A stretch of 33,480 nucleotides of DNA from Armatimonadota bacterium (GCA_016235455.1 JACRKZ010000081.1:1-33480); one strand, 5' to 3'. Numbered from the stretch's first letter, positions 1 to 33,480 are shown. The notes: generated by a model not told the origin, from the sequence alone. Made by a program: numbers and translations.

Positions 1-32
1 TCGCCCTTTGGCGGCACATCGCTGGGCGGCAA

Positions 33-1820
<1,788 letters not shown>

Positions 1821-1861
1821 GCCGCGCGCGAAGCGGTGTACTTGCGTTGACGGCCAGGCGC

Positions 1862-3310
1862 CTAGACGGCGCACCAGCCGGCCATGAGCACGATCGGCCA
1901 GCCGATGGGCAGCGACAGAATGATGGTGCCGACCAGCGTGGCGACGAGCGCGCACTTGGTGTAGCCGGTGATCTCAATCTGCTGCGCACCTTCCACCGGC
2001 GGCTGCATGTACATCAGCACGATCAGGCGGAAATAGTAGTAGACGGAGATGACGCTGCACAGCACGCCGATGGCGGCCACGGCCACATGTCCGCTCTGGA
2101 CCGCCGCGCTGAACAGCAGGTACTTGCCCAGGAAGCCGCTGAGCGGCGGGATGCCGGCCATGCCCACCAGCGCCACGGTGAGGGACGCGGCGGCCAGGGG
2201 CGCCCGCTTGCCAAGCCCGCGCAGTTCGTCGATGTGCAGTTGCTCGTTGGTGTCGCCGTTGGCGATGAGCACGACGGTGAAGGCCGCCAGGCTCAGGAAG
2301 GCGTAGGTGGCCGCGTAGTAGAGTACGCCCTGCAGCCCGGTCTGATTGCCCGCCATGACGCCCAGCGCGATGTAGCCGGCATGGGCGATGGACGAGTAGG
2401 CCAGCAGCCGCTTGATATTGGTCTGCGTGAGCGCGGCCAGATTGCCGACCAGCATGGTGACGACGGCCAGCACGGCCAGAACGGGCATCCACTGCTGCTG
2501 AGCGGGCAGGGCGGCATCGTGCAGGATGCGCCACATGGCGGCGAAGCCAGCCAGCTTGGGCCCCACGGCCATGAACGCAGTGACCACGGTCGGCGAGCCC
2601 TCGTAGACGTCAGGGGCCCACATGTGGAACGGCACCAAGGCGACCTTGAAGCCCAGGCCAATGGTCAGCAGCGCGAGCCCGATGGCGAGGTAGCCAACGT
2701 GCGCCGAGCCGGCGGCGACGGTGTCGGAGATGGTGGCGACGGCCAGCGAGCCGGTGGCTCCATAGAGCAGGGCCATGCCGTACACCAGGAAGCCCGTGGC
2801 GAAGGCGCCCAGCAGAAGATACTTGAGCGCGGCCTCGTTCGAGGACTCCTGCCGGCGACCGCCCATGGCGGCCATGATGTACAACGCGACGGACATGGTC
2901 TCCAGGCCGATGAACAACACGACGAGGTTACCGGCGGCGGCCATGAGCATCATGCCCATGCAGGCGAAGAGCAGCAGCGCGTAGATCTCGCGGTGCTCGG
3001 CGCCCAGGTCCTTGAAGTGGTCCGCGGCCAGTGCCACGGTCAGCGCCGTGGTGATCAGGAAGACGATGTGGAACCAGACGGCCGTACCGTCCATGTTCAA
3101 CATACCGCCAAAGGAACTGTTGGTGCGGGCGGTGCCCGCCAGCAGCAACGCAATGCCCGATACCGCCAAGCCGAGCAGACCGATCCTGGGCAGGCGCGCC
3201 TGCTGCTCCTCGGTGCCGAAGGCACTCAGCACCATGGTGACCAGACCGGTCAGCACGACGGCGACAAAGGGCAGGAAGGTCAGCAGATGAACGTCGGGTA
3301 CCTGGTACAT
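1862..3310 (-). CDS. nuoN: NADH-quinone oxidoreductase subunit N
   Basis: Polytopic membrane protein with EAALKYLLLG, GFKVALVPFHMWAPDVYEGSP, NIKRLLAYSSIAHAGY and GIPPLSGFLGK; last gene of the nuoJ-N block. Confidence 0.95.
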   Translation of the reverse strand: MYQVPDVHLLTFLPFVAVVLTGLVTMVLSAFGTEEQQARLPRIGLLGLAVSGIALLLAGTARTNSSFGGMLNMDGTAVWFHIVFLITTALTVALAADHFKDLGAEHREIYALLLFACMGMMLMAAAGNLVVLFIGLETMSVALYIMAAMGGRRQESSNEAALKYLLLGAFATGFLVYGMALLYGATGSLAVATISDTVAAGSAHVGYLAIGLALLTIGLGFKVALVPFHMWAPDVYEGSPTVVTAFMAVGPKLAGFAAMWRILHDAALPAQQQWMPVLAVLAVVTMLVGNLAALTQTNIKRLLAYSSIAHAGYIALGVMAGNQTGLQGVLYYAATYAFLSLAAFTVVLIANGDTNEQLHIDELRGLGKRAPLAAASLTVALVGMAGIPPLSGFLGKYLLFSAAVQSGHVAVAAIGVLCSVISVYYYFRLIVLMYMQPPVEGAQQIEITGYTKCALVATLVGTIILSLPIGWPIVLMAGWCAV

Positions 3311-3323
3311 GGTCTGCTCCTTC

Positions 3324-4844
3324 CTAACGAGTTGCGGTCGCGGCGGGCGACACAGGGGCGCTGGCGAGTGGCGCCTTCTCGGCGTCGTTCACCCGCTTGA
3401 GCACGTAGGCCACCGCCGGCTCCGCCGGCGCCATGAACCGCGCGGGCTGCAAGCCCAGCCAGAACATCAGCACCAGCAAGGGCATGAGGCACCACAGTTC
3501 GCGCTTGTTGATGTCGGGCATCTCGCGCACATGGGAGTCGGTCACCTCACCGTAGAAGGCCTTCTGGAACATCCACAGCAGGTAGGTGGCGGCCAGGATG
3601 ACCCCGACACCGGCGACGGCGGCCAGCACCATGGACTTCTCCGCGGTGCCCTGCAAGACGAAGAACTCGCCCACGAAGCCGCATAGACCCGGCAGACCGA
3701 CGCTGGCCAGCACGGCGATGAGTGCCAGGCGCGAGTAGACGGGCATCTGCGTCCACAGGCCGCCAAAATCGCCGAGCCGGCGCGAGTGACGTCGCTCGTA
3801 GATCATGCCGATGAGCAGGAACAGGGCGCCCGTACTGACGCCGTGGTTGATCTGCTGGATCATGCCGCCTTGCATGCCGGCCAGCGTGAATGTGAACAGC
3901 CCGAGCATGACGAAGCCCAAGTGCGCCACCGAGGAGTAGGCCACCAGCTTCTTGATGTCCGGCTGCACGAGCGAGACTAGCGCGCCGTAGAGGATGCCCA
4001 CCACGGCCAGGGCGACGATCAGCGGCTGGAAGGCCACCGCCGCCTGTGGGAAGAGCGGGATGGCGATGCGCAGGAAGCCGTACGTGCCCATCTTGAGCAG
4101 CACACCGGCCAGGATGATCGACCCGGCCGTGGGCGCTTCGGTATGCGCGTCTGGCAACCATGTGTGCAACGGAAACAGGGGCACCTTGATGGCAAACGCC
4201 AGCGCCATGGCGGCGAAGGCCCAACGCTGCGCGCTGACCGGTATCTCGCGGCCGTAGAGCTGGATCAGGTCGAAGGTGTGCGGCTCGCCCGAGTAGGCCA
4301 GCCACAACACGGCGACCAGCATCAGCAGGCTGCCGACCAGCGTGTAGAGAACGAACTTGATGGCGGCATACAGCCGCCGCTCGCCGCCCCACAGCCCGAT
4401 GAGGAAGTACATCGGGACGAGCACGAGCTCGAAGAACACGTAGAAGAAGAACAGGTCGAGCGAGCAGAACACGCCGATGAGCGCCGATTCGAGGACCAGC
4501 AGGCAGACGTGATAGGCCTTGACCTTGTCGGTGACGGCGGTCCAACTGCACAGGACGGCGATGAACCCGAGCACGCCAGTGAGCATGAGCAGCAGGCCGC
4601 TGATGCCGTCGATGCCCAGGTGGTAGTGGATGCCGAGGGTTGGTACGGCGACGAAGTTGACCTCGTAGGCGAACTTGAGCGCGTCGCCTTCCGGCTGGTA
4701 GCCGAAGTAGACAGCCGCCGTCAATAGGGCTACGAGCCCGGTCCACAAGGCCGACTCGGTACGGATCGCCTCGGCCTCGCCTTCGGAGCGCCGCAGCAGC
4801 AGAGCCGCGCCAAGCAGAGGCAAGAGGATCAGGAACGTCAGCAT
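3324..4844 (-). CDS. nuoM: NADH-quinone oxidoreductase subunit M
   Basis: Motifs LGIDGIS, FFELVLVPMYFLIGLWGG, AFAIKVPLFPLHTWLPDAHTEAP and KKLVAYSSVAHLGF. Start placed at ATG 4844, just past the stop of the nuoL C-terminal frame; the ORF track uses 4856. Confidence 0.95.
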   Translation of the reverse strand: MLTFLILLPLLGAALLLRRSEGEAEAIRTESALWTGLVALLTAAVYFGYQPEGDALKFAYEVNFVAVPTLGIHYHLGIDGISGLLLMLTGVLGFIAVLCSWTAVTDKVKAYHVCLLVLESALIGVFCSLDLFFFYVFFELVLVPMYFLIGLWGGERRLYAAIKFVLYTLVGSLLMLVAVLWLAYSGEPHTFDLIQLYGREIPVSAQRWAFAAMALAFAIKVPLFPLHTWLPDAHTEAPTAGSIILAGVLLKMGTYGFLRIAIPLFPQAAVAFQPLIVALAVVGILYGALVSLVQPDIKKLVAYSSVAHLGFVMLGLFTFTLAGMQGGMIQQINHGVSTGALFLLIGMIYERRHSRRLGDFGGLWTQMPVYSRLALIAVLASVGLPGLCGFVGEFFVLQGTAEKSMVLAAVAGVGVILAATYLLWMFQKAFYGEVTDSHVREMPDINKRELWCLMPLLVLMFWLGLQPARFMAPAEPAVAYVLKRVNDAEKAPLASAPVSPAATATR

Positions 4845-4845
4845 A

Positions 4846-6733
4846 TCAGCCCTCATCCCCCGGTCGCGCCACGTAGCCGACGGCCACGACCACAGCTAGT
4901 GCCAGGACGACGGCCAGAACCGCCGCCCCTGTGCCGAGCGATTGCAGCGCCAGATACGCCACGACGCCAATCGCGCCCGCCACGAACCACAGTGCGTAGG
5001 ACCGCACAAAGCCAGGCTGGAAGTGCTTCACCCGCTGCCCGAGTCGCCACACGCCGCGCGCCAGACCGTTAACCGAGCCATCGATGGCGCCGGTGTCCAC
5101 ACGCCCGGCACAGAGCACGGCCAACTGGTTGCCGGGCTGGACCACATACTGCTGGTAGACCGGCGCCGCGCGCGGCAATCGCGCTGGCCTCGCCGACGAC
5201 GCTATGCAGCCACTTGTGCAGCAGCAGCGAGAGAGCGCTGTCACCAGGAATGTTGAGCGCGCCACCGATGACGGACAGTACCGCGAGCACCATGAGCGGC
5301 ACCGTCATGGTCTGGTTGCTCTCCTCGATGTGGTCCGCAACCTCGGCCGGCAGCTTGGGCTCCTGGTAGAACGCCTTGACGATCATGCGGAACATGTAGA
5401 ACGCGGTGAGCAGCGCCACGCCAAGCCCGGCGACCATGAACAGCACGCTGTGCTGGCCGGTATGGTGCAGGATCTCATCCTTGGACCAGAAGCCCGCCAG
5501 CAGCGGGAAGCCGGAGATGGCCAGCGCGCCGATGACCATGGTGGCGCAGGTCACCGGCATGGTCTTGGCCAGTCCGCCCATGTTGCGCAGATCCTGGGGA
5601 TCTTCGTCGCGATGGGCATGGTGGATGGCGTGTTCCATGCCATGGATGACACTGCCGCTGCCCAGGAAGAGCAGGGCCTTGAAGAAGGCGTGCGTCACCA
5701 GGTGGAAGATGGCGGCCGTGAAGGCGCCCATGCCGGCGGCGAGGAACATGAAGCCGAGCTGGCTGACGGTGGAGTAGGCGAGGACGCGCTTGATGTCGTT
5801 CTGGACCAGCGCCACGAGGGCGGCCAGGACCGCGGTGACCAGGCCGACCGCGGCGACGAACAGCATCACGCCGTGAGCCTGCGCATAGACCATGCTCATG
5901 CGGCAGACCAGGTACACGCCGGCGGTGACCATGGTGGCGGCGTGGATGAGCGCCGAGACCGGCGTCGGGCCTTCCATGGCGTCGGGCAGCCACACATAGA
6001 GCGGGAACTGCGCCGACTTCCCGCAGGCGCCGACAAACAACAACAAGCCGATGATTCCCGCGGCGGCGGCGCCGAGTTCGGGCGCGTGCGCGGCGATGCC
6101 CACGAACTCCACCGTCTTGCACTTCTGGTAGGTGTAGAAGAGGCCCAGCAGGAAGCCCAGGTCACCGATGCGGTTGACGATAAAGGCCTTCTTGCCGGCC
6201 TGGCAGGCGGAGTGCTTACCGGTGTAGTAGCCGATGAGCATGTAGCTGCAGAAGCCCACGCCTTCCCAGCCGAGGAACATGAAGGCCAGATTGCTGCCGA
6301 GCACCAGGATGAGCATGGCCGCGACGAACAGGTTGAGCAGGGCGAAGAACCGCGGGAAGTGCGGGTCGCCGTGCATGTAGCCGCGCGCAAACCAGTGGAT
6401 CAGCGAGCCCACGCCGGTGACGACCAGCGCCATGGTGATCGACATGGGGTCGAGCAGCAGGCTGAACCCAGCGCGGAACGAGCCGACCTCAAGCCATGTG
6501 GGGCCTTGCACGACCACCTGGCCCATGCGCTCGACGCCGCCAGGCAGCGGTCCAAACAGCAGGCGCAGGAAGCAGGCCACGGCCACGACGAACGAGGCGA
6601 TGACCGCGCCGGATGCCAGCGCGCCGACGGCCTGCTCATTGGCCTCGGGCGTGGCGCCGAGCTTCGTGCCGCGCAGGCCGATGACAGCCGAGGCGAGCAG
6701 GGGCAGGAGGATGAGCAACCAGGCATACTGCAT
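4846..6733 (-). CDS. nuoL: NADH-quinone oxidoreductase subunit L, frame-broken near 5160-5190 (N-part in ORF 5069..6733, C-part in ORF 4846..5265)
   Basis: Motifs GWEGVGFCSYMLIG, KAFIVNRIGD, GKSAQFPLYVWLPDAMEGPTPVSALIHAATMVTAG and HAFFKALLFLGSGSVIH. The NuoL-type C-terminus (VYQQYVVQPG...DTGAIDGSVNG...FQPGFVRSYAL) lies in another frame. Could be an assembly artefact or a true pseudogene. Confidence 0.9.
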
Positions 6734-6748
6734 CGCGTGGATCCTCTG

Positions 6749-7066
6749 TTAGAACTTGAGCAGGTTGACCCGGTCGATGTCGACGCTACGGAGGTGCTTG
6801 TAGACCGCGACGACGATGCCCAGACCGACCGCCACTTCGGCGGCGGCTACGGTCATCGAAAGGAACACGAAGACCTGCCCGTCGAGCGCGCTGTAGAGCC
6901 GACCGAAGGCCACGAACGCCAAGTTGGCGGCGTTGAGCATCAGCTCGATGGACATGTAGATGACCAGGACATTGCGGCGCAGCAGCACACCCAGAATGCC
7001 GAACGAGAAGAGCACGGCGCTGAGCGCGAGCACCAGGTTGGTGCTGGTGGGTAGCGAGATGATCAT
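6749..7066 (-). CDS. nuoK: NADH-quinone oxidoreductase subunit K
   Basis: 105 aa, three TM helices, [20 protein letters not shown] and [12 protein letters not shown]. Confidence 0.96.
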
Positions 7067-7605
7067 CGCTGTGCCGCCTCCTTCTTGGTGTCCGATTCGG
7101 CCCGGAGTTGGGGTCGGGCGATGACCACGGCACCCATCATGGCCACCAGCAGCAGGATGCTGGCCACCTCGAACGGCAGCGCATAGGTGCCAAACAGCAC
7201 CATGCCGATCTCCTCGACCTTGTAGGGCGGCGGCAGCGCGTTGGCCGGCAGCGTCACCGCGCCATGCAGCGCGGCGCCCATCCAGATCAGCGCGCCCAGC
7301 AGCACGGCGGCGACCAGGGTCACCCAGCGGCGGCGCTTGTCATCGAGGATGTCCCGCGTGAAGCCCAGGTTCAGGTACATCATGATGAACAGGAAGAGCA
7401 CCATGATGGCCCCGGCGTAGACCGCGATCTGCACGATCGCGATGAACGGAGCCGTGAGCAGGAGGTAGATACCAGCCGTGGCGCAGAAGTTCAGCACCAG
7501 GTACAGGGCGCTGTGCACCGGATGGTGACTCGTCAGCATCCGGAAGGCGCCGAAAATCGCCACCAGGGCCAGTATGCAGAAGGCGATCAGCGAGCCCACC
7601 GACAT
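7063..7605 (-). CDS. nuoJ: NADH-quinone oxidoreductase subunit J
   Basis: Motifs [27 protein letters not shown] and [20 protein letters not shown]; 4-nt overlap with nuoK. Confidence 0.95.
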
Positions 7606-7631
7606 GAGCCGGAGTCCTTTCGTCGGGCGGC

Positions 7632-7660
7632 AGTCTAGCGCAACCAGATGCCCGTGTCAA
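7632..7660 (-). promoter_or_regulatory. sigma70-type promoter for nuoJKLMN
   Basis: Minus strand TTGACA (7655-7660), 17-nt spacer, TAGACT (7632-7637), about 27 nt upstream of the nuoJ start. Confidence 0.7.
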
Positions 7661-7755
7661 CGCGCCTCCGGCCACGGCCCAAGCCCACCGCCAAGCCTCT
7701 TGCGAGGTCTCTTCAAGGGTGACGCCGGGTGCCTTCGCCGTCAAGCACCAGCGCC

Positions 7756-7803
7756 AAAAAGTGGCCGGGAGCCCGGCGCTCGAAGCGCTGGGCTCCCGGC
7801 TGA
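7756..7803 (-). terminator. Rho-independent terminator after tpiA
   Basis: Minus strand GCCGGGAGCCCAGCGCT-TCG-AGCGCCGGGCTCCCGGC, a near-perfect stem followed by CACTTTTT, just after the tpiA stop. Confidence 0.85.
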
Positions 7804-7826
7804 CAGACTCTTGGTCGGGGCGCTGA

Positions 7827-8642
7827 TCAGCTCGCGGCGCAGGCGGCGATGATCGGCTTGAAGTCGGCCACCTTGAGGCTGGCGCCACCGACCAGGCCGC
7901 CGTCGATGTCGGCCTTGGCCAGCAGACCGACCACGTTGTCGGCCTTCATGCTGCCGCCGTAGAGCACGCGCACGGCGTCGGCCGTGGGCTGGTCGTAGAG
8001 CTTGGCGACGGTGGCGCGGATCATGCCGCAGATGCGCTGGGCCTCGTCGGGGTCGCAGACCTTGCCCGTGCCGATCGACCAGACCGGCTCGTAGGCCAGC
8101 AACATGCCGGCGACCTGCTCGGCCGAGACGTCCTTGAGGCCGGCTTCGAGCTGGGCGGCGATGATCGGGTCGGCCTGACCGGCCTCGCGCTCGGCCAGCG
8201 TCTCGCCGACGCACAGGCAGGGGATCAGGCCACCTTCGAGCGCGACCTTGACCTTGATGTTGCAGGAGGCGTCGGTGTCGCCGAAGACCTTGCCCAGGTC
8301 ACCCGCGAGCTCGGGCTCGGGCACGCCGAAGCGGCCGCGGCGCTCGCTATGGCCGACCAGCACGTGCGTGCAACCGGCGTCCTTGAGCATCGGCACGGAG
8401 ACTTCACCGGTGTAGGCGCCGCTGGCCTTCCAGTACATGTCCTGGCCACCAACGCCGGCCTTGGCGGCTTCCGCGCCACGGGCCACCTTCATCAGCATGG
8501 TGAACGGGGCGAAGATGATCACCTCGGCCTCGCCGGCGATGTCCGCGCGGGCCTCGGCCAGCTCCGCCATGTAGGCCTTGGCCTCGGCGATGGTCTTGTT
8601 CATCTTCCAGTTGGCGGCCGCCACGGCCACGCGCTTGCTCAT
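7827..8642 (-). CDS. tpiA: triosephosphate isomerase
   Basis: Motifs ANWKMNK, GAYTGEVS, GHSERR, AYEPVWSIGTG, VLYGGS and DGGLVGGASL. Start at ATG 8642 (MSKRV) with purine-rich GGCAGGAAA upstream. Confidence 0.97.
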   Translation of the reverse strand: MSKRVAVAAANWKMNKTIAEAKAYMAELAEARADIAGEAEVIIFAPFTMLMKVARGAEAAKAGVGGQDMYWKASGAYTGEVSVPMLKDAGCTHVLVGHSERRGRFGVPEPELAGDLGKVFGDTDASCNIKVKVALEGGLIPCLCVGETLAEREAGQADPIIAAQLEAGLKDVSAEQVAGMLLAYEPVWSIGTGKVCDPDEAQRICGMIRATVAKLYDQPTADAVRVLYGGSMKADNVVGLLAKADIDGGLVGGASLKVADFKPIIAACAAS

Positions 8643-8676
8643 GGGATTTCCTGCCTTCAATCAGTGGATTGGCCCG

Positions 8677-8705
8677 ATTATCGACCTGGGTTGCGTTGGT
8701 GTCAA
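8677..8705 (-). promoter_or_regulatory. sigma70-type promoter for tpiA
   Basis: Minus strand TTGACA (8700-8705), 17-nt spacer, GATAAT (8677-8682). Confidence 0.7.
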
Positions 8706-8760
8706 CGCAGCGCGCGGCGTCAGGTCGTGCGGCGTGGGACGTGGGGTAGCGGCGCTGGTG

Positions 8761-9072
8761 CTAGTCGACCAACACCAGGATGTCGTTCCCTTCGACCCGC
8801 ACTTCATAGCGCGGAATGGGCACCACCGCCGGCATGGTCAATTGCCGGCCGCTGCGAATGTCGAACCGCGCGCCATGCAACGGGCACTCGACCTCGCAGC
8901 CGCACAGCGTGCCATCAGTCAGATGCGCGTGGGCATGGCTGCAGATGTCGCCCGTGGCCAGGATCTCGCCGTCGAGGTTGTACAACGCGACGGCCTCATC
9001 CTCGACCCACACGCCCTTCATGGTGCCCGGGGGCACATCGGAAAGCGTGGCGACGCGTACGAACTCGCTCAT
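8761..9072 (-). CDS. Rieske [2Fe-2S] ferredoxin (suf-associated)
   Basis: C-S-H (ICSHA) and C-P-L-H (ECPLHGARFD) Rieske ligand motifs; start MSEFVR at 9072, directly after sufD. Confidence 0.92.
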   Translation of the reverse strand: MSEFVRVATLSDVPPGTMKGVWVEDEAVALYNLDGEILATGDICSHAHAHLTDGTLCGCEVECPLHGARFDIRSGRQLTMPAVVPIPRYEVRVEGNDILVLVD

Positions 9073-9082
9073 CTGGCACCCC

Positions 9083-10396
9083 CTAGAGCAACCCACCGTG
9101 ACTCGCTGCCAGGTTGTCGATGCGCTGTGCGACCGCGTGTTGCAGTCGGGCGCGCACACTCTCTACCGGCACCTGCTCGATGACCGGCTCGAAGAAGCCG
9201 GCTACCATCATGCGCTGCGCCTCGCCGCGCGGCAGCCCGCGCGACATGAGGTAGAACACAATCTCGTTGTCGAGATGCGACAGCGACGCGCCGTGGCTGC
9301 ACTTGACGTCGTCGGCCAGGATTTCCAGCACGGGCATGCTGTCCGCGCGGGCTTTGTCTCCCAGCAGCAGGTTCTCGTTCTTCTGGTAGGCGTCGGTCTG
9401 CTGCGCCTCGGGATGCACGCTGATCACGCCGCGGAAGACCGAGCGGCCTTTGTCGCCCACGGCGCCCAGGAACCTCAGGTTGCTGTGGCAGTTGGCCACA
9501 CGATGGTCCTGCACCGTGGTCTGGTCGAGGTGCTGGCCAGCGGCGGGGAAGCTGATGCCAAGCAGGTCGACGGAGCTGCCCGAGCCGGCCAGCGCCGCGC
9601 CGATGAACTCCTTGCTGAGCTTGCCGCCCAGGTTGCCGGTGCACAGGCTGACCTGCGCGCCGGGCCCGGCCAGCACGCGCTTGACGCCGACTTCGTAGAC
9701 TTTCGGGCCCCACTCCTGCACGCCGGCATAGACCACCTGGGCGTCACGGCCCGCGATGATCTCGGTGATGGGCACACTCAGGCCGGTGACGTCGGCGGCG
9801 CTGCGGTACTCCTCCACCAGGCTCAACCGGGCGCCGTCGTCGACAATGATCAGGCTGTGGTGGAGCAGGCTGCCGCCACCCAGCTCAACCTGCGCCAAGA
9901 GCGCGCCGTCTACCTGCACGCCACGCGGCACGTAGCAGAACAGGCCCTGGTTAAAGAAGGCGGCATGGAGCAGCGTGAACTTGCCCTCACCGGGCTGCAC
10001 GCAGTGGGTCATGAAGTGCGTGCGGATCAGCTCGCCGTGGCTGGGCAACGCCTGATGCAGGCTGGTCAGCACCACGCCCTGGGCGGCCAACTCGGCGTTG
10101 AGCCGCGAGCCGACGAGGGTGCCGTCGACGAACGTCGCCGTGCCGACCGCATCGTCCGCCGCGGTGACGGCCGAGGCCGTCGCGCCGTTAGGCGTGGCGA
10201 TGTCGGCCAGCGCGTCGAAGTCGATGCGGCGCAGGTCACAGCGCCGCCAATCCTCATCACTGCGCGTGTCGGGATACGGCGTCTGCTCGAAGGCGGTGAA
10301 GGCTTCCAGCCGCTTGGCCAGCAACCAGTCGGGCTCGGCCAGCGCGGCCGAGAGCGCCACGACGCTGTCGCGGGTGAACCCATGGAGACTGCTCAT
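9083..10396 (-). CDS. sufD: Fe-S cluster assembly protein SufD
   Basis: SufBD beta-helix family; EDWRRCDL, QQTDAYQKNENLLL, PVLEILADDVKCSHGA and FYLMSRGL; follows sufB. Confidence 0.93.
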   Translation of the reverse strand: MSSLHGFTRDSVVALSAALAEPDWLLAKRLEAFTAFEQTPYPDTRSDEDWRRCDLRRIDFDALADIATPNGATASAVTAADDAVGTATFVDGTLVGSRLNAELAAQGVVLTSLHQALPSHGELIRTHFMTHCVQPGEGKFTLLHAAFFNQGLFCYVPRGVQVDGALLAQVELGGGSLLHHSLIIVDDGARLSLVEEYRSAADVTGLSVPITEIIAGRDAQVVYAGVQEWGPKVYEVGVKRVLAGPGAQVSLCTGNLGGKLSKEFIGAALAGSGSSVDLLGISFPAAGQHLDQTTVQDHRVANCHSNLRFLGAVGDKGRSVFRGVISVHPEAQQTDAYQKNENLLLGDKARADSMPVLEILADDVKCSHGASLSHLDNEIVFYLMSRGLPRGEAQRMMVAGFFEPVIEQVPVESVRARLQHAVAQRIDNLAASHGGLL

Positions 10397-10399
10397 TGT

Positions 10400-11839
10400 T
10401 CAGCCCACCGATCCTTCCATCTGCAGCTCGATCAGGCGGTTCATCTCCACCGCGTACTCCATCGGCAACTCCTTGACGATGGGTTCGATGAAGCCGTTGA
10501 CGATCATGCCGATGGCGGCGTCTTCGTCCAGGCCACGGCTCATCAGGTAGAAGAGCTGCTCCTCGCCCACGCGGCTGACCGACGCCTCGTGGCCGATGTC
10601 CACCTGCTTCTCCTCGACTTCCATGTATGGGTAGGTGTCGGAGCGAGCCTTGTCGTCGAGCAGCAGCGCATCGCAGACCACATTGGCCTTGACGCCGGTG
10701 CAGCCGGGGTAGACCTTGCACAGGCCGCGGTAGGTGCTGCGGCCGCCGTCCTTGCTGATCGACTTGGAGATGATGCGGCTGGTCGTGTTGGGCGCCGCGT
10801 GGACCATTTTGGAGCCGGCGTCCTGATGCTGGCCCGCGCCGGCGAAGGCAATCGACAGCACCTCGCCATGGGCGCCGGGCTCGAGCATGACCACCGCGGG
10901 GTACTTCATGGTGAGCTTGCTGCCCAGGTTGGCGTCAACCCACTCCATGGTCGCGTCGGCATAGGCCACGGCGCGCTTGGTGACGAGGTTGTAGACGTTG
11001 TTGGACCAGTTCTGGATGGTCGAGTAGCGTACCCGGGCGCCGCGCTTGACGACGATCTCGACCACCGCCGAGTGCAGGCTATCCTTGCTGTAGATGGGCG
11101 CGGTACAGCCCTCGACATAGTGCACGAAGCTGCCCTCGTCGGCGATGATCAGCGTCCGCTCGAACTGGCCGGCGTTGGCCGTGTTGATGCGGAAGTAGGC
11201 CTGCAGCGGGATATCCACGTGCACGCCTGGCGGCACGTAGATGAAGCTGCCGCCCGACCACACCGCGGTGTTGAGCGCGGCGAACTTGTTGTCGGCATAG
11301 GGGATGATCTTGCCGAAGTGCTCCTGGACCAGGTCGGGATGGTTCTGCACCGCCTCCTCGGGCGACAGGAACAGCACCCCTTGCTCCTCCCACTGCGCCT
11401 TAAGCGAGTGGTAGACGACCTCGGAGTCATACTGCGCGCCGACGCCGCCGAGCAGCGCGGAGCGCTCGGCTTCGGGCACGCCGAGCCGATCGAAGGTCCG
11501 CTTGATGTCGTCGGGCACGTCTTCCCAGGCGGTCTCGGCCTGGGCCGAGGCCTTGACGTAGTAGGTGATCTCGTCGAAGTTGATGCCGGTCAGGTCGCCG
11601 CCCCAGTTGGGCATGGGCGTGGCCAGGAAGTGGCGCAGGCCCTCCAGGCGCTTCTCGAGCATCCACGCGGGCTCGTCCTTGATGGCCGAGATCTCGCGCA
11701 CAATGTCCTCGGTCAGGCCGCGCTTGGTCTCAAAGACGTTGACGCGGTCGTCGTGAAAACCGTACTTCTCCGCATAGTCGCCGCGCAGGGCGCGCAGCTC
11801 ATCATGCTGGTCGGTTTCGGCGTTGACAGGTCGTGCCAT
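10400..11839 (-). CDS. sufB: Fe-S cluster assembly protein SufB
   Basis: Motifs [49 protein letters not shown] and [23 protein letters not shown]. Confidence 0.97.
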
Positions 11840-11841
11840 GA

Positions 11842-12591
11842 TCAGGCCTCCTCGGCGACCCAGTCCCAGCTCTTTTCGGCTGTGAGTCGCTCGGCCAGTT
11901 CGATGCCGCCGGTCATTTGGATGCGACCGTCGGTCATGATATGCACGTAGTCGGGCTGCATCTGCTGCACGACGTCCTCGTAGTGGGTGACCACGAGGAA
12001 GCCGGTGCGCTCGTGCTGGGCCAACACGACGTCGGCCACGAGTTGGCGCATCTGGATGTCCAGGCCCGAGTCGGTCTCGTCCAGGATGGCGATGCGCGGT
12101 GCCAGGGTGAGCAGTTGCAGCATCTCGCAGCGCTTGCGCTCGCCGCCGGAGAAGCCGTCGTTGAGGTAGCGCCGGGCGAACTCGGGCTTCATGTCGAGTT
12201 GCTTCATGTTGGCACTCATCGAGCGGGAGAAGTCGCGCAGGCTGATCTTCTCGCCGCGCACCGATTGGGCCGCCTGGCGCAGGAAGTTGCTGACACTGAC
12301 GCCCGGGATCTCCTTGGGATTCTGGAACGCCAGGAACAGACCCAGCTTGGCCCGCTCGTTGGGTTCGAGCGCCAGCAGGTCCTCACCGTCCAGGGTCACC
12401 GAGCCGCTGGTCACGTCGTAGCTGGGGTGACCCATGAGCGCATAGGCCAGGGTCGATTTGCCCGAGCCGTTGGCGCCCATCAGCACGTGGCGCTCGCCTT
12501 GCTTCATGGTCAGGCTGAGCCCCTTGAGGATCGGCTTGTCGCCGATGCTCACGTGCAGGTCATCGATCACCAGAGTTGCCATATCCGCCAT
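11842..12591 (-). CDS. sufC: Fe-S cluster assembly ATPase SufC
   Basis: Walker [32 protein letters not shown] and [10 protein letters not shown]. Confidence 0.95.
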
Positions 12592-12613
12592 CGTTGTCTT
12601 TCCGTTCCCAGGG

Positions 12614-12925
12614 CTACACGGGTACGCCCATCATCGCCAACAACTGCTTACCTTCCTCGGTGGCCATCGAGGGCATCCAGGGCGGCGACCAGACGAGGTT
12701 CACCGTGGACTCCTCAATGCTCTCCAGCGACAGGACGGCATTGCGTACCTGCGCCACGAGTTCGCCCGCCAAGGGACAGCCGACGCTGGTCAGGGTCAGG
12801 TCGACCACCACCGCCGGGCCATCGATGGACACGCCGTAGACCAGACCCAGGTCCACGATGTTGACCGGGATCTCAGGGTCATAGCAGGTCTGCAGCACTT
12901 CATAAACCGCTTGTTCAGTCACCAT
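12614..12925 (-). CDS. sufT: DUF59/SufT-type Fe-S cluster assembly factor
   Basis: DPEIPVNIVDLGLVY...LTLTSVGCP...VWSPPW is the DUF59 signature; start MVTEQ at 12925. Confidence 0.88.
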   Translation of the reverse strand: MVTEQAVYEVLQTCYDPEIPVNIVDLGLVYGVSIDGPAVVVDLTLTSVGCPLAGELVAQVRNAVLSLESIEESTVNLVWSPPWMPSMATEEGKQLLAMMGVPV

Positions 12926-12935
12926 GGCTACCACG

Positions 12936-13520
12936 CTACTCCGCGCCAACCGTGGGCAGGCAAAGGTCCGCGTCGAACCCCGCGCAATGCACGGCACACA
13001 GGTCGTTATGATCCACGCCGCAGCGCAGACAGGCGATGTCGCCTTCTCTCTGGCTGACCAGAGCCGACAGCAGGAACTGCCTCAGCCCGTGCGTCAACGC
13101 GGCTCGGTCCGGCTCGCCCATGCGCTCCAGCACGCCCGCCACGCGCCGGTCGATCTCGGCCCGCACCACGCGCACCAGATCGTGACCGGCCGCCGTGCTC
13201 GTCAGCCGCACCGTGCGCCGGTCACTGCCGCGACCACGCTGCACCAACGGCACCCGCCGCTCTTCGCTCAGGCCCCGAACCGCCTTGGTCACCGCCGCGC
13301 TCGACATGCGCAAGCCGTCGGCGACCTCCTTGACGGTCGGCAATTCATGACGGTCAATGTACCGCAAAACCTCAAACTGTGAGCAGGTTATCGATTCCCG
13401 GCCGCCGTCAGCCACCGGAATCACCGCCGCCGCATACACTTCCTCGGCCACGCCGAGCGAGACCAGCCGGACCAACTGGCTCAGCATTTTGGCCGTCTCG
13501 ACGTTGCTCGTTGTCTCCAT
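12936..13520 (-). CDS. MarR-family winged-helix regulator with C-terminal Cys/His cluster; first gene of the suf operon
   Basis: MarR-like core (ITCSQFEVLRYI...TVKEVADGLRMSSAAVTKAVRGL...LVQR...DRRTVRLTSTAAG) and tail CLRCGVDHNDLCAVHCAGFDADLC. GGAG RBS before ATG 13520. Confidence 0.85.
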   Translation of the reverse strand: METTSNVETAKMLSQLVRLVSLGVAEEVYAAAVIPVADGGRESITCSQFEVLRYIDRHELPTVKEVADGLRMSSAAVTKAVRGLSEERRVPLVQRGRGSDRRTVRLTSTAAGHDLVRVVRAEIDRRVAGVLERMGEPDRAALTHGLRQFLLSALVSQREGDIACLRCGVDHNDLCAVHCAGFDADLCLPTVGAE

Positions 13521-13558
13521 GGCGTCTCCCACCCAGACTCTCGACTCGCTGAATTGCA

Positions 13559-13598
13559 TAACCAAGTTAAGTATCTGTCTGGCGCGCAGACCTGTCAA
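13559..13598 (-). promoter_or_regulatory. suf operon promoter with an adjacent operator-like palindrome
   Basis: Minus strand TTGACA (13593-13598), 17-nt spacer, GATACT (13570-13575), immediately followed by TAAC-TTG-GTTA (13559-13569) in an AT-rich patch. Confidence 0.65.
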
Positions 13599-13757
13599 CA
13601 AGAGCGTGGGCAGCGGGTGCGGGTCACGGCCTGCCGCCGCGACCCGCGGCGTAGGACGCCGGGCGTGCGGCGCGCCCATTGGGCGACCCGGCACAGCGGC
13701 GTACGTACGGCAAGGCGTGCCGTGGCGGCTGATCGAGGGAGGCGAGGGGCGAAGGCT

Positions 13758-13791
13758 GGATCGGCGCGGTGCGAGCGCACCGCGCCGATCC
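13758..13791. terminator. perfect GC-rich inverted repeat; probable terminator of the oxidoreductase/isomerase pair
   Basis: GGATCGGCGCGGTGCG-AG-CGCACCGCGCCGATCC, about 10 nt downstream of the stop at 13801; no U-tract. Confidence 0.6.
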
Positions 13792-13800
13792 TCGCTGTGG

Positions 13801-14598
13801 CTAGGCCAGGAACTGGCTGATGTAGCGCGCCGAGAGGGTGACGCACTTGTACTTGAGCTCGCCGCGGCTCCACTTCGCGCCGTGCGGCTCGATGGTCAGA
13901 TAGCCATCGTAGCCGTGCTCATGCAGGAAGCAGAAGACCTTGCCCCACTCGATGCAGCCCATGCCGGCCGCGGGCTGGGCGGCCAGCTTGCCGCCCAGGT
14001 AGAGGTGCTCCTTGATGTGCATGTGCGTGACCTTGTCCCCATGCTGCCACAGGAAGCCCAGGTAGTCCCAGCCGTCGTGGCACAGGTTGGCCGGGTCGCA
14101 CTTGATGCCCACCTCGGGGAACTGCCGCCACAGGCTGACGTAGCTGGCCGGCGTTTCGGTGAACGTGTTGCCGTGCACCGCATAGATGGCCAGCTTCATG
14201 CCCGCTGTCTTGATGCGGTCCAGGTACGGCGGGAAGACCTCGGCGAAGGCGGCGACGTTCTGCTCGGTGCTGTTCTGGGGTTGGTTGCCCGCGCTGGTGA
14301 TGACCACGCCGGCGCCCAGCATCTCTCCGAACGTCACTAGCCGGTCAAGTTGCTCCAGGGCCGCGGCGCGCTCCGCGGCGTCCAGGGCGGTGTGGTTCCA
14401 GCCCCACAGCCCGAGCGTGGAGCACTCCACGCCGTACTTGTCGAGGATAGCGCGCATCTGCTTGACATAGTCAGGCGTCAGATCCTTGAACGAACCCCAG
14501 TGGTTGAACTCCAGGCCGGCCAGTCCGTGCTCGGCGCAGAACCGCGCGTCGGCTTCGATGGTCGGCAGGTCGTTGTCCGCAATGAAACCGATCTTCAT
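13801..14598 (-). CDS. sugar phosphate isomerase/epimerase (xylose isomerase-like TIM barrel, IolE/AP-endonuclease-2 family)
   Basis: Motifs GLEF, GIKCDPANL, HMHIKE, GMGCIEW and GYDGYLTIEPH; 2 nt from the Gfo/Idh/MocA gene. Confidence 0.85.
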   Translation of the reverse strand: MKIGFIADNDLPTIEADARFCAEHGLAGLEFNHWGSFKDLTPDYVKQMRAILDKYGVECSTLGLWGWNHTALDAAERAAALEQLDRLVTFGEMLGAGVVITSAGNQPQNSTEQNVAAFAEVFPPYLDRIKTAGMKLAIYAVHGNTFTETPASYVSLWRQFPEVGIKCDPANLCHDGWDYLGFLWQHGDKVTHMHIKEHLYLGGKLAAQPAAGMGCIEWGKVFCFLHEHGYDGYLTIEPHGAKWSRGELKYKCVTLSARYISQFLA

Positions 14599-14600
14599 GG

Positions 14601-15644
14601 TTACTCTCCCTTGACTCGGACTTCACGGCCGGTCTCGGCGCTCTTGAGCAGGGCTTCGAGCATCTCCTGGACGATCATGCCGTGGCGCAGCGGCGCGGCG
14701 CAGGGCGTGCCGTCGAGGATCGAGTCGATGAAGTGCGACGCGATGTTGTCCCAGGCCTCGGGGCCCTTGGGCAGGTTGACCGTGGTGTCCTGCGGCGCGC
14801 CGTCCACCGTCTTGTAGAAGCGCAGGGGCGACATGGTCGCGCCGGCCTCGGTGCCGAACAGCTCAATCTGGAAGTCGCCGGGCATATGGCTGGCCCAGAA
14901 GCTCTCCACCTGAAGTCCGGCGCCGTTGGCGAAGCGAACGAACCCTCCGCCGTAGTCGTCGCAGTCGTACAGGCTGTAGACCTTCTTGTCGGGCTTCTGG
15001 AAGTCCCAGTAGCCCTCGCCGCGCGGGCCGAACTTGGCGCCGGCCACGCCGCTGACGCTGACCGGGTGCGGCAGACCCATGATCCACCAAGCGCAGTCGA
15101 GCACGTGCACGCCCATGTCGCGAAAGGCGCCGCCGCCTTTCTGGATGAAGCCCATGTTCCACGCGGGAATGCCGGCGCGGCGCACGCTGCGGGCGCGGCC
15201 GTAGTACAGCTCGCCGAACTCACCGGCCACGCGTCGGCCGCCCAGGTACTGCGCTTCGTTGGAGTAGCGGGTGGAGAGCGACATCATGCCGACGACGCCG
15301 GCCGCCTCCTGGGCTTCCACCAGCCGGCGGGCGGCGCTCAGCGAGTCGCTCAGCGGCTTGGTGATGAGCACATGCTTGTCGTGCTTCACGGCTTCCAGCG
15401 CGACGGGGACGTGGTATTGGTTCGGCGTGCCCACGAAGATGGCATCGATCTCGGGGTCGGCACACATCTTCTTGTAGTCGGTGAACCGCCGCACCGGCTC
15501 GGGCAACGCCTTGGCGAAGTCGTCCATGCGGTCGGGCTCGAGATCACATAGCGCGACCACGCGACCGCGGGCGTGGCGCGAGACAGCCAAGGCATTCGGC
15601 CGGCCAATACCCATACCGACCACGCCGAGGCGAACTTCCTTCAT
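14601..15644 (-). CDS. Gfo/Idh/MocA family NAD(P)-dependent oxidoreductase
   Basis: Rossmann motif GVVGMGIG, IDAIFVGTPNQYH, KHVLITKP (EKP variant) and GGGAFRDMGVHVLD. Confidence 0.92.
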   Translation of the reverse strand: MKEVRLGVVGMGIGRPNALAVSRHARGRVVALCDLEPDRMDDFAKALPEPVRRFTDYKKMCADPEIDAIFVGTPNQYHVPVALEAVKHDKHVLITKPLSDSLSAARRLVEAQEAAGVVGMMSLSTRYSNEAQYLGGRRVAGEFGELYYGRARSVRRAGIPAWNMGFIQKGGGAFRDMGVHVLDCAWWIMGLPHPVSVSGVAGAKFGPRGEGYWDFQKPDKKVYSLYDCDDYGGGFVRFANGAGLQVESFWASHMPGDFQIELFGTEAGATMSPLRFYKTVDGAPQDTTVNLPKGPEAWDNIASHFIDSILDGTPCAAPLRHGMIVQEMLEALLKSAETGREVRVKGE

Positions 15645-15716
15645 GCTGGTTCCTCCACTGCTGGGCGCGGGTTCGGCGGGAGGTTCAGCGTTCCTTCAGG
15701 GGTGGTGGGGCGAAGA

Positions 15717-16157
15717 TCAGTGCTGGACGAGCGACACGCGACCCAGCCCGCCGTCAGGCCTGAAGTCCAGTTCCAGCGTGTACGGGTCCATGGCCAACCG
15801 CCCATCGATCTGTGGACCCAGGTGGTAGATCCACAGCTGCCCGGCGGGATCCACCCAGTCTGGCTTGCCGATTAGCTGTGTGACTGCGGCGCGCGAGGCG
15901 CCAACCGGCAGGTGGCGGCGCATCAGGTCGCCCGTCATGTCGCCGCGCGCGTTCGGCCCCGAGGTGTCCGCTACGGCACGCCAAGCCGCGGCGTCGAAGG
16001 CGATGCCCAGCTCATCCACGTCCTGGGCGCGGAGCAAGGCGACAGCCACAACGAGGGTCGGCAGCCCGATGAGGAGCAAGACCAGGGCGAGCCACGCCAC
16101 GCGCGCTGGGCCTGGCGCGTTGGCGATGTGGAACCGCGCTGGCTGTCGACTGCCCAC
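15717..16157 (-). CDS. hypothetical single-pass membrane protein with a BamE/SmpA-like C-terminal motif
   Basis: GGAGG RBS before GTG 16157; hydrophobic helix VAWLALVLLLIGLPTLVVAVALL; FDAAAWR...RGDMTGDL...VGASRAAVTQLIGKPD...WIYHLG...LELDF. Confidence 0.65.
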   Translation of the reverse strand: MGSRQPARFHIANAPGPARVAWLALVLLLIGLPTLVVAVALLRAQDVDELGIAFDAAAWRAVADTSGPNARGDMTGDLMRRHLPVGASRAAVTQLIGKPDWVDPAGQLWIYHLGPQIDGRLAMDPYTLELDFRPDGGLGRVSLVQH

Positions 16158-16178
16158 GATGCCTCCCCTTGAGGGCGG

Positions 16179-16207
16179 ATTGTAGCCTGGCGGGGTGCCC
16201 AAGGCAA
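16179..16207 (-). promoter_or_regulatory. sigma70-type promoter for the 15717..16157 gene (possibly reading through into the oxidoreductase pair)
   Basis: Minus strand TTGCCT (16202-16207), 17-nt spacer, TACAAT (16179-16184). Confidence 0.55.
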
Positions 16208-16266
16208 CGGTGCGCGGCAAGTCGTTCGGCGCCGAGGTGGTCCGTCCACGGGCCAGGCCGGCGCTC

Positions 16267-16295
16267 TTGCCTGGCCACGGCGCCCGCGCTATGGT
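16267..16295 (+). promoter_or_regulatory. possible divergent promoter for the GH5-like gene
   Basis: TTGCCT (16267-16272), 17-nt spacer, TATGGT (16290-16295). Confidence 0.4.
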
Positions 16296-16314
16296 CCTCT
16301 ATGGAGCACCACCC

Positions 16315-17409
16315 ATGCCGCTGCGCGCGCTGACACTCGTAGTCCTGGTGGCCACCGGTCTGTCCGCCGCGCCCATGCCGCCGATCCGCGTCGCGCCGAA
16401 CCAACGCGGCTTCGTCACACCCTCCGGCCAGCCCTTCCACCCTTGGGGCGTCAACTACGACCGCGACTACCGCAGCCGCCTCCTCGAGGACTACTGGGAC
16501 GCCGAATGGCCGGCCATCGCCGGGGACTTCGCCGAGATGAAGGCGCTCGGCGCGAACGTCGTGCGCCTCCATCTGCAGTTCGGCCGCTTCATGACCGACG
16601 CGGTCACGCCTAACGACCACGCGCTGGCGCAGCTTGCGCGGCTGCTGGCGCTGGCCGAGAAGACCGGTCTGTACCTTGACCTGACCGGCCTGGCCTGCTA
16701 CCGCCGCGCCGACGTACCAGCCTGGTATGCCGCCCTGGACGAGGGCCAGCGCTGGTCCGCGCAGGAGCGGTTCTGGGAGGCGGTGGCCCGGACCTGCGCG
16801 GCCAGCCCGGCGGTCTTCTGCTACGACTTGGCCAACGAGCCCATCGTGCCGGGCGTCGCCCGCGAGGCTGGCGACTGGCTGATCGGCGATCTGGGCGGCC
16901 TGGTCTATTGCCAGTTCATCACGCTGGACCCCGCGGGCCGCGCCACGCCGGACGTCGCCAAGGCCTGGATCGGTCGCCTGGCGGCCGCCATCCGCCGCCA
17001 CGACCCCCAGCGACTGGTGACCGTCGGGCTGCTGCCCAACGCGGCGCAGGTAGGGTTCCCGCCGTGGCTGGTCACGGGCGATCTGGACTTCGTGGCTGTG
17101 CACGTCTACCCGGCCACGGACCACCTGGCCGAGGACCGCCGCAACCTGGCACGGTTCGCCGTCGGCAAGCCGGTGGTGGTCGAGGAGACCTTCCCACTGG
17201 GCTGTAGCGCGGAGCAGTTGGCCCAGTTCATGCGCGAGACCAGCGGGCTGGTCAGCGGCTGGATCGGCTTCTACTGGGGCCAGACGCCGGCGCAATTGCG
17301 CCCGCCGAAGGATATGGGCGAGGCGCTGACGTTGGCGTGGTTGGAGCTGTTCGCGGAAGGCGGGCCTTGGCCGGCACCGAGGATGGCCAGGTTGAGGACG
17401 ATCCGCTAG
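16315..17409 (+). CDS. secreted clan GH-A (GH5/cellulase-like) glycoside hydrolase
   Basis: Signal peptide MPLRALTLVVLVATGLSA; FHPWGVNY, LGANVVRLHL, acid/base YDLANEP, VHVYP and nucleophile region KPVVVEETF. Confidence 0.85.
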   Translation: MPLRALTLVVLVATGLSAAPMPPIRVAPNQRGFVTPSGQPFHPWGVNYDRDYRSRLLEDYWDAEWPAIAGDFAEMKALGANVVRLHLQFGRFMTDAVTPNDHALAQLARLLALAEKTGLYLDLTGLACYRRADVPAWYAALDEGQRWSAQERFWEAVARTCAASPAVFCYDLANEPIVPGVAREAGDWLIGDLGGLVYCQFITLDPAGRATPDVAKAWIGRLAAAIRRHDPQRLVTVGLLPNAAQVGFPPWLVTGDLDFVAVHVYPATDHLAEDRRNLARFAVGKPVVVEETFPLGCSAEQLAQFMRETSGLVSGWIGFYWGQTPAQLRPPKDMGEALTLAWLELFAEGGPWPAPRMARLRTIR

Positions 17410-17507
17410 CCGCAGACGCGAGGTCTGATGTTACGCCAATCGTAACCGCAGGGGTAAACACCGCGCCCGCGCGTGCGATATGCTCAGACGAGTGGGAGAG
17501 CGACACC

Positions 17508-18326
17508 GTGAAGAAGGCGTGTCTGGTGCTTGGTCTGATGGCCGCAGCCGGTTGCTTCGGCGCCGGCCTCGACTCCATCGCCGCCGGCCTGGCCGCCGCG
17601 CCGCCGGTGACGCTGCATCCGGCACTCGACGTGATGCGCCTGGCCACGGCCCCAGCCGACCTGGTTGCGCCGCGCGCCTTCATGGCCGACGCGGCCAAGG
17701 CGCGGCGCCGGATCGACACGGTCATGGCGCCCTGGACCACGCCTTGCCCCAAGCTCAAGGGCTCCTGGGTGCGTTGGCTCAACCCCGCGGGCAGTGTCGC
17801 CCAGATCCTCTTCCCCGCCACCCAGCTGCGCCTGGCCGACGCGGATCTGGCCGCGCAGATCGCCGCCGCACGCGCGGACCGCGCCACCACGCTGGGCATC
17901 GAGGCGCAGTTGGTCAGCGAGGGCAAGGCCACCTGGCTCAATCCGCTGACCACGCCCACGGGCGACCGGACCATGCTCGAGGGCCTGCGCTTCGTGCTAT
18001 CCGTCGACGATGTCACCTTCATCCAGGTGGCCGTGCCGCCGACGGTGACCATCACCGACAAGCAGCGTGGCCTCTGGACCGGCGTGTTCGGCGGGCCGAA
18101 GTCGCGCACCGACTACATCGCTGCGGTCAAGGTCACCTTCCCGCTGCGCGATGCCAACCAAGTGCCGCTGATCACCGACCAGGCCAAGACGCTGGCGCTG
18201 CTGCTGGTCGGCCCCGATGGCGATGTGGACAAGGTGCCCATGGACCTGAGCAAGCTGCCGGCCACGCTGCCGGTGCTGCCCCCGCCTCCCGTCACGCCGG
18301 CGCCAGCCGCGGCGACTCCTCGCTGA
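17508..18326 (+). CDS. secreted hypothetical protein with a Pro/Ala-rich tail
   Basis: GGGAGAG RBS, GTG start, signal peptide MKKACLVLGLMAAAGCFGA, high-GC3 codon usage; no family recognised. Confidence 0.7.
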   Translation: MKKACLVLGLMAAAGCFGAGLDSIAAGLAAAPPVTLHPALDVMRLATAPADLVAPRAFMADAAKARRRIDTVMAPWTTPCPKLKGSWVRWLNPAGSVAQILFPATQLRLADADLAAQIAAARADRATTLGIEAQLVSEGKATWLNPLTTPTGDRTMLEGLRFVLSVDDVTFIQVAVPPTVTITDKQRGLWTGVFGGPKSRTDYIAAVKVTFPLRDANQVPLITDQAKTLALLLVGPDGDVDKVPMDLSKLPATLPVLPPPPVTPAPAAATPR

Positions 18327-18350
18327 TCCGGCCGCTCGTTCTCACCGCGC

Positions 18351-18710
18351 CCTTGGCGCGAACATGCGCTGCCAATACCACGCGAGTTGCCGCGTGACCG
18401 GCTGATTGCCTCTACGGGTGTCTCGGGCTCGGGCATGTCGTCCTTGGCTCTCGACACCATCGGCCGGATGTGGATCTCATCGAGGGGCTTCGCCAGCCAT
18501 CGCCATCGGCCAGAAGACCAGCGACAGCAGCCCGCGCAGCACCGTGGCCACGGTCACCGAGATCCACGGTTATCGGCGCGTGCTCTATGCCCGCCTCGGC
18601 GGCATTGGGTGCTGCGGGCAGCCGGTCGGCCGCCAGACCACTGAGGAGATGACTTAGCGCCTTCTGGCGTTGCCGGCGCATTCGCAAGTGCAACCGCTGG
18701 CACCCCTGGC
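18351..18710 (+). pseudogene. uvrA: decayed duplicate of the uvrA promoter and 5' coding region
   Basis: Aligns by eye to about 20401-20918 ([71 protein letters not shown]). Carries two internal deletions, Walker A K->M, a frameshift and a GAG->TAG stop at 18655-18657. Confidence 0.9.
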
Positions 18711-18797
18711 GCTTGGCAGCAGAAGGCTGATGCCGGATCACGGAGTTTCCCAGCGGCTATACTGACCAACAGGTTGTGGAAGACAACGGCACCCACC

Positions 18798-20378
18798 ATG
18801 AAGCGATCCAACACCCTCCTGACGGCCGCGTTGCTGGCCTTGTCATCTCTGGCCCGCGCCGACGACTCGCTGGTCGTCTATCCGGCGGTGCCAGGGCTCG
18901 CCGCCTCCGAGCATTACCGGGCGCGGGTGCGGTCAGCCGCCGCCGGAAGCCTATGGCAGAGCGCCTTTGCCTGGGAAACCGCGTGCAAGACCATCGAGAA
19001 GGGCACGGACGGCTACTTCGAGACCCTGGCGGGCTGGACGCACACCTACGTGAACTTCGAGACCGCCGGCGCCGTGGTGGTCGAGATCGCGCGCGCCGAT
19101 GGCCAGCCGATCCGCTCCGCGGTCGTGCATCCGCGGCGCAAGGCGTCTGAGTGCGCGGTCCAGGACGGCAAGGCACTTGTCCGACTCGACAAGCCCTGCC
19201 TCGTGGCGGTCGATATTGATGGCCAAATGGACACGCGGGACACGGGCAAGGGTTACAAAGGGCCGCCGATCCACGCCATCTCGCTCTTCGCCAACCCGCC
19301 TGTGGTCGGCAAGCCGAAGCCAGGCGACCCGGGCGTGATGACGGTCAAGCCCGGAGACACACCGCCCTCGGACGGGCCGTGGACCACGCTCTACTTCCTG
19401 CCGGGCGTTCACGACATCGGGCTGGCCTTCCCGCTTCACGCGAATCGCCAGTACTACATCCCCGGCGACTCCATGGTGTACGGCACGCTATCCAACCGCA
19501 AGTGGGCAGATGGCCACCACATCCGCGTCTTCGGCCTTGGCACCCTGTCGGGTGCTCGCCTTAAGCATCCCGAGTACGTCCAGCCGCCGGTTGCTGGCGG
19601 TGACCACGTGACCTACCGCCCGATAGAGGTGGTGGGCACCACTGACACGCGGGTGGAAGGCATCACCATTGCCGACTCAGCCACGCACTCGCTCATGCTG
19701 GTGCATCCGTACCTGAAGGACCATCCCAACGAGGTCAGGTGGACCAAGATCTTCACCTGGCGGAGGAATGGTGACGGCATCAATCCCTTCGGCAACACGC
19801 TGATCGAGGACTGCTTCATCCGCACCCAAGACGACTCGCTCTACGTGAGCGGCCTGGGCATCCGCCGCACCGTGCTGTGGAACGACGCCAACGGCTCGTC
19901 GTTCGTGCTGAGCAGCCTGCCTCAACTCACCGACCGACAACTGGTGGTGGAGGACTGCGACGTCATCTACAGCCGTGCCATGTGGCACCAGTGGAGCGGC
20001 GGCCGGGTGTTCAACATGCGCGGCGAGGGTGGCCGCCCGGCCGGTGCCGGCGTGATCTTCCGCAACATCAACATCGAGGATCCGCGGCCGACGCTGCAGC
20101 AGTTCTTCGTCTGCATGACCGTGCCGCCGCCCTACTCAGGGCAGGAGCGGAAGCGCGCCGCCGGCGACCTGTCGGCCGTCCTCTTTCAGAACATCGCCAT
20201 CGCCGCGCCCAGCGTGCTGGGCGAACCGCAGATGCTGTGGGGCCTGGCCGCCGCGCGCATCCGTGGTCTCATCTTTGAGAACCTGACGGTCGGCGGCCAA
20301 CTCGTCACCAATCCCGGATTCTTCAAAGCCAACGAGTTTGTGGACGGGCTCGTCTTCCGGTCTGGCGCCAAGCCGTAG
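18798..20378 (+). CDS. secreted parallel beta-helix glycoside hydrolase (GH49/GH28-like)
   Basis: Signal peptide MKRSNTLLTAALLALSSLARA; LYFLPGVH, YYIPGDSMVYG, GLGTLSG, VEGITI and catalytic-type NGDGI...DCFIRTQDDSLY. Exact family uncertain. Confidence 0.75.
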   Translation: MKRSNTLLTAALLALSSLARADDSLVVYPAVPGLAASEHYRARVRSAAAGSLWQSAFAWETACKTIEKGTDGYFETLAGWTHTYVNFETAGAVVVEIARADGQPIRSAVVHPRRKASECAVQDGKALVRLDKPCLVAVDIDGQMDTRDTGKGYKGPPIHAISLFANPPVVGKPKPGDPGVMTVKPGDTPPSDGPWTTLYFLPGVHDIGLAFPLHANRQYYIPGDSMVYGTLSNRKWADGHHIRVFGLGTLSGARLKHPEYVQPPVAGGDHVTYRPIEVVGTTDTRVEGITIADSATHSLMLVHPYLKDHPNEVRWTKIFTWRRNGDGINPFGNTLIEDCFIRTQDDSLYVSGLGIRRTVLWNDANGSSFVLSSLPQLTDRQLVVEDCDVIYSRAMWHQWSGGRVFNMRGEGGRPAGAGVIFRNINIEDPRPTLQQFFVCMTVPPPYSGQERKRAAGDLSAVLFQNIAIAAPSVLGEPQMLWGLAAARIRGLIFENLTVGGQLVTNPGFFKANEFVDGLVFRSGAKP

Positions 20379-20402
20379 GATGACCCGTGACCCAACTCAC
20401 CC

Positions 20403-20431
20403 TTGACGCAAACATGCGTTTCGGTCACCAT
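20403..20431 (+). promoter_or_regulatory. uvrA promoter with a DinR/LexA-type SOS box in the spacer
   Basis: TTGACG (20403-20408), 17-nt spacer, CACCAT (weak -10). The spacer contains CAAACATGCGTTTC (20409-20422), a 13/14 match to the Gram-positive consensus CGAACRNRYGTTYC. Confidence 0.65.
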
Positions 20432-20451
20432 GAGGGTTGGCGAGGTGCGGG

Positions 20452-23400
20452 GTGAGTGAAGTCGGACGGATCATCATCACAGGCGCGCGTGAGCACAACT
20501 TGCGGTCGGTGGACCTCGAGTTGCCGCGGGACCGGCTGATTGTCTTCACGGGGGTGTCGGGCTCGGGCAAGTCGTCCTTGGCGTTCGACACCATCTACGC
20601 CGAAGGTCAGCGGCGCTACATCGAGAGTCTGAGTGCGGGCGCCAGGCAGCACATGGGGCAGCTCAAGCGGCCCGACGTGGACCGCATCGAAGGCCTCTCG
20701 CCGGCCATCGCCATCGGCCAGAAGACCAGCGACAGCAACCCGCGCAGTACCGTGGCTACGGTCAGCGAGATCTACGACTATCTGCGCGTGCTCTATGCCC
20801 GGCTGGGCGGCATCGTGTGTTGCGGGCAACCGGTCGGTCGCCAGACCACCGAGGAAATGACTGAGCGCCTGCTGGCCCTGCCGCCGCGCTCGCGCGTGCA
20901 GTTGCTGGCGCCCGTGGCCCGCCTGCGCAAGGGCGAGTTCCAGGACGTGTTCGACGACGCGCGTCGCGCGGGGTTCGTGCGCGTCCGCGTGGACGGCGAG
21001 GTGCTCGACCTGAGCGAACGCATCGAGCTGGACCGCCAGCGTCGGCACGACATCGAGATTGTGGTCGACCGTCTGGTCATCAAGCCCGAGATCCGCACGC
21101 GCCTGGCCGACAGCCTCGACCTGGGCTTGCGCCATGGTGAAGGCACCGTCATCGCCAACATCATCGGACCGGACGATGATGAGTCCGGCTCGCGCGACCT
21201 GTTCTTCAGCCGCGACTTCTCCTGCCCGCGCTGCGGCACCAGCTACCAGGAGCCGTCGCCGCAATTGTTCAGCTTCAACTCGCCCCAGGGCATGTGCCCC
21301 AGTTGCCAGGGGCTAGGTGCCAAGGCGGCGCTGGACGTGACGCTGGCCGTGCCCGACGACAGCCTGAGCCTGGCCGATGGCGCCGTGGCGCCGTGGGGCG
21401 TGCCCTCGACGCTGCGGCTCCGCCATCAGCTCGACGGGCTGGCCAAACACTACGACTTCAGCCTCAAAACCCCCTGGCGTGACCTGTCCGAGGACGTGCG
21501 CCAAGTGGTGCTGCACGGCAGCGACCAGTCCATCCACTTCGTCTATCGCTCGCACAGCGGCAAACGCTATCCGTACGAGGGTACGTGGGGTGGCGTGCTG
21601 GGCACGCTGGGCAACACCGAGGACGCGTTCGACGAGGAGGAGACCCGCGGTCGCGCCGGCAGTTGGCTGACCACGGTGCCATGCGAGGAGTGCGCCGGCG
21701 AGCGGCTGTGCTCCGAGGCCCGCCGGGTGGAGGTCGAGGGCGTCAATATCAGCGAGCTCTGCGCGCGGACCATCTCGGGCGCGGCCGAGTTCTTCGACGA
21801 CCTGCGCCTGCTGGGCCAACGCGCGCTCATCGGCGAGGACCTGGTGCGCGAGATCCGCGGCCGGCTCAACTTCCTGCTCAACGTCGGCCTGCATTACCTG
21901 TCGTTGGACCGGCCCGCGCCGACTCTGTCCGGCGGCGAAGCCCAGCGCATCCGGCTGGCCAGCCAGATCGGCGCCGGCCTGGTGGGCGTGACGTACGTGC
22001 TGGACGAGCCGAGCATCGGCCTGCACCACCGCGACAACCGCCACCTGCTCAGCACGCTGCAGCGGCTGCGCGACCTGGGCAACACGGTCATCGTCGTTGA
22101 GCACGACGAGGAGACCATGCTGGCCGCCGACTACCTGGTCGACGTCGGGCCGGGCCCCGGCCGGCTGGGTGGGGAAGTGGTGGCCGCGGGCAGCCCAGAG
22201 GTGGTCTGCGCCAACCTCCACAGCCTGACTGCCGACTACCTCACGGGCCGCCGCGCCATCGCCAAACCGGAATCGCGGCGCGCCGTCGATCCCGAGCGGC
22301 AACTGGTCATCCGCGGCGCCCAGCAGAACAACCTGCTGGACATCGATGTCGCCTTCCCGCTGGGAGTGTTCGTCTGCGTCACCGGCGTCTCGGGCTCGGG
22401 CAAGTCATCGCTGGTCAACGACATTCTGCACGACGCGCTGGCCCGTGACCTCAACGGCGCCCAATGCCATCCGGGCCGTCATCGGTCGATCGAGGGCATC
22501 GAGCACCTGGACAAGGTCATCGCCATCGACCAAAGCCCCATCGGCCGCACGCCGCGCAGCAATCCGGCCACCTACACCAAAGTGCTCGACCCGATCCGGC
22601 AACTGTACGCCAAGCTGCCCGACGCGAAGATCCGCGGCTACGGCCCCGGCCGTTTCAGCTTCAACGTGCCCGGCGGGCGCTGCGAGGCCTGCGAGGGTCG
22701 CGGCTACCTGCGCATCGAGATGGACTTCCTCGACGATGTGTGGGTGGAGTGCGAGGTCTGCGGCGGCACGCGGTTCAACCTGGAGACGCTGCAGGTCAAG
22801 TTCAAGGGCAAGTCCATCGCCGACCTGCTGGGCATGGCCGTGGCCGAGGCGCTGGAGCTATTCTCCGACGTGCCCGCGGTGGCCAAGATCCTGCGTACCT
22901 TGTGCGATGTGGGCCTCGACTACATCCATCTGGGCCAGCCCGCGCCGACGCTGTCTGGCGGTGAGGCGCAGCGCATCAAGCTCGCGCGCGAACTGGCGCG
23001 GCGTTCCACGGGCAAGACGCTCTATCTGCTGGACGAACCCACCACCGGCCTGCATTTCGAGGACATCCGCAAGCTGCTGGGTGTGTTGCAGCGGTTCGTC
23101 GACGAGGGCAACACGGTCGTCGTCATCGAGCACAATCTCGATGTCATCAAGACTGCTGACTACCTGATCGACATGGGTCCCGAAGGCGGCGGCGGCGGCG
23201 GGCTGCTCATCGCGGCCGGCACGCCGGAGGCGGTGGCCGAGGTCGATGCCAGCCACACCGGCCACAGCCTGCGCGAGGTGTTGGGGCTGGAAGTGCGCCA
23301 CGCCATGCGCGCCACGCCAGGCGTGGAGGATGCGGAGCACCGCATCTCGCCCTGGGCGCCGCTCGACTCCGTGGTGGTCAAGGGCGCGCGCGCCCACAAC

Positions 23401-26400
23401 CTGAAGAACATCGACGCCGAGATCCCGCGTGGCAAGCTGACCGTGCTGACCGGCGTGAGCGGCAGCGGCAAGTCCTCGCTGGCGCTGGACACCATTTACG
23501 CCGAAGGCCAGCGCCGCTATGTGGAGAGCCTGTCGAGCTATGCGCGGCAGTTCATCCGCCAACTCGAGAAGCCGCCAGTCGACTTCGTGTCCGGCCTGTC
23601 GCCGGCGGTCAGCATCGAGCAGCGGCCCGGCAGCCGCAACCCGCGCAGCACCGTGGGCACGGTCACCGAGGTGCACGACTACCTGCGGCTTATCTGGGCC
23701 CGGCTGGGCACGCGGCACTGCGTTGACTGCGGCGGACTCGTCGGGCGTCAGACCGCGGATGAGATGACCGCGCGACTCACGGCGTTGCCGGAGGGCGCGC
23801 GCATCCTGGTCGCCGCGCCGCTGCAACTGGCCAAGAACGAGGAGTATGTCGACGCCTTCGCCCGGCTGGCTCGTGACGGCTTCCTGCGCGTGCGGGTCAA
23901 CGGCGAGGTGCGCGAGCTTGGCGAGGAGATCAGCATCGACCGGCGCCGGCGCCATCGCGTCGAGGTCGTGGTCGACCGCCTGGTGCTGCGTGGCGAGGAG
24001 CGCACGCGGCTGGCCGAGGCGGTGGAGCAGGCCATCACGCAAGGCGACGGTCAGATGATCGTCGAGGTCCTGCCCGGCTCGGAGGCGCTGGGCGTGCGGG
24101 CCGGCGATATCCTCTTCTCCACGCGCTGGACATGCGCCGACTGCGGCCGGGCCTATGACGAGCTGGGCCCGCAGCACTTCAGCTTCAACTCGCCCCTGGG
24201 CTGGTGTCCTGAGTGCGAGGGTCTGGGCACCCGGCAGGGCATCGTGCCCGACCTGCTGGTGGCCGCGGCCGACCAGCCGCTCGGCGCGGCGGCCATTCCG
24301 CTGTTGCCCATGGTGCTGCGCAAGCGCGCCGTGCGCATCGCCATGGAGGGCGCCGCCAAGCTGCGCGGCTGGCCCACGGATCAGCCGCTCGACACCTGGC
24401 CGCCGGAGGCGCTCGCGGAGCTGCTCTTTGGTTGTGAGGCACCGGTGCCGTATGTGACCGACGCCGGCGCGAAAACCACGGTCCACCACACCGGGCTGGT
24501 GCCGTTGCTGCAGGCGCTGTACGACGGCGGCGCCTACGTCGAGGAGATCAACGCCGTGCGCGGGGACCTGCCCTGCGACGTCTGCCAGGGCGCGCGGCTG
24601 CGACCCGAGGCGGCGGCGGTACGCTTCCGCGACCAGAGCCTGCAGCAGCTCGAGGAGCGCCCGCTGGCCGCGGCCCTGGCCTTTGCCGAGAGCCTCGTCC
24701 TCAGCGAACGCGAGCAGCTCATTGCCGTCGAACCGCTGCGCGAGACGGTGCGGCGGCTGCGCTTCCTGAACGATGTCGGGCTGAGCTACCTGACCCTGGC
24801 GCGCGGCAGCGGCACGCTGTCGGGCGGCGAGGCCATGCGTATCCGGCTGGCCAGCCAGATCGGCAGTGGCCTGACCGGCGTGCTGTACATCCTCGACGAG
24901 CCGACCATCGGCCTGCACCAGCGCGACAACGCCCGGCTGCTCGACGCGCTGGAGCGACTGCGCGACCTGGGCAATACCGTGCTGATGGTGGAACACGACC
25001 CGGAGGCCATCCGCCGTGGCGACCATGTCCTCGACTTCGGGCCAGGCGCCGGCGCGTTGGGTGGGCGCATCGTGGCCACCGGCACGCCCGACAACCTCGT
25101 CGGCGACGGTGCGTCGCTGACGGCCGACTACCTCAGCGGTCGGCGCGCCATCGAGGTGCCCAAGCGGCGGCGAGCCGGCTCGGGCCGCCAGTTGAGCGTC
25201 CTTGGCGCGCGCCATCACAATCTGCGCAATGTGGACATGCATCTGCCGCTGGGCACGCTGACGGCGGTCACCGGCGTGAGCGGCAGCGGCAAGTCTTCGC
25301 TGGTCGTCGACATCCTCTACCCGGCGCTGGCGAGGGCCCTGCACCGCGCGCGGCAGCCGGTCGGCACGCACACCAGCCTCGAGGGCCTGGAGTTCGTCGA
25401 CAAGGTGATCAGCATCGACCAGCGACCCATCGGCGACAACCCGCGCAGCAACTCCGCCAGCTACGTGGGTGTGTTCGACCTGATGCGCGAGTTGTACGCC
25501 ACGCGGCCCGAGGGCCGCGCGCGCGGCTATACCGACGCGCGCTTCAGCTTCAACCGGCCCGGCGGCCGCTGCGAGACGTGCTGGGGATTCGGCTCGCGCA
25601 AGGTCGAAATGCACTTCCTGGCCGACGTCTGGGTGCCCTGCGAGTCGTGCGGCGGCCACCGCTACAACGCCGAGGCCCTGGCCATCACGTTCAAGGAGCG
25701 CTCCATCGCCGATGTGCTGGAGATGACCGTGGACGAAGGGCTTGCGCATTTCGGCGACATCCCGCGCATCCGGCGCGCGCTGAGCACGTTGAGCGACGTG
25801 GGACTGGGCTACGTACAACTGGGCCAGAGCGCGCTGACCTTGTCCGGCGGCGAGGCGCAACGCGTCAAACTGGCGCGCGAGCTCTCAAGACCGAGCACTG
25901 GATCGACGTTGTACGTCCTGGATGAGCCCACCACCGGTCTGCACTTCGAGGACGTGCGGCGGTTGCTGACCGTGCTCGACCGTCTGGTCAACGCAGGTAA
26001 TACCGTGGTTGTCATCGAGCACAACCTGGATGTCATCAAGTACGCGGACCATGTGATCGATCTGGGGCCCGAAGGTGGCGATGGCGGCGGGCTGCTGATC
26101 GCCGCGGGTTCGCCAGAGCAGATCGCCAACACGCCCGGTTCGTACACCGGGCAGGCCCTGGCGGCGGTGCTGGAGCCCAAGCGCGAGGTAATGGTCGAGG
26201 CGACGACACCGGTGCTGGACGTCATCGCCGACCCGCAGGAGCGGTGGCATCGGCGGCAGCTGGCCTTCAGTCAGCAGGCCGACGCGGTGTGGCGCGAGTC
26301 TGACCTGACCTCACTTCTGGCGTTGGTACGTTCAGTCGACGCGAAGGTGAATGCGCCCGAGTGGGGAAACAAGGAATTCGTCAGCCTGGGCATCGAGGGT

Positions 26401-26694
26401 GTGCGTCGCTGGTGGGCACGCATCCGGACCAGCCGGCCCGACTGCCTGCGGCTCGTGGTGCGTACCGCGTCCGGGCGGCAGAGCGAGGCGGCGCTGGCCA
26501 GGAGGCTGGGCCTCCTGCCGTGGGAGCTTCAGGACCCGACCAAGAGTCGGCGCGGTCCGCGCGTGACGGTCAAGCGCGAGTCCAACGAGGATCTGGTGGC
26601 CTTCGACCTGGTTTCGGCCACAGAATGGTCCCAGCCTGTGTGGGTGGAAGTACTCGGCGAGCTGCTGCAGGCCTTCCTGGAGGACGATCGATGA
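20452..26694 (+). CDS. uvrA: excinuclease ABC subunit A, tandem-duplicated double-length form with a C-terminal extension
   Basis: Four GVSGSGKS Walker A motifs, four LSGGE signatures, four LDEP Walker B motifs, two copies of [11 protein letters not shown] and many CxxC zinc sites. GAGGTG RBS before GTG 20452. Confidence 0.95.
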
Positions 26695-27530
26695 GCCTGA
26701 GACGAGCGCTGGTGGCGGTTGTTGTCGCCGTAGCCCTGGCCACTCCCGGTGGTGCGGAAACGCTGCGCCTGAAGTTCAAGCCGGGGGAGAAGGTCACGTT
26801 TCGCGACCAGATGGCCATGGCCCTGGAGCGCACCTCCGACACGGACATGAACATGCGGCTGCAGATGCGCAGCGACAGCAAGGTGCGGCAGACGGTGAAG
26901 CACCTGGCCGATGGCTTGGCCACCTTGGAGATCGAGACGCTGGAGAACAGCACCGAGACCATACCCGAGGGCGGCAAGCCGGGCAAGTCGGAAGAGAAGG
27001 GCGACGGCGAGCGCATCAAGATTTCCGAGCGAGGGCTGATCTCCGAGCGCGTCTCGTTGGGCAAGGACACCAAGTCCGAGGAAGGCATTGACACCCTGGC
27101 CGTGCTCCAGCGCGTCATCGACGGCATGACCATGCCCGAGGAGGACGTCGAACCCGGCGGCGAGTGGTCGGACACGTACGAGGTCGCGCTGACCGACAAG
27201 GGCCTCAAGGGCCCCAAGACGTCGGTCGACCTGTCGGGCAAGTTCGAGCGACTGGTCATGCTCAAGGGCCGCGAGTGCGCGGAGTTGGTGGTTGACTTCA
27301 CGGCTCCGCTCGATATCGAGAAGACCGTGGAGATCGGCGAGGCCAAGGTCACCTGCAAAGGTTCGGTGATGGGCCACCTGACGATGTACCTGGATGTGGA
27401 GCGCGGCGAAAGCCTGGCCGAGACGGCCACCTATGGCGGGCACTTGGAGCTCAACATGGAGGTCGCCAAGCACAAGGTGCGTCTGGCCGAGACGCTCAAG
27501 ATGAACACCAAGACCCACAAGCTGGACTGA
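26691..27530 (+). CDS. secreted hypothetical protein, DUF6263-like (paralog 1)
   Basis: ATGA overlap with the uvrA stop; signal peptide [22 protein letters not shown]; LRLKFKPGE...MPEEDVEPGGEW...YLDVERG. Confidence 0.75.
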   Translation: MSLRRALVAVVVAVALATPGGAETLRLKFKPGEKVTFRDQMAMALERTSDTDMNMRLQMRSDSKVRQTVKHLADGLATLEIETLENSTETIPEGGKPGKSEEKGDGERIKISERGLISERVSLGKDTKSEEGIDTLAVLQRVIDGMTMPEEDVEPGGEWSDTYEVALTDKGLKGPKTSVDLSGKFERLVMLKGRECAELVVDFTAPLDIEKTVEIGEAKVTCKGSVMGHLTMYLDVERGESLAETATYGGHLELNMEVAKHKVRLAETLKMNTKTHKLD

Positions 27531-27540
27531 AGGGGATTCC

Positions 27541-28410
27541 GTGACGCGGCTGTCTGTGTGGTGCCTGCTGCTGTCGGCGGGACTGGCCTGCGCTCAGGTG
27601 GGCGAGCCAGTAACGCTGCGGCTGTCCGTGGGGCCTGACCTGGCCTGGCGATTCGTGGAGTCGCTGCATGGCAAGGGCACGCTGACGCGTGTACGCGGGC
27701 TGGCTGAGACCGCTGTAGGCGTCGAGGTGCGGGCCGACGGCACGCGGCTGTGGCGCTTCCTGGAGCCGGCCGACAACGGCTCGCGTCTGTCGGCGCGGAG
27801 CATGTCGGCCAAGGCCAGCCTGCGTCTGGTGGACGCGCCCGCGGACGGCCAGTACCAGCGCGAGCGCCCCTTCCGCTCCTACAGCCTGCTGGTCACGCCG
27901 GCTGGCGCGGTGCTGGATGCTGAGCTGTTGACCGATGCGCAGCCGGCCGAGCCGGGGGCCAACGAGCCGCCGGTGGAGTTGGACCTGACCGAGCTGTTCA
28001 CCGCACTGGAGTTAGGTCTCCTGCCGCCGTTGCCCGTGGCGCTTGGCGGCTCGTGGCAACTGCCGGCCGACAATGCTGAGCAGGACCGCAGCAAACTGGC
28101 GCTGCAGGCCAAGGGCAAGCTTGTGGAGCGCTCGGAGACCACGGCCGGCTCCGTGGCCGTACTCGACACATCGTTGACCGCCGCGCTGCCGTCGCGGCCC
28201 ACGCCGATCAAGGAGTTGCTGGTCAGCGGGCAGGTGGCGCTCAGCGCCCGAGTGCGCTTCAACCAGACGCTCGGCCGCGTCGACCACGTGGCCGGGCCGC
28301 TGACGCTGGATCTGCGTTACGCTTATCCGGATGCGCGCGGCGTCGTGGCCAAGGTGCGGCTGGAGCTGGCGCTCGAAGCCCGGCAGGAAGTCGCTATGCC
28401 GGCTCGTTGA
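27541..28410 (+). CDS. secreted hypothetical protein, DUF6263-like (paralog 2, divergent)
   Basis: AGGGGA RBS; signal peptide MTRLSVWCLLLSAGLACA; VTLRL...VTPAGAV...LPPLPVALGGSW...RFNQTLG. Confidence 0.7.
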   Translation: MTRLSVWCLLLSAGLACAQVGEPVTLRLSVGPDLAWRFVESLHGKGTLTRVRGLAETAVGVEVRADGTRLWRFLEPADNGSRLSARSMSAKASLRLVDAPADGQYQRERPFRSYSLLVTPAGAVLDAELLTDAQPAEPGANEPPVELDLTELFTALELGLLPPLPVALGGSWQLPADNAEQDRSKLALQAKGKLVERSETTAGSVAVLDTSLTAALPSRPTPIKELLVSGQVALSARVRFNQTLGRVDHVAGPLTLDLRYAYPDARGVVAKVRLELALEARQEVAMPAR

Positions 28411-28500
28411 CATCGTTTGGTCGGGCCTCGGCCGGGCCACATACAGAGTGTCGAAGTTGCTCGCTGACGCGGGACAGCGTGAGCTTGGCAGGAGATCGAG

Positions 28501-29355
28501 ATGAGCAGACTGGGCATGAACAGGATCGTAACCACCGGCCTGGCCGGGGTGCTGCTGACGGTCGCCGCCGCCGGGGCGACGACGTTGCGCTACACGCTCA
28601 AGGCGGGCGACGAATGGAAGTACCGTAACGTCATCGCCGCCGAGGGTACCCTGACCATCGCGGGCCCGCTCGGCGCACAGCCCATACCGGTCAAAGTCAA
28701 TGCCGACGAGACACGCACCCTCAAGGTGAGCGAGTCGGCCGGCGAGGGCTGGTTCTGGATGGAGAGCAAGCAGGTCAAGGGCACCTTGGCCGCGGTCGTG
28801 GGCGGCGAGGCCATGGGCCAGGGCGCGGAGGCGATGCCGCCGCTCAACTACAAGATGAAGATGAACGCCAAGGGTGATGTCTCGGAGTTGGAGACCATCA
28901 AGCCCGCCGAAGCCAACGCTCAGGCCAGCATCGACCTGAACCTGGGGCAGATCACGGCGCTGGCCGAGTTGACCGGCTTCCCCGAGGGTGATGTCGCCGC
29001 GGGCGCCACCTGGGACAAAGAGATCCCGATCAAGACCAAGGACGGCAAGACGCTCACCGCCAAGGTCTCCAACAAGCTGATCAGCGTCAACGACAACGAA
29101 GCCAAGATCGCCACCACGTACGACATGCCCATTCCGCCAACCGAAGGCACACTGAAGATGGGCATGGACATCCCGATCAGGATCGAGGGTCACGCCCTGG
29201 GTACCAGCGTGGTCATCTGGGACATCGCCAAGTCGTGCGTGCTGCGCAGCGAAGGCAACTCGACCATGGACGTCAAGCTCTACCTGGTCGGTTTGTCGAC
29301 CGAGCCGGCGATCGGCAAGTTCCTGATGGTGATCAAGGGCGAACTGGTGCAGTGA
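28501..29355 (+). CDS. secreted hypothetical protein, DUF6263-like (paralog 3)
   Basis: AGGAG RBS; signal peptide; TLRYTLKAGD...KMNAKGDV...FPEGDVAAGATW...IWDIAK. Confidence 0.78.
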   Translation: MSRLGMNRIVTTGLAGVLLTVAAAGATTLRYTLKAGDEWKYRNVIAAEGTLTIAGPLGAQPIPVKVNADETRTLKVSESAGEGWFWMESKQVKGTLAAVVGGEAMGQGAEAMPPLNYKMKMNAKGDVSELETIKPAEANAQASIDLNLGQITALAELTGFPEGDVAAGATWDKEIPIKTKDGKTLTAKVSNKLISVNDNEAKIATTYDMPIPPTEGTLKMGMDIPIRIEGHALGTSVVIWDIAKSCVLRSEGNSTMDVKLYLVGLSTEPAIGKFLMVIKGELVQ

Positions 29356-29380
29356 GCCGTACTTTGAGAGGAGTGCTCCA

Positions 29381-32300
29381 ATGAAGCTGAAGGCGCGGGG
29401 TCTGTGGCTGGCCGTCGTTGTGGCGGCCGCCTGCATGGCGCCGGCGAAAGCCGTGCCCATCCTGCCGCTCGACCAGGTCAAGGAAGGGATGAAGGGCTAC
29501 GGCCTGACGGTCTTCCAGGGCAGCAGGATCGAACGGTTCGACATCACGGTGCTGGGCGTGCTCCGCGCCTTCGACTTTCAGATGGACATGATCCTGATCC
29601 GCGTCGACAGCGGACCGGTGGTCACGCAGAAGCTCGGCTCGGTGGCGGGCATGAGCGGCAGCCCCATCTACGTCAACGACAAGCTGGTGGGGGCCTACGC
29701 CTATGGCTTCCCCTTCCAGAATGCACCTCTCGCCGGCGTCACGCCAATCGAGCAGATGCTCGAGCAGTTCGACCCCAAGCACCCGCAGGCCAAGGCTGCG
29801 GCCGCCCGGCGTAACGCCCTGGCCGGCCCGCCGGCCGCTGCTGGCACGCGTGCCGAAGGTGCGCTGCAGCCGGTGGGCGGCTCCGTCGTTCTCGAGGGCC
29901 GGCGCTTCTCCGAGGTGCGTGTGGCGGCCAACCGCAGCGACGCGGACACCATGCGCCGCATCCGACCCGATGTGGGTGTCATGGTGCCCGTCTCGACGCC
30001 GGTGCTGGTCAGCGGCGTGGGCGGCGCGGCCTTCCGACACCTGCAACGCATGCTGGAGCCGTTCAACCTGACCCCGATGCAGGCCGGGGCGGCGCAGGTG
30101 CCGGCCAACCCCAAGGTCGACTTCTCGCCCGGCGCGGCCGTGGGTGTGGCGCTGGTCACCGGCGACATCGAGATGACCGCCGTGGGTACGCTTACCTACC
30201 GTGATCAGGACACGGTCATGGCCTTCGGGCACCCGTTCTTCGGGCTCGGCGCGGTTGAGTTGCCGATGACCACCTGCTGGATTACCACCATCGTGCCGAG
30301 CTATGAGGGCTCGTTCAAGATGGGTGGCGCCATTGCGCCGGTCGGCAGCATCACCCAGGACCGCCCGACCTGTGTCGGCGGTAGCGTGGGCAAGGTGCCG
30401 GAGATGATCCCGGTCGAGTACCGCATGCACGACATCGTGCGCGAGGCCGACCGCACCTTCCGTTTCCGGGCCGCTCGGCAAGGCCGCATCACGCCGATGC
30501 TGGCCGCTCAGTTGCTCGAAGGCGCCATGGGCAGCGTCATCGGCGGTTCGTTCGAGGGCGTCATCAACTCCAAGGTCGAAGTGACCTGCCGCAACGGCAA
30601 GGCGGGTGACCCGCTGAGCATCGTGCGTCAGAACTGCTTCGACACGAAGCTCAGCTCGGCAGGGCTGGGTATGCCGCTCGAGGACTTGTTCATGACGCTG
30701 TCGCTGCTGCGGGTCAATCCGTGGGGTGACGCGCCAGTGCAGTCCATCAAGGTCGGCATGGACTTCGAGGCCGACCGCAAGTTGGCCAGCATCGAGCGCA
30801 TGAGGGCCTCCAAGCAGGTGGTCAAGCGCGGCGAGACCATCGAGGTCACCGCCTATCTCAAGGAATACGGCGGCAAGGCCAAGCCGACGACCGTGTCGCT
30901 GACCATCCCCGACAATGCGCCGCTGGGTCCCACGCTGACCATCCTGGCCGGCGGCGGCGTGGCCGCGGCGGTGCGCGAATTGGTCAATCCCGAGCCGTAC
31001 CCGCGCGATGTGCCGTCCATGGTCCGCTACCTGAACAGCTCGGTACGCAATGACTGCATCGTCGTCGAGATGGTGCAGCCCACCAACGGTCTGGAGTTCT
31101 CTGGCCGCGTCATGCACGACATGCCCAACCCGGTGTCCGCCGCCCTGGAGACGGCCGACATGGAGAGCCTGTCGCAGCGCATGGATGTGGTTGAGCAGAT
31201 CATCCCCACCGATGGCGTGGTGACCGGGGCCAACGCCGTGCTGCTGGAGGTCGTCGGCGATGACGGCCGGCGCGCCGACCGCGGGACGGTGGATGTCGAC
31301 CAGATCGACTCGCCCCGCCACGGCTCGTTCGGCTCGCCCGGCATGGGTGGCATGATGATGGCCGCTGGCCGCGAGCTCGACGTCATGTTCGGCAAGGCCG
31401 TCCCGACCGATGAGGTCCGCTGGCTGGCTACGCCATCGGGCGATCCCTACCATGTGCGCGAGTCGCTGAGCCAGGCGGTAAAGGCGGCCTGGTCCGGCTA
31501 CCGTCCGGCGCGTGCCTCCTGGCCCTTGGCTGCTCGCCCCGTGCCGCGCGCCGTGGGCGACAGCAAGGTGCAGCCGGCTGACGACACCGAGGCCGGCGCA
31601 GCCGACGGTGACAAGCCGGACGTGACGGGTGACCTGGGCTTGGGCAAGCCGCCCAAGATGCCCGGCTACAAAGAGCTCGCGGACATCAAGTCCGGCGACC
31701 TCGGCGCGGACACGCCAAGCGACGGCAGCGGTGGAGAGGGCAGCGACGAGGACGGCGAGCCCGTGGCTCGACCCGTATCCAGCTGGACCGTGACCACGGC
31801 CGAGGAGTTCGGCGCCGGCCAGTTTGACCACACCTACACCGACAGCGGTGGCTCCGTGCGGCTGGCGCCCTCGGTGGCGACCCTGGGCCGGCCAGACGTC
31901 GAGCGCGCCTGGGCCGTCCTGCCACGGCCGGACGGCAGTGTGGTGGTCGGCTCGTGGGGCGAGAAGGCCAAGGTCGTCAAGCTGGTGGTCGGAGCCAAGC
32001 CCGAAGTGCTGGCCGACCTGGACGAGGCCGGTGTCGGTGCGCTGGGCGCGCTGGCCGACGGCACGCTCATCGCCGGCACGGTGCCCTCGGGCAAGCTCTA
32101 CCGGCTCGGCGCCGAGGGCAAGTCCACGGTCTTCTGCGAGCTGCCCGAACCCTATGTGTGGTCGCTCCTGCCTGACGGCAAGGGCGGACTTTACGCGGCG
32201 ACGGGCAACCACGGCCGCGTGTATCAGATCGACGCCCAAGGCAAGGCGACGCCGGTCATGCAGGTGGGCGACCGCCACATCATGGCGATGGTCCAGGCCC

Positions 32301-33480
32301 CCGACGGTGATCTGGTCGTCGGCACCTTCCCCGACGGTAAGGTCTACCGGCTGCACGGTACCACGGTGCAGTCGGTCTATCAGGTCAAGGAGGGTTCCGT
32401 GAGCGCCCTGGCACTGAACGCCAAGGGCCATCTCTACGTGGGCGCCAGCAACGGCGCGGTCTTCCGCATTCTGCCCGACGGCAGCAGCCGCCAGCTCATG
32501 GATGGCAGCGACAGCGCCGTCTACGGCATGGTCACCGTGGGTGACCACGTCTACGCGGCCACGGCGGAGCCCGCGCAGGTGCTCCAGTTCGACGGTGACG
32601 ACACGCTGGCCCAGGTCTATGAGAACGACGAGCCCTACCTGCTGGGAGCGTCGGCCGATGGCAAGGGCGGCATCTGTCTGGCGACGGCGTCGCTGGGCGA
32701 GGTGCTGCGCATCAATGTCGACGGCGGCGAGACCGGCAAGTACACGAGCGAGGTGCTGGACTGCGGCATGACGGCCAAGTGGGGCCAGGCGCGATGGCGG
32801 CAGTTGGTGACCGGTCACTCCGTCATCGGCGTTGAGACGCGCTCGGGCAATACGGCCGATCCGGATGCGGCGTGGAGTGCCTGGTCGCCCATGCTGTCCC
32901 GGCCGGACGGCTCGGCGATCACGTCGCCCAGCGGACGCTACCTGCAGTTCCGCGCCCGATTCCTGGGCAAGCCGGGTGACACGGTCCGGCTCGACCGCAT
33001 CGACCTGTCCTACCGCACCATCAAAAGGGCAGTGATCCCGACGAGGACGAGCCCGACTACGAGGTCTTCTACGCCAAGGCCGGATCGGCCGAGTGGACGA
33101 AGATCGACGCCGAGGCCAGCGCAGGCGACTCCTCGGATAGCAAAGACACCAAGGGCAGCAAGGTCAAGCCCGACAAGCCGAGCAAGAGCGACAGCTCAAC
33201 CAAGGACAAGCCGAGCACGTCACCCAAGCACTCGACGGACAAGCCCAGTTCGAGCAATGCCGTTGGTGCCGTGGCCCCATCGGCGCGGCCCGCGTCCAGT
33301 CAGCCGCGCCCGCTGCAGATGGAGGCACCTCCTCCGTCGACACGCAGTGCGCGCAGTGGTCGGCCCAGCTTCCTGGACAAGGCGCGCAAGCACGAGGCCA
33401 ATGCCGAGAAGCCGACCGTCGACGAGGACCTGTCCGAAGAGGAGCTCGAATGGGACACCAGTAAGCTGCCGGACGGCTTG
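29381..33480 (+). CDS. large secreted SpoIVB/peptidase S55 protein fused to beta-propeller and Ig/FN3-like domains; frame break near 33024; partial at window end
   Basis: Hand translation from ATG 29381 (GAGGAG RBS): MKLKARGLWLAVVVAAACMAPAKAVPILPLDQVKEGMKGYGLTVFQG...AGMSGSPIYVNDKLVGAYAY...AFGHPF. Propeller repeats from about 31780, then ETRSGNTADPD and RYLQFRA; after the break KGSDPD...WDTSKLPDG. Absent from the ORF track because there is no in-window stop. Confidence 0.88.
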   Translation, partial: MKLKARGLWLAVVVAAACMAPAKAVPILPLDQVKEGMKGYGLTVFQGSRIERFDITVLGVLRAFDFQMDMILIRVDSGPVVTQKLGSVAGMSGSPIYVNDKLVGAYAYGFPFQNAPLAGVTPIEQMLEQFDPKHPQAKAAAARRNALAGPPAAAGTRAEGALQPVGGSVVLEGRRFSEVRVAANRSDADTMRRIRPDVGVMVPVSTPVLVSGVGGAAFRHLQRMLEPFNLTPMQAGAAQVPANPKVDFSPGAAVGVALVTGDIEMTAVGTLTYRDQDTVMAFGHPFFGLGAVELPMTTCWITTIVPSYEGSFKMGGAIAPVGSITQDRPTCVGGSVGKVPEMIPVEYRMHDIVREADRTFRFRAARQGRITPMLAAQLLEGAMGSVIGGSFEGVINSKVEVTCRNGKAGDPLSIVRQNCFDTKLSSAGLGMPLEDLFMTLSLLRVNPWGDAPVQSIKVGMDFEADRKLASIERMRASKQVVKRGETIEVTAYLKEYGGKAKPTTVSLTIPDNAPLGPTLTILAGGGVAAAVRELVNPEPYPRDVPSMVRYLNSSVRNDCIVVEMVQPTNGLEFSGRVMHDMPNPVSAALETADMESLSQRMDVVEQIIPTDGVVTGANAVLLEVVGDDGRRADRGTVDVDQIDSPRHGSFGSPGMGGMMMAAGRELDVMFGKAVPTDEVRWLATPSGDPYHVRESLSQAVKAAWSGYRPARASWPLAARPVPRAVGDSKVQPADDTEAGAADGDKPDVTGDLGLGKPPKMPGYKELADIKSGDLGADTPSDGSGGEGSDEDGEPVARPVSSWTVTTAEEFGAGQFDHTYTDSGGSVRLAPSVATLGRPDVERAWAVLPRPDGSVVVGSWGEKAKVVKLVVGAKPEVLADLDEAGVGALGALADGTLIAGTVPSGKLYRLGAEGKSTVFCELPEPYVWSLLPDGKGGLYAATGNHGRVYQIDAQGKATPVMQVGDRHIMAMVQAPDGDLVVGTFPDGKVYRLHGTTVQSVYQVKEGSVSALALNAKGHLYVGASNGAVFRILPDGSSRQLMDGSDSAVYGMVTVGDHVYAATAEPAQVLQFDGDDTLAQVYENDEPYLLGASADGKGGICLATASLGEVLRINVDGGETGKYTSEVLDCGMTAKWGQARWRQLVTGHSVIGVETRSGNTADPDAAWSAWSPMLSRPDGSAITSPSGRYLQFRARFLGKPGDTVRLDRIDLSYRTIKRAVIPTRTSPTTRSSTPRPDRPSGRRSTPRPAQATPRIAKTPRAARSSPTSRARATAQPRTSRARHPSTRRTSPVRAMPLVPWPHRRGPRPVSRARCRWRHLLRRHAVRAVVGPASWTRRASTRPMPRSRPSTRTCPKRSSNGTPVSCRTA

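Follow-up and report, generated by a model that had tools for sequence, protein, structure and literature searches.

A MarR-family regulator with a conserved Cys/His tail ahead of the suf genes of an Armatimonadota bacterium, a candidate sensor of Fe-S status

The suf locus and its first gene

The window, a stretch of 33,480 nucleotides from an Armatimonadota bacterium (GCA_016235455.1, JACRKZ010000081.1:1-33480), was analyzed in the region of its suf operon, which lies on the minus strand and opens with a regulator gene. The following features were located:

13526..13530, minus strand: Shine-Dalgarno sequence GGGAG, read from the sequence, 5 nt before ATG 13520
12936..13520, minus strand: regulator gene, 194 aa plus stop codon, MarR fold with a C-terminal metal-knuckle tail
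13185..13391, minus strand: winged helix-turn-helix, residues about 44-112, from the Pfam MarR, MarR_2 and HTH_27 stretches
12996..13031, minus strand: conserved core C164-x2-C167-G-x2-H171-x3-C175, with the candidate Cys3His ligands
12960..12986, minus strand: lineage-specific extra Cys, C179 (12984-12986) and C187 (12960-12962), with H178 just before
12938-12936, minus strand: stop codon TAG of the regulator
12614..12925, minus strand: sufT-like gene (DUF59/FeS_assembly_P; PF01883 E 5e-19; TIGR02945 98 bits, below cut-off)
11842..12591, minus strand: sufC (ABC ATPase), from a domain match and synteny in relatives
10400..11839, minus strand: sufB (SUFBD_core E 3e-88)
9083..10396, minus strand: sufD (SUFBD_core E 6e-73)
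8761..9081, minus strand: Rieske [2Fe-2S] ferredoxin gene, last of the operon
8705-8677: promoter-like site ahead of tpiA

The ATG of the sufT-like gene (12925) sits 10 nt past the regulator stop. The operon probably ends at the Rieske gene, because the new promoter-like site at 8705-8677 precedes tpiA. Metatranscriptome contigs from two libraries, about 90-94% identical to the window, span the regulator, one of them covering the regulator/sufT junction (12888-13319) and another ending at 13544. Contigs of this kind reveal neither where transcription starts nor whether there is a single transcript, and the libraries may contain DNA; no conclusion on expression was drawn from them.

The reading frame of the regulator is readable back to GTG 13694, an extension that overlaps the promoter. 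ATG 13520 was taken as the supported start because the N-termini of the six closest homologs fall at or close to METTSNVETAK, the GGGAG sequence lies 5 nt upstream and the HMM alignment begins at this codon. Five of the six Cys of the protein lie within its last 31 residues. The tail reads C164-L-R-C167-G-V-D-H171-N-D-L-C175-A-V-H178-C179-A-G-F-D-A-D-L-C187 and is encoded at 13031-12960, with the spacing Cx2Cx7Cx3Cx7C plus two His. The first-pass annotation had described a MarR-like first suf gene with a five-Cys, two-His tail at 12960-13031, 10 nt from sufT, and open reading frame and spacing confirm this description. The upper coordinate of the stretch that it had singled out (13598) is the first base of the TTGACA -35 box discussed below.

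Taken alone, the regulator falls marginally under the Pfam cut-offs (MarR_2, 26.1 vs 27 bits; MarR, 23.0 vs 24.6 bits). All 100 aligned family members matched the models MarR (PF01047) and MarR_2 (PF12802) at E<=0.01, and a profile of 100 relatives matched solved MarR proteins with E 9e-25. The tail is without a solved counterpart, since this match stops at about position 150 of 183; among solved chains, only the ribosomal protein eS27, a zinc ribbon, matched the tail, and its E of 0.03-0.08 is not significant. The AlphaFold model of the regulator has a pLDDT of 90.7 (about 90 through residue 180), and its best Foldseek matches were YusO, MepR, MexR, Rv0880 and ST1710, with TM scores up to 0.82 on the target. 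Placement of the winged helix-turn-helix is also backed by conserved columns in the 100-sequence alignment and by the secondary structure of the model. By profile and predicted structure, the regulator is a MarR protein at family level, with a fold modelled as a helical dimerisation domain plus a winged helix-turn-helix. An ESM Atlas search returned generic MarR clusters only, and when 100 members were scanned, no Pfam or NCBIfam model was found that is dedicated to the subfamily or covers its tail.

When two copies were modelled together, three runs had a median ipSAE of 0.61, and none of three controls exceeded 0.00; because MarR dimers are solved, this score may reflect likeness to known structures. 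In a calibration set, 20 of 30 proteins with a solved paired structure scored this high, as did one of 23 that were solved as single chains. Between runs, at least 73% of the contacts were shared, and the partner had a pLDDT of at least 74. The modelled interface comprises the usual helix 1 and helix 5-6 elements, supplemented by tail residues 159, 162-165 and 174-177.

Conservation of the Cys/His tail

In the 100-sequence alignment only five columns are invariant: D100 and R102, which belong to the wing motif D100-R101-R102 of the winged helix-turn-helix, and C164, C167 and C175 in the tail. The three core Cys are thus kept across about 25% identity, and G168 is conserved in at least 90% of the sequences. 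Among 156 related proteins examined, the exact Cx2Cx7C spacing was present in 131, a looser one in four and none in 21; judged by these alignments, the motif is not a product of chance. Its consensus can be written C-L-[RH]-C-G-x-[ED]-H-x-x-[D]-C.

A His four residues past the second Cys, equivalent to His171, was found in 89 of the 131 proteins with the exact motif. When it was present, an extra Cys (no more than 8 residues ahead of the motif or 25 past it) occurred in 23 of 89 proteins; when it was absent, in 38 of 42. In 27 of the His-less members the extra Cys lies 9-11 residues past the third Cys, and in four (P0048, P0050, P0085 and P0154) a Cys occupies the His position itself. The trade-off has a Fisher p of 1e-12, which overstates its significance because the sequences are related. 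This exchange of His for Cys points to a four-ligand metal centre in the tail, which would be Cys3His in the window protein and Cys4 elsewhere. The metal-binding role that had been proposed for the tail gains support in this way.

The proposal of a five-Cys sensor motif fared less evenly. C164, C167 and C175 are invariant, but C179 and C187 are lineage-specific, and His171 is part of the conserved unit. C179 was found only in the three closest sequences (P0001-P0003), and in the metatranscriptome contigs about 90-94% identical to the window its codon is AGC (Ser). C187 occurs in the same three sequences and, at the equivalent place, in P0008 from a genome of the same genus (G001); other orthologs of the taxonomic family have instead a Cys four residues before C164. 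As the two additional Cys are confined to close relatives, the five-Cys tail is a lineage-specific elaboration of a Cys3His core, and the conserved unit, as read from the alignments, is three Cys plus His (C164, C167, H171 and C175).

Two explanations other than an Fe-S cluster bear directly on this unit. The tail may be a zinc knuckle, acting with the same repressor and operator, either as a structural element or as a thiol-zinc redox switch that senses oxidative stress. In the latter form, oxidants would release Zn, disulfides would form, the dimer geometry would shift and the operon would be derepressed. Four ligands within 12 residues are in keeping with zinc. The CCHC zinc knuckle has the spacing Cx2Cx4Hx4C; the tail has the same ligand order, but at Cx2Cx3Hx3C it departs from that spacing, being one residue shorter per arm. 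The eS27 matches, though non-significant, also lean towards zinc, being the sole ones of the tail among solved chains. We regard zinc as the main rival, yet as less likely than an Fe-S cluster, for reasons of gene neighbourhood and precedent given below. Alternatively, the protein may be an ordinary MarR repressor responding to a small organic ligand or to the oxidation of a single Cys, with a tail that only stabilises the fold and no sensing logic in it. MarR proteins are very diverse, and the window protein has sub-threshold Pfam scores and no diagnostic family model, which would suit such a repressor; three Cys that stay invariant at that low identity, together with a His/Cys exchange that argues for a ligand set, make it quite improbable.

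Genomic context, promoter and predicted operator

A search of 1.84 billion representative sequences returned 259 relatives at E<=0.001. In the phylum, 28 of 61 genomes (that of the window, G000, plus 60 relatives) had a match at the same threshold, and the motif was present in all of the 20 best loci of this search. For a second sample, 185,579 species genomes were scanned with a DNA pattern for C-L-[RHQ]-C-G-x-[ED]-H-x3-C, giving at least 119 stretches. Eighty of these were read with their flanks; 30 were family members (E<1e-25) and 50 were chance matches, and a further 12 family members among the matches listed sit on stretches too short to read. Because the pattern requires His at +4, the 30 loci over-represent the His subtype. 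Among the matches listed, members were found in Bacillota (Thermincola, Limnochordia, Peptococcaceae and Clostridia), Armatimonadota and Chloroflexota.

Genomic context was compared for 50 loci, namely the 20 best loci of the phylum search and the 30 read among the matches listed from the pattern scan; loci of related genomes are not independent of each other. Classes were assigned from the first same-strand genes downstream of the family member, as follows:

L001-L007 (7 loci): sufT/sufC/sufB
L008-L011, L014, L016-L018, L073, L087 (10 loci): NifS or IscS cysteine desulfurase
L013, L015, L020 (3 loci): NifU_N scaffold
L021, L052, L098, L100 (4 loci): rubrerythrin and/or desulfoferrodoxin
L023, L038, L040, L042, L043, L061, L077, L086 (8 loci): RACo-like 2Fe-2S, NuoE-like and NuoF-like proteins; L042, of the same species as L038, assigned by gene sizes alone
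L034, L049 (2 loci): ClpC
Remaining 16 loci: other or unidentified genes

The NifS/IscS products of the three loci tested scored above NCBIfam cut-offs. The position ahead of suf is kept in all four relatives of the same taxonomic family that have a match, and in two other families. In total, 20 of the 50 loci listed lie directly ahead of Fe-S assembly genes and 12 more ahead of iron or Fe-S redox proteins. The expectation that homologs would be linked to suf was thus borne out at seven loci, and at 30 of the 50 listed Fe-S assembly genes are not directly downstream. The clades of a maximum-likelihood tree, the backbone of which is unresolved, are coherent in context class. The 20 loci at Fe-S assembly genes are spread over at least seven separate groupings, namely five clades with SH-aLRT >=95 (two suf, one nifU, one iscS with L016-L018 and one nifS with L008-L011 plus L014) and two single rows (L073 and L087); these do not amount to seven independent events, because kin share labels. 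The family is therefore not specific to suf. It is widespread, apparently undescribed, and placed ahead of Fe-S assembly genes.

These neighbourhoods weigh on all readings of the tail. In 16 of the 30 loci without Fe-S assembly genes directly downstream, the neighbours are unrelated or unidentified and have no evident Fe-S link, as an ordinary MarR repressor would allow; the presence of the regulator ahead of suf, nifS/iscS or nifU in several clades speaks against one. A zinc redox switch would fit the oxidative-stress neighbours among the loci listed (rubrerythrin or desulfoferrodoxin at four, clpC at two), but in Armatimonadota linkage is mainly to Fe-S assembly genes (20 of 26 loci). The tail might hold a single rubredoxin-like Fe(II) ion, making the protein an iron-dependent repressor that keeps suf off when iron is plentiful. 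Fur represses E. coli suf under that same condition, sites of the Cys4 or Cys3His kind are able to bind mononuclear iron, one member (L073) is divergent from feoB, and iron proteins such as rubrerythrin and desulfoferrodoxin are among the neighbours. Siderophore, ABC or Feo uptake genes were, however, directly downstream in none of the 50 loci listed, and the neighbours code for cluster assembly and Fe-S proteins, not for iron acquisition, so that we give this alternative little weight.

Upstream of the regulator gene, the following elements were recognised:

13593..13598, minus strand: -35 box TTGACA; together with the -10 box, 10 of 12 promoter matches, with a 17-nt spacer
13570..13575, minus strand: -10 box GATACT; at the aligned place orthologs have CATAGT, AATACT, TATAGT or TAATAT
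13558..13570, palindrome on both strands: predicted operator TTAACTTGGTTAT, a 9/10 match to TTAAC-N3-GTTAA

Promoter sites of that quality numbered two between 8500 and 14000, with 0.5 expected. When the seven suf-linked promoters were aligned, they followed one arrangement of TTGACA, a 17-nt spacer, a -10-like hexamer and, immediately after it, TTAAC-N3-GTTA[ACT]. TTGACA is at the same place in six of the seven and the predicted operator is conserved in all seven, one genome (G053) carrying two perfect copies 14 bp apart. The predicted operator shares one base, the last, with the -10 box and also covers the expected transcription start; a site in this position suggests repression by occlusion. 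A different palindrome, GTCTG-N5-CAGAC in the promoter spacer (13591-13577), was considered as operator and rejected; it is absent from six orthologous promoters.

Operator sites were counted in the 230 nt upstream of each family gene, with 1388 windows of equal length from elsewhere in these loci as controls. A site of at least 9/10 was present at 23 of the 50 family loci listed and in 15 of the 1388 control windows, and a perfect site at 14 of 50 and in one of 1388. Among the 27 of 50 loci listed that are without a site of at least 9/10, symmetric variants occur, GTAAC-N3-GTTAC in L016-L018 and L073 and TTAAG-N3-CTTAA in L013, L020 and L091. The operator-type palindrome recurs ahead of family members of several phyla, a conservation that also argues against an ordinary MarR repressor. 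The conserved palindrome at the promoter supports the autoregulatory repressor that the first-pass annotation had envisaged, as far as can be judged from sequence.

In the 6.5-Mb genome of the window (69% G+C), two sites of at least 9/10 were found, with 11.8 expected from composition; the argument hence rests on the placement of the sites and not on their number. Both follow directly after a -10-like hexamer. One is the site described above, and the other (contig C60, 33117-33129) follows TATAAT about 110 nt before the gene for a 311-aa RpoD-family sigma factor; in two related genomes the sigma-gene orthologs carry this site too. In G053 another perfect site lies between a gene for a SufS-like desulfurase and nadA, the product of which is a [4Fe-4S] enzyme. 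In G001 an operator-like site precedes the Fe/Mn superoxide dismutase gene by about 45 nt, which again would suit zinc-based sensing of oxidative stress; none was found before the superoxide dismutase gene in the genome of the window. In that genome no operator was found at sufS-sufU, where the best upstream match was 6/10, nor upstream of a nifS-like gene, which has an 8/10 match at its 3' end. The regulator would not control the whole pathway, because sufS-sufU lies on another contig and is without an operator.

Other regulators were sought in the same genome (93% complete), where TIGR02702 identified no SufR. The window protein did not match this model at E<=0.1, an NCBIfam search with the regulator gave no meaningful match to any model, SufR included, and three of 100 family members matched TIGR02702 weakly (best E 3e-4). 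Four Rrf2 genes were found, all away from the suf locus and with no Fe-S assembly genes among those called within about 1.5 kb of them. The regulator itself had no match to the Rrf2 model PF02082, to which five of 100 family members matched weakly (best E 5e-4). The earlier statement that the protein is neither SufR nor IscR holds on both counts. No second tail-bearing family member was found, and there is no rival regulator at the suf locus.

Proposed mechanism and comparison with known systems

We propose that one sigma-70-type promoter would transcribe the regulator together with sufT, sufC, sufB, sufD and the Rieske gene. A regulator dimer would bind the TTAAC-N3-GTTAA palindrome and shut off its own operon. 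Four ligands would be supplied by C164-x2-C167-x3-H171-x3-C175, a stretch of 12 residues located at the subunit interface in the dimer model, and may hold an Fe-S cluster, with the same Cys3His set that IscR uses for [2Fe-2S]. With a sufficient cluster supply, the holo-protein would stay on the DNA and repress; with clusters scarce or oxidised, the apo-protein would release the DNA and suf would be induced, the direction of this switch being our presumption. The Fe-S reading is based on analogy to IscR, SufR and ArnR and on the content of the predicted regulon; that the known feedback regulators of Fe-S assembly genes use Fe-S clusters counts against zinc. We estimate at about 0.5 the probability that the protein is a self-repressing metal-centre sensor comparable to IscR and SufR but built on another scaffold, with an Fe-S cluster as cofactor. 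In broader terms, the regulator probably senses the cluster or redox state of the cell. The earlier interpretation as a whole is partly supported.

How feedback controls Fe-S assembly is understood in the case of IscR and of SufR; in many phyla, neither of them stands ahead of the assembly genes. The family would fill this gap in Armatimonadota and reach into Bacillota and Chloroflexota. In the full-text literature, subscription journals aside, we found no MarR-type Fe-S regulator of suf, nif or isc and no mention of the operator. Tentatively, and at slightly less than even odds, the family may constitute a third, independently evolved class of Fe-S-status regulators, consisting of a MarR dimer with a Cys3His or Cys4 cluster at its interface, TTAAC-N3-GTTAA recognition and a phylum-spanning regulon. 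If so, it would in Armatimonadota have come to serve suf, nifS/iscS and nifU operons by successive recruitment, would also control an RpoD-family sigma factor in this lineage, and would govern rubrerythrin, desulfoferrodoxin and Fe-S flavoprotein operons of anaerobic Bacillota. The outcome would be an Fe-S and oxidative-stress regulon spanning phyla under the first MarR-family sensor with an Fe-S cluster. With an Fe-S cofactor, the MarR superfamily would gain a new sensing chemistry, convergent on the Cys3His solution of IscR; with zinc, the protein would still be a new thiol-zinc redox switch over Fe-S assembly. The proposal is directly testable, because the operator, the four-residue ligand set and the predicted regulon are defined.

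Among known systems, IscR is self-repressing, and its regulon extends to other Fe-S proteins. The window regulator resembles this Rrf2 protein in the composition of its Cys3His ligand set (here C164, C167, H171 and C175) and in being the first gene of an Fe-S assembly operon, and differs from it in having a MarR instead of an Rrf2 scaffold and another operator. The [2Fe-2S] cluster of IscR is ligated by C92, C98, C104 and H107, which span 16 residues (PMC3899308) with spacings of x5, x5 and x2, unlike those of the tail.

SufR, known from cyanobacteria and as Rv1460 of Mycobacterium tuberculosis, shares with the regulator its place as first gene of the suf operon, a winged helix and C-terminal Cys. 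PMC6034842 describes SufR as a self-regulating winged-helix repressor encoded at or beside the start of the suf operon, in which three C-terminal Cys hold a [4Fe-4S] cluster that sets DNA affinity. In SufR these ligands (Cys203, Cys216 and Cys244 of Rv1460, spaced x12 and x27; PMC6034842) lie in a separate C-terminal domain of about 100 residues; the protein described here has, in contrast, a complete MarR fold with a 12-residue Cx2Cx3Hx3C knuckle.

ArnR of Corynebacterium has a MarR/ArsR-like winged helix and three conserved Cys that bind [4Fe-4S] (PMC12343034). Its Cys (Cys179, 193 and 223) are part of a large C-terminal sensory domain, unlike the tail of the window protein; it controls nitrate respiration and hmp rather than Fe-S assembly and is almost restricted to Actinobacteria.

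For the MarR family proper, a 2024 review names the Zn-sensing AdcR and ZitR as the only characterised metalloregulatory members (PMC11672702), and that the metal-sensing MarR proteins characterised so far bind Zn only is a further point for zinc. They combine, as is proposed for the window regulator, a MarR fold with control of DNA binding by a bound metal. Their Zn sites, however, are built from His, Glu and Cys between the dimerisation domain and the DNA-binding domain; they lack a C-terminal Cys tail and are regulators of zinc uptake. Zn sites of this type are thus built differently from that of the window regulator, which scored 18.3 bits against the AdcR-family model NF038251 (cut-off 175), and both points count against zinc. 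Set beside these systems, what is new in the regulator is the scaffold, the ligand motif and the operator, and what is already known is the regulatory logic of IscR and SufR.

Predicted operator sites and related genes on other contigs

A genome-wide site scan was carried out with the predicted operator palindrome TTAAC-N3-GTTAA, scored out of 10. The second of two sites scoring at least 9/10 in the window's source genome, GTAACCAGGTTAA, was located directly after a TATAAT hexamer and about 110 nt 5' of a sigma factor gene:

Contig C60, 33117-33129 (locus L175, about 1618-1630): operator-like site
Contig C60, 33226-34161: RpoD-family sigma factor gene, 311 aa

The same palindrome was present about 135-145 nt upstream of the orthologous sigma genes in the related genomes G002 (L167) and G004 (L163). 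In G001, a genome of the same genus, the operator-like sequence GTAACCAGGTTAA was found on contig C63 (6217-6229; L169), about 45 nt 5' of an Fe/Mn superoxide dismutase gene. In the window's genome, the superoxide dismutase gene (contig C6) was searched similarly, and an operator-like site was absent there.

In related genome G053, a tandem pair of perfect operators was located 5' of the regulator-sufCB operon (contig C10, 31327-31353; L006/L165). A further perfect site (contig C4, 8769-8781; L160) was positioned in the intergenic region between a divergent gene for a SufS-like cysteine desulfurase and nadA, encoding quinolinate synthase, and the fourth (L173) was without a clear target.

In the window's genome, sufS and sufU were found together on contig C32 (about 21482-23172; L149), apart from the contig carrying sufTCBD, and this sufS scored over the NCBIfam cut-off. 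Neither a neighbouring regulator nor an operator was found at this locus. A second desulfurase, NifS-like, was located on contig C66, downstream of a TPR/cyclase gene.

The suf promoter and the genes beyond the operon

The promoter spacer is occupied by an inverted repeat, GTCTG-CGCGC-CAGAC (window 13577-13591). This repeat was dropped as a candidate and, on sequence comparison, is probably not the operator, because it was missing from all six orthologous promoters compared.

The stretch beyond the suf operon (window 1862-8705) was surveyed as well, and was found to contain tpiA followed by nuo genes:

Window 7827-8660: tpiA, 3' of the suf operon
Window 7605-1862: nuoJ, nuoK, nuoL and two further antiporter-like subunits, after tpiA

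A strong promoter-like site of its own precedes tpiA (window 8705-8677, 11/12 matches).

Family clades with other neighbours

A tight clade of relatives of the regulator from Thermincola and other Bacillota (L023, L038, L040, L043, L061, L077, L086) carried a perfect TTAAC-N3-GTTAA at each locus, TTAACTAGGTTAA in six and TTAACTTGGTTAA in L040. These regulators lie in front of operons encoding a RACo-like 2Fe-2S ASKHA protein together with NuoE-like and NuoF-like subunits, frequently with a divergent MFS transporter.

Seven other members fall into two clades with good support (L012, L027, L033, L039 and L026, L075, L084), both in the tree's second half, and may represent one or more paralogous subfamilies of other specificity. 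Neither a recognisable Fe-S assembly neighbour nor the TTAAC palindrome was found at any of these seven loci. In its place, the first clade had TTAGCA-N2-GGTAA or TTACTCAAGGTAA; for the second, no operator match exceeded 7/10.

The regulator tail

In metatranscriptome contigs from two libraries, which share about 90-94% identity with the window, the base at position 12986 was T in place of the window's A, resulting in Cys179Ser; the differences listed nearby were synonymous or L174M. Following comparison of residues 161-192 of the regulator with solved chains, the sole matches were to the zinc-ribbon ribosomal protein eS27 (E 0.03-0.08, not significant), no more than a hint that this segment resembles a zinc ribbon.
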